NCBI GenBank assembly: GCA_010093605.1
Contig: MU004192.1
Coordinates: 690,882 to 754,881 of the forward strand
Reading direction: 5' to 3'
Length of the DNA stretch: 64,000 nucleotides
DNA from: Lophium mytilinum
Taxonomy: Eukaryota
The notes below the pieces were generated by a model that was not told the origin of the DNA, did not search any database, and saw only the letters and a program-made list of their open reading frames with translations. Made by a program: the position numbers and the translations under genes. Each line of letters opens with the position of its first letter. The stretch's first letter is position 1. This document shows positions 1 through 64,000 of the stretch, piece by piece.

Positions 1-242
1 GACCTTATCTCGAACGATGATATCAGGAGCAGTGTGTACTTGGCAGATGTGTCTCGAAGCGTTACACAACTAGGCGAGTCAGCTCCGAGGGTTTGCGATT
101 GTACAGTACGTCTATGGTTCCTTTTGACCCCGATGAATAACAGCCTATCAGATGGAGTTTGCTGATCCGTCAGTATAGCTACTCAAGGCTGGCCAAAGGG
201 ATCGTCGGGCCTGGTTGCTCCTTTGCAACATGCGAAGATTAG
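1..242 (+). CDS. Possible 3' end of an unknown gene entering from the left edge
   Basis: Frame 1 is open from base 1 (DLISNDDIRSS...VCDCT). A GTACGT..GCTGAT..CAG intron-like segment follows, then YSYSRLAKGIVGPGCSFATCED*. No family recognised. Confidence 0.3.
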
Positions 243-1115
243 TAACGAGCACGTATAAAATTGCTCATGAATAGACTCTGCGCAACAGAATGAAGGACGC
301 GTCTGCTGACATCAGATGAGAAATGCGGGTTTCTTGATCAGTGCAGTGTTATAAGACAGGCTGAGTAGAAATAAGGTGTTGTCTAGTCCTGCTAGTGCAC
401 GAAGCTTGGCATGCAAGGGTAAAACAAGGCCCCTTGCAAAGTGGTAGTGTACGAATCTGTCCTTTGATTCCACAATTTCATATGCTCTTGCAAAATACTC
501 CCCAAAGGATATTGCACGCTTGCTTAGCATGGCTTGAATCTGATACGGTTAAAAAATCGTAAAACAACATTTTCACAAGGTCGATAGCTTTCCGGGCCAC
601 CTCAGACGGTATTGAACTCCTACAATTCCCTCCACCAATTCTAATCATAGACTCTCAAACAAGCTTGTCGGCACGCAGCACGCCGAGACGACAGGGAAGT
701 TGTGCTGTAGCAGGGTCATTGTTCTAGCTTGCGCAAACGTCGGGCCATGTACGGTAGGAGCGGAATGCATGGTATATACTGTAACGTTACCATAGAAGCA
801 AACGACCAATTTCCACCGTGGATCTGTGACTGTGAACCTAATCGCAGACTTGTCAGTTGCTCTCAAAATAGAACTATAAAATGGGCTGAAGTTTCATTGG
901 TCGAACCGCGCAAAGCACGGAGCGTCCAGCCAACTCGCCTGGCACGCTTCTTACTGCATATGTATGGCGCAGTTATGCAGACCCCCTACTGCATTTCACC
1001 TACACACTCCTCGCGTTTCTTTCCGCTTGCCCTCCTTAGTACGTGTCACAACTCACTAAACGGAGGGCTTTCATGCCTAAAGGACACAAATCCGCTTCGA
1101 GTTGATCTCCCAATC

Positions 1116-2304
1116 ATGCTTACGCGACGAATCCCCGTCCGTTTAGCCCTGGCCTCTGGAATAGCAATCTTCGTTCTTTACTACGTCTACATACTGCAAC
1201 TACAACCCCCAACAGAAATTGAGCCTGGAAGATTTGAACATGAGTTCAAAACTGATGCGATCAACGTTGCCGAAAAGGAGCTAGTAGTCGCAAGTCTTCG
1301 TGGAGATGACACTTCGTGGCTAGACGATTTCTTTCCCAGTTGGATCAAGAATGTTTACGTGGCCAACGACCACACAGCGATTCTCACTGTTCCCACAAAC
1401 AAAGGCAGAGAAGCAATGGTCAGTATCTTCACATAAGATTTGGCATGGTGTATTGATAAGAAATACATAGGCATATTTAACGTACGATTCATTCCTTAAC
1501 CCACGCGATTTAAGGTAATTGTCTCACTCCATTCATTTAGATACATTATCGACCGCTACGATGATCTTCCAGACGTGGTCATCTTCATTCATAGCTTGCG
1601 TTATCAATGGCACAATGAGGATCCCATGTACGGTAAGTTCGACCCCACATAGAAGCACAGCACTTTTGCAGGCGTCTAACAGCTTGGTAGACGGCGTGCC
1701 AGTCCTCCGCAATCTCCAACTTAACCACGTGAAGAGACGGGGTTATGTCGCACTTCGCTGCTCCTGGACTATGGGCTGTCCTTCCGAATTGCACCCATTG
1801 AAGCCCAGCTCAGACAACGATGATCGATCTAAGAACGAAGCAGCATACGCTTCCGTCTTCAAAACCTTGTTTCCCAATTCGACAGTTCCCGAGGTAGTGG
1901 GAGCTCACTGCTCCTCGCAATTCGCTGTATCCCGCGAGCGGGTTCGCGAAAGATCAAAAGCCGAATATGAGAACATCAGAAAGTGGCTCTTGGAGACCGA
2001 CTTAGAGGATCAGATCAGTGGTAGAGTGCTAGAGTATTCATGGCACAGTAAGTCGTGCTTGGTTACTAGAAAGGTGAGAGACACCGACTAATGAGCTCTT
2101 ATAGTCATTATGCAGATGCCAGCTGTGGATTGTCAGGATGCTGGGCAGTGCTTCTGCGAAACATTCGGCCTATGCAATCTCACATGCACAGAGAGTGGGT
2201 GTGACAAGCGATACAAGCTGCCTTCATACTCCGTCATACCAAATGATTGGCCTGAAGTAGGCCCTGGAAGTGATGGGTGGCCAGAACGTGGTTGGGCGGA
2301 TTGA
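1116..2304 (+). CDS. DUF3431-family membrane-anchored protein (multi-exon)
   Basis: N-terminal TM segment, then ELVVAS..DTSWL, VPTNKGREAM.YL.YIIDRYDDLPDVVIFIHS.RYQWHNEDP, GYVALRC....GCP, CSSQFAVSRERVR and GRVLEYSWH. These motifs are typical of fungal DUF3431 and are joined by GT-AG introns. Confidence 0.85.
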
Positions 2305-2630
2305 AGAATCAATACTTGCGATTTTGTCAAGCTCATGCTCGCGGCATGGTACATTTCAACATGGTACATTTCAAGTATACAACGCCCAGATGCGTAAGCC
2401 ATGCGGCCTCAAGTCCGCAGCAGGCTTTGAAGAAGTATCGATACCAGGGGAAGAGCGGCAATTAACGACTCATGAGTTCATGCATGGGGCTGTGGTGTGG
2501 ATAGTCCGGACTCGCGGTATCGCTGGATGACTTCATCGTGAGTGCAGTGGAATGACAGATTGGATGCTTCGAGATTGGGTATTATTCGCGTGAGAAGGTT
2601 CGTACGTATATACGGACATGGCGACCATAT

Positions 2631-3197
2631 CTAGCTCTTACTCTGCACGCAAAGCGCGATGCCCCCAAGCACAAGGCCCATGCCTATCCAAGTGTCTGTG
2701 AGATGTCAGTTCCAAATCCTTTCTCTCAAAGCCATAGCCCACACATACCTCGGTTTATAACCTTCCCCTCTGCCCACCACTCCCCCAAAACTGTAAACAG
2801 AAACGCCAGTGAATTCGTAATCGGAACCGTGAGGCTCAGCTCTGGAAGCCCTCTGTTAGCACGCCGTCCCTTGTTCCCATTCTACAGGATCCGACTTACC
2901 CGCCTTCCCGATCAACAAGAAGAACCATATGCTTCCCGTGACATTGCACAGTAGTGGGATCGCATACGCGGGCCGCCGCAGTAAGTCTACCACCGCCCAG
3001 AACACACCGAGTATCTTCCGCTTTAGCCAGCTGTTTCGTGGGTCTGTGACTGAGGGACGCGTAGGAGGAGTGTAGTTTATGGCTGCCCGCCGCATGAAGG
3101 GCGTCGTGAGACCCCATGCAGCGCCGACGAGGAGGAAACCGAGGACCCAGCGAATGATTGAGGGTTGAGGCTCGGCGTGGGGTGCGTCGGGGTCCAT
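2631..3197 (-). CDS. TMEM234-like small membrane protein (EamA/DMT-related)
   Basis: LVGAAWGLTTPFMRRAA...YAIPLLCNVTGSIWFFLLIG, then after an intron ELSLTVPITNSLAFLFTVLGEWWAEGK. The last exon ends LGMGLVLGGIALCVQSKS*. Confidence 0.8.
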
Positions 3198-4106
3198 TGT
3201 TGCTGATGGTAGAGAATTGAGTTGGTGTGTGGCGACGAAGAAAGATTGGCGTGCTGTGGCGACGTCTAGATAGCTATACTTCTTCTAACGGTGTTTGGGA
3301 TGGCACTAGGAGTCGCGAAGCTCTCCCGAGAGAGATCGAATAGCTGACTAAGCCGCACTCCTCTTGGCATCCTCGATGTCTACTCACGATTACCTTACTC
3401 TTGTCATCAAATACACATCACTTGGTACGCTAGTTGATTAATTCGACCTATTCGAGTAATGGCGGATTGATAAAGCTCAATAGCAGTGTTCTGATTTGAT
3501 ACGCCGATACACATACTACGAGAGTCTGCAGTAAGCTATGCTACCTGACAATGACTTCTAGATGATCTTCAAAAGTGATAGCCGCTATAGTCGCATCTAG
3601 AGTTGGACAATCTGGGTCATGAGGCGTCGGAACCCGAATACGAGCCCTCCAGAGGACTAAAGGTACTACCTATATATACTAGTCGGTGCCCGCGGTCCAA
3701 CAACACCGACATTATCAGACACATCTATTCAACATAGTACAGTGCAAGTGTCTTGCTCTCTCATCAAAGCTACCAACTCGGAAACTCTCATTGTAGCTAC
3801 TTCAGACAGGTATACTGTACCTTGATGATCGCGAACTTTTGAGCTTATCGGTCTTACAGATCTTATATCCGTGGTGTTTCAAGGTTCGCATCAACGAGGC
3901 GCTTGAGAGATCTTGTTTCTGTTTTTCGCTACCATATAAAGACAGATTTACCTTACATCGACTCTACTTCCTTGCCAGTATTAGAACTCAATCACGCCTT
4001 GGAAAAAGGCGCCCGCCGACATGGCAGACACGAGTGTTGTGAAAGCATGTAATTCTGGCACTGTCCTTGTGCCAAACTGCACAGATACAAATCCAGGTCA
4101 GTCTTA

Positions 4107-4814
4107 ATGGAGAATTTCTTATTGCTTAACGACAGTCAGTTGACGTCAACAGTGCTTTTCCTCCAAGCTTCTCAGCAGCCAGCTTCAACATTTCTCGACC
4201 TGCCATCGGAACTCCGACTGCAAATCTTTCGATACGCCTTTGACCCCGGCGATCTTATATCCATTCGCCGCAACCCTGCGGTGCTGACCAGCAACTCTTT
4301 CAAGAATGACACCCGTTTTGCCAACCGGTCTTTACGCCTTGCCACGATCTGTCGCGCAGTAAGCCAAGAGGTCGTCGAAGCATACTACAGCAGCGACGCC
4401 CTTCCCTTGAAGGTAGAATGGGCCGAATATTTCTCCCAGACCAAGCAACTCTTACTACCTCCGAGACATGTACGACGCTTCGTCAGGAGAATTGCCTTTT
4501 ACAACTCCACCGAGAACTTCTGGCACTCGGTTATAGGGCAGGGTCAAAGTTTAGCGCCGCTCCAAAGGTTGGAAGAGCTGGGGTTTACGCACTTGAAGTC
4601 GGTTTATGTTGTGATAGGTGACGGTACGGCGGAGATTATCAATCTATGCTTCCAAGAGCCGCGCAGAGAGAGGTCTAAACTGGAGAGGCTGGATGAGACT
4701 CGTCAAGCTTTTGGCGGCCTACGCGTTCGTGCGGATTCGGTCTCCATTTTTGGCCTCGAGCGCCATCCGGAGTTCACGAGTGAGCTGGAGAAGGCCGTTA
4801 CACTGTATCGCTAA
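4107..4814 (+). CDS. Hypothetical protein with N-terminal F-box-like/2EXR-like motif
   Basis: FLDLPSELRLQIFRY motif followed by LATICRAVSQEVVEAYY. The true start may lie in an upstream exon. Confidence 0.6.
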   Translation: MENFLLLNDSQLTSTVLFLQASQQPASTFLDLPSELRLQIFRYAFDPGDLISIRRNPAVLTSNSFKNDTRFANRSLRLATICRAVSQEVVEAYYSSDALPLKVEWAEYFSQTKQLLLPPRHVRRFVRRIAFYNSTENFWHSVIGQGQSLAPLQRLEELGFTHLKSVYVVIGDGTAEIINLCFQEPRRERSKLERLDETRQAFGGLRVRADSVSIFGLERHPEFTSELEKAVTLYR

Positions 4815-4897
4815 AGTCCCGTTTCGATTAACCGCGGTGAGTGCCTAGATCGGAGTCGTAGCACCGAACGTTATTATCTCAGTTCTCACTCCTTTTC

Positions 4898-6772
4898 TCA
4901 ATAGGGCTCATCACTCGTTTTGGTTCTTTTATGTATAAAATGCAACTTATTCGATCTTCTTTTCCGACATTCTACATGAAAACTCTCCATCCTCGTCTTG
5001 AATGGGGATCTCCTGAACGCAAAGAACGCTATCAAATATACGCCGGCTCCGAAGAACAAAAGTCCGGCATACGCTACGAACCCCTTCAAATACTTCGGTG
5101 CATCAGTGCCGGGGAACAGATAGCTTCCGTATATCTGCGCCAGGTTGCCCATGCCGTTGATGATGGCCAACGAAATCGCACGCGTCTCTGGCTCCAGAGG
5201 ACCCATGCTGACGGAAGCATATGAGAGGGCCAGTGGGTTTGCCGTCCAGATGGCGCTGTTAATGAAACAGAGGAAGATGTAGCGAGGAATGTAAGCGTAG
5301 ATGCCAGCGGTAAGAGCGCAGAATATAGACCCCATGACTAGCACACCACCGGCCATTATAGGACGATAGGAAGGAACCCGATCGGCAATGATGCAGGTAG
5401 GGACCGCAATGGCGAAGGCGACTACGTAAAGAGGAACCGTCATGTATCTATTTGAATGTGAGTTCGAAGTCTCAGTCTAAGTGAATGTTGGAAGCTTACT
5501 GTGCTTTTACAGCTGTGTATCCAAGACCCTTCACGAGGGTGGGGTTGAAGTATGAGAGTGAGTAGCAACCGATGATGGTCATGTAGCCTGCGCAAAGCAG
5601 CCAAAGCCTCCAATTGCTGATTGCATGAACGAATGCTCGCCAGTGCGTTACTTCAGATCGCTCGCCGGCCTCTCCTCGACTAGTAATTCCGTCCGCTTGC
5701 AGCCGAGCTACTGCGAGGTCGCGCTGAGCCTGCGTCAGCTTCTTTGTTGTGGCTGGGTAATCGAGCAGGAAGAAGGGCGCGATTAGAGCAGCGCCGATGG
5801 TTGCTACCCCTTCGACGATGAATAACCTGGTGGAAGATTAGTAATGAGCTCAACTTGAACAATGAATGGACCATACCATCTCCACCCCGCAATTCCGTAC
5901 TTCCCATCCAGCGAATCTGTTATTGCTCCTGCGATTATCCCACCGAACGCTCCGGACAAGATGCCTGCACTCAAAAATATCATGAATCGTTTAGATCTGA
6001 TATGCAGCATTAGCCCACGTCCCGTGTCAGCTTCTTTGGGACTTACTGTTCATGTCGTCGGTACCATGTAGAGATGATGAAGAGAATAGCAGGCTATGAC
6101 TCCCATCAGAAAGTTGCTGCAATAAGATTTTTTCCGCGCAACTCACACTAAAACCCGCCTCCATAATTCCTAGGACGAATCGTACGCCGAGAAGCTGTGC
6201 AGGAGTCTTCACAGCGGACATGGATGCCGCAACGGTGCCCCAGCAAATCATCAGCAACGGGACATAGAATGATGGCCGCCATCGGGACATTATCATACTT
6301 GAGACAGTCAGTATCGAACATAGCTACCTGAAGATCAAGGTGAGCTTACTTCGAGGGCACCTCGGCCACCACATAGCCGACTTGGAACAGTACGATTGTG
6401 AGAAAGTACTGTGTATCCGTGAGGCCGATGTCAACGTTCATTCCTGCGACCTTGGCATTGCCTTTCGCGTTTGTGTTAATTCTGCTTTTCGGGAGACGCA
6501 TCCTCTAACATACCTATGTTTGTTCGGTCCTAGATTTCAGTTAACATCGTTTGAATAGGCTTATAACACATGCACGCTCATACCATGTAAGAGAATACAT
6601 AGAGCACCCATATCGTCGGCATGAGGAAGAAGTCGATCTTCCGCACTAACTTCTTCTCCTCGTCCGTCTTCTTGATGAAGACGGCATCCTCAAGGTCTTG
6701 TTTCCGATCTGTGGTTGCGAGATGGTCTACCGTCTCAACCCAACTTTTAGGGTCCTCAGGGTGTGCTGCCAT
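4898..6772 (-). CDS. MFS transporter, anion:cation symporter (allantoate/nicotinate permease-like) family
   Basis: EEKKLVRKIDFFLMPTIWVLY, RFVLGIMEAGF, LSGAFGGIIAGAI..LDGKYGIAGWRW and RAISLAIINGMGNLAQIYGSYLFP..DAPKY. Multiple introns. Confidence 0.9.
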
Positions 6773-7500
6773 TGTAGAGCGTGTCGTAGATTAAGAATAG
6801 AGACGAATGAAAATAGCAGGAGAAGATAATGATTTGAAAGGCGTAAAGGGCAGAAAACCGAATGGTTGCGGTCTTCTCTCCACTCTGATATATAGATTGT
6901 CGGAGCATCAAAGCACTAAGGAAATGGGCTTTACATCGACGGCAAGCATTTCCGACTCTGTGGTGCTGAAGGACGCCACCGGCGATTTTGTGGAGGTACC
7001 CCATGGGGAAACTTCAGCGAACTGGGATCACGCTTGCTGCTAGTCGATCCCCACCTTTGCGGCTGCTGATATCCTGCATGATTCAAGCTTGTTAGTGGCA
7101 CGGAGATGTGCTCGTGGCCCCGGTAGAGGTGTACTACGAGCCTCCGTGGATCCTGGTATGGTTAAGCTCCAACGTCGTGAGGGGGAGTCGCGGGCTGATT
7201 CATTAGTGGGACGGAGTGATGTGGAGCACGAGTCATGGTCACCATCGATGATGTAAATACAAAGAGATTTGATTTGGAGGTAGTTAAGAGTTATCGATGA
7301 TTGAGTATGATAAAATTTGACGTCCAGTTACTCGTTTACTGCAAGTAGTCAATTGTTAAAAAATCTGGGAATCCGTGTGCTGTTCGAATCGGGGACTACC
7401 CTCGGATGATTCATTGAGACGCCAGCACTGAAGCCGGGCATAAATAGTTCCAAATCTTTCTTTACGCTGGAAGACAATCTTGATTAGATCAAGGTGTGTG

Positions 7501-8470
7501 CTACACTTCGTGTTCTATATCCGCCACTCTTGGGACTTTATTCAAGCATACTCCGCAAAAGTCGGCCACCGTTTCAATCTGACCTCACGTTAGTACAACG
7601 CAGTAATCTAGGGTGCCTCATTGAGCGCTCTTATACCGACTTACACATTGCTGAATCGTTTCCGTATCTGAATTACTGATTCCAATACGCCTGGTGCCTC
7701 TCAGGTGCCAATGAGTTTCCCGTGGAAGATTCTGAATCATGATCCCGGACAATACGACAAGTTCTGTGTCGACGTCGTTGAGAATGGTGTGGTCGGAGAG
7801 GTAGAGGCCGTAGGTGATGTTCTTGCTGAGCCAATCTATTCATTGACTGTGTCAGACCGAAAGCAAGCGAAATTAAGAGAACAACTTGGGTTCCTTACCG
7901 AAATCCCTTTGCGATGACAGCGTCTCATCAATTTTGCCCTGATTATGGAGGTATATCCGATCCTGCCATGCATGTCCGCGATTACGGTTTGCCTCGTCGC
8001 ATTGCCAACCTTCTCTGCTATTGATCAGCCTACAGTTTCTCAACAAGTTTGGACTGAGCTCGAACCTTGAGAAGGAGTAGTCCTTGTCTTCAGGCCGGGT
8101 GATGGCTTCGATGTCGAATATCGCCTCTAAACACTTGCAAACACCAATGAGTGGCACGAGTTTTACCAAGGCCTCTCGTAACCGCCTCATCAATGCTTTG
8201 CGAGAATCCGAGCTTGCATACTCCGGTTTGGAGACGAGGTGTTTGTAGAGGGTTGGGGCGAAATCCGGCTTGCTACCGCCGCAGAGAGCTGCTATCTGGA
8301 GCAAACATCAGCAATTGCAGGTTCTAGGGTATACTTGAGGGTATTCCTACAGTGATTAGGTACCACTTGTCATTGCCGACAGTCTTGGATGGGAATTTGG
8401 CCTCAATGGCGTTGAAGAGGGCAACCGCCTCTTCCTCAGACGGCTCAGGGAGTGGCTGTGCTTTGCCCAT
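7501..8470 (-). CDS. AhpD/carboxymuconolactone decarboxylase-like fold protein
   Basis: MGKAQPLPEP..., RRLREALVKLVPLIGVCK, NRNRGHAWQDRIY and WHLRGTRRIG; ends KVPRVADIEHEV*. Pattern of a fungal AhpD-like family. Confidence 0.65.
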
Positions 8471-9100
8471 CTTGATTGAAGACTTGAGAGGCTTGTAGAA
8501 CGAAGATGAAGAGAGAGCTCGAAAAGGTTGATCGTGGGCCGATGTTCGGAATACCTCCCCTAGAGCTTACTTGATGACGACTACCTCATTTTATTGGATG
8601 CCTAACCTATCGGGTGGCAGCACCCGGCCTGTACTACCATTCTGGCAATGATTGATATCACTCCATAAAAGCTCGCAGCCTTAATTCTAATAACACTGTC
8701 TACCTTAAGAAGTTCTTATTGGTGTATAAGTGTCAAACGCGGAACCATACCGCGAGTAGGGCCGACGGAATGAGGTGGGGTGTCACGGCGTCCAACTTCC
8801 CCGCAGCAACCGGAGAGCAAGCTTCCTCCCCGGCCACATGAACATCAGATGATGAATATAGCCAGGGATTGGCTGTTTCGGGCTCAAAATGTCGTGGATA
8901 TTAACACGCGTTTCACGGTCTTAATGATCTGAAGTGGAGCCCTGGGTGAAGGTTTCCAAGTGAAAAAGCTTTGTCTCAGAACATACAGAGACGTAGCAGA
9001 ACCACTGCTCACCTTTCACTTTCTCTTCCCTGTCTATTTATTGACTTTCGTTAAGCTTTGAGCGAGAAGTTGAGCTCACCAGCTATTCCTCTGTTTCAAT

Positions 9101-10116
9101 ATGTCATCCTCATTTCCCAGCGCGAAGTCAAAGACAGTAATCGTAACAGGCGGCGCCAATGGCATTGGTGCTCAAACTGTCCGTACTTTCCACCAAAACG
9201 GTTCCAATGTCGTGATAGCGGATTTGCCCTTTGCGAAAGAAGCTGCGGAGGCTCTTATTTCGTCTCTGTCAGATGCGTCTCGAGCTCTGTATGTGCCTAC
9301 CAACATTCTGAATTGGTCCGATATGAAGTTGTTGTATCGCCAAACCGTTGAACAATTTGGCCGAGTTGATATTGTTATCGCCAATGCTGGAGCTATGGAA
9401 AGTAAAGACTTCTACGATTTGGAGACGGACGAGGACGGGGACTTGAAAGAGCCCGTGGAAGCATATAGAATTGTTGACATAAACCTTAGGGGCACCATGA
9501 ACAGTATGTAAATGCAATCTCTTAAGCGATTCTGGCTGGGTGCTAACAGTCAGCAGCATTACGCCTCGCGATGCACCACATGCGATCGAACCCAGTAGGC
9601 GCGGACGGCTCGCGGGGCTCTATAGTACTAATAGCGTCAACGTCGGGCTACTTCGGAGGAACAAGTGTCGTCTCATACGTCGCGTCGAAACATGGAGTAG
9701 TAGGCTTGTTCCGGGCCTCGCAAAAGGCTGCGGATCGATGGAACGTTAAACTCAATGTGGTGGCACCGTTCTTCACACCCACACATATTACCGGAAGTTA
9801 CGCGGAGAAATGGAATGAGAGGGGTCTTCCGGCAAACACAGTTGAAGGTGTGGCAGATGCGATCATTCAGACTTCAACCGATGGCGGGAAGAAAGGGGAG
9901 TGCATTTTGGTTAGTTGTCCTGCCTTAAGACTAAGAACCTTACTCTGACATATGGCTCCGTAGGTTGCTGGGAAGCAAATTAAAGAGATCGAACTGGCCA
10001 GAACGGCACTGGTGAGAGAATGGGTTGGCGAAGACACCGCAAATCTGATGGCCGAAGGAGGGAAGTTCTTTGATGAGCTGGGAGGATATCCACTGCCAAA
10101 GGCCACGCGAAAGTGA
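9101..10116 (+). CDS. Short-chain dehydrogenase/reductase (15-hydroxyprostaglandin dehydrogenase-like)
   Basis: VIVTGGANGIG Rossmann motif, FGRVDIVIANAG, SIVLIAS and catalytic YVASK. Two introns. Confidence 0.92.
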
Positions 10117-10635
10117 CCGACATGTCTTGATGAAGGAGTATTCATGATGATAGGCCATAGCATCTCGAGGAAATATTCGCTACATGATGGTTATTGATGG
10201 AAGAAGCAAAACTTGACAAAGGAGTCCAATCGTCCCCTCATGACTTCCACGAGTTATGACCCGGAAGGTAGTACTGTTCTTTACTGCCTTATAGAACGAG
10301 ATCATATCTATATTAACAAGAGAATGATTGCTGTTGAAAGAGGTCAAGTTGCAAAGACATCACACGTGACTGACACGTGATGAAGGGAGTGACGTCGATC
10401 GACGTCTGCTTCGACTTCGATTAACTCTCACATGTTGACATTGACCTCAACTCTACTCACTCTCCCAATGACTTAACATTGATGCGCTCAGTTCTATAGC
10501 CGCCTATCACTGATTTCTCTTATCACTAAGCTTCCCTTCATTCTATAGGTTTAAAAGTACACTTACGAATATCTAAACATCTCAAACTCTCGAGGCCTCT
10601 TACATCTAAGCCCACTGCGCCCATAGCTTACACCT

Positions 10636-12087
10636 ATGGTTAGAAAAGACACTATGAATACTCTCCCAACCGAGCTTCTTCTCCATATCCTCTCCCACCT
10701 CGATGTTCCCCCGCCATCCGTTACACGATTCTCCCACGAGCCTTCTATCCTCCTCACGAAAGCAAAATCTACACCCCTCAAATCCCTGCGCTTAACATCC
10801 CACCGCTTCCATGCTCTCGCTACTCCAATCCTCTTTCGATACTGCGTTCTCAGCCTCGACCACGCGCCACTATTGCTCCCAGTCGACGCGCGCACCCTAG
10901 ACGCCATGCAAGCCGCGCTCGAGACACTCTCGCCACACGAGTTGGGAATCTATACAAGGATGAGGGCGAAGCTGGATGCTACACAACCGGGTGCGTATCG
11001 AGAGGACTTCGATACCGTGATGCTGGAGTTTGTCGACGTGAAACCGGGAGACAAGTGGATGGAGCAGTCAGGACGCACATCGTGGGTGCCGCGGCTACCA
11101 CCACACTTTCGGGAAATGGCAACGTTCTTAGGCGAGCACAACTTGCGGCATAAGGTGAATGGTCTGGTTGTGGTCGCCCAGCGCGACTACGAGCCGGATT
11201 TTGGATATAGCACCACTACGGTTGACGGGCCGATGTACACGTACCATGCCGTCCAGGACCTCTGGAATAGTGTGTTTACGCTGCTAGATCCGGAAAGAGT
11301 AGTCGTAGCGGCGCCGCCGGGAACGCTCGCGACGTTGACGGAGACGAGTACACTTAGCTCGGATGGCTGGGCGTTTGAGATGTTATGTCATTACTTAGAA
11401 CTACGACAGGACAGACCTAGGAGATCAGAGCGCGAATGGAAGGCAGAGGAGCTAGGGTTTCAGGGCTCGAAGGGCTACGTGCTCGGTGCAGGCCCAGTAA
11501 TAGGGGATAGGAGAGGTCTGTTGATCTACGCGCGTCCATGGACGCATATTGGCTACAACGAGGGCAATTCTTTGCCGGTTTATTCCACTTACGAATATCA
11601 TCTCAAGCAGACGCCGAAGGTCCTGTACCTCGTCCTTGCGAGATTAGGCAAGGAGGCGCGCTGTTACGTTCGAAGTTTGACCTTTGTAGCTGTATTCCCA
11701 TTTAGCTCACACATGAGGACGATGCTACGGTCTATGGGAAAGGTCCCAACGTTAAAGAACTTGAGAGTACAGTTAGCGCCAGGCAAGGAGAATAACGTTC
11801 TGACGGATAAAGTCAGGATGAGGAAAGCTCAACGAGGGGACCTCTGGATGGAGCTCGATGGGTGTTATTCGAAGCTGGCGGAATTTTTGTGGTCCTTGGG
11901 TCAAGGGGCAGAGTTTCGCAGCGACGATGGATCAATGGGGTGTGGGGGAGACAGTTTCCAAAGATCGATGAAGAAGATGGGGGACATGTACAATCTTGAG
12001 AACCCAGAGGAGTTAGTGGAGTGGAAGGAGGAGGCCGGGTGGTGGAGAAGGATTGAACTTCTCAAAGATGCTGAACAGGTTAAGTGA
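10636..12087 (+). CDS. F-box domain protein
   Basis: MNTLPTELLLHILSHL and LKSLRLTSHRFHALATPILF. 483 aa single ORF. Confidence 0.75.
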   Translation: MVRKDTMNTLPTELLLHILSHLDVPPPSVTRFSHEPSILLTKAKSTPLKSLRLTSHRFHALATPILFRYCVLSLDHAPLLLPVDARTLDAMQAALETLSPHELGIYTRMRAKLDATQPGAYREDFDTVMLEFVDVKPGDKWMEQSGRTSWVPRLPPHFREMATFLGEHNLRHKVNGLVVVAQRDYEPDFGYSTTTVDGPMYTYHAVQDLWNSVFTLLDPERVVVAAPPGTLATLTETSTLSSDGWAFEMLCHYLELRQDRPRRSEREWKAEELGFQGSKGYVLGAGPVIGDRRGLLIYARPWTHIGYNEGNSLPVYSTYEYHLKQTPKVLYLVLARLGKEARCYVRSLTFVAVFPFSSHMRTMLRSMGKVPTLKNLRVQLAPGKENNVLTDKVRMRKAQRGDLWMELDGCYSKLAEFLWSLGQGAEFRSDDGSMGCGGDSFQRSMKKMGDMYNLENPEELVEWKEEAGWWRRIELLKDAEQVK

Positions 12088-12866
12088 TGCTACTCCTCTA
12101 CTCAATTGGTTAAAGTCATGTTAGAGGCTCACGGAAAGCGGCAACGTATTTCCTTCTCGATCCACCAGACTCGACCCAAAGATCTGGATGTGGCAATAGG
12201 GCGTCAAATGAACGGCACGTGATAAACCGTAGAAGCCACTCAAGGATCAAAGGGCGCAGTGCATTCTGCTGCCAGGCAAAGTTGCGGCTCTTGTCATTAC
12301 AACATGAAGCCCACATTCACCGGTGTCTAGCCTAGTCTACCCTCGCCTAAGGATCCGGTCAGAACACGTGACAAACTTACCCCCCACAATATATCAGCCT
12401 CACCCCTCATCAAGCGCCTCCTCATACTACGGGAAGTTTCTAGCGGATGGTCTCCGAAATGCGGAACGCCAATCTAGGCATCCCTTGTGCTTTTGCTCAA
12501 CCGATGCCTCCTCTCAACAAGCTCACTGGCAGCGAGAGATGCGAGTGCTGCGCCTCTCCGCTTTGGCCTTGCAATAGGCCGCCTTCTCTGTGATGGTTGG
12601 ATGGCGATTCTCGTGTCTGCAAGCCTGCATATTGTTGCATGCATAATCAAGGCAGAATGGCACGGCTCAAGGCAACCATCGTGGTGTCCCCCGCTCTTGA
12701 GCGACCTCAGCTTATCCGCCCCCACTGGCATCTGCCTGCAAGACTAAAGAGGCTGAGCATTTGATAAGGAGAGAGAGTATATGTAGGCTGGATTCTGGTT
12801 CTATTTTAACGCTCTGAGCTCTCCTATATTTCTTTTGCGAAGAGATCATTGCTCCCACCGCATACC

Positions 12867-15737
12867 ATGGCTATGACCACACCGATGCCTTCAGCAGAGC
12901 TGAGGCTCGCCACAAAGCTCAAGATTGATGAGTTCGAGCGTCTTCGCGAGGATGCTCGCACACGCCATGTGGATATCTTGATTGCTGTCGATGGAGAAGG
13001 GGGCGACAAGCGCGAACGTGTCGCGTCCCTTCTTGCGAAGATCAAGAAGCTCGATCCGAAATACGAAGAAGACTACGAACTAGGAAACATGGAGCAGTAT
13101 CTTAAGCAGGCAGAATATGACACTTCCATCTCTAGCACCAAACTCGAAAAGTTCGAGACTACCTTGGTCGACAAATTCCGGCACCATAAACGAAGGATGG
13201 AGCTTGGTAGCTTGTACGCCAAGCTGTTGACCGAATACATCGAAAAATCTGACCCTAAGGAATCGGTCGCGGCCAAGATTGACCGTATGTGTATGGAAGA
13301 TGAGTTCGAGTTAGTTGAGGAGGGTGAAATTGAACAGCTCCGAGAGAACTTCGATTCTATTACCTTCGCACCTCTCGAAACGGACGAGGAAGAGATCCAC
13401 AGATATCTTTCCAAGTTCTTCGTCGGAAGCACAGGGACTCAGGATCTGGATGACTTGCGTCGGAATGTCAAGAACTTTGGAGAAGATATGCTTGAGGAGA
13501 AGAGAAGGTTTACCGAAGACAATGTCACCTGGACAATCAATGACCTCCTAAGGAAACCTCTCGTCAGGGCCGAGACGAAGCAGACACTAAACTCCTATCT
13601 TCAGTCGCCTGCTGTACTCAAAGAGCTTATCAGCACCCTCAACCTACGATTCTCCAACGTAGCAAATTGGAAATGGCGCGATGCAGAGAAGGGTCTCCGC
13701 GTCGAGGCTCGTCAAAACCTCGATAAGGAATATTGTATGACAGCGGAAGAAGATCTCCTAGATCTCATCTTCTTGAATGTGGTGGCGACTGAATGGTCGG
13801 CGTCCATAAAAGAGGGCTACAGAGACATTGTCAGCAGTTTCCCCTTGGGCGTTACTACCTGGAAACGGGCTGAGAATCCGACATCTGAAGAGCTGGACAA
13901 GCGCGATTATTACCTCTCAGCCCCTAGAAGGAGACCCCATGTCAGATCGAACATCTGTGATATCTGTCACGGTCCCCCACCTCCTATGCCTCGTGGACCT
14001 CCTCCACCCCCAGCTTTCAGAGGCCCTCCACCGCCTCCTCCTCCGCCAGGATGGGCCCCCCCTCCGCCAATGCCACGTGCCATGCCGCCTCCACCCCCTC
14101 CGATGCCCAGGAATAACGACATTGTCATAATTAGAACTCAGAGGCTGGAAGAGGAGCGACATTACGAGTACATGCGTGACCTTTTCCTGTCTCAGCTGCC
14201 TGGCCGGTACCGAAGTCGATACGGCGTTCGTCGTTACAACGACAAATCCCTTCCGGAGGTTGTCTATCGTAGCCAAACCCAGGAGACTGTCATGAAAAAG
14301 CTGGCCACGGAGATGCTCCTCCGTGAAGCACTGGATGGCGAAGTTGGGGTCATCCAGCACGACTTCAAATCCTTTGCTTCCGGGCTTTCACACAGCACCA
14401 TCCTCGCCGTCCTCAAGTTCATTGGAGTCAGCGAGACGTGGCTGACCTTCTTCCAACGCTTCCTAGAGGCTCCTTTGAACATGGGCCCCATTATCAGAGG
14501 TACCGCGGATCAGGTCCGAACTCGCAAGCGAGGTGTTCCAGTCGGCCATGCCTTCGAGAGGTTCTTCGGCGAAGCTGTCCTATTTTTCTTGGACCTGGCC
14601 ATCAACCAAGTTGTTGGCATCCAGCATTTCCGCATACGCGATGAAGGCTGGATGTGTGGCACCCATGAAAAGTGCTACACTGCTGAGAAGACCGTTAGGG
14701 AGTTCTCGGAGGTCATGGGCCTCAACTTGCAGTCCAGCTCTTACTTCTCCAGCTTCGGCTTCCCCAACCCCGGCAAGATATCCGTAGGCCACCTTACCCT
14801 GTCCCATGACGGCAAATGGGAAATCGACGAAGTTCAGCTCGATGCCTACATCCGCCACGTCCGCTCCGACCTCGCGGCTTGCACCAGCATACTCTCCTGG
14901 ATTGACACCTACAACCGGCTCGTCTCATACTACATCGACTCCCTCTTCGGCCCGCCCGCACACTGCTTCGGTAAAGAACACCGCGACAGCCTCTTAAGCG
15001 CTATTCAGAAGATCAACGCCGCACTCTTCACCGGCAAAGACGGCACCGCTAGCAACCCAGCCGACCACGTCAAGCAGATGCTCGCCAAGATCCCAGACTG
15101 CCCCGAGATCACCGACGCGTTCATCTACCTCCCGCAGAGCTTCGGCGGCCTCGATCTGCAAAACCCGTACACCATCCTTTCCCTCGCGTCTGAGGTCAAG
15201 AAAGATCCCGCCGAGGTAATGCAAGAGTACCTCAAGGACGACCGCAAGGCATACGAGAAGGCGAAGCAGCGATTCGAAGCGCTCAACGAAGTGGCGCGCA
15301 AGAACAGGGCCGACGGCATCTGGCACGACAAGGAGAAGTTCGCAGCCGCGTTCCCCGATGGCGATACCACGAGCTTCATGTCCTACGAGGTGTGGACGAA
15401 GTACCGTGAGACCGCGCCGATGCCGAGCCCCTGTGGGAACCTGTTCGAGGCGTACTCGGAGTTGCAGCGTGTGCCGGAGGCTGACATCGAGGCTACGAGC
15501 CAGGTCAGCGAGGAGGTGCGGCGCCTGAAGCGGGCCCAGGGGACTAGCGGGAGCTTCTGGGACTTGGATGCTGGGGAGAAGTGGGCTGTTCAGCTTTATG
15601 CGGATGAGTGCTTTGAGCGCTATGGGGGGTTGTGTCTTGTGGAGAAGGATTGGCTGCCGTTGCAGGCGCTGAGGATGATGCGGGGGAATGATGATGACGA
15701 TGATACGAATTCGGTTGTCTCGTCGCTACTCGATTGA
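12867..15737 (+). CDS. rvt: rvt-type (cellular, non-mobile) reverse transcriptase-related protein with divergent active site
   Basis: Colinear rvt hallmarks: helical N-terminus (EQYLKQAEYDTSIS, DEFELV), EEDLLDLIFL, DLFLSQLP, QHDFKSFASGLSHSTILAVLKFIGVSETWLTFFQRFLEAPL, RKRGVPVGHAFERFFGEAVLFFLDLAINQ, DAFIYLPQSFGGLDLQNP, RYGGLCLVEKDWLPL. No gag, endonuclease, integrase, LTR or poly-A seen. Confidence 0.88.
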   Translation: MAMTTPMPSAELRLATKLKIDEFERLREDARTRHVDILIAVDGEGGDKRERVASLLAKIKKLDPKYEEDYELGNMEQYLKQAEYDTSISSTKLEKFETTLVDKFRHHKRRMELGSLYAKLLTEYIEKSDPKESVAAKIDRMCMEDEFELVEEGEIEQLRENFDSITFAPLETDEEEIHRYLSKFFVGSTGTQDLDDLRRNVKNFGEDMLEEKRRFTEDNVTWTINDLLRKPLVRAETKQTLNSYLQSPAVLKELISTLNLRFSNVANWKWRDAEKGLRVEARQNLDKEYCMTAEEDLLDLIFLNVVATEWSASIKEGYRDIVSSFPLGVTTWKRAENPTSEELDKRDYYLSAPRRRPHVRSNICDICHGPPPPMPRGPPPPPAFRGPPPPPPPPGWAPPPPMPRAMPPPPPPMPRNNDIVIIRTQRLEEERHYEYMRDLFLSQLPGRYRSRYGVRRYNDKSLPEVVYRSQTQETVMKKLATEMLLREALDGEVGVIQHDFKSFASGLSHSTILAVLKFIGVSETWLTFFQRFLEAPLNMGPIIRGTADQVRTRKRGVPVGHAFERFFGEAVLFFLDLAINQVVGIQHFRIRDEGWMCGTHEKCYTAEKTVREFSEVMGLNLQSSSYFSSFGFPNPGKISVGHLTLSHDGKWEIDEVQLDAYIRHVRSDLAACTSILSWIDTYNRLVSYYIDSLFGPPAHCFGKEHRDSLLSAIQKINAALFTGKDGTASNPADHVKQMLAKIPDCPEITDAFIYLPQSFGGLDLQNPYTILSLASEVKKDPAEVMQEYLKDDRKAYEKAKQRFEALNEVARKNRADGIWHDKEKFAAAFPDGDTTSFMSYEVWTKYRETAPMPSPCGNLFEAYSELQRVPEADIEATSQVSEEVRRLKRAQGTSGSFWDLDAGEKWAVQLYADECFERYGGLCLVEKDWLPLQALRMMRGNDDDDDTNSVVSSLLD

Positions 15738-16530
15738 TTGGAGTATGAGGGTAGTTTGGTCGGGAATGGGCTTGAAGCTTATGATTTCGACGCTTTTACG
15801 ATTTCGACTAGGTTCTTAGGTAGGTATACGTTGAGTTCAGGATTGTTTTCTTTATTATACGTTATGGACAGAACACAGTAGCAGGTTGAAACCGGTTTAT
15901 TTATATCAACGGCAACATTTTGGAGGAAACCGCGCATATAATGCATGAGTCTTGAAAGCACGTGCAGTGGATGTTTTAAGCAGTGACACGCTACAAGTCT
16001 GTGCACCTTCGTTTGGCACTGTTTGGGGTGCCCCCATGAGCTTCGGAAGTTTAAGCGCAATGTCGAGTTTCGAGCACTGTGAATCAGACTGCTCCTTGAA
16101 GTATTAGCTACTAACTAGCTGGACTACCCCTCTCAGTGGTATTTAGTGAGCAAGATTGGAGTCGAGCAGTGATGATATTCGTGTGCCCAGGCGCCACAGG
16201 ACTGCCGATAGGCCTAAGCTTCCACAACGTGAGGGATGGGGGGATCGGCCTTATGTTCATATCGATGGTCTAGACACACATGTGTGATTGAATCGAGACA
16301 GGAGTTCAATATTTTCATGATGGAGGTTGTGGAAAGGAGAGGCGACGAAAGTGGTAAGAATTCTGGCTAGACCGCATTTAGATAGCCAGAAATATCTCCG
16401 CATCTAAAAGCCGAGGATGACGGCCACCATCATGAACAATCCCATCACTGACGAGTCAATCATCAAGCCAGACTTATTCGACGTGCTGCATTGTTTACGT
16501 AATGCCCTTCAGACTGAGCGCAAGGTCACC

Positions 16531-18264
16531 ATGATATCCAGAATCTCTCTTCGTCCTTTCTTTCGTCGATTTTCTTCATTTCCAGTTCATCAAAATGGCC
16601 CCTCAACACTTCGCACGCGTCCTAGATTCTTTTCTGTCTCTTCGCGTCTTCGTCTTATGGAAACATCTGGGTTTTCTGAAGATCAGTTGATGGTTCGGGA
16701 AGCGATTGAGAAAATCTGTGCAAACTTTCCTGATGTGTGTTTCAGGCAATTAAACAATCAAGTCAGGCCAATGATTGACCAGAACAGGAGTATTGGGCGG
16801 AACATGACGAGTCCGGCGAATATCCCCATGAGCTACATGCTGCTCTGTCCAAGGATCGCTGGATCGGAATTGCCTTGCCAGAAGAGCTCGGAGGTGCCGG
16901 TCTAGGAATCTCAGAGGCAACAATGATGCTGCACACCATTTCCGAGTAAGCCAAGGAGATCGAGCGTCGTTAAACTCGCATATTTACGTGTCCTAGAAGC
17001 GGTGCCGGGATAGCGGGTGCGCAGTCTATTCATGCTAACGTGTATGCAACGCAAGTGGGTATTCGTCCACCTGCTGTCCCTGTTCTAAGGCTCTCTAACC
17101 TCTTAAGCCTGTCGCCAAATTTGCAACTCCGGAGCAAAGGCAAAAGATGCTGCCAAAGCTAATTGGAGGAGAGTGGAGGGCTTGCTTTGGAGTGTATGCA
17201 GTCTCTGACCTGGGCAGTTGGCTGAAGTCTGACATAGTACAGCACCGAACCCAATACGGGCTTGGAGACTCTCAAGCTTCGCACCTTAGCTACTAAAGAC
17301 GGAGATCATTACAACATAAGTGGCCAGAAGATGTCGGTAACATTCTTCCTATGAGCCTTTCCATGCTAATATTGTCAGCTGGATATCTTCAGCGCAGGTC
17401 GCCTCGAAAATGGTTCTCTTGGCCCGAACTACCCCTCTCGAAGATGTGAAGAAGCCATCAGAAGGTCTATCACTTTTCTTCATTGATTTCGATAAGAGCG
17501 CGCCTGGGCTGGAACTCAAGAAGATCAAAAAGATGGGCGGACGAGCTATCGATGCTAATGAGGTATTCTTCGATAACTACCGCGTTCCCGCAGATACTTT
17601 GATTGGGCAAGAAGGGCAAGGTTTTAAGATCGTGAGTGCTCCATCAGAGACTGTCTTACGCATCAAGACTTATATCGAAGCAGGTCCTGCACGGAATGAA
17701 CGCGGAACGATGTCTCCTAGCAGGAGAAGCTCTGGGCCTTGGTTACGCTGCTCTCAAGAAGGCATCAGACTATGCGAGAGATCGAGTGGTGTTTGGAAGG
17801 CCTATTGGCCAGAATCAAGGTATTCAACATCCACTCGCTGCGGCTTTCATGAACCTCGAGGCAGCAAAATTGGCCACATACCACGCTGCACGACTTTACG
17901 ATGCTAGTGGAAAAGATTTTTCTATCACGCCGCATGCTGTCGGGGTGGCTTGCAACTCAGCCAAATATCTAGCTGCTGAAGCGGCATTTACAGCGTGCGA
18001 ACGGGCCGTAAGCCTAATATCAAGACTCAAATATCCTAAGCAGCTGCTAACCTATGACAGGTATTGACACTGGGAGGCATGGGTTATGCCCAAGAGTACC
18101 ATGTCGAACGCTATTTACGTGAATGCTTCGTGCCACGTATAGCACCAGTGAGCAGAGTAAGTCTTCCAAAAACCACAGCCGGTGAATTCAACACTCACGT
18201 GATCTAGGAAATGATAATGAACTACGTTGGCGAAAAGGTTCTGAGACTACCCCGTAGCTATTGA
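16531..18264 (+). CDS. Acyl-CoA dehydrogenase (probably mitochondrial)
   Basis: Arg/Ser-rich presequence, WIGIALPEELGGAGLG, CFGVTEPNTG, GQKIWIS, EVFFDNYRVP..LIGQEGQGF, FGRPIGQNQGIQHPLA and LGGMGYAQEYHVERYLRE. Many introns. Confidence 0.93.
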
Positions 18265-18726
18265 AATAGGAAGATAAAGTCGGTTGAATACTGAGGTGTT
18301 AGCCACAGGTTGAGTCAGTCCTGGTCATAGCACAGCGCACTCAGTCAGACGCTCGGATCTACCAGTGTATAAATGTCGAAAGTCCGATGAATCAGTGCTA
18401 TCTTCACTTCCATCATATTGCAACAACCCCGCTGAATGATACGCCTATAGAAGCAAAGGGATTAGTTTGAAACCCTTCACTATCTGGCCAGCAGGCCATC
18501 TGCGTGGCTGCCTTCGGTCACCAGCCGTCTGTGATCGCGACCTCTTTGATCATATAAGCTTCAATCTCTATCTTTCATTCCCTTTATTCCCTTTTCCCAG
18601 TCCCAGATCACTACTCCCTAGGTCCTGATCTCTCACCACTTCCATACTTCCAGAACTAGGCTATCACAGTCCAAAGGCAACACCCTTCAACGCAACCACA
18701 CGGGTTTCCTTTGCCAGTAGTCCAAA

Positions 18727-19866
18727 ATGTGCAAAGAATACCGCGAACACTGCCGCTGCGGAAATTGGAAAACCGTCCACATCGAACTCTGCCCCAGAGG
18801 CCACGAGCTCCGGCGCCTGGGCCGACCCTTCTTCCACCATCTCCCCGAGATCATCCTCAATCCGACGATGCGGCGTTGCCCACAATGTCAAAATATCCCC
18901 ACGGGACCCGCTACCACGACGAGAGCGCAAGCCGGACCGCCACCGACTTCCCGCAGACTCTGGGACGGCCAGCCCAGCGCTCAGCCCTCTACGCAAGGGA
19001 ACCCGATAAGCGGCCAAAGGAACACGCCGCCTTCGCCTTTGCAAGCACCGAGGATTCTAGCGAATCCATATCGGTACTTTGAGGGTCTGGGCCCTGAGAA
19101 CGAGCGAGCGGCCTCGCCGGTTACGGCTCATAGGACTCCTATGTTTGATGGCCAGGATAGAGCGCAGTTCGCGAGATCGCTGGCGCAGCTTTCTTCTACG
19201 GTGAGTGTATTGTCCTGGATTGCGAAGTCGGTCCCTCAGGCTCAACTTAAGGCTCAACCCGAATCGCAGACTCACACTCAGGCTCAACCTCAACCGCAGC
19301 CGAAACCGCAACCGCAGATGCAGCTTCCGTCCGAGCTTTCCGCGTCCTCAATCGCAGACCTCCCGGCCGCCTTCGCGAAGCTCAAGGTTCGCGGATCGAC
19401 AGAATGGGCAGAGCATATGAACTCAACTCCTGCAGCAAGCACAATCCCGCCGCCAGAGCTTCATCCAGCAGTGCCAGCCCCCAAAGAACCATCACCAGCC
19501 GCCGCAACGCCGATTATCGAGACGGTGCCGCCGCAAGAGCCGCTGCTGGCAGCATTGAGCCCTCAGGAGCCATCGCCAGCGACTCCTGTGCCGATTATCG
19601 AGACGGTGGCGCACTTGGTACCTGAGGTGGCGATTGAGGATGTAGATGACGACGGAGAATATCTGACCGCGTCTTCGACTGCTGCGAGTGATTCGGGAGA
19701 GAGCTGTGAGAGCAGCTGTATTTTGGAGAAAGGGGTAGAGGGAAAGGAGGTTAATGAAGCGGAATGGGAGCTTGTGAGGTCTCAGGATATGCCACCAGCA
19801 GGGAAACTGAGTGGGGGAAGGAAGGGAGATGGGTTGAGGGATTGGGAGGTTATTCATGTGTTGTAG
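18727..19866 (+). CDS. Hypothetical protein: Cys/His-rich N-terminus, Pro/Gln-rich disordered body
   Basis: 379 aa ORF starting MCKEYREHCRCG..HIELCPRGH...CPQC, with a QPQP tract and an internal duplication. Confidence 0.6.
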   Translation: MCKEYREHCRCGNWKTVHIELCPRGHELRRLGRPFFHHLPEIILNPTMRRCPQCQNIPTGPATTTRAQAGPPPTSRRLWDGQPSAQPSTQGNPISGQRNTPPSPLQAPRILANPYRYFEGLGPENERAASPVTAHRTPMFDGQDRAQFARSLAQLSSTVSVLSWIAKSVPQAQLKAQPESQTHTQAQPQPQPKPQPQMQLPSELSASSIADLPAAFAKLKVRGSTEWAEHMNSTPAASTIPPPELHPAVPAPKEPSPAAATPIIETVPPQEPLLAALSPQEPSPATPVPIIETVAHLVPEVAIEDVDDDGEYLTASSTAASDSGESCESSCILEKGVEGKEVNEAEWELVRSQDMPPAGKLSGGRKGDGLRDWEVIHVL

Positions 19867-20108
19867 TATAGATGTGAGTAAAGTAGTTTGACTTGTGGGA
19901 GAAATTGGGCTATCTGGTAGGGTGTATATGGTTGTCCTTGCGTAGAGCAGATGCGGGAAATGGTGTGTACAGGGGGGCTTGTATTGGTCGAGAAGATCCT
20001 TGGAAATTTCCAGACCTTCTTTCTTGTAGATCGTGAGAAGTAGTCTAACCAACGACTTTCGTAAGAACCTTCACCTCGAGAATGCTCATAATGACGGACC
20101 CTTCTTTC

Positions 20109-21526
20109 TCAGGCAACGATTTCGTTCGCCGCCACCTCTCTCTTTTGCTCTTCCTTTTCTGTCTTGCTACTCGTGCTCGAATAGATCCCCTGTAACACCG
20201 CCTTGATCTCTAGCAAAAATCTATCCACCTCTTTCTCCGTACCAACCGTAATACGCAAGCACCCCAGGCACCCTACTTCTTTGCCCCTAAATCTCACCAC
20301 CACGCCTCTATCTTCTGCTAGACCTTCATACACGCGCAACGCTACCTCATTACTTGGCTTTCCGCCCTCCTCTTTCGGCCTATTGAGGATTTCCACAAGC
20401 AAGAAATTTGACTCCGCACCACCCAGAAACTTGCCGATCCCCGGCACGCGCGGTAGTTCTTCGAGCAGCCTATCCCTCTGCTTGATAATTAAACCCCGAT
20501 TCTCTCGCATAACAGCCAAATGCCTCCCGCCCAGCGCCGCCCGCGCAAGCTGCGATGTCGGATTCGAGATATTATACGGCGCCTTCAGCGAATTCAGCAG
20601 CCTTGCAATCTCAGGCGACGTAAAAGCCGCGCCAAGCCTAATACCCGCGAGCCCAAACGCCTTCGAGAGCGTCTGCATAACCACTAAATTCGGCCATTCT
20701 GTAACCCACTCCGCAAGACTAGACCCCTCGGGCGCAAAGTCAATATAGGCCTCATCGAGCACAACGACGCCGTTCCAAGTCTGGTGTTCTAGTATACTCT
20801 GGACGTCTGCTTTGGAGAGCAGCGAGCCGGTAGGGTTGCCCGGGGAGCATAGGTATGCGAGTTTTATGGATGGGTCTGCGGAGAGCGCGGCCGTGATGGC
20901 GGGGACGTCGAGGGCGAAGCCGGGGGTTTGGAGGGGCACTTTAACGAGCGCGATGTCGTTGACTTGTGCGGAGACGCCGTACATGCCGTACGTTGGTGGG
21001 CAGGTGAGGATCTTGTCTTTGCTTGGGATGCAGAAGCAGCGGAGGAGGGCGTCGATGGCTTCGTCGGAGCCGACGCCGACGAAGAGGTGGTCTGGGGTGA
21101 CGGTTTTAGGCGTGTGGTTGTGGGTGTTTCGGAGGTTACATAGGAGCTGTTTTAGGTCGGCTTGGTGGCTTTGGATTCGTTAGTCTTGGTATAGAGAGTT
21201 GGGGGAGTGGATTACGGGTCTGGGTATCTGTTCAGTCCGAGCAGATCTACGTCCAATCCGCCGTTATCGCCATTTGTTGCGCTACCGGGGAGTTTCCCTT
21301 GCCCATCGAGCGCTAACCCGGGTCCGTATGCGTTCTCGTTGGCGTCGAGGAGGATGTTGGTGCCGTCGTCTTTGTAGTCACTGCCTCATCAGCTTGAAGT
21401 CAATTGGGAGCATTCCATGGCCAATTGAAGAAGTGCTCACTCTCGAGCACAGCGGTATGGCTCTAAAGCCAGTATATTCGGTCGCGCACACCGTGACAAG
21501 TCAAAGGCCGATTTTCTTTGAACCAT
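20109..21526 (-). CDS. HIS5: Histidinol-phosphate aminotransferase
   Basis: ARPNILALEPYRCAR, LLDANENAYGP, FVGVGSDEAID, CSPGNPTG, VVLDEAYIDF, PLP-lysine motif QTLSKAFGLAGIRLG, CLRITVGT. Confidence 0.95.
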
Positions 21527-21880
21527 GTTGAGTTTGTTGTTCTGAGTCAAGCTCTCCAGGAAATTTGGAGGGGCGAAATACTTCGCGAGATCCGATGACG
21601 GCGATGCTCGGTAGCCAATCAGAGTGCAGTAATTTTTGATTGGGTCGACCATTATATTATATCTCCTATAGATAAATAGATAAACCATCAAGAGAGTCCA
21701 AAATCTTTGAAACCACTGGTAAGGAGTTCTAACGGTACTCCGAGTATGCTCGTTCATAAATGACGAAGACTTGACAGGGTAACGCCAGCAGCATGACTCG
21801 TGTTAAGCTTCAACTACACCCCCTCTCACCCCTCTTCTATCACCACACATCTGGTCAAACCCAGCTAATCAACCACAAAA

Positions 21881-22675
21881 ATGGACCACACCACCCCCTT
21901 CAACCTCCTCTCCCTCCCCGCCGAGCTCCGCGAATCAATCTACCTCTTCTCCTTCTCCACCCGCCGTCCAGACGCCGTCCACCCCCCCGCCATCACCCTC
22001 ACAAACCACCTAATACGCTCCGAATCCCTCCCCCTCTTCTACAAAACCCAGCGCTTCGCCCTCAACCTCCTCACCGAGACCTCCATCTCCCGCATCACCT
22101 CCTGGCTGCACCGCCTCACCCCTTCCTCCCTGCTGCTGATTCGCCGCTGGACGTTCCTCGTAAACGTCGACTGCTACGCCTACCTCAACCCGGACGTCGA
22201 AGTCGCCCCGCTGCAAGCCCTCACCTACATCGGTGTGGCCATCGACCTTGACGCCTGCTACCCCCGCGGCCGCGTGCGCGAGATCCGCACCCCCGCGGTC
22301 TATGCGTGGCAGCACGCGACGTACAACGCGCACTACATGAACGCGCTCAAGACGCCGCTGTCGCGGGCGGAGATCGAGCGCTCCGATGCTGCGGCGCTGG
22401 GATTCGGGGGGTTTCTCACCGAGCTTGCGGGGCAGGTGGAGAGGTTGTGGGGGAAGCGGGCGGAGGGGGTGTTGGGGGTAGAGGATTATAAGGGGCTGTT
22501 TAGGTTTTTGCGCGCAAGGGAGGTAGAGGGGATAATGGGATTTATGCGGGCGAGGTTGGTGGTGCATCCGGGATTGAGTGGGGGGAGGGGGTTAGGGAGT
22601 CGGGAGGCGGGGAGGAGGTTGGCGGGGTTAGCGGAGGGGTTTATGGAGGCGGTTGAGGGGGAGATGGTAGAGTAG
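21881..22675 (+). CDS. Hypothetical protein with N-terminal F-box-like/2EXR-like motif
   Basis: FNLLSLPAELRESIYLFSF and PAITLTNHLIRSESLPLFYKTQRF. Confidence 0.65.
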   Translation: MDHTTPFNLLSLPAELRESIYLFSFSTRRPDAVHPPAITLTNHLIRSESLPLFYKTQRFALNLLTETSISRITSWLHRLTPSSLLLIRRWTFLVNVDCYAYLNPDVEVAPLQALTYIGVAIDLDACYPRGRVREIRTPAVYAWQHATYNAHYMNALKTPLSRAEIERSDAAALGFGGFLTELAGQVERLWGKRAEGVLGVEDYKGLFRFLRAREVEGIMGFMRARLVVHPGLSGGRGLGSREAGRRLAGLAEGFMEAVEGEMVE

Positions 22676-23942
22676 GTTTATTGGGGGTTTGGGGGTTTGG
22701 ATACTAGGTTACTGGTGCGAGTATAGCACTTGGACAAAGGTTTAGCCTCGTCGTCTTTTCATCTCCCACATCTGCCCGAATCCATGGGGGTGTGCTTGGA
22801 TCGCAAAAAGGGTGTGTTACGAGCTAAAAGGAGGTGTACTAGAACCCCTCCCCATTATGTATTGGGTGTAATGCCATCGATTTCTGGTTTTAATCTCGTT
22901 ATACTTGCAAGTGGATTGGAACGAGCCCTACCAACCGTTCACACCTCCTCCAGATGTACAACTCCAAGCTCTTGCGCCTAGTCTTTGAACCCGTCCAGTC
23001 TGTCCCCTCAGTTCTGGCATCCGTGTCCCTAATCCGCTATGTCCCCGGTGTACTCTCTGCCAAAGGGGCAAAACTTATGCCTCGCCCGGTCCAGTCGATT
23101 CCTGCTTGGATGTTTTGGTAGAGCTGGTCGGCGTGGATGAGGAATGTGAATGAAACTTAGCCCAAAACTCCTACGTCTTGGCCCTTTGAGCGGCCGCATG
23201 CTGGAGCTCCTGGGCAGAAGGTGCGTCGGCCTCGGCGGCGTTCGATAGAGTGGAGGAAGTAAGAGGCGGCATTTGACGACGGTGATGAACGATGGTTAGC
23301 TGGGGATGTCGACACTAAATTTGAAGCAAGAGAAGGAAAAGAGAATGTAAAATGCAAATATAATTAGCGAAAAGTGTTCCCATAGAACCCATACTTGTCA
23401 TCACACGAACCGAATCCCCGAATTACATTAAGACCAATCTCATTTTAGCAGCATCTATATTTGCGCCTATCAGACTCCAGCTCCGGCTTCTCATTTGCCC
23501 CGTCTCCAGAAAGTCTCGAAAAGCGCGCCAGGTCGAGTAGCGCCTCAGCTTATGCTACGCCAAAACCACAAATTACACATCATCGGGTGACTCTCATCTA
23601 ACAATTCGCCAGAAGTTTCGTGTCAGGTGTGTGCTGCACTTCTTTGAGACCAGACGCCCAAAACGCACTTTCGCATTTTCCTGCCGTCGAAACGCCATGC
23701 CAATGCCGAAATGATTATGCAGACCAAAGACACTGCTTCTTTTCGCCATACCCATGATCCGTCGTGATGTGTTCATGCAATGAGATTGAAAGAAAGACAA
23801 GGAAAAGCAGAGCTCTAAAAGCCGGGGTTCTTCCTCTTGGAGATAACAGGAGGGTGGCGGCCGGAGGGCATTTCATTGACAGAAGGCCTGAGAGGTAATT
23901 CCAATGTTAGCAGATTCTAAAAGTGCCTTTTGCACGTTCGCA

Positions 23943-26900
23943 TTACCATGCGCCCGTCTTAGGCTGGCCACCATATGCCATCTCTCTGAAGCCCTCTGGG
24001 ACCGTCCATCCATGCGTGTTGCAAGCGCGGATGTACGCTTCGACAGCCTCGCCGACACCATAATCGCCCATCGGGCCGTTCTCAAGACGAGCTGGTTTGG
24101 GATCTAGACTGGACATGGCCATGCGGACTTGGAGAAGGACGGATTCGATGGAAGAGACGGCGCTCCAGCCGTTGTTGGTTAAAAGCTAAGAAAGTTAGTG
24201 GTTATAAATATAAAAGTATGCTTAAAAGATGATTGGGGGGTATAGCTGTGAGGAATGACATACCTCCATGCACAAAGCGCCTCCAATAGTGACATGTCCA
24301 CCGCCACCTGCCTGGAAACCCAGAAACCGTGGACGTATGACTCGCACAAATGGCGGGCTCATTGGATAGTCTTTCCCGAATCGCAACTCCATAACGATAC
24401 TCTTGATGTCCTTTGACTTCATGTCCTTTGCGAGAGGAAGAGTAGGATCAAAGGAGTGCAGCTCAACAATCCACTGGTACATGTTCGTGATCAGTTCTGG
24501 ATCGATGTACCAGCCTAGTTCGTGTAGAGGCTCAGTGTTCTGCACTTTGAGGAGCGCCTTAAAGTCTTGTTGAAGTCGCTTGGTTGCGGAGCCCGTGGCC
24601 CAAGCTGGTGGCTCAAGCATGGGTAGCTTAGAAGTATCGAGGCTGCCAGGAACGAAATCTGTCATGGGTTTCGACGGCTTGGAATCTTTCGACGAGCCAA
24701 CAAGCTTGGAGAAGAATGAGGTTGCTTTGCCTTTCCCTTTTCCAACATAAGTTTGTGCCTCGGGTTCATTCTCCTGCACAGGCAGGTCGTCATCGCAAAG
24801 GATAACGAGGTCTTCCTCCAACGTAGCAACACTTGCCGAATCATCGAAGTCCTCATCCAGAACAATTGGGTCAGATATGTTCTTTCCAGACGCCTTGATA
24901 CGCTTGCTAGTGGTTTTGATCGATACGGAACGGGGTCGGCGGGAATGTGAGACGGCCGTAATCGGGATCATGATCTTCTCGGCGGGCCCTGTTGGTGTGT
25001 AATTCGGATCTTGGTCGTGAACCTGAAGTGGTCTCGTATCTTTCACTGCATTGACATCGGCCTGGGAGCCCTTGACAAACAGGTATCGAGTTTGGATCCA
25101 GTCTAGCTGAGCGACCACCATATGCGGGCTTGAACTGACGAATTCCTTCGGGGCGTTGACAATCTCGTTCAAAGCGATGGCGGAGCTGACCTTAAGCTCG
25201 CTCAGAGGCCATGCTGATGTTGTAGTATACCCGTAACCACAGTAGCCCATGCTCGTGTTATACTCAAGAGAGTGGTAGACCCCATGACCGTAGGCTCTGC
25301 CATGCGCGGTATGGTTGAAGTGCAGGCCCTCTCGGATGATGCTGTGCCAGTTCTGGAGAGGGCTGCCATGCCAGGCAAACATTGTGGGGTATTTCAGCTT
25401 CAAGCGATCTGAAGTGCTCCGAACAGCAGTAATGAAGCGCCGCTCCTTGTCAGGCGCCCCCATAGCAAATCGAAATTGGGTGTACCCGGCCATTCCGTAC
25501 AGTCGCTCCTCACCTTTCTTGCCCTTTGGGTCTGTTGAATAATCAACTTGCATAATACAAGCCCGGTTCGATGCAATGATCCACCGTAGAATTCCCAAGG
25601 CGGCCGGAGATATGCGATCGACCCAAGTGTTCAAACCTGACTGTGCCTTCCGCAGAAGATAAAGTCTCATGTCAGCCACACTGGGCAGGCAATCCAATAG
25701 AGAGTAGATGGCTTGTCGTTTGTAGAACTCGTGGAGCTCGTCGAAATTCTGGTTGTACGGATAGTAAGTGGCTGGAATGAAGTTCGAAGGAACGATGCCG
25801 ACGGGCGGCTTAGGATAGTTCGGAGCACCATGGTTTGGGCCAAGAGAGTTATCAGGTAGAACGCTCGCTGGAACGACCGGCTCCGAAACTTTCACTACAG
25901 GGAAGAAGTTGGTCTCTACGATACGGCAATGGAGTGAACGCGTTGGGTTATCAGCAGTGCGAATAATAACCCAATCTCCATTCCTGAATGGACACGGCTC
26001 GTTTGGAGCATCGAAGATCATCTCAAGCTTCGAAGTGTCGAAACGCATCTTGCCAGGCAAAGTGGCTGCCGTGGTACTCTTGGCTGGAGAGGGCGGTGCC
26101 TGTAGAGTGTTGTTATAAGGCGGCATATATCCGGGGTAGTTGCTCGCGGACGCGTTCAGATCCAGATTTTCAAGTGCGGTCGCAGGAGGAACCATCAAGC
26201 TCAGACCAGTTGGGAAGTCCTTCAAACCGCCTTGCCTGGCACTGGCATAGCAGAAGCTAATGAGCAGGTCCACCACCTTTGGTTGTGCGATGATCTCATG
26301 CTCAATGCTGGGGCCAAAGCCAAGGGACATGTACTGGTATAAGCAAAGAGGCTTGTCGCAGACGTAAGGCTTGATTGCTTCGAGGTCATCCGCCATCTTG
26401 CCGAAGCAAACAAGACAGAACTCAGTACAACGCACAAAGTGCCGGAGAACAAATTGCATGGCGATAAGTGGGAGCGAGGTGACCTGGTCTGAGGCAGCCT
26501 CCTGGACATGGTCCCCCGTGACGAGCGCTGGGTATGCTGTAGCGACCTGTTCTGGCTCCATGTATTTATCGTTCATCATGTCGGAATTCTCGACATTTGT
26601 CCCCAGGTGGTCAGTGTAGTACTGTTCCGCTCCAGACCATGGCATACCCATGTATCGGTACTCAATCAGCGTAACGAGTCGCTCGTTCAGGAGCTCGTTC
26701 AGGGGCCGAGAGATGAACGAGTTGCGGAAGCCTCGCCCGGCCGACGGATCTTGTGATTGGGAGTCACCTTGTGCTGCTTCGCGGCGCTTTTCTTCATCCT
26801 TGGACAATATAGTGAACGCCCGAACGGCCTCCTGCATGGTGGGCTTGTAGGTATTGCTGATCCCGATCCTCATACTAATATGCCGACGAGCCGTAGCAGC

Positions 26901-27650
26901 ATCGTAGCTCCTCAAGGATTCCACGCTCTTGTATCCGTTAGGGTAGTGAAGAATCAGGACCAGATACTCGGTTGGCTCGATCTGCCATGCTTGCATGGCT
27001 TCTTCGGAAATGCCCAATTTGGCAATTCGACACGAAATGGTGACATAGCAGCCTAACCCATCCATCAGAGACCCGAGGTGTCCGACCTTGAAGCCAGTCG
27101 TTTTGGCTCCTAGAAGATCTGCTCGAATGCGATGCCGGAACTGCGACGTGGGCTGCGTGTAGGACGATGGATCAGCAGCCTCTGATTTGGAATATTGCGC
27201 TTTAGGGACAACATCGTCATCGGGGAAGTACTCGTCCGCGGAATAGTCCTCCTCTTCGTCGTCGTCGTCCTCATAGTCAGAGCCATAGGCCTGTTGGGAG
27301 TCCATCATCTGAGTATCCCCGTCCCGGTCTGTGGACTCCAGTTTTCGGGCGACTAACTCGAGGAGTTGAACAATAGTCTTGCCTGTGGCTGCATCTGCAA
27401 TATCCGGGAGAGCCTGGGCAACCTTATTGGGAACATTGTCGGAGGCAAACAGCATGCAGGTGTGACTTGATGGGTACTCTGAGAGCTCCGGGATTAGTGC
27501 AGACAGCTCCATGGTGTCGCCATTGGCTACGTTCTTGACGCGGAACGTGAACTCCCCATCGTCGCCGCCAACTTGAACATCGCTGATACCAGCGATAGAG
27601 AGCCCTCCGACGGCCTGCTGGAGGTCCGCAATGTACGCCTTCCTAGGCAT
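23943..27650 (-). CDS. PARP/ART catalytic domain + UBE2Q-like ubiquitin-conjugating (E2) domain fusion protein
   Basis: FAWHGSPLQNWHSIIREGL..HGRAYGHGVY (ART H-Y motifs), CTEFCLVC..KPYVCDKPLC (Cys cluster) and ELRFGKDYPMSPPFVRVIRPRF..GGHVTIGGALCME|LLTNNGWS (E2). The last exon follows an intron and ends at TAA 23943-23945. Confidence 0.88.
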
Positions 27651-28613
27651 CGTGGAGGTGAAATGTTTCTTGCTGAGCGGTACGTGTGTGGAGTCCTAGG
27701 TAAAGTGAGGCGGGGGTGGTGCCGAGCTCCTGACTGCGGCAGCAAATATGCAGCTCCAAGCTCTTCAGAGGAGCTAGATAGAAGGATGTCTAGCTTGGAG
27801 GACGGGGAATTTGGGTGTTGGTGGTCCAGATTGAGCTGCAATGTGGAGAGCTGGCTTCTTGAGGCTGGTGGTGGTGGGGCAAGGCTGCTGAGGTTGGTAC
27901 AAACACACGGCGAACCTTGGAACACAGCTGGGAGAACGATGGATCCTGAAAGGCCCAGCAGAGCACGGCAGGAGGCAGCCGTCTCGGGTGTGGGAGAGAC
28001 AAATGAAAGAAGGGTGGTCGGAGGCTGCTGGCGGGAGTTTGGTGTTTTAGATAGCGGTCCAGGCAGCAGACAGCAGACAGCTCGAGCAGGAGCGCGAAAA
28101 AAGAGTAGCCAAGCTGCGGGCGGAGGAATCACGGTGCGATGTCTTGCACGGGAGATGACTGGTCAATGGCGCGTTAGAGACGATTCAGGAGAGCGGTTTG
28201 GCAAGGCATTCACAGCCGTCTGGAGCCTTTGCCAGGCAGCAAGTGGGCAGTGTGGCAGTGAACTGAGCTCCCCGCCAGCACGGCCGCAAGAGGGACCTCG
28301 CCGTAGATAGGCTGTGGAGTTAGCGATAGTGGGAGCTGGCCCACGAGGCTGTAGCAACAGTAGACGGTATGGCTGCGACAATGAGAGAGAGCTGGCCGCT
28401 GTTGAAGCAGAATTGGCCGTGAATGCGGTGCTGGTACACTACAGCGAAGTAAACAGCTGAAGGCGATCGGTGCCTGGCCTGTCACGCTGTGGCGGCGAGG
28501 GGCACCTTTAGCCTCATCCGCATCCCGACCAAGGTTTCTAAGCTCCCGCAACTAGCCACGCCGTTAATTCAATCTGCACCGCCATCGTCCCTATTCAACA
28601 CCATCTGCGCAGC

Positions 28614-29651
28614 ATGGCCGTCTCTGCTGCCGTCGACGGCGCCGCTCCTCGATCCTCTCACGTGTCTGACCCGGCTCTTCGACCATTTCTCCAGCCCTCA
28701 TTCAGCCCCGCCGACTACCTCAATGCCATCCTCCCTCCGCTAGCCCACTCTTCAGCATCCTCCCGCGCCTCCAAGACCTCCGCCGTCTCCCTCCCAGACT
28801 TGTCGTCCCAAACCCAGACACTTTTGTCGCAGCTCAATGCTCACACTACCCGCCTGTCCACCGTTCTGACCCAATTGACGGATGACATACTGCGGAGCGG
28901 GGGCCGGCTGGCGTACGAAGTGGAGGTGCTGCGGGGAGAGACAGTGACTCTCTCAGAAGCTCTGACCGATGGCTTGCAGCCCGATATTAGCAGGTTTCTG
29001 CCCGGTGGTATATCGCTGGAAAAAGATGCGGCTCCAGAAGCCAGCGAAGAAGAGACAGCCGTGGAGGACGACCTCGAAGACGCCCGCGGCGAGACCAAAG
29101 CTCCCAACTCAAAAGAGGCTGACGCTGACTTGCCTCCATACATCTCACAATTACGTACCTTAACACTAGTCAGGGACCGTCTAGACAGTGTCATAAAAGT
29201 GTTTGGCGATGCAATGCAGTGGTCAATCCCACCATCTGAGGTGTCTTTGGCCTCTTCGTTCATCTCAGTATCAGCCCCTGAGCCTGGATCCGACAGCCAT
29301 GGCAGGGAGGAGAAGGGCCGAGAGTTCGCAGAGAAGCTACGAAACGAGATTGCCGATCTCATTACCGGGAGTGACAGTGACGCTGAAGCTGCCTTGAGTC
29401 GTATCCAGGCACTGCGAGACCTTGCAGAGGTGTGGAAAGGCACAGCAGAAGAGAAGGCGCGCATAAAATTCGTCGAAAGCCTTGTCAAGCTATCCGAGGA
29501 ACGACAGAAGGCAGCGAGTTCGACTCTGGGCCAGAGACAAAGGGTCTCGCGCGGTCCCTCTCCACAGAGACAGCAAACTCGCGAGAAGGGCCATGGCGGC
29601 GGATTTCTCGAAAACCTCTCCAGAATGCGTGGCAACATATACTTGGAGTGA
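28614..29651 (+). CDS. Conserved helical protein, possibly COG7-like Golgi tethering subunit
   Basis: PFLQPSFSPADYLNAILP followed by coiled-coil LTQLTDDILRSGGRLAYEVEVLRGE resembles CATCHR/COG N-termini. The specific assignment is uncertain. Confidence 0.5.
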   Translation: MAVSAAVDGAAPRSSHVSDPALRPFLQPSFSPADYLNAILPPLAHSSASSRASKTSAVSLPDLSSQTQTLLSQLNAHTTRLSTVLTQLTDDILRSGGRLAYEVEVLRGETVTLSEALTDGLQPDISRFLPGGISLEKDAAPEASEEETAVEDDLEDARGETKAPNSKEADADLPPYISQLRTLTLVRDRLDSVIKVFGDAMQWSIPPSEVSLASSFISVSAPEPGSDSHGREEKGREFAEKLRNEIADLITGSDSDAEAALSRIQALRDLAEVWKGTAEEKARIKFVESLVKLSEERQKAASSTLGQRQRVSRGPSPQRQQTREKGHGGGFLENLSRMRGNIYLE

Positions 29652-30409
29652 AACAACGCGTCCCGTATCTCGCCAGTTGGGTCGTGGTCTGCTTGGGGTA
29701 GCACCTACGTACCGTGCAAATATCCACCAAAGAGCACCGAAGCGCTTTTCAGCTATTTTTCGTGTCTCTAACCGCATACTCATGGCACTTCTTGAGTTAG
29801 ATCCTCTTTGGCCTAGATCTTTACTTCTTCAATTTTCAGCGTCATCTTAGAAATCTAGTTACTCCAATATTTGCCTCAGCATGCCTTAAGGTATCAGCAA
29901 TGTTATGGCGGGCCAGAACGAACGTTTACCATCACTAGGTTGACTGTTCAAAATCCTGTTATCCGTTCGGCCGATTGACGAAAGCAAGCTCCGGCTTCCC
30001 CAGATTCTCCAGGTTCTCCAAGCCATGTACGGATGCTTGTTCACTGGGGCAAGGATCTCCTCGATTTCGGAATCATGGGCATGGTTCCGCCGTCTTCCGC
30101 CACTGCATTGCGGTCGAAGCAGCGGGGTGGATCTACTCAAGCTAAACTTCAATGGTCAGTAGCTTCAACGACGTTACTATTTTTCACAGCGTTCATCGAA
30201 CTCCTTGGTTGGAGCCAATAGGACATGCGCATAAGAATACAAGCTACACTGTACACACCAACGATATGCGGTGACTGGACAGCGAGCGAACCTAAAAGGA
30301 CCACGAGGGCATTATGTCTCCACTCTTCGTAGCACACAACATAAATCATCTTCGGGCCTTGCATTTCCTACCTCTCTTTCTCAACAAACTCCTCCCTACT
30401 TTGTCTAAG

Positions 30410-32230
30410 ATGGTTGTAACGCGTGCCCTAGCATTTTTTGTCTTCCCTCTGTGTATACTTTCAATTGCTCTGCATCCAAAGACTCCCATCGTCGACCTCG
30501 GCTATGCAAGCTACAGTGGCTATTACAATGCCTCTGTCGGTATCAATTACTTCCGTGGGATTCCATATGCTAAATCGCCTACCGGCGAACTACGATGGCG
30601 CAAGCCTGTCCCCATAGACAGTGCTGTCAAAAACAGCAAGCAACTTATCAGTGCCAGTTCACCAGGTCCAGCCTGTTACCAAGGCAGTCCAACTTGGGCA
30701 GACTTCGGAGCTACGCTATCCTCTCAAGGCTCCTTTGCGCAATCAGAGGATTGCTTGATATTAGATATGCTAGTCCCGAGCAATCCAGTATCTCATCGTC
30801 TTCCTGTGATCGTGCAAATTCACGGTGGTGGCTACACCCTTGGCAGTGCGGCGCTGTTCCCGGGCGATGCCATGGTCAATCAGTCCAGCGGAACCGTGAT
30901 CTATGTCATTATTCAGTATCGTCTCGGCGTCTTCGGATTCCTCGCCGGTGAGTCAATCGCAAAAGACGGCAATTTAAACGCAGGATTGCTAGATCAGAGG
31001 GCAGCATTAGAATGGGTAGGCGTGCCCATTTGCTATCCTATTCCTTCATCCCATCCTAGAGACTGATCTTTCCTAGCTTAAACGACATATACACGCATTT
31101 GGGGGAGATCCGTCTCGTGTTACCGTATGGGGTGGCTCTGCTGGCGGAGGCTCTGTATCTTTACAGTTGACTGCATATAGCGGCAAAGGTACTCCTCCGT
31201 TCTCTGCTGCCATTGCCGAATACCCTTGGTGGCAGCCATTTCTCAATCCTGCTATACAGGAAGCCCAGTACGACACTACTCTTCGTTTATCGGGCTGCAG
31301 CGATTTAAACTGTTTACGTTCACTCTCCGTAGCAGACTTGGCAAATGCCGGACAAGCTGTTTTGAACGTGTCATACCCTAGCGCCGGGTACGGATATGGC
31401 CTCTTTTACTTCGGCCCTGTTGTTGATGGAATTTTTGTTCGAGATCTCCCAAGTAACGAATATCGCGAGGGTCATTTTTACAAGGTGCCTACGATCGTGG
31501 ATCACGAGGGTTACGAGGGAGTCATTTTCACTAATTTTACACTGACTACGACCGAAAATGAGACTAAAGATGTAAGATGTCCTTTTGTTTGCTCTATACA
31601 ACTACCAGGGCAGGCACTGATTTCAAATTACCCCCATTAGGCGCAGTACATCTTTCCCTCGGCGGATGCTTCTTTCTTCTCTCGCCTCTACGAGCTCTAC
31701 CCCAGTTCCGATTTCAACTCCACCTTCTTCCAACGCCAGCAATGGTTCGGCGATGCAATAATCAACTGTAAGCTTTCTACTTCTTCACAAACAGCCTACA
31801 TCTCTTCCCGGTCGTGTCTAGCCCTCAATCCGGCTCACGTCTTGCCTCAGGTCCGTCATACCAAATAGCGAATGGAGCAGCCACCCATTCCCCAAACCCA
31901 CACGCCATCTACAAACTCGTAACCGCAATCGGCACCGAGCTCCACAGCTCTAATCTGCCTTTTCTCAATTCCGTGGATCCTGGCTTTACGTCTGCGCCAA
32001 ATGCCACAGTTGCTAAGATCCTTACGGGCTACTGGTTATCCTTTGCAACGACCGGTAGTCCAAATCCGCGCCGCTACCCCGGGGCGCCGTACTGGCCGTC
32101 TTATGTGGGTGCTTATGGTGGGAAGCGTATACTGAGTATCAACTATACGCAGATTGGGACGGTGCCGGATCCGGATGAGGGACCGAGGTGTGATTTCTTC
32201 AGCTCTGAGGGGACGATTGTTGAGAATTAG
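30410..32230 (+). CDS. Secreted type-B carboxylesterase/lipase
   Basis: Signal peptide, FRGIPYAKSPTGELRW, SEDCL, IHGGGY, QYRLGVFGF, NAGLLDQRAALEW, FGGDPSRVTVWGGSAGG nucleophile elbow. Confidence 0.93.
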
Positions 32231-32889
32231 AAAGGTAGGGTCTGGACCTTCGTGAGCAAGCCCCAAACATGGTTGGGGAATGTTTGGTTAGTTTCCAATC
32301 AATTCAAACGTCAATCACACTATCAGTTGAATTTGGCATGAGTTTTTGTAACAAACCTTATGGTTTCAAAACAATCGCACTTTTAAGAGTTTTGATATAT
32401 TTATACATTTCTAGCTTCCCTCCGCCGGAACTCTCAAGAGACGCCAACCTATACTAGATGCGCAGACGCTATCGCGCACACGTAAAGTCTCACATAGTCT
32501 CCTCGAATATGGACGACCGCTGCCATGCGAGCGATGATGACCCTTTTCACCCCATCGAAATTCTCCCTTGAGTGGTACTCATCGTATGGGTGCTTGGAGG
32601 AGTTTGGTGACTGTGTTTCCTCTGGAAGTTCAGGTTCTTTCAAAAAACCCGTAAACGATGCGCCAACCGGGATGGAGCTTTGAGACGTGGATTTTCGATC
32701 CGGTGGTGCTACAAAATCTCTTGAACGCTTGAGATCATATATATTTTAGCTGAATTTTTATTTACTTTCTAGTGGTATATTCGAATGGTCGAGGAGGGCA
32801 GAGAGGAGTGGCGTACGAGATGGTCGTTGTAAGCTTGTCGTTTTCGCCATTTGTGCATGAACTCTACTGACATTTCCTGTCAGACACGT

Positions 32890-33705
32890 CAGCCCATTGC
32901 ATCCGGTTCACAGTCGGTGTTGTGATCTACGAAGATCACCGAGTCTACCATATTGTGGCGAAGGCTCTGCGGATCCAACTGTGCGTTTGGTTTAGCATCA
33001 AGAATGGGTTTCCGGAAGGACTGGAGTTTCGATTCGGGCCCGTGGCAAATCCAGAAGTGAACATACTTCGCATTAGTCAACATTGCCTCCTGGGCTTTCT
33101 GAGAACTGGGCTTTGGTCAGGTTGGCCCTTATTTCAATACTCGGCATTAGTGGAAGATAGGAGTGGCGCCGCATTAACGAAGTTCATGATGGATTCTATG
33201 AAGACATTCCCTCTAAGTCTAAAGGTGGTCGCATGGGAATGGGACCCTTAGAATCCGGAAGATAACACATGCTTCAATGGGTACCGAGAAGTAAGTCACT
33301 TCCAGTATTTAAGATATACACATTCAACTGACAAGCCTAAGAGTCCTCCAAGTTTCCGGCCATTCTTTTTTGGGAAACGATAGACTAAGCGATAGATCGT
33401 TGTCGATTACTGTATCTGAACTCCTCGCGATATTCGACTGGTAATTGGGTTGATCGAAACCGCGCTGCTGCGCTCCCCGACTCACGGCATCACTACAGCA
33501 TTCGGTGAGCATTCACTGAAGCCTATTCTGACGCGGGACGCCGAATCCGAGAAGCCCACTGGCCATGCTGTCTCCAAAGTAAGTATATCTGCCATTGCTT
33601 TTTATCCCTCATGCTCACTAACCCTTATCTAGTCGAGCTATTTCTGGGCATGGTTCGAGAACGGAAAAAGGACTATGCTAGCATAGAACTACCAATCTGA
33701 CAACC
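32890..33705 (+). pseudogene. Decayed paralog fragment A of the 34430-37512 gene
   Basis: DHRVYHIVAKALRIQLCVW..FRFGP..VNILR..DRSGAA..VAWEWDP*, LLRSPTHG..KPILTRDAE and FWAWFENGKRTMLA*NYQSD align with the intact gene, with the same intron positions. In-frame stops at 33249 and 33684. Confidence 0.75.
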
Positions 33706-33709
33706 TCTC

Positions 33710-34130
33710 TAGCCCAATTTATGAGCCTAGAGCTGGACAAGAATGAGTGTGGCCTAGCTCTACGCCCAGTCGCTTGGGATTGGAACAAGGAAAATGAGTC
33801 TGCTGGGCTCATTTTTTACAACGACCACGACGAAGTGAGTACTCCTGTCAGCGTCTTTAGCGCAACTAACATGTCAAAGAACTCTCCGTTACCGCCCGGG
33901 AATACTGGTCCATCTACCTAGCGATGCGGAGTCACGGACTGTGCTATTCGAAAACTATCTGAGATCCGTGGTGCGATTAGGCTGCTTGAGCAAGCTCTCC
34001 TTCGGTCACCAACGCACGGCTTGACGACTCCACTTGGCAAGCAATTCCTGAAGCCAATACTAGGGTGAGATGTCGAGTTTGCAAAATTGCCTCAGCAGCC
34101 GGAGGACGTCTCTCTTTACTAGCAGTCGCT
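33710..34130 (+). pseudogene. Decayed paralog fragment B of the 34430-37512 gene
   Basis: LDKNECGLALRPVAWDW..YNDHDE|intron|..DCAIRK..LLRSPTHGLTTPLGKQFLKPILG*DVEFAKLPQQP. TGA at 34066 where the intact copy has TGG. Confidence 0.75.
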
Positions 34131-34429
34131 GAATCAAGTCAACCCAGAGCCGCTCCGAAGGCATGCTAATTCTAGTGTAAACCTAGCCTGTCTCCAAGAT
34201 GTTATTCTCAATTCACTGGGACCATTATTGGACCGGTCAGAATCACATCAAGAGCATGGAGGAGGTGATGCGACAAGTCACTATTAAAGATTCACTGTGT
34301 AGGTCGTCAAGGATGGATCTCAAACCGGGGGGCTCCCCTTAAAAAGACCCATAGCTGAGTGTTTACTACCACAAGGAGCCCACACGACGAGAAAGTACCA
34401 CCACCACCACCCATCGGCCTCCGTTATCC

Positions 34430-37400
34430 ATGTCCAATCCTTTCACAACGTTCTCCGCAGTCCCTCAATCATATGAACGATCGTTTTACCGCTCTGTTGC
34501 GCTACTTTGTACCGGAGATGCCGAGAACCACATCCTGGTTAAGAGGCAGGTCCAGAATGCGTTCTTGGTAGCATACATCACTAAGAAACACCTGGACTAT
34601 GACAGATATGTCAAGTTCGAAAAGCAAAGCGTCGGGCCGGAGTCGTGCCCACTCTTTGCTCTTTTAGAATGCCCAGAGCTTCAGCCCGACCGTAGGGTGT
34701 ATCGCATCGTGGCTAAGGCCTTGAGGATTCAGCTCTTTGTCTGGACGAGGTTGCAAAATGGCCGCCCACAAGGGTTGGCATTCCGTTTTGGACCTACTGA
34801 TAGTCCAAAAGTTAACATCCTCCGGTCGAGCAACTCGAAAATGCAGGGCTTTGGCACATCCTGGTTCTCTCATTATACTTCATTAGTGGTGGATAGGAGT
34901 GGAGCAGCTGCCTTTGAGTATATGCTCCAAGAAAAAGATAAAGACACGAATGGACTAGCCATGAAGCTTGTCACTTGGGAGTGGGAAAAGGGCACAACAT
35001 CTGGTTTCAGATGTTACAACGGCCACGATCAGGTAAGATAGCTTTATAAGCTCACATTCTATAGACATAGCTAACGTCTCGAAGGGTTCCAGGGAACGTG
35101 GTCAAAGATCCGATTCGTCGAGCGAGATTTGCTCAGTTGTTGACTGCGCCATTCGGAGACCGTGGCAGATTCGAGAAGCGCTCGATCTTATTGAAAGAGC
35201 TTCGCTCCGATCACCTACCCATGGACTCACGGCTCCTTTGGGCACCAAGGTGTTGAAGCCGGTTCTTGGATGGGACGCTGAGTTCGAGAAACGGCCTCAG
35301 CAACCTAGCGACCTATCTCGTGACGAACTTACGTCGCGATTTGTCCATGGCGAGTTCGAAGAGCTTGTTTCAGTAATAGTTATCTTTGTTGGGGAACAAG
35401 CCTCATTCAAATTCTATATACTTGAAATGCTAGAAAACCCAACCACGGAAACCGTCTCTGAGGTAAGTTTTATGTGCGTTGCCCAACTCCAAGCTCAAGT
35501 CTAATTCGAAAAATAGCTAAGCCATTTCTGGGAGTGGTTCAAGGATGCGAAAAAGATCATGCTCGCTTATAACCTCCAGAGCGACATGCACGCCATCAAG
35601 GGCTCCATAGCCCACATGTTCCAGGATGACAACAGGCCAGACTTTCAGTACGAGTCTTGGTATCTGGTCGATGGCAAAAAGTTCCACACCATCCGTCCAC
35701 AGTGGAGATTGCCTAAAGGTCAATATTTTGGTGGTCGACTTCCCTTGTCCCTGCAGTTCTCGAGGCATCCTTTCCAGTGCCCCTTCCACTCCAGTAAACT
35801 CGATCGTGGATTGACATGCTTCTGCGAACATTGCATATTGGATGTGTCTACCATATTCGATTATATGTGCAGAACTGCGGGGATAGCGAACGCGCCTCCA
35901 GTGCATGGATGGGGCGAACCTCCATTTGGATACAGGTACGAGAAGTTTTTGCAGTCTGTCTTGGCCGGAGATCGTATGCTAGATCTCCTGGAGCATTTCA
36001 AGAATGCACCTGAGCGTTACGGTGACACTGGCAAGTTTTACTCCACCATTGTTGGGGATCCAAACTTGCAGCACTCAAATATCGTTATCGAGTATCTCTT
36101 AGGAGACGTCTTGGGACTGGTGAGAGCTCTGTTGGCTATTCTTACCACAGACAATCGTTGCTTGTAAGTGCACCGTCCTTCATCTCTGGAAAGTAGTTCT
36201 CGGGAAAAATACTAACTCGATTTGCAGGACGACCATACGACTCGTGAGGCATGCGAAACGAGACCCAGAATATTCGATGGTACTTCCACGGATAGCAACA
36301 CCGACCAAGGTCTCTTTGGGGTCCGGAATTATTTGCTACAATGACCATGCAAAGCATTTCCAACGCCCCACAGAGACCAAAGAACCCTTTTCTGGGTGCT
36401 GCCCACACCGAACACTGGACTATGAGAGTTACGGAGATGGGTGCTATAATACAGCAGCACCAGGGGACTCCAGCCGCACCAAAGGAGTATATCCATTCGT
36501 CGATGCGGGTACCCTGTCCTATGTAGACCATGTCCTTCGTAACGAAGCTCGAGACGAGGTCCTCTCCAGCATGGCGGAGGACCTATCCGCGATCAAAGGA
36601 AGGACGGTATCATCGATATTCCGGAGCCCGACATGGGATGAACAGACTTTTGTCAACGCCGCCCGGAACAAAGTCAGGCACGAACTATTCGATGTCTGCA
36701 GATTCACCCTCCCGGAAATCATGATGGTTCAAAGCACACATATACCACCCGTCGCCACCTCTGATCGCGGAGACTCAGTCGAAGACTATCCGGACCCCAT
36801 CATCCGCGCCGGCTCTACGTATGAGGAGTATCTCCTTGGCCTTTTGCGATCTACCAAGGCGGCATCCGTCGCACCCCCTCGTGGCTTCGGTGCTCCAGTG
36901 GGAAGCCTACACGGCCTGCCTCGGTTCTTGTACGATCTCCCCAGTGTCCCAGGGGCCGACCTTCCTTTCGCTCGAAACATTTACGACGCATTCCCCATTC
37001 GTGGGCCCCTCGTCGGCGATGCTCTCGGCGCTCCAACGCCCGAAAAGCCCCGCAAACCTCTCACCCCGCTGCAGACCCTCACAGAAGAAGAAACAGTAGC
37101 TTTCATGCCTGGCCCGGTCCCAGACCGCAATGAGAAAACGGCGCAGGAGTACTTTGATGCTCTCGCCCTATGGGTTCGCCTAGCGGAAGGTTCCCTCGGC
37201 GACATTGAGGGTGACATCAAGAAAGAGATCCAGAGGAATACGAAAGAGGGTTTGCCCGGAGACTTCGATGCCCGGGATATCTGGGATCCTGACGGGAGGG
37301 AATACGAAGCCCGGGTCAAAGCAGCGCCGGACTGGAACAAGCCACCTTTGGCGTTGCGGCGGCGGATGTTTATCGCTTATGGCAACGGGGACTGGATTTC

Positions 37401-37512
37401 CGAGAGCACTCGTCGCCTGAATGCATTGAAAAGGTTCATTACACGGGAGAAGAGGAAGATATCTAAGCTAGAAAGACAAGGGTTTGTGGAATCAAGTGGA
37501 TGGGGGGAGTAA
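34430..37512 (+). CDS. ~970 aa protein: OTU-like N-terminal domain + DEDDy (RNase D/WRN-like) 3'-5' exonuclease + uncharacterised C-terminus
   Basis: Exons 34430-35032, 35085-35462, 35517-36163 and 36228-37512 join in frame via GTAAG..CTAA..AG introns. Motifs: SFYRSVA..GDAENHILVKRQV and HYTSL (OTU-like); VLGWDAEF, AYNLQSD and EYLLGDV (Exo I/II/III). Confidence 0.65.
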
Positions 37513-38912
37513 AGCAACGTATTCGCATCGCACTTTCAAAGACTGTTGGGTATTTAGTGGGAGATTCTGAGACTGACTGTATAGAGATTTGGGTAACGTA
37601 GTTCGCTATGTCTGGTTAGTAGACATCTTGTAGATCTAGAGGGGTGGAGCATAGACAAAGAGTAGAAGAGGAGCACTGATGTTATTTTCACCGTTTCTTC
37701 CAGAGCTATATTTTCAATGCAACATAAAACATCGTCAATTTTCCATTCTTACCATCAAACCCCTCTACTATCTCGCGAGTTCCCACTGCCTCAACTCACG
37801 CTGCAAGCTCTGCCTCCTTGAAGCCTGTCGTTCGTCGAGTAACATGATACGTCACAGCTCACGTGCATATCTCACATGACCCGAAATTTCTTCGATCCTC
37901 GACTATAAAAACCCCCCTGACCTCAAGACCAGATTTCTTTCTTCAAGACGAGAAAATGGAAGTCCAGAGGACAACAAAATACCATATCTGGGAGGCCTTC
38001 ATGTCTCGTCCAGTTGTCAAAACAGCAAAGACTACGTGTTGATGTGGGATTGTCGGAATCTGGTGGTGGAAGCAAAACAAAGTCCGCTAGTGCGCCGTGA
38101 TGTGTTCCGTTCAACAGATTCGTTGTCTTTGTCCATGGTGTGGTGGGAGGTTGGGCGCGGTTGCAACAGTCTGTTTCATGTGCTTCCATAGGGTGGGAGG
38201 GACTGAACTGAGACGATGATGGTGACTATCCCCTCCCACTCCTACAGCCCTCGATTACCTCTCAAAAACTTCGGTCAATGTCTTCATGATACTGTCCACT
38301 GCCATGTATCAAGCTCGTTGATCAGCGATGTTTCGACGTCTCTCATCATCTCCATCCGCATAGTCTTTGGTCATGCTCACCATCATCCAATCCCAATGCA
38401 GGCGCCCACACAACGCCAACACCGCCAGACTGACCATGATACTTGGGCTTCCAACAGTTTTGCACCAACCCAGTCCCCTCCGATCCCATCAGCGGTCATT
38501 GCTTCCAGTTTGATAGAAATGATATGTGCTGCCTCCTAGAGTCTACAGACCGGACAGCCAGGCTCATGGTACTGTAACCGTTCCTTTGTTGCACCTCCCT
38601 TCAAGATCGCGACCTCCCTGTAGACTAGGGACTGGAAAGCGACGGAAGCTTTATAGCTGAGAAGTTAGAGCAACGACAGCTTAGTCAGTAACACGTGATA
38701 TCGCAATGCTCACTCCTGACGGCATCGTGAAGCGATCAATCATATTTTACAAGCCTCCCATATATCCTACAACTCACTAGCCAATCTATAAGAACGCCGA
38801 CCTGACCCTCGTCCGAATGAGCGACCTATATAAAACCAAAGCCCGTACAACACCAATACCCTTATCCCATACTCTTACACCAGCCTTCTACCACCAAGCG
38901 AAACCACCCAAT

Positions 38913-41551
38913 CTACCCAATCTGCCCCTGACCCCCCTGCAGCCCCTGCATCCACGCCTCCGCCATCTCATTCCCCGCCTCGCCCGGCGGCATAACTGAC
39001 CCAAACAGATCCATAACATCCGTCCCCATCAGCAACCCCTCAGGCATATAATACGGATCATCGCTAATCGGAAAGAACAGCGCATCCGCCACCCCCGCCG
39101 CACTCCCCCCCGGCAGCTCCGGCGGCGGCATAACCATATGGCTCTGATTCTGGTTCTGGTTCTGGGCCTGGTTCTGGGCCTGCTGCATACCGCTGTTGCT
39201 GGTCGGTTGATTCAACAGCGTGTTCGACCACCGGATGCGGTTCCCCTGCCCGGCCGCCCGCAGCTGCACGTCGCGCACGTACTCGCGCGCAATGTGCGCG
39301 AACTCGGAGACGAGGGAGCCTGGGAGGGTGCCGCCGGAGGCGTACTCGACGCGGGAGAAGTGGCCGCTGGCGACGTCGAGGAGGGCGAGGTTGGTGCTAG
39401 TCTCCGGGTGGGTGGGGTTGTGAATGACGAGGTCGAAGAGGACGAAGAGGCCGGAGAGGGGGACGCCGGCGAGGACCCTGCGTTGGGTTAGTAAGTGGCT
39501 TTTTCGGGGGGGAGGAGTGGAGGGGAGGGGGTTAAGTACCAGACGGGTGTGTAGGGAGATACGTCGATGTAGGGGGTCAGTTCTAGGATGGCGCATGAGG
39601 CTTTGACGAGCAGGTTTTTGCTTTCGGAGTGCCGGATTGATTTGGCGGAGTCTTCTCTAGAGGCCTCGGCGTTGATGTGTAAGGAGGCTCGGCACAGGGC
39701 GAGGACGTGGTTGTAGTAGAGGAGATGTACTCTGAGAGCTACGGTGGTGCTGAGAGGTCCCGGGAGTGCGTGAGCTCGGAATTGCTCGCCGGGGCGAACA
39801 CTGATGGGAATGGACATCCTCCAATGTTCCAGCTCTTCCATTAATTGACTGATCGTGTTGACGAAGTAGCTTATCGGGTTTGAGGCGACGCTGATTGAGA
39901 AAAGTGAGTTGTATGATCGGGATAGTAATCGGCCGTATCTTGCGAATGCGAGGAACCAGTCAAAGTCTCCGAATACTGCTGTAGGGGTGTACGGAATTGG
40001 ACAGCTAATGTCCGCGTCGATGAATACCTAGGAGCTACTTAGTAGTGCACTCCTGAAGTAGTACATGGGATGAAGGCAAACGTACCGACCCGCGCCCAGC
40101 GCAGAAAGTGGTCATCTTTTCCAACGAATAGACGACCCAGAACGCCCGATTGTAGACGCTGTCTGGGGATGCCCGCGACTTGATGAGATTCAAGTTCTGC
40201 GCTCTCCGAGCACTCTCTGATATCATAGTGTGTTCAATTTGAATGCATGAAACGCTCAAAGCAAATACGGACTAGGTTGAGGTTAGCAGTTTCTTTATGC
40301 GGAGGTGAATTGGGAGTGTCGTACCATCGCAGTGACAGCTTGCAGAGCTATGAGAGAATCGGGAAGGATGACAAGGTCTGGGTACAACGCTAGGGATACT
40401 GAGAAAAGCTGCCATGCTCGGTTCTGCCCAGGCTCGAAAGTTCCACCGTTGTTGTACTGCGATCCTAACGCAAGGACTGCATGATACAGTGCCGACCATG
40501 CTTTGTTCGTGTGTAGTATTTGAGAGAACTGGGGATTTGATAGGGTTTCCTGGAAGGCATGTTGGTCTAGGAAAGGGTAGAGAGGATGCACTTGTTCAAA
40601 GAAGGATCGTATATAGGCCGAGGTTAGATTGGGGTCCGAACTAATGTCCGCAGTCCATGACTTTGAGAGTACGTGATCAGTGATGATGTTTTCTTTTGCT
40701 TTAAGACGAGTGTTGATGACAGTGTCCGCCTTGTTCAGGACATCGTTGAGTCGGTTATGCCCCAGGCGAGTCGAGAGGGATTGTCGTCGGCCTTCGGAGA
40801 AGAACGTCAGACTATACCCGCTGTAGTCTCCACCTATCTTAAAGTTAGAGAAGTACAGTATATGAGTACTGTAAGACCAACCAAAGATCCCATTTCCCTG
40901 TGAATATCAGCACACATACCTAGCGGAAAAGGATCGAGTGGAATACCTTGAACGGAAACGTTTCAGACTTTTGTCTCTGTAAACCAGGTCTGTCAGAAAG
41001 GAGCCGGTCGATGTAAAGTTCCGGCAGGCTCTCGGCCGTCGGCTCCGTAGACTGCTGTACTTTCTTCGGCGCTTGAACGCTGATAGTTGACGCTTTTGCT
41101 GGAGGTTTTGACGCATCTGGATTCAGTGACATGACATGAAACGGAGACGCCGGTTCATCTTTGACGACCTTCGAGCCGAATACGGTTGACAGAGACTCTT
41201 GAGCCACTAATATCGTCAGCAAGGTCTTGGTATGCGCAGCGATGGCTCGTACATACATTCGCCGAATATGCGCTCGTAGCGATTTCGTCGTTTCGGTGCC
41301 GATGCAATACTGAAGTGGCACTCTACATTCCGGCGCTACAGGATCATATCAGCCTAAAGACTTATATATCTAAAAACGGTCAGGTGGTGATCTACCGTGC
41401 AGTTCTCGCATGGCCCAGGATACCCATGCCCTGACTAATCAGCTGGTGTTCACGTATATGAATGCTCTGAAGAGGAGAAGATACCTGTACACCGAACCTT
41501 ACGGCTCTTACACGCGTCGCACGACTTGAACACTTTTAGTGTTCCAATCAT
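38913..41551 (-). CDS. Zn(II)2Cys6 fungal transcription factor with middle homology region
   Basis: CDACKSRKVRC|..GPCENC|RRNVECHF split over three exons; HPLYPFLD, ALYHAVLALG and RAFWVVYSLEK fungal TF motifs; Q/N-rich C-terminus. Confidence 0.9.
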
Positions 41552-41919
41552 GGTGTAATGATCTAGTGCGAATTGGTAAATAAGCGACTAGGATGCGTCG
41601 GTAACTTCGTTCAGCAAGTCGTACCACCCCATGCCGTGACGGGGAGGTCAATAAGTAGATTGGATTTCATGTGGAATGGGTTCATGAAGTCATGAGGGAG
41701 CTTGAAAGTTTCTTGTTGTGCTGAAGTAGGCTTCCGGAAGACCCGCTCGGAAAATTGCCAGATGCGGCGTCCGGAGCCGAGCATCGATCTATGATCGAGG
41801 CAAATCTGACTAAAGAGTCAGGGGTGCCTCGAAAGGCTACGAGGACTGCCAAATATATACCCTATTCCTTGAGATCTACGCTCAAATAGTAGTAGATACC
41901 AAGAACCTAATTTCCACCG

Positions 41920-42950
41920 TCGCCAACTTTACATCGCAACGCGAATACGATGCATATGGCATGGGGGGCCTTAAAACTCCATCAATACTGTCAAACACAT
42001 CTTCCAGACATTCAGAAATGACCTTGGGTAGGAGTAGGTATGACGGACCTAAAATACGGGGTCGCGATCTTTACATCGTGACCTAATTGCAGCCGGTATA
42101 GCCAGGCATGCTTCACGAACCTATGAAACCTACCAATTTTAACCTCCCAATACCCTAGATTCTAGGACCATATTGGTGCAGCTTTGGAAACGTAGTAGAG
42201 CCACCAAAGGTCTCCTAAACATACCAATGGTAGAAAACCCAGGATGTTAAAACCTCAATTATGTAAATTGCAGATGTAATAACCATACACCCGAATCCCA
42301 CTCTCCGGACCTTTACATCCTGCCAAACAAGAAACGTATACGCCCAGGAGCGCTTCAAGACCCGCCCACTGCTGCCAGGATCCAGCCCCCCGACGCCTTG
42401 ATTCCGGTCGTCCGTGAGTGGGAATTGACAGCGAAGCAGCGCCCTTGGAGGTCTCCAGCACCTTTGCGCGAGAGGAAACAGAGAATGTCAAGTCCTTAAG
42501 CGCGTAAATCAGAGATGTAGAACGCACGCACCTAATCCACGCCCTCCGGAACTTGACATCTTATAGTTTAGGGGGTGTGTAGGGCCAGGGGCGTCTTCCA
42601 TCGGTAACACTACTGTCAAGACGCTCGTCACAGGCGCTCGATTCCATGTGCGCAGATGTAACACTACACGCCCAATTCACGCCCCCTAGAACTTGACATT
42701 CTGTGTTTCATGAAGCGAGTATAGCCAGGGGCGCCTTACGTCGGTGAAATTATCGTCAAGACGCTCGTCACAAGCGCTCGACTCGTGGGCTCCGGAACTT
42801 GACATCTTGTAAATCGTAATATCGGTATGGCCAGGGGCGTCTTAAATCGATCCGAACACTGCCAAAACAAACCGTAACTGCGCTCGGTTTCGAGTGACTG
42901 AATATCAAGTCCAACGCCTGAAACGCGAGGTCTCAAACTTGACATCTCGC
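41920..42950. repeat. Degenerate ~140-bp tandem repeat array (about 7 core copies)
   Basis: Core A(A/C/T)CTT(G/T)ACAT at 41925, 42067, 42309, 42550, 42690, 42796 and 42936. In five copies it is followed at a fixed distance by a TA(T/G)(A/G)GCCAGGGGCG-like block. Confidence 0.75.
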
Positions 42951-43278
42951 GGAAATTTTCTTAGATGTGCACGAAGGACTCCAGACCTATAAGACGCAAA
43001 GGAAAACAACACTTAAAAACAACTAGATTTCGAGCGAGATTTCACTTACATCTTCTCATCACTTTCATCACTCGAGGCACCCCAGAACCCGTTCAAGCAA
43101 GGAAATTTTCATTCCTTCATAGTCTCATTCAAGGCCTATAGCCGCATCCCACCGCCCCAACGCCGCAAAACAGGGCCGCAGCCCATCCCCAATACCCAAA
43201 GGCCCATTTCGGGCGTCTCAACAAAAGTACAAGAAAAGAACCTTCAAACCAGAACGCCACGCCATGCCTTTTTCCCGC

Positions 43279-45394
43279 TCAAACCGTGCACTGAATCCCC
43301 TCCAGAGCCAGGAGGGCCTTTCCACCCTCAATTTCAAACACATTGATCTTACGCTCACACTCAGCCCTCAGAATCTGCTCGCCTCTCTCGGCATTATGCA
43401 CGATCCATTCCTCTACTGACATTCCCCTCTCAGCCTCAGTCAGCCCTTCACGGACTTTGGCGACTTCAGCTTCTCCAGACACATGGAAAAAGTTCTCCTT
43501 GTCCAACGCCATATCAAGCGTCGGGACAGACGGAGAGAAAACGAAGACGTTTTCGAGATCAATCGGCTTCCAGGGCATGCTGGAGCCGAATCCGCCTACT
43601 TTTGCGTTGCCTGCTGCACGCTTGGATGGTGATTCGAAGACCCCTCGGCGTTCTGACAGTGGTGGCCGAACGGACGCAGGACGAGCCGAAGGTGGCTTGT
43701 TCTCCACGTCGGATGAGGATTCGCGTGGAGTTTGGGCCTTCTTCAGAGTCTTTTTGACCCTCTTTGGCAGTGGTGTGGGAGCCTCGGCGGTTTCAGGCTG
43801 ATCCTCCAGGATGGCAATTGGAGAGTCGGTCTTCTTGGTACCATTGCTCATGCGCTTGGCACCTCGTTTCGGTGTTGGGCTGTCGTGTTCTGATGGCTGA
43901 AGGGCTTCCAGCTGCCAGTCCATGCTCGTGGTGACAGCAGGCTCATCCAGTACGATGGGTTCGGAAGTCGAGGCTGCTTTCTTGCCTCTGGTGGTCTTCC
44001 GGGTAGTCTTCGCAGGAGCCTTTGCTTTTCCTTTTCGACCTTTGCCAGTGGTAGCATCGGTGGCAGTCGTCATGATGCTGTCGTCGACATGGGCGACGGC
44101 TTCATCAACGTCCATTTCGTGGTTCTCCATGGGGGCAGCGGACTCGTCCAGTATGATGGATTCCAACGTGGAGGCTGCTTTCTTTCCTCGGGTGGTCTTC
44201 TTGGTGGCGAGCTTTGCTTTTCCTTTCTTGCCCTTGGTAGTCGTGGCATTTGTCATGTTACTGTCGTCGATGTCGGCCATGGCTTCATCGGTATCGATTC
44301 CGTGGTTGTCCTCTGGGGGAGCTGGGAAATCGTCCAGATTGATGGAGCCCGACGTCGAGGCTGCTTTCTTGCCTCGGGTTGTTTTGCGGGTGGTTTTCGC
44401 AGGGGCCTTTGCCTTTCTGCCCTTGGAGGTGGCATTGGTGGCATTCGTCATGACGCTGTCGTCGACGTCGGCCATAGCTTCGTCGGCATCAATGGACATT
44501 AAGGAGGGAGCTTCAGAGAAAGATGTTAGATTTGATTGTGTAGACAAACGTGATGCTCTTGATGTTCTCGAACCCTTAGCCTTTTTCTTCGAAGCAGGCT
44601 GCCTCGTGGCAGCATACTCGTCGACAAGTGCAAAGAAGAGACATTCTGGAGAGCGTCGTCGGTGCTCAGTCCTGGCCATGTTAGCGATTGATAGCAGCTA
44701 GCATGAGCATGAAGGCTTACAAGGGATTGTCCTTTGGCTCCCATCCATCTAAAGCCAGATGGCAGTAGTGGCAGGAAGCGCCGTCGTCAGCATCTGGGCT
44801 CGGGTCGTAGCACCAGCCAGCCTCGATCATCTAGAGCAGACACGTTAGCTTTGCGATCAATTGCGAGTGAATGAGGATTGCAACCTTCTGTATCTTCGGC
44901 TTCCATCCTTTCTTATCCTCATGGGGCCAGCTCTCCATGTACGTCGCCCTTCGAGACTCGATCATCTTCTCGCTCATTGGGTCTTCCTCGACGCGATTTG
45001 GGTCGCCGAGGCGCAGGCGGATGCAGGCGTTGATAGCCCATCCGCATTCTGGCGCGTGGAGAAGATGCTCGTAGGCTGGGACGTCGATGGGATCCCATCC
45101 ATCGAGCTGGCTGTTGCAGACAAGGCACTGGACGTTGTCGATGTTGTCGGCGGAGGGCTTGTAGTAGAATCCAGCGAAGGCAAGCTGCAGACTGAGTTAG
45201 CAATGGAGCTCCATCAGATACAAGTCAATTGCGCATCTCACCTCTTCGGGATTGGGGTTCTTGTGCGGCCAGGACACTGAAGCAGGCGTCTTCTTCTTCG
45301 TGTTCGAGGCGCGTCGCTTTGGAACGGTATGGGGCGTCAGGAAGGTCTCCAGACGGCCCATCAGGGTCTTCAGAGCTTCTGGGAGAGGGACCAT
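43279..45394 (-). CDS. BIR1: BIR1/survivin-like chromosomal passenger protein (two BIR domains)
   Basis: RLETF...WPH, LAFAGFYYKP..DNVQCLVC..LDGW..EHLLHAPECG, second BIR (MIEAGWCYDP..ASCHYC.LDGW..EHRRRSPEC), C-terminal MSVEEWI..CERKINVFEIEGGKALLALEGI. Confidence 0.88.
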
Positions 45395-45839
45395 GGTGTG
45401 CGGTTGCTCGGTCGCAGCTTCCTTCTGGAGAGTTTGGGTGTGGGTGGTGTGTGGGAGATGGCGGGGTTGTGTGGTTGAAGCTGGTGGTTCATTGATGAGG
45501 TGCAGTTGCGCAGGCGCGTCGTTTACGCAAATAAACACGGGCCTCGGGACCTCCGACCTAGTGAACTAGCGCCAAATTTCGCAATCACTACGGAGCAGGC
45601 AGGCAAGCCTTCCTTACCTAAGCACGTGCTGAGCTAGCAATTCTCCGGCCTCGCTCACACTTCCCTCCCTAATTATGCCATGGACTGCTCCGACTGCACC
45701 CTTCAAAAACCGAAAATGTGTGTGCCTCAATTGCACCGGTGATCTCATCTAGTCTTGCCATCTTGTTTCTTCTCCCGAATATGGCTCTCCCAGTACTTTC
45801 CGTACGTGAATTCCCAACAGTTCCCCCAACCCGAATGGG

Positions 45840-47339
45840 ATGATTGCTAATATCTCCCAGTCTGCCAGAGGCTTCCAGTCCGTTGTCGCAGGACATACCT
45901 TGTTGCTAGGCCAAATAGCTTGGTACCGGCGATCAGAACTGTTCAGCAACCGCAGGCAGTTCGCATCCCAACCCGCCGAGAAGCCGGCGCAAGACGAACA
46001 GCTCGGCAAATCCGCGTCCTTTACCTCCTCATCGCCGCCATCATCTCCATCCTCTGGAACGACTTCTCCCGTCGCCTCCAGCTCCGGCGCCTCCTCAGTA
46101 CAGTCTCTACCGGCGGATTGGGAGGATCAGCTTCCAAATCTCGATGACTTCTCCCAGCTCCCCCACAAAGATTTCGGGAAGAACCAGCTTATAGAAACAA
46201 ACGAGGAGTTCAAACGAAGCCTGAGGCAGATAACGAGGCAATTCCCGGCTATCACGTATTCTTTTGCCTACGGTTCCGGCGTGTTTCCCCAAACAGATGG
46301 CTCCTCCTCTTCCACGTCGCTGAGCCCGCACCCAAATCCCCCGGAAGCGATTTCCAAGTGGCAGAGAGGCGGAGGCAAGATGATTGACTTCATATTTGCG
46401 ACCAAGTTCACCGAGCATTTCCACTCTCTGAACCTCATGCGCCACAGGGATCACTACTCGTTCCTCGGCTCTTTCGGCTCCAGCGTCGTCTCACACGTTC
46501 AGGACTCCTACGGGGCCGGCGCATATTTCAACCCTTACATTACCGTGAACGGCACCCTTATCAAATACGGAGTCGTGAACTTCAGCACTCTGCTCCGCGA
46601 CCTCACGGACTGGGACACGCTATACCTCGCCGGCCGCCTCCACAAGCCCGTGAAAATCCTAACCGAAGAACCAAACATCCGTGTCGCGAACCAGCGCAAC
46701 CTCATGGCCGCCGTGCGTTGCGCCCTACTCCTTCTCCCACCCCAATTCACCGAAAGGGAACTCTACACCACCATCGCCTCGCTCAGCTACCAAGGCGACC
46801 CGCGCATGGCCCTCGGCTCGGAACACCCGAACAAGATCGCGAACATCGTAACGCACCAAATCCGCAATTTCCGCCTCTTGTACAGCGACCTCATCAACAG
46901 CTTACCGAACGTCGACTACGCCGAATCCTCATCTTTCAAGGATGCCAGCTGGATCGACGACCTCAAGCTCGACCGGCCCATGACGCAGAACATGGAGACT
47001 GCCTTCCGCGGCAACATGGTCCGCCGCCTGCCCAAATCCTTCCGCCAAAAACTCTACTTCTTGTACCAGCGCAAATTCGGCATCCCGGGCCGCGAGTTCC
47101 AAGAGATGCTCGAAGCGAGCGCCGACGAAGACGCCAAGGGCAGCTTGAAGAAGCCCCTCGGGAGCGACTTTGATCGGCGCGTGGCGTCAGAGGCCGATCT
47201 CCCTAAGATGGTGGCTAAGGCCGTGAACCAGACGGTCAAGTGGCCGAGCGCGGTGCAGAGCCTGAAATCTGGGTTTACGGCAGGACCGGGGCGGGCATTG
47301 AGATATGTGCGGGAGAAGCGCGCGAAGGGAAAGCAGTAA
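45840..47339 (+). CDS. TAM41: Mitochondrial phosphatidate cytidylyltransferase (Tam41/Mmp37)
   Basis: FAYGSGVFPQ, KMIDFIF, YFNPYI..LIKYGVV, DLTDWDTLYLAGRLHKPV, LSYQGDPRM. Confidence 0.95.
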   Translation: MIANISQSARGFQSVVAGHTLLLGQIAWYRRSELFSNRRQFASQPAEKPAQDEQLGKSASFTSSSPPSSPSSGTTSPVASSSGASSVQSLPADWEDQLPNLDDFSQLPHKDFGKNQLIETNEEFKRSLRQITRQFPAITYSFAYGSGVFPQTDGSSSSTSLSPHPNPPEAISKWQRGGGKMIDFIFATKFTEHFHSLNLMRHRDHYSFLGSFGSSVVSHVQDSYGAGAYFNPYITVNGTLIKYGVVNFSTLLRDLTDWDTLYLAGRLHKPVKILTEEPNIRVANQRNLMAAVRCALLLLPPQFTERELYTTIASLSYQGDPRMALGSEHPNKIANIVTHQIRNFRLLYSDLINSLPNVDYAESSSFKDASWIDDLKLDRPMTQNMETAFRGNMVRRLPKSFRQKLYFLYQRKFGIPGREFQEMLEASADEDAKGSLKKPLGSDFDRRVASEADLPKMVAKAVNQTVKWPSAVQSLKSGFTAGPGRALRYVREKRAKGKQ

Positions 47340-48151
47340 ATTAGGTCTGCTAGAAAGAGACAGGATGCATTCAGGGTATAACAGGGGCATCAACAGCACT
47401 GCCTCGTCAGGCTCGCAGCTTTCTTTTGTATGTATTTTGATTTTATGTCTCGTATCATCACCAGTGTAGCATGTAAGGACGTTCGGAAGGGATGGATTGG
47501 GATATGGGATCTGCATCGAGGGCTACCGCTGCCAGACGGACGGCGATTTGGGTAGAAAGGACGCTGGATAACGTCTTGGCGTTGAGTGTTTATGTTGTAT
47601 GCGATAGACTACGAAGGGAAGGGAGACCAGATGGGTGGCACTATAGGTTGTGGAAAAGCGATTCACTACTGGAAGATATAAAAGTCATAGGGATGCTTGC
47701 ATTCACTCCGTATTGAAGACACGGTCTTCCTCGTCCATGCGTTCCTAACAGCATAAACATTCTTGGGCTTTGATCTGGCCGAGATAACTAGCTCCCTACA
47801 ACCAATTCACAACATCACACCCCCTGACCCTCTTTCCAAGCTTCAATCAGATAGCATAAGAGTAAAAACTTGAACGTCGACGTTAAGTCTATCTAAGAAA
47901 ACCGCAGAAAAACGCCCTGAATGCAATGATATCACAACGCACAGACTCCCCACCAGTCCAACTCGCGGAGGGAGGGCCACCATCCCGTAAACACAAAAAA
48001 CGCCGCCCAACACCAGCAACGAGCCAGAATCCCCCAGCCGCCAGCTACCCAAAGCCCCTTGCCCTTGCCCGGCCCTATCTTGCCTATAAACCTTTCCTCT
48101 CGACGGACCTCACCTCGAAGCGAAGACCAGGCGACGCTGCAGCACGCCACG

Positions 48152-51100
48152 CTACGCCCGCTGGTTGAAGAACCAACTACTCCGCTTCCCGCCCTGCTCC
48201 TGCGCCTGCACACTCGCGAGCGTCTGCAGCGCCGGCCCGCCCTGCGGATCCACGCCGCCGCCGCCGCCTCCACCACCACCGCGCAGCGGTTTCGCGATGC
48301 GCGATGCGGCGCCGCCGAACGCGAAGCTGGCGCCTGACGTCGGGGAGCCGAGGCCGCGAGTGGAGCCCTGCTTGGCGGCCTCGAGGCGCTCCTTGACGGC
48401 GGCAAGCTGAGCTTCGAAGCTGCGCAGAAGTCAGTACGCTTGCAACCAATGCGGGAAAGGGAGGGGAGTAAAGAGAGACAGACTCGACATACCGGTGGTT
48501 CGCCTGCGTGAGCTTCTCCTGGCTGTCTTGGAGGAGGGCTTCGAGGCTCTGGATGCGTTCGTTGCGGGCGATGAGCTTGCGCTCTGCGATGGCGACTTCT
48601 TTCTTCAGGCCGCCGTTTTGCTCGACGAGCTGGCGCTGGACGACGGTGAGTTGTTCGAGGTTGCGCTCGAGGAACATCATCTTCTTTTGCTGGGCGCGGT
48701 TGTTGGAGGTGCGGAGGACGTTGTTGTATTGTTCGCGCGTTTCGTCGAGGGAGATTTCGAGTTCGACGACCTGGACGTGCGGATTAATACGGGAGTACTT
48801 ACGATAGATGGATTGGCCGGAAAAGTGGATGTATGACTTACCCTCTCACACCTGTTCTGCAAGTCGCGCATCAGGCTCTTCTTCATGTTGTCAAACTCGG
48901 CAATCTGCTGCTGCACCGTCTTGCCATTGACACCTCCACTTGCAACGCCGTTCACGATAGCGCCGCTCTTCAATCGCTGCTGCATGGCGTCGACTTCAGC
49001 CTTTAGCTTTGCGTTCTCATCCAATGTCCTGTGCAAGTCGTCCCGCAGTTCAGCTTCTAGCTCCGCCTGGCCCTCCTGCTTCGCGACGTAGGCATCTGCA
49101 AGGCGGGCCTTGACCTCTTCAGTGTCGGCCTCAGAGAGATTACTCTCGAGGAGATGCTCATAGTCCTGTTGCAGCATAGCAAAACGATCCTCGAGCGCCT
49201 CCCTTCGTCGCATGTGGCCCTCGTCCGCTTCGCCTCGTGCGGTAATGGAGAGCTCCGCCTGTCGGACTATTCCTTGTGTCTCTTGCAGTCTATGTCGGAG
49301 GTCCTTGAGCGCGTCCGGAGCGATGGTTCCACCACTGCTGCTGATGTCGTGAAGCGAGTCGACCTGGTCAATCAGAACTCGAAGGTTCTTCTCGTTGTCG
49401 CTGAAGACCTCGCCGCCCATGTCGAATCCAGCCATCATCTGCGCCATGCGCTCTGCTTTCTTCTTCTCCTTCTCGTCCAGTAACGCACTAGTCTCCTTTG
49501 CACTCATCTTTGCATCTAGGAGATGCTGCTTGGTATCGTCGAGTTCGGCTGTAAGTTCCGAGTTCGCCTCTTTCAAGCCGTCCATAGTGATTTGCGTCTC
49601 CTTGAACTCGAAGTTAAGCTTCTGAACTTGCATCTTGATCTCGTTGACCTCGGTAGTCAGCTTCTCGTTGTCTTTGTTCAGCCTACCCTCACGCTCTTTC
49701 GTATCTTGCAGCTGCTCTGTGATTGACTTTAATTTGTCCTCAGCTCTCGTTATTTGAGTCTCTTTCTCAGCGATCTGGTCCTGTAATTCGTTTTCTCGTC
49801 GTAGGAATTCTTCTTTCTCATCTTTTTCTAAAGGAATACTTGGCGTGCTTGCTCGTTCTAGTTCTAGCCTTGAGTCGGGTCTTGAAGGTGTCTCCGATCT
49901 TGTGCTTGCAAGTCTCGAAGGTGTGTCTGCTCCAGATCTCGGCGGTGGTGCTCTCCTGGCGGTTGGGTCTTGTGATAACGATGGCGTCCATTTTTCTTTC
50001 GGTACTGCCTCGCCAATACGCCATAGGCTTACTTCTCCCTCCAAATTCGATATGTAGCTCTCAAATGTTGTGACCTGGCTCTGTATCTTCTTGAGCTGCA
50101 TCTTCAGTTCCTGAGGGCTAAGTTCCGCATTGACCTTGGCCTTGTTCTTAATCGACTTCGCTCTGACACCAAAGCGTAGTGTCCCAAGAGTTTCCTGGTC
50201 ATTGTAGCTACTCGGCGAGCAATTGATGATGAGCGTCGTCCTTGAATTACCACCCAGTGATTCTTGAAGAATACGCGTGAGCTTCGAGTCTCGATACGGC
50301 ACGTGCGTCGACTTTCCGTCCGTCAACGAGTTGATGACCATGCCCAACGCACTCAAGCTCTTGTTAATCTTCTTTGCCTCCTCTAGTGTTTGCCCGCTGG
50401 CACCTGTCTTCCCAATCTTCTCGCTACCAGCTAAATCTACCAGGAACAGCTGTCCGCGCTTCGCCGACCCTGTCTCGACATTCTTCTGCTGGATGGTGAT
50501 GACGAAGATGGAATGTGACCGCGACGACTCCTGATTCATATTGGTTGCCGCAACCGCGCGGGCCATACCGCCTCGCCGCAGAACCTCATACACCTCGTCT
50601 ACGCTCGTCACGTAGACCTCTAGCAACCCCTTCACATACACACCCCTCGTCTTGTCCTCGTGTACGGGTAAGTTGTCGTTTTGCGGGGCTAGCAGATCAC
50701 GGATTCGCTCCATGTAAATCTCCATGTAGCTGACCTGCACCATGAACTCCATATTGCTCCCACTTGACATGATACTGGCGAAGATCTGGTTGACGATGCG
50801 CGGTATGACTCCCTTGCCCTCCTCGTCGTCTATATCGTTGCCCATCATCGTGTATGACTTTCCCGCGCCTGTCTGCCCATACGCAAACACGGTTCCGTTG
50901 TAGCCATTAAGGATGTCGTCGACAGTCGAGCGGATAGAGAAGTCGAACACGTCGGCCTGCCGCGAAGCCATGTCGAAGACGCGGTCGAATGTGAAGGCCC
51001 CGGAGGCCTCCCCAGACTGGATATCCCATCGTCAGTTTCTGTAGCGCTCCCGACTAAAGCTTGGGGCATTTTCCTCGATGCCGGTGCCGTACCTGGATAT

Positions 51101-51348
51101 TACATGTGTCATCTGTCTCGAACGATACTATGCTGTCGCCTCCGCTGGCGAGTTCCACCTTGTTCTGCGGCCGAAACCGCGCAACCACTAAGTCGGCGCG
51201 TCAGCTTCGAGATTCTAGTATAGAAAGATGGAGGCATCTTCGGAGAAGGTGAAATAGCCGCAGACGAACCCTTGATGGTGTTGCTCCTATACAGGCACAT
51301 GTATTAGCTTGCGTAGTCCTGAGGTCGGTGAGGGTGAACGTACGCCAT
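48152..51348 (-). CDS. kinA: Kinesin-1 (conventional kinesin) heavy chain
   Basis: VARFRPQN, P-loop GQTGAGKS, NQESSRSH, DLAGSE, HVPYRDSKLTRILQESLGGNSRT, coiled-coil stalk, tail RIAKPLRGGG and KRSSWFF. Confidence 0.95.
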
Positions 51349-52126
51349 GATTGCGATCTCAGCACGCCTCCAGCCCAGCGGCGAGCTCGTGCAAACCTAT
51401 AAAGCGGGAGCGGTCTAGCTGGAAATTTGGTGGTGCAGCTGCGGGCTCGCTGTCGTGATACGTGGAGCGGGTCGACTCGATGTTTTCGCGCGTGTCGGGT
51501 GCAGGTCCTATAGCGGCGGGGTCTATTACAATAGGGGAAACAAAACAAGGGCTAGAGTTTCAGCGGCGGGCGGCGTAGGGTGAGCTGTGATCCTCGAGCA
51601 GGAATTGGGGTATTACGCGCAGTAAGGGGATGTCTCGAGGCAGCGAGGGTAGTGAGGTGGGTTGTTGACTTGGTTTGGTGTGGCTCTAACATTGCCCTGC
51701 GTCGACTCCCGAGTCTCGGCGTTCACAGCACCGCGGTGGAGGGGTCACTTAAGTTCACATCAATGCACATATGGTATTTGTCGAATGCAGGTAGTTTGTC
51801 GTACAGAATTCCGCTCAAAGCGCATTCATTGTACTATGCCATAAATTCGCTGGTGTCCGCCGACTGCTAGTCCAAGACAGAAATCCCAGGTAATTCGCCC
51901 TAAAGAGCTGAGTGGACCTCGTACAGATCCAAAAGCAGCAGATTTGCGCCACGAGCAGTGAGACCGATGCTGAACTCCAGATTCCAAGACGCCTCGCTGA
52001 ACGAATGATGGGCTAAGGAAACATCCTGCCATTGCAACCCCGTTCAACATCCAAGCCCAGTTCCTTGCAGCCAGGCCTGCACGCACTATGAGAAGAAGAG
52101 AGATGCTGTGAGCTGGAGAATGAAAT

Positions 52127-52816
52127 CTAGTCTTCCCAAGATTTCTCAACGGTCTCGCGGACACGCTTGGTGTACTCGCGACGGTTGTCCTTGTACAGGT
52201 TGGAGGCCTCGACGTTGGCGGGAGATGATGTGTTCGGGTCGTTCAACAAGCTATGACACGCATTAGCTTCTCATGCACTTGATCTCACTATCCTCGGCCT
52301 GGCTGAACTAACCTCTGAATGCTAGTGAGGATAGCCGCGACGTCGTAGGTCGGAGACCAGCGGTTCTGAAGGATGTCGAGGCAGAGCTCGCCGGTGCCGT
52401 ACACATTCGGGTGGAACATCTGGCTGATGAACTTCACTCCCGGGGGCTTGTTCGGATATTGTTCTTCGAAGTGCATGACGAGGCGGAATGTGCCATCTTC
52501 GAAGGGGGTGTCTGCGGGGCCGATGATAACAGCGTTCCTATGAAGTGTTCAGTGAATGCCCAAGTGCATGCGGTCGTGTGCGGGGCGGCCCGTACCAAGT
52601 CATGACGTTGTCGGCGATAGGAGAGGCAGAGACACCCGCGGGAGGATCATTCTGCATACGCTGTATCCATATACTATTAGCATGAAGTTCTTGAAAGTGT
52701 GTAGAACTGGAGGGCAGGTGGTGGGACGACAGCTCGAGTCCCCCAGAGCTGTCTAGTCTCGTGCTGTCACGTACCTTGAAGTCACGCATGAGACGACGAC
52801 GGGCGGAAGTTGACAT
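52127..52816 (-). CDS. RAD6: Ubiquitin-conjugating enzyme E2 Rad6/Ubc2
   Basis: [56 protein letters not shown]; ends [13 protein letters not shown]. Confidence 0.96.
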
Positions 52817-53848
52817 GACGACGATCTAGAATACTTGAAGAGAGTTAGCGCTGGGCGAGGTGCGCTCTTGCGAATTCAGGCACGGTTCGGCGGCGACGAG
52901 GCTGGTGTCTGGTGTGAGGCTGGTTGTCGAAGCTTTGAAAGCGGAGTGAGGCGGAGGTAGATATGGAATCGCGGGCGAATCTTAGCGCAGCACGTGCCAC
53001 CACCAAGACCCCACCACGACGCGTGTTGAAGGTGAAGTTGGAGCGGAATTCAGCCATGTTTCAGAAGGGTGAAGCACATTCGAGCATTTGCGCGAATTTG
53101 GCTTCAGCAAGGCATTATCTGGTTGAGGCCGGTCGACCTACCTCACTCAGCGGGAGATGTGCATAAGACACAACCTTGTATGGCAGTACAATGCCAGCTT
53201 CATGGACGACCGCAAGATGTGAAGAGATACATTTCTGAATTGGCATGTGTAAGAGCCATAGCAAGTATCCGCTGTGAATGCCGGAGACAGAAAGGGAGGG
53301 GAATCACAACATAGTAGTTACCAAGACAAAATAAGAGAATGAATAGCAGGGTCAGTAAACAGGAGAGACGGCACAGATAGTATATGAACCTCAGCATGCG
53401 AGGCAGAAGTAAACATCACAGCGTTGCTCATGGAAAGTATATATACGGATGGACACACTTCCAAATTGTTAGGATGACTCTGATCGATCCATGATTAAAA
53501 ATATCTACCACACGAACTACATTAAATATAGAGATCATAAACCCAAGCGTGCTCGGGCCAGCATTGGCGACCACATCTCATCCATGGGTCGCTCAAAGAA
53601 TGCATCCACAGCCGTATTACGACCGTTTTCTGAAAAGTTGCTGTCCTGTCCACGAGGAGTTTGGACAAAGCCTTCCTGGTAGTGTGAGCGCCTCCCGCGT
53701 GACGGAGACGCTGACCAGAGCTGTTGACAGCAAGCAGGTGGATACTGAGAAATCTTTGATATCCTATCATTCTGTTTGCGAGACGGGTCGGAATAGCCAG
53801 GTACTAGCAACCGAGCGTTTCCAATTTGATATTTCAATCTGCAATTTT

Positions 53849-55660
53849 TCATGTTCTCCCAATCCCACTTCCAAGACCGCCGCCCTGTGCCAGAAGCGCC
53901 ATGATCTGCTCCGGTGCGTAGCCGATGAAAACAGGTCCGTTGAAGACCATCTGTGGCTGTGGTGTGGGCTTGTTTGCTTCGGATGATTCAGGCACCGGAG
54001 AAGTCGGGGGAGGCACAAAGGGATCATGCTGTTGCAATTGCTCTGGCAGGATCTGCGGATGTGGTGTTTCAGGAGGGGCAGCATGAGGCGTCTGCGGAGC
54101 TCCTATAGTCATCTTGGTATGGTCGAACGGACAGCCCCCACCAGACGGTTTTGCAGGGGTGTCCGCAGGCATCTCCGTTGCCATGCCCATGTTGAACTTA
54201 GGCTGAGAGAGTGGGGAAGCTGTTGCGGACTTGTCTCCCTCAGATGACGCAACGCTCCCCGATTTAATGCGGTGGTACTTTGAGGGAACCGAAATGCCCC
54301 AGGGACGGCTTGGAGACTCGCCAACACGAATTTCCTTCAGAGGCCGGTCAAAATGTGGCGTGCGGTCCATATCGTCAGGAATATGTACTGCATCCACTTC
54401 TGTGTCCGCGACGGCTTCGTCTTCGTCGTGTAGGCTTTCGCTGACGGCTTTGGCCCATTTCTCAACCCTTTCCTCCGACTGCCGTTCGATGGCCTCATCC
54501 TCATCCTCTTCGGGCTCTTTGGGTAGCCAGGGCTGGTGCTTTACGCCAAGGCCTTGGATCATGCTGACGAGATTGCCGTACTTGGCGTCCAGCTGTTTGA
54601 TGCTCTCAGTATTAGTCTGGAAGCGCTTGACGCAGACCTCATGACTACGAGGGATTTCGTGCTTGTGGTTCTCAAAGTACTTGGCCACTTCTTCAGGCGA
54701 GTGTTGGTCCAGGAAGCGGATAGGGCAGACGGGTGCTGAGCCCGAGGCTACAGATTCGGCACCAGAGGCGGGACCGACCTGGCTGTCAATACCACATATT
54801 TCAGCCCGGATGGGGTCATGGAACGAGGGTCGTTTCGACCTTCGGCCCTGCTGGCTGATTCGTGACATGGACATGGAGCTCCGGGGTGTAGCTAGAGGAC
54901 TCCCGCCTAGCGGGCTCTGGCGACCGCTTGTGGATATTCTCCTGCTGCCAGCTGTGGCGGCGAATGGACAGCCAAGCCTGCTTGGTGTCCCTGGGATGGT
55001 GAAGTCTTTTTCAAGGCCAAGGGTCGAGTCCATATGCGATCTGCTAGGTGCGGAGACTGAGGTTGAGTCCCTGTCCGCCGATGGTCCGTTCCAGATTTTC
55101 ACGCCCACCTCGTCATTAGCATTCTCGCGAATCTTCTCTGCTGATATGCCTGCCTGTCGGATGATGTATGCGCGAGTCCGTCTTTCGCCGTCGTCGTGTG
55201 TGGAGAGCTGGGCTAGCCAGTCGGGTCGCGCGACGAGAGGAACGGATGCAGGCTGCTCGAGCTCCTGGAGGAAGGCACGATGGTCCGATGACACGGTGGT
55301 GGGCGAAAATCTCTTCAGAAGTTCGAGATACTGTGCAGATTCGTCAGCTGCGTAGAGCAAAGAGGTCCGAAAGCGTCAGAGGGCATTCAAAGGGTTCAGA
55401 GTCATGTGGAAATATTCTATCTTCGCCGCAGAGCAGCTACAGATCTAGAGCTAATTTGTTTCATCATAAAAGGGGAGCAGAGGGAAGATTTTCCTCGAAG
55501 ACGGGATGAGTAAACGTACTTGCTGCTTCGCCCATGACAATTTGCTCTCGAGCTCGCGGTGCTGGTCGGCCAGCAGCTGGTATTCTCCAGTCAGGGCGAT
55601 GAAGCCGTCGGCGAGCTGCTCGGCCACCTGGAGGGTAGTTGGCGGGTGGGTGGTAGCCAT
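53849..55660 (-). CDS. Conserved fungal hypothetical protein
   Basis: Coiled-coil first exon (LTGEYQLLADQHRELESKLSWAKQQ), then GCPF, CPIRFLDQHSPEEVAKYFENHKHEIPRSHEVCVKRFQ, SPSRPWGISVP and MVFNGPVFIGY. Confidence 0.75.
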
Positions 55661-56240
55661 GTTTGGTGATGGGAATAGGGCAAACAGTGAACAAGGACGG
55701 GGAGGTGAAGGTGGTGAGACGATCAGGCGGCGGCGGAATGCTGGCCCCGGCACAGCGACGAGGCGGGCGAGGGGCGTGTTCGCACCACAAGAGCGTGCAG
55801 AACAACCATCCGTCCTCTCCCAACCCGGCCTTTGCAGAGTCTGCGGGTCGCGTCTGTGGTGTTGCAATAATGGACGAAACCCATCCGGCGGTGCGATCGG
55901 CTACCATGCGCCCGGGCCGTGTTTCGAAAAACAAGAGTGGGCCTGAACCGGGAAGCCGCTCAGCCTCACCTTGACGCAGCTCAACATGCTGCGAAGTCCC
56001 CGACACCTGTCAACGACGCCTCAGCCGAGAACACGAACACAGACGCCGCCTCTTGTACGCGTCTGGGAACTGCGTGGGGCCTTATTCATGCCATTGCTGT
56101 ATATCTAGACACTTCACCTTCGTTGTCCTTCTCGTTCCTTCGCTCTCGTCTGATCGCTATTCACCCAAAAGCACCGTTTCTGTTGAGACCTCGTACGCCG
56201 CCTTGAGCCTCCCCAGCAACCGCCACTTTGATATTCCACC

Positions 56241-57451
56241 ATGGGCGGCGACTCTATACACAATTCCCGCATGCGCCAATGGTTTGCCTCAAGCCCTCCT
56301 GTCACCTGGGGCATACGTCAGCTTAGAGAATTGTTGATTGGAGCTCTTCGCCAGGGCCCAATTCCACAACACGTTGCATTTGTGATGGATGGGAACCGGC
56401 GATTTGCCAGGAACAACCATTTGGAGACTGTCGAGGGTCATAACCTGGGCTTTGAAGCTCTGGCGCGGGTGCGTGGCCTCTATGTCTGACACTCCCGGCC
56501 GGCCATGGTGCTAATCTCGCTTCTAGATTCTAGAAGTGTGCTATAAATCCGGAGTAAAAGTAGTGACAGTATACGCCTTTAGCATTGAGAATTTCAAGCG
56601 CTCGAAATACGAAGTCGACGCTCTTATGGAGATGGCCAAGACCAAGTTGACTCAACTGTCACAGCATGGAGCTCTGTTGGACCGATACGGCGCCTCTATT
56701 CGAATCCTCGGACAACGAGAGATGGTCAGGCCAGATGTTCTTGAAAGAGTGGACGCGGCCATCAAGTTGACTGAGAAGAACACAAGGTATGTGTGGAATC
56801 TGTCTCTGGTCATTAGCCTAGACTAACACTACTCTCAGATGCATCCTGAACGTCTGCTTCCCCTACACATCGCGAGAAGAGATAACCGGCGCGGTCCAAA
56901 AGACTGTCTCCGACTTCAGCAAACCAATTCCACCCCCGCTCAAGCGTCCCTTCTCCGAAACTCACATAACCCGCAACCTCCGCGCGCAAACCAATAACTC
57001 AGTGCCCGAGGACGCACATTCCCAAAACTCAGTATCCCGCTCCGCGTCTACCTCCTCTTCCAAGTCCTCCCAAGATCAGGCTCACGATTCTAGCTCAGCC
57101 GATGCCGACCCCGAATCCTCTGCACCTACTCTCGTGGATCCTGCCGACGCCCATGACAAGATACGAGAAGTATATCCAGACTCGGAGTCAATCACAGCCG
57201 AAACTTTGACCGCGAACATGTTGACGGCCGAAGCGCCGCCACTGGATCTCCTAGTCCGCACATCGGGCGTCCAGCGCCTGAGCGACTTCATGCTGTGGCA
57301 GTGCCACCAGACGACGTCCATCGTCTTCCTTGATTGTTTATGGCCCGAGTTTGATCTTTGGGAATTCCTGCCTGTGCTAGTAGAGTGGCAATGGCAACGG
57401 AAGAAGCAGCTAGAAAACGCAAGAGGTCGGCTACGGGACAAGGAGGACTGA
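56241..57451 (+). CDS. RER2: cis-prenyltransferase / dehydrodolichyl diphosphate synthase (Rer2/Srt1 family)
   Basis: PQHVAFVMDGNRRFAR, EGHNLG, VTVYAFSIENFKRS, LNVCFPYTSREEI, DLLVRTSGVQRLSDFMLWQ, LWPEF. Confidence 0.93.
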
Positions 57452-58147
57452 AACAGGAATGAGACAGCGAAATCGATTGATGATTTTAGATCAAGTAAAG
57501 AAAGCAAGGACGGAAGGATGATATTTTTCGATTAGCAAGCGAGCACTCCTGAGCAGCCAGTCGCACAAGGCAGCGGAAACAAACAGCTGAATCGGTTACC
57601 GCTACGATTGCAACGCAGTCATTGTTTATAGGTCTGGGTAGTATGGGACAGTGTATGTGCATTGATCACTCTCCATACACATCAATACACACTTGATTTT
57701 ATTTTTGCCCAATTTATCCACCTATGCCGATGTCCTGATTTTGCAGCTTGCGGCTGAAGATCTTCGGTTCAGCAGACAACGCCGCGCTGAGCTCAGCTTT
57801 CGAACAAACGATAGCCTACAGCGGGAGCGCTTGCAAACGGCCGAATAGAAGGCCAGACTGCTTTATCGTCAACGCGCTCCATCAGCAGCCACACAAGATC
57901 TAGAACTCTGCTCCGCGTCATCTGATAGACGCCCGCTCCGAGGTAGAAGACGGTGGAGCAATGAATAAATGTGAGGTCCCCGGTCTGATATGAGCCTCTT
58001 GAACATTATCTTATGCTACTACCAACCTCTCTTTTCTACTTCTATCTCGACCTCTTTACCATATTAGGTTTCTCTTCCACACTCTAAATCACAGGCTATC
58101 GACCCCCTCACCTCCCTCCACCCTCGAAAAAGTCCTCTACCACAACC

Positions 58148-59062
58148 ATGCCATCCCAAAACCCCCCAACCCTCCTAACCCTCCCCCCCGAACTCCGCGC
58201 CCTCATCTACACCTTCCTCTACGCCGACCTCACCATCACGCACTCCCTCCCGTCCTCTAACTCCCCCGGTCCCCCGACCTCATCAATCCCCTCAACCCGC
58301 ACCGCCCTCCTCCACACATCCCACCTCCTCCACCACAGCGCCCTCCCCCCCTTCCTCGCCTCCGCCACCCTGGTCTTCTCCTCCACAGAATCAATGCTCA
58401 CAACCCTCCTCCCCTTACCCCGCCACCTACTTACCAAACTCCGTGACGTCCGCGTCACCGCCTTCCCCTTCCCCCTCCGCACAGACCGCGACATGCGCTA
58501 CTACCCCACCCACTCCTTCGCCGCCGCGCTCGCGCTGTTGCCGGGCTTGCAGCTAAGGCGGTTGGTGGTGGAGGACGGGTTTACGGGGTCGGGCTCTTCT
58601 GGGACTGCGGGGGGCGTGGTGACGGAGGTGGGCAGGTTGCTGGCGAGCGACGGGTGGCAGGAGCTAGAGCTCGTGACGACGACGGGAGGGGGGGCGCAGT
58701 GGGCCGGGCTCGCGAGCGTGGGGGAGTGGGATCGGGCGCTGAAGGGGCGGGGCGGCAAAGGGGCGAGTGTGAGCGTGTGGGTGGCGGGGATCGGGGAGGG
58801 GAGGGAGGTGCGGTTAACAGCGAGGAGGGGGAGGGGAGCGAGGATTGTGCGAGAGGGGGAGGGAGAGGGGAGGAGTTGGGCGGAGGTGAAGGGGAAAGGG
58901 GTTCTGGAAGGTGAGGGGGGCTTATTTTCTGGGTTTCCTACTCAGTGGACTGGATTGGAGTGTGCTGACGATGCCTAGATTGCGAGAGGTGGTATTACGA
59001 TGAGGAGGACAGGGCGGGATGGTTGTATGGGGGGTGGAGTCGGCGGATGCAGCTGGCCGTGA
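58148..59062 (+). CDS. Hypothetical protein with N-terminal F-box-like motif
   Basis: TLLTLPPELRALIYTFL. A probable intron at 58911-58978 gives a last exon DCERWYY..SWP*; the unspliced ORF ends at 58978. Confidence 0.6.
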
Positions 59063-59711
59063 AGGCGTTGAGGTGAAAGGCAGGGAAAGGGTTCGAGAAA
59101 TAAGGAGCAATTGAAGGTTAGAAAGTAAGATGGAAAATCGCGCGCTCAACGTCAATACGACTGGAGAGTTTGACGCAATGCGGGTGTTCACGATGAAAGG
59201 TGATCAGCGAAGCTCAGACCTAAACTTGATGACTGTTGAATTCGGGTTGACTGGTCCCACCATACTCGATGATCCGTCTCCAAGATATTCAACTCCTTCC
59301 ACTTCGTATGAAAGCTCATATAGTGATACTGTACAGTGGTTAGATGCCAACCACAACGAATAACAACCCGAACCAGGTTCACCCTTTCCCAATGATATGC
59401 GACTAAACAAAAGAAAAAACGCCGCTCATGTGAGCTTTTAGGTGCCTGAGGATGAACTGAGTCTCCCGCTTGTTACAACGGAATATCGCGAGAGACGTCA
59501 GCAGAGATGAGAGATGTTGGCCGTAGTAACAGCCGTGACACTGTTCCAACGCCGAGGTAATGCAGGTACGAAAATGAGATATGCGCGTCGCGAGGTTTGT
59601 GAAAACAACGTGGAAATAGACACAAGGAAACATGTACACAAACAGAAACCACCCAGACTGGTATCGCAAAGGAAATTTACAGCAATGAAACGCTATCAGT
59701 CAGTGACTAGT

Positions 59712-61697
59712 TCAGGCGCTGTGATTCTTCTTGAATATCCCGAACATGCGTCTTAATCGTCCGCCTTTCCGTTTTGGCCTCTTGCCGCCCTTCTCATTCA
59801 GATCTCCGTCGATGAACATGCTAGTGGGCCGACCACTGTCTCCAGTATCCCACAGGCCGGCCGTCGTTTTTACAGAATAATCCACAGAGTTCGCTTTTAC
59901 TCGCTTGGAGGTCGAGCGCCTCGTAGGAGAGGGCGTGGGTGTTTGTTGCGGTGTGGCTTGAGCGATACGGATGGGCGGAGGCTGGACAGGGGCTGCTCGT
60001 TGATCTTGCTGCAGGAGAGAGTTGCGGAATAGCTCCATGCTTTTCTCGCGCTCGCGTTCTACCTCGCTTTCTGGTAGGCTTTGATCTTCGGGGGAAAGAC
60101 CGAAACGCTTGCGGAGGCTGTTTCGGCCGCGTGTCGAGGAGAACGCTGAGCCAGTGGAATTCGACCTTTTAGCACGGGTGGGTTCGGGAGTTGTAGGAGA
60201 TCCTGTGGTGGAGGTCGCACCGGAGGGCGACGGTGTCCGCCCTACGGAATTGCGGTTGATGATCTGGGTGCTGCTACGGAGGAGTTTAGGGAGAGTACGG
60301 CGGTTCTCATCCGGAAACGTCGGGGTGAAGAGGGATGCGGGAGACTCGAGCACTGGCATGGATACAACGCGGGTAGGAACCACAGGGCGGGATTTAGTGG
60401 TTGAAGTCGAGGCGGGATTAGAGGTGTTCAGGGGGGAAAGGCATGGTACGCATGATGCTTTATTGTAGCTGAAGACATTCGACCAGCCTTCGCGAAAGCC
60501 AACCCAGATGCCGGAGATCGTGATCAGCTTGCGAAGGGTGTCTACTGTGGTTATAGGCCCACGTTCAGCGTTCAGGTTCACGGCGTCCATGAAGGAGGCG
60601 GCATCCGACATGACAGAGGGGGTCTGTAGGGGAGTGTGGACCGGTGAAGCCGCATGGGATGACGTGGTCGAGGGCATAGTATACGAATTGAATACGTCGA
60701 TACTGGAGCGAGTCATGGTAGCAATGATAGGATGCCGCCTCGAGTTGGTGCTGATGGTACTGAAGATGAATTTCTTGTCCTCAAACGACCCCGGACTGGG
60801 CAGAGAGGAGGCACGCCTCGACGGACTGTGACGCGCTATCCAACGACACTTCAACTGCAGGCCATGTTCGTCGGTGCAAATGAATTCGTAGCCGCCATTG
60901 GGCATTGGGATCGCCTCCCAGTTGGAACCATCATCCATCAAGATCTCGGTTTTGACTGGCTTGCTCTCCTCTTGCTTCCCGGTGCATATGACGCCAATAA
61001 CGTCGCGGGCGCTGAAGCGCTCGTCGTCGGAGCTTTCGTCGCCATCGGTCAGTCCGTACTGCTCTGCCTTCACGACGAGGAGGTCGGAGGGCCCGAGCTT
61101 GTCCTTGGATTTGAAGACGCGCGCAAACTTCCGGACATGACGGGGCACAAAAACGGCGGAGGGTATTACTTCATACACGGGCTTTGGGCGCTTGGAGGGA
61201 AGCACCTGCTGCAGCTGGAGGTAGACTTTGGGCCGTAGATGGAGCTTCTTGCTAGGGCGTATGGGTGGGGGCGGATGGGCGAGGTTGTAGGTTGTTTTGG
61301 CGCGAGGGTTGCGCTTCTTGCGTCTGGTCTCCTCCGAGGCGGTACTGCCGGACGACGTAGGCCGGGACTGGTCAAAGGAAAGCGGGCGAGAGGCCTCGGG
61401 GTCTGCAAACATTATGTTCTTGCTGGTCTTTGTAGCTCCATCTGAGGCAATCTGGTCGGAGAGGACGGTAGAGGGGAGCTCCAAGGGAGTGACGGGGTAC
61501 TGGGGGCGCCATGAGGCCAGGTTAAAGATGGACAGCGGCGAGCGGGTCGAGGGCGAGGCGTCGGATGGCGAGTCGGCGAAGGATGGTGTGAATTGGGTGC
61601 CGTGTTTGGCTGCGTGGTCGGCAGTCAACATGCTCATGAGCATGGTTCCACGTCTCGCGAGCGCAGGCAGGGCGGTGAGGGGCAGCACATATCCCAC
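59712..61697 (-). CDS. Conserved fungal hypothetical protein, Ser/Pro-rich
   Basis: 661 aa ORF with KTTYNLAHPPP, PKVYLQLQQV, WEAIPMPNGGYEF, FIFSTIS..SRRHPIIATM and LITISGIWV. 5' exon structure uncertain. Confidence 0.7.
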   Translation of the reverse strand: MGYVLPLTALPALARRGTMLMSMLTADHAAKHGTQFTPSFADSPSDASPSTRSPLSIFNLASWRPQYPVTPLELPSTVLSDQIASDGATKTSKNIMFADPEASRPLSFDQSRPTSSGSTASEETRRKKRNPRAKTTYNLAHPPPPIRPSKKLHLRPKVYLQLQQVLPSKRPKPVYEVIPSAVFVPRHVRKFARVFKSKDKLGPSDLLVVKAEQYGLTDGDESSDDERFSARDVIGVICTGKQEESKPVKTEILMDDGSNWEAIPMPNGGYEFICTDEHGLQLKCRWIARHSPSRRASSLPSPGSFEDKKFIFSTISTNSRRHPIIATMTRSSIDVFNSYTMPSTTSSHAASPVHTPLQTPSVMSDAASFMDAVNLNAERGPITTVDTLRKLITISGIWVGFREGWSNVFSYNKASCVPCLSPLNTSNPASTSTTKSRPVVPTRVVSMPVLESPASLFTPTFPDENRRTLPKLLRSSTQIINRNSVGRTPSPSGATSTTGSPTTPEPTRAKRSNSTGSAFSSTRGRNSLRKRFGLSPEDQSLPESEVEREREKSMELFRNSLLQQDQRAAPVQPPPIRIAQATPQQTPTPSPTRRSTSKRVKANSVDYSVKTTAGLWDTGDSGRPTSMFIDGDLNEKGGKRPKRKGGRLRRMFGIFKKNHSA

Positions 61698-63568
61698 CAG
61701 AGGGCAACAAAGGAGAGGTACGTGGTAGGGTCGAAGTCGGGATGGCTCTGAGGATGATGCTGAGGGCAGTCAGGCTTCAGACGCCCGCTCCCCGGGGGGG
61801 GCTTGGCTTATGTTTGAGGCCGTAGTGACTCGTGAGCGCCGGTCCTGAGCTGAGGGCAGGAAGGAGCCTCGCTCGCGTCTAAGCTCCTCCACAGGGCTGA
61901 CTTTGCTTGGCCTGGATGTTTGGAGATCAGCCACGCGCGCCGTCAATGCTCAATGCTGCGGCCGGCTGCAAGGGAGGATGACACGGTACGGGGAGAAATG
62001 TGAGAGACTGCAGGCGACTGCAGAGGGGGCAAGAGGCTGCATAGAGCGACGGGCTTCCATTATGTACGGCGGCCCTGTGCGAATGGGTCGCCGTTCGTTG
62101 ACTCCACCATCTCCACCACCGTTCCTCGACACGGCCTTCGGGCTGCTCAGGCCAGCGTGCACAAGCTGAGCCGGGCGACAGGCTGGAGGCCAAGGTGCGT
62201 AAAAGCGTACAGCAGCGAAACCGCGCGAGCATCGGCCGCCTCGGACTCGAATCTTCCCGCCCCCGACGCTCCGTTGTAATCACCACCACAGCGTACTTCT
62301 CCCGCATTTTGCAGCGTCGAGGTGGCCGCGTCCGGCGATGGACGCGAGCCGCCAGCCGAGAAGGGTTTCGTGTTGTTTGAGCGGCGGCGTCATTGGTTCT
62401 TGCGCGCTGGAAGTCTGCAAAAGGCCCCGTACGGCCGTACACACCGCTATAGCTAGCAGCGTGAGATTCATAACTAGCCTGAAGCCCTCTACTAATCAGA
62501 CGCTGCAAAAGTGAGACTTCTTGCTGCGCAGGAGCAGCAGCACATGGGAGCGCCAGCATCCTCCAGCACCAGAAACCCGGGTCAAAGCAGCGAATAAAGG
62601 CCACCACCACACTTCACGAGACCGCTCATCCGCGGGCTTCCGACCACCCTCTGGCTTGTCGTGGGAATTGCTGCTTGAGGCTCGCGGCTGCCAAGAGAGA
62701 CCAAGACTGATGTACAAGTTTCAGATGTACATTCATCAAATGCACTACAATATACACTAGAGTCGTTACTTACGTGCGCAGCTAGCCCGTTACCACTCAG
62801 CAGCCTGCCATTACGTGAGGGGCTGCTACCTGCATTCGGCCGTATCGTGATATTGTAATAGGCACCTCGCTGCTGACACTGAAAATGAAGCTGCTCCCGC
62901 TGGCAGGATGCTGCCGGAAACCTCGATCACTCAATTCTTCTTGGTGTATCCATATTGGATCGTCAAATATGCCTCAAACAGGCAAGAAAGCGAACTGCGC
63001 GCTCGGAGGGGTTGCTCGTCTTCCCTCGCAGCGAGCATTGCCGCGCCATTTCTCCCACGCCTCTTCGCTGTTCGTCCAACATGTACAGGGGAGTAAGTTC
63101 TAGTTTCACCCTGTGACTTGACTGCCGGCTGCGCTGCGATGCCCGCATTCCTCGTATACTTGCCCGTTGAGGCCCCCAAGCCGGCGGCTGGCCATACGGA
63201 TCCTCCACGGTCCCTCCACGGATCCTCCCGTCTTGACACCGCTCTCACACAGGCACTTGCATTGCAAGGTTGACCTGTGATGGGTCCAAGGTTGACATCT
63301 AGATCCTGGCCTACGGTCTTGCTGCCAAGCATATTCTCCGCCGACGTGCCTCGTTCAAGCTAATGTACGGATCGGCGGCGTGCCCGAAGCCCGTCGCGGA
63401 CGACTTCGGACGACACACCTCGTACACGACCCAGGTATTCGAAAAAATTTAACGGCAAACGAACCACCCAGCCACAGGCTCGAACAATCGCCCACACCCT
63501 CCCGGTTTCTTCTTGCCTCGCCCAGCCCGTCGGCATCCCGGTTACTCATTCGGCCCACTCCATGCCAC

Positions 63569-64000
63569 ATGGCAGTCTCTGCCGCTGGGGCGCGCGCCCG
63601 TGACTTGGTGTCATGGTTTGAGAGCAACGGAGGCCAGAAGAGTCTGGCTGTAGAGCTGGCTGAGGATGAGCAGCATGCCTTTCACTTTCGAGCACTGTCC
63701 GACGTCGACAGCCAGGAGTCTGCGTCAAAGTTCAAGATTTGCTCATGTCCCACAACACTATCACTTTCCTATCTCAACATCATACCCGTCGGAGAAAAAG
63801 TCCTCGATGGCGTATCTGTTCGTTTCTGTGGTGGGAACCTGACGCCGTTATGGGATGTCGTCCCCTCCCACATTCTTTCCCGTTTCGTACTCCTCGAACA
63901 GACCGCGCTCAAGGACCACTCATTCTGGGCCCCATACATCAATGCTTTGCCTACGGCCTTTGATACGCTCATGTACTTTGAGCCCGAAGACCTCAAGTGG
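63569..64000 (+). CDS. SET-domain (Rubisco-LSMT-like) lysine methyltransferase, 5' part (runs off window)
   Basis: Open from ATG 63569 to the edge: LVSWFESNGG..., ICSCPTTLSLS, LSRFVLLEQ...SFWAPYINALP..FDTLMYFEPEDLKW. Confidence 0.75.
   Translation, partial: MAVSAAGARARDLVSWFESNGGQKSLAVELAEDEQHAFHFRALSDVDSQESASKFKICSCPTTLSLSYLNIIPVGEKVLDGVSVRFCGGNLTPLWDVVPSHILSRFVLLEQTALKDHSFWAPYINALPTAFDTLMYFEPEDLKW

Follow-up and report, generated by a model that had tools for sequence, protein, structure and literature searches.

A transcribed rvt-family gene of Lophium mytilinum with a remodelled active site belongs to a fungal clade under purifying selection

The locus and the described reverse-transcriptase-related systems

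The rvt genes are reportedly reverse-transcriptase (RT)-related cellular genes, an example being the RVT of Neurospora crassa that Gladyshev and Arkhipova are said to have described in 2011. In rvt passages of the published reports, template-free nucleotide polymerisation, induction by stress and a need for the catalytic residues in the stress function are described (PMC3520738, PMC10680173, PMC11512509), and the proteins are said to carry a large loop 2a that separates motif 2 from motif A (PMC5718144). Bacterial rvt proteins are described in passages of PMC9226505 as protein-primed and multimeric, and the core of Prp8 is called non-catalytic in a passage of PMC5718144. A literature search covering titles, the starts of abstracts and rvt passages returned no description of a catalytically degenerate fungal rvt clade.

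The stretch of Lophium mytilinum DNA analysed here (64 kb, referred to as the window) carries an uninterrupted open reading frame of 956 codons on the + strand at 12867..15737. The frame starts at its first ATG (12867; a TTG lies at 12849), has no internal stop and ends with the stop codon at 15737, as a first-pass annotation of this DNA had reported, and the chance origin of such a frame in DNA of ~50% GC is excluded by far. The product (P0001), a divergent rvt-family protein recognised by its full-length homologs, is homologous to rvt proteins over the full length and is built in the same way: a helical domain at the N-terminus is followed by the RT core, with its large loop 2a, and by a C-terminal domain with GGLxL. 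Like rvt genes, the gene is non-mobile and present as a single copy, has no introns here, is transcribed and evolves under purifying selection. It differs from canonical rvt in having D...RDE, DKEYC and QSSS where D...HDD, NGKYR and NxxKT are found, in its polyproline insert, and in the absence of a TGASTCA element from the upstream region 12088-12866. Bacterial rvt/UG37 and the protein-priming defence RTs AbiK and DRT9 share the RT core with the query (DRT9 with a weak profile match, E 0.039, and fold Z 12.1-13.4), but they are catalytically active. The query, by contrast, has a degenerate active site and showed no sign of an ncRNA or defence context. The RT-like domain of Prp8 is likewise an RT fold selected despite degenerate catalytic residues (VIA Z 11.3-11.6 to the query); however, it has no sequence relationship to the query beyond the fold and a different domain context, and Prp8 is universal and essential whereas clade X, the lineage of the query described below, is patchy and lineage-restricted.

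The modelled query protein adopts the fingers-palm-thumb fold of reverse transcriptases, and its motifs follow in the expected order. The best Foldseek matches were LINE-1 ORF2p, R2, group II intron RT, DRT9 and Prp8 (E 1.4e-9 to 1e-5), and VIA aligned 340 residues of the model (207-775) to the GsI-IIC RT 6ar1_A with Z 16.9 and rmsd 4.0 Å; structure modelling had been proposed on first pass as a check. Furthermore, the Atlas model compared with Ascomycota RT-domain clusters gave TM 0.77-0.84 over 820-842 residues. The profile search returned 1571 representative clusters at E≤1e-3, 702 of which also reach E≤1e-30, belonging to a large fungal family homologous to the query over the full length, with majority motifs RRQLNGKYR, SDFKWF and YRLHDDxW. 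The consensus given in the first-pass annotation, (Y)RxHDDxW and NGKYR, turned out to be the majority motifs of the 78 canonical rows, and its placement of the gene in rvt held, the best relatives lying in this RT-related HDD/NGKYR-consensus fungal family. The canonical clade (clade Y) is presumably the published rvt family. Equating the two rests on the rvt motifs together with the architecture described in passages of PMC5718144 and PMC9226505.

No Pfam family at all and no NCBIfam family matched in the query protein. With the sequence models, canonical members still match RVT_1 or group II RT below the threshold, whereas the query and clade-X members do not match at all. Because clade-X proteins escape Pfam RVT_1, domain-based surveys of domesticated RTs would miss them. 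The top matches of a profile-versus-PDB search (protocadherin-15, huntingtin fusions and leiomodin) were rejected as polyproline artefacts.

Active-site residues and clade X

The N-terminal helical domain (aa 1-270; 12867..13676) was delimited from the AF2 secondary structure, in which long helices span aa 10-43 and 90-127. It would be the counterpart of the coiled-coil/multimerisation domain placed at the rvt N-terminus in passages of PMC9226505, the putative coiled-coil being judged here from these helices. The fingers beta-hairpin (aa 277-293; 13695..13745; AF2 model and family alignment) contains RQNLDKEYC (aa 282-290; 13710-13736), which differs from the canonical RRQLNGKYR by N286D, G287K, K288E and R290C. 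K287 stands beside the lost K288 and might partly compensate for it. The spacing from the fingers motif to motif A is 204 residues in the query, the median being 186 for clade X and 139.5 for the canonical rows. Within this loop 2a, an insert opens with CDICH (C364, C367, H368; 13956..13970), a CxxCH motif seen in the alignment in 13/35 clade-X rows and 0/78 canonical rows, and continues as a polyproline tract of three P(4-6)MPR units (aa 369-415; 13971..14111). The tract is predicted to be disordered, pLDDT in the AF2 model being <50 over 353-423, which spans it. Polyproline (PPPP) occurs in 27/35 clade-X rows and 0/78 canonical rows.

The remaining motifs were located by alignment. The motif A strand VGVIQHDFKSF (14343..14375) keeps the catalytic Asp D499 in QHDF (14361-14363), and between motifs A and C lies RKRGVPVGH (14523..14549), a block kept in all clades. 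Motif C reads FRIRDEGW (aa 588-595; 14628..14651), that is, the canonical YRLHDDxW with H591R and D593E, D592 being kept (D592 at 14640, E593 at 14643). The motif D remnant is GLNLQSSS (14718..14741) for the canonical GLxFNxxKT, and GGLDL in the C-terminal domain (G760, G761, L762; 15144..15158) is conserved in all clades. The first-pass coordinates of QHDF, FRIRDEGW and RQNLDKEYC all agree with these recomputed positions.

Among the catalytic carboxylate positions D499 and D592 are kept, and with D593E an acidic triad D499/D592/E593 remains. The query is also changed at the canonical-invariant positions H591R, W607E, N622Q and K625S; K625 is the last residue of the motif-D NxxK, which is gone in the query and retained in P0003-P0006. 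In the 78 canonical rows the motif-A Asp is present in 78/78, the motif-C pair as D in 77/78 and D in 78/78, and the preceding H in 71/78, and the fingers positions are N in 67/73, K/R in 73/73 and R in 72/73; D...HDD, NGKYR and NxxKT as a whole are conserved in 91-100%. Of the catalytic set formed by the Asp of motif A, the DD of motif C, the fingers K/R and the Lys of motif D, the query keeps only a part. The loss of the second motif-C Asp and the fingers Lys/Arg noticed on first pass corresponds to D593E, K288E and R290C relative to the canonical rows.

The query falls within clade X, which makes up 35 of the 135 rows and is split from the others by a branch of support 100 (FastTree, 135 of 161 rows). 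After exclusion of the motif columns, IQ-TREE gave the same split, again with support 100 (77 rows). Its named members are all Dothideomycetes (Mytilinidion, Lepidopterella, Trematosphaeria and Lophiotrema). The second motif-C Asp was found in 0/35 clade-X rows versus 78/78 canonical rows, with E at this position in 9/35; the motif-A Asp in 9/35 versus 78/78, with at least seven state changes on the tree; and the fingers Arg in 2/28 versus 72/73. The RDE state is common to the query, the M. resinicola protein (P0002) and P0003-P0006, as the first-pass annotation had anticipated for orthologs, and the changed fingers motif is also shared. Proteins only 46-50% identical have this active-site state in common, and all three carboxylates are kept in four of the five other RDE-subgroup proteins (P0002, P0003, P0004 and P0006), P0005 having N at motif A. 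Fifteen positions at least 90% conserved in Y are changed or variable in X, located in or close to the fingers and motifs A, C and D, and 44 positions are conserved in both clades. R589 and the RKRGxPxxH block are conserved, as is G556 (35/35 in X, 78/78 in Y).

Judged from the aligned residues, the active-site deviation is clade-wide and not private to the query gene. On the family tree, which is unrooted with no outgroup among the 150 representatives listed, the alignment showed an apparent change of HDD to RDE and of the fingers Arg to Cys, together with entry of the polyproline tract into loop 2a, at the base of clade X; the later loss of the remaining catalytic residues was likewise shown to be apparently repeated and independent. 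Clade X is a distinct old sub-lineage that keeps the N-terminal helical domain, RT fold, loop 2a and C-terminal domain. A second degenerate subclade (clade Z) resembles it in lacking the motif-A Asp (0/22) and the fingers Arg (0/21). However, clade Z keeps the motif-C DD in 18/22 rows, has PPPP in only 1/22, and is of separate origin, nested inside the canonical fungal rvt clade. The extent of the change over 35 representative clusters, the H591R/W607E/N622Q/K625S replacements and the polyproline insert go beyond what had been noticed on first pass.

Selection, transcription and copy number

The query gene and clade X evolve under purifying selection. The comparison with a relative ~3.5% diverged in DNA (runs X4/X5) covered 22 ORF differences, mainly in codons 703-956, among the differences listed (40 of 203). 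Nineteen of them were synonymous and 3 non-synonymous (pN/pS 0.043), and 19/22 lay at third codon positions (binomial p 4e-7). Over the region covered by X4 contigs (12817-15897) there are 108 substitutions, and the sole indel is 3' of the stop. In clade-X pairs dN/dS was 0.29 (L001-L003) and 0.21-0.23 (L013/L016/L011), all significantly <1, in line with the dN/dS <1 looked for in the first-pass annotation. In the palm it was 0.28-0.36, again significantly <1, and the pairs with low dN/dS include lineages that have lost every catalytic Asp. In one clade-X lineage, constraint is strongest in the N-terminal domain (dN/dS 0.07-0.09). In addition, 9 metagenome loci of clade X have frames that run without interruption for 952-985 codons from stop to stop. 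The model of the nearest named ortholog (M. resinicola P0002, 757 aa) is out of frame from about codon 713, which, if real, would mean truncation or decay in that species. The terminal branch of the query measures 0.54, against 0.37 and ~0.3 in neighbours.

This DNA is matched with 0 differences by an RNA-type contig from a separate study (X1 record 1, 10434-16057) and by a DNA contig (X2 record 5). The DE codons are therefore not a sequencing error, a doubt raised on first pass, and are identical in runs of two studies. In X1 a contig of a neighbouring gene skips eight GT..AG introns that are kept in the DNA run, and X5 has spliced joints in the same neighbouring gene and covers parts of the rvt gene; X1 and X5 were taken as RNA from these spliced joints only, none of the sequencing runs that contain the sequence being registered as RNA. 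By its presence in these RNA-type assemblies, whose RNA nature is inferred from the joints, the rvt gene is transcribed. The same RNA-type contig as the gene covers the upstream intergenic region and promoter (12088..12866) and the 3' flank to the contig end (15738..16057), a possible 3' UTR given that contigs cannot show true ends.

The X2 DNA depth was 170.7 over the gene, 166.9-192.5 on its upstream side and, leaving aside a repeat spike, 170.7 on its downstream side. The gene is not flanked by direct or inverted repeats, and neither a second copy nor a canonical rvt paralog was found within the 64-kb window. On the basis of DNA depth, flanks and window, the gene is single-copy and non-mobile. 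With regard to the induction of rvt genes by translation inhibition or amino-acid starvation, a TGASTCA element was present upstream in one of 8 clade-X regions, about chance level. No synteny was found between the window and the clade-X metagenome loci.

Possible function of the protein and alternative explanations

These results together make it probable that the gene is a single-copy, transcribed and selected rvt member of clade X that is catalytically dead or crippled and kept for a non-catalytic job. The new role is inferred only. Since the whole protein has stayed under purifying selection after the active site was dismantled, the rvt scaffold would have a selectable function apart from polymerisation. 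By its residues the protein may no longer be an efficient nucleotide polymerase, and the preserved fold might be used for a non-catalytic job analogous to that of the inactive RT-like domain of Prp8. Multimerisation via the N-terminal domain, by analogy with rvt, is probably part of this job; nucleic acid or a partner is probably bound in the retained cleft; and the disordered polyproline loop probably recruits proline-recognition proteins of the SH3, WW, GYF, EVH1 or profilin type, likewise by analogy. More tentatively, clade X could be an old selected pseudo-RT whose dead cleft binds RNA or a nucleotide-linked ligand, while the polyproline loop couples it to SH3/WW/GYF/profilin-type proteins, as a sensor or adaptor in the translation-stress pathway of the catalytic RVT. 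If the non-catalytic reading is true, clade X would join Prp8 as a further example of a domesticated RT fold that has been retained without its catalysis. The series from RDE with NxxK, through RDE without NxxK (the query gene), to no carboxylates would then be a natural dissection of the catalysis-dependent rvt functions. The lineage bears on the cellular role of rvt genes, as its graded active-site loss provides ready-made separation-of-function alleles, and the binding partners of the polyproline loop are a concrete handle for finding the pathway.

Against complete inactivity, D499/D592/E593, the RKRG..H block and R589 are kept, and some metal-dependent chemistry is possible. The first-pass annotation had proposed a pseudo-RT or an RT with changed chemistry, and this interpretation gained support from the family match, the shared RDE under purifying selection and the confirmed DE codon. 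Its second half, a still active nucleotidyl transferase in which D499/D592/E593 bind metal and the remodelled fingers shift the substrate or priming preference, seems unlikely. Such chemistry might use another nucleotide, or be a protein-primed or short-product reaction. The three carboxylates retained in the query and in 4/5 other RDE-subgroup proteins, the E in 9/35 clade-X rows, the conserved RKRGxPxxH block and R589, and the palm dN/dS of 0.28-0.36 agree with it, but the query has replacements at fingers N/K/R and at both N and K of motif D, positions 92-100% conserved in the 78 canonical rows, and a passage of a meeting report states that the rvt stress function requires intact catalytic residues (PMC10680173). 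Furthermore, sister clade-X lineages without D499, and even without D592, are under the same purifying selection, which argues that the selected function of clade X does not need the carboxylates.

The first-pass annotation had also suggested an oligomeric scaffold or a regulator of an active rvt paralog. It is quite improbable that the protein is specifically a decoy subunit that forms hetero-oligomers with, or regulates, an active canonical RVT from another locus of the genome. Such a role would fit the N-terminal coiled-coil through which rvt proteins multimerise according to passages of PMC9226505, the strong constraint on the N-terminal domain in one clade-X lineage and the 44 positions conserved in both clades. 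However, the window holds no canonical paralog, and the four named clade-X species are absent among the matches listed for two canonical queries (120 each, overlapping), the only named Dothideomycetes there being Coniosporium apollinis and Lasiodiplodia mahajangana. This absence is a weak argument, as neither list is complete and names are attached to only about half of the rows.

It is very doubtful that the gene is a recently inactivated relic en route to decay with its open frame left over: the M. resinicola model out of frame after about codon 712 and the longer terminal branch of the query (0.54) point that way, but the 956-codon frame is intact, the listed differences to the relative are 19 synonymous to 3 non-synonymous, that relative has 108 substitutions and no indel in the ORF, clade pairs have dN/dS of 0.21-0.29, the active-site state is common to proteins 46-50% identical, and the gene is present in RNA-type assemblies. 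That the gene encodes the RT of a mobile element such as a retrotransposon, as the RT fold and the LINE-1 and R2 RTs among the best structural matches could suggest, is most unlikely, as the DNA depth is single-copy and near that of the flanks, flanking repeats and a second copy in the window are absent, Pfam found no family in the protein, so that endonuclease, RNase H, integrase and gag domains are all missing, and the neighbours, an F-box-like gene and a spliced gene, are ordinary host genes. Elsewhere in the window, weak tblastn matches of family members at 46377-46943 were rejected as chance, a Tam41/Mmp37 gene being located there (Pfam E 1.7e-117).

Reading frame and predicted fold

A single open frame spans 12849–15737 on the forward strand of the window, with the first ATG at 12867 and 956 codons followed by a stop. 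The motif positions claimed in the first-pass annotation were reproduced exactly by script on the same strand: the fingers motif RQNLDKEYC at aa 282–290 (13710–13736), QHDF of motif A with D499 at 14361–14363, and motif C, FRIRDEGW, at aa 588–595 with D592 at 14640 and E593 at 14643. The window was matched with 0 differences by a 5624-nt contig of the sequencing run X1 (10434–16057), and likewise by a DNA contig from run X2. An assembly slip in the DE codons is thus excluded, and the sequencing error that would have undermined the original reading was contradicted by these identical contigs.

No family was found in the encoded protein (the query) by Pfam, even at E ≤ 1, or by NCBIfam. A word-seeded search returned 14 other proteins of 757–1133 aa, of which an uncharacterised Mytilinidion resinicola protein was the best match (85% identity, 74% coverage), followed by Lepidopterella, Trematosphaeria and Lophiotrema proteins, which places the source of the window among Dothideomycetes close to Mytilinidion. 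With a profile of these 15 sequences, query included, 1571 representative clusters were recovered at E ≤ 1e-3, of which 702 reached E ≤ 1e-30. The AlphaFold model built from the 15-row alignment (mean pLDDT 77.3, pTM 0.76) had LINE-1 ORF2p, R2, group II intron RTs, DRT9 and Prp8 as Foldseek neighbours, and its VIA comparison with GsI-IIC RT gave Z 16.9 and rmsd 4.0 Å for 340 aligned residues (model residues 207–775). The Atlas model of the query matched Ascomycota 'RT domain-containing' clusters with TM 0.77–0.84 over 820–842 residues. By the model and these structural matches, the protein has the complete fingers-palm-thumb fold, preceded by a helical domain at the N-terminus and followed by a further domain at the C-terminus.

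Active-site losses and gains in the clade of the query

The majority motifs tabulated from an alignment of 161 proteins, RRQLNGKYR / SDFKWF / RKRGxPxxH / YRLHDDxW / GGLxL, agreed with the rvt consensus given in the first-pass annotation. A FastTree analysis of the RT core and C-terminal domain included 135 of the 161 rows, the 26 with <430 filled columns being dropped, and divided the family into a clade of 35 rows containing the query (clade X, support 100) and the remaining 100 rows, of which 78 are canonical (Y) and 22 form a subclade nested among them (Z). When 77 chosen rows (all 35 X, 32 Y and 10 Z) were analysed by IQ-TREE without the columns of motifs A and C, clade X was again split from the other rows by a branch with an SH-aLRT of 100. 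Subclade Z (P0052, P0060, P0070, P0073, P0074 and 17 more) is a separate degenerate lineage within the canonical clade, having lost the motif-A Asp in 22/22 rows and the fingers Arg in 21/21; it keeps the motif-C DD in 18/22, and 16/22 carry an acidic residue two positions past the lost Asp.

The second Asp of motif C was present in 78/78 Y rows and in 0/35 X rows (K in 11, E in 9, R in 9, other residues in 6), whereas the first Asp was found in 77/78 and 30/35, respectively. The motif-A Asp fell from 78/78 in Y to 9/35 in X, and the His before the motif-C pair from 71/78 to 3/35, with Arg in 17. In the fingers, Asn was present in 67/73 Y versus 0/28 X rows, Lys/Arg in 73/73 versus 7/28, and the final Arg in 72/73 versus 2/28, with Cys in 19. 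The motif-A Asp requires at least seven state changes on the tree, mostly within clade X, which is the pattern expected of a residue no longer needed. Fifteen positions conserved at ≥90% in Y were changed or variable in X (query numbering: N286, R290, G307, W332, D499, H591, D593, W607, N622, K625, G636, H661, S674, F689 and G933).

About 30 residues after motif C, the canonical rows read GLxFNxxKTG, which we take to be RT motif D with its conserved Lys. P0003–P0006, the other members of the basal subgroup with RDE in place of the canonical HDD, keep NxxK[TS] and W607, whereas in the query and its M. resinicola relative this block reads GLNLQSS[SD] and residue 607 is Glu. Therefore, the query/M. 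resinicola lineage has degenerated further than these nearest relatives. Among canonical-invariant residues the query retains D499, D592, R589 and the RKRG..H block, and has replaced N286, K288, R290, H591, D593 (by Glu), W607, N622 and K625.

Clade X has also gained features in loop 2a, the large loop between RT motif 2 and motif A. A run of at least four prolines was found there in 27/35 X, 0/78 Y and 1/22 Z rows, and 7 of the 8 X rows lacking it are N-terminally truncated fragments. The median loop length is 186 residues in X versus 139.5 in Y, and the polyproline tract of the query (aa 369–415) is predicted to be disordered. A CxxCH directly ahead of the tract (13956–13970 in the query) was seen in 13/35 X and 0/78 Y rows; by its residues, it could form a candidate metal site together with the Cys replacing the fingers Arg (19/28 X rows). 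Both clades share 44 conserved positions, including the C-terminal GGL block.

Selection, copy number and transcription

The runs X4 and X5 represent relatives diverged by ~3–3.6% from the window. The X4 contigs carried 108 substitutions over 12817–15897 and a sole indel of 4 nt at 15817, past the stop. Among the differences to X4/X5 listed (163 of all 203 fall outside this list), 22 were in the ORF, 19 synonymous and 3 non-synonymous. Of the 22, 19 affect the third base of a codon (binomial p 4e-7), and over 14973–15734 the listed differences give a pN/pS of 0.043. A metagenome scan for the clade gave 20 loci, 9 of them with uninterrupted frames of 952–985 codons stop to stop. The Nei-Gojobori dN/dS was 0.29 for L001–L003, which are of the RDE type (Fisher p 4e-8), and 0.21–0.23 among L013, L016 and L011, where all three catalytic Asp are missing. 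The dN/dS < 1 that the first-pass annotation had asked about was thus observed in clade pairs. By region, the palm gave 0.28–0.36, and in the L013/L016/L011 group the N-terminal domain gave 0.07–0.09 and the fingers 0.5–0.9, the latter not significant. Sister lineages devoid of any catalytic carboxylate are under selection just as strong, from which we infer that the selected function of the clade cannot be two-metal polymerisation.

As counter-evidence, the 757-aa M. resinicola model is 81–87% identical and gapless up to residue 712, and past it switches to a different frame of the orthologous DNA (compared with window 14995–15216), reflecting either a real frameshift with truncation in that species or an assembly or gene-model error. 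In X4, an 835-nt contig (record 14) of the relative 'organism C' matched only 15112–15153 and 15582–15622, two short conserved pieces of the C-terminal domain separated by 422 non-matching letters; it may come from a diverged second member of the family in that organism.

The X2 DNA depth was 170.7 over the gene; upstream, the flank had 166.9–192.5, and downstream the figure was again 170.7 except at a repeat spike. The gene is not bordered by direct or inverted repeats, and no second copy was found within the 64-kb window. The spike (394.6 in its bin) corresponds to a short dispersed intergenic repeat at 16114–16190, downstream of the gene, which matches at least six other X2 DNA contigs with 3–7 differences.

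Spliced X1 contigs revealed at least eight short GT..AG introns (46–53 nt) in the downstream neighbour (16506–19000, +). Since an X1 contig skips eight of these introns and the DNA contig retains them, X1 is of RNA type. The whole rvt-like gene lies within one X1 contig with a depth figure of 108, and the intergenic piece 16091–16293 stood at 4.7. Three of the same spliced joints were also seen in X5, a run on a relative by a different study, which covered 13711–13975 and 14973–15739. The rvt-like gene is thus transcribed, the contigs showing presence and not level, strand or ends. Its upstream same-strand neighbour (10636–12087, +) encodes an F-box-like protein (Pfam E 9.5e-6). The F-box-like gene, the intergenic region and the rvt-like gene share one unbroken X1 contig, which could reflect overlapping or read-through transcripts. 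TGASTCA was absent from the upstream region 12088–12866 and occurred in 1/8 clade-X upstream regions, about chance level; the single canonical locus had one at -272. Two CACGTG boxes are present upstream of the gene (12217–12222 and 12367–12372).

Relation to known rvt genes and possible role

In published accounts, rvt genes are single-copy domesticated RTs of bacteria and eukaryotes with a big loop 2a (PMC5718144), showing an N-terminal coiled-coil, multimerisation and protein priming (PMC9226505), terminal-transferase activity and induction on translation block (PMC3520738), and purifying selection, non-templated polymerisation and a need for intact catalytic residues (PMC10680173). Compared with these accounts, the query agrees in architecture and evolution but departs in its catalytic residues. 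The literature searched yielded no account of an rvt clade with degenerate catalytic residues, the founding rvt paper and its supplement lying outside that search. Among the matches listed in the first canonical search, 110/115 new proteins fitted simple patterns of all three motifs. The named canonical relatives among the matches listed were mostly Leotiomycetes, Sordariomycetes, Eurotiomycetes and Lecanoromycetes, and the second search gave a similar taxonomic picture among its listed matches. Across the matches listed in both, Coniosporium apollinis and Lasiodiplodia mahajangana were the only named Dothideomycetes, the four clade-X species with names being absent from those matches.

The observation is confirmed, and the earlier interpretation as a pseudo-RT, or an RT with changed chemistry, holds. 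The query has an RT fold of the rvt type and belongs to a clade whose catalytic centre has been taken apart step by step; it bears the newly gained polyproline loop, evolves under purifying selection and is transcribed. Within rvt, the clade as a whole forms a branch of pseudo-RTs (or altered RTs) carrying a polyproline insert. In other RTs, the fingers Lys/Arg hold the incoming nucleotide and the motif D Lys protonates the leaving group, as known from HIV-1 RT and polymerase enzymology. Because the query has lost both although its catalytic carboxylates remain, it is probably, by analogy with these enzymes, a polymerase that is dead or crippled and has been retained as a scaffold. The remaining carboxylates would suit a real but altered catalytic activity, which we consider less likely given the same losses. 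As a scaffold, the protein would likely work through its N-terminal domain, which may multimerise as described for rvt (PMC9226505), through the retained cleft of the RT core, and through the polyproline loop as a putative docking site for proline-recognition domains.

Elsewhere in the window, a Tam41/Mmp37 phosphatidate cytidylyltransferase gene was found at 45840–47339 (+; Pfam E 1.7e-117), beside a long ORF at 48677–50971 (-) whose translation looks kinesin-heavy-chain-like by eye. Two 53-nt direct repeat copies, 75% identical and at a spacing of 81 nt, lie at 19479–19612.
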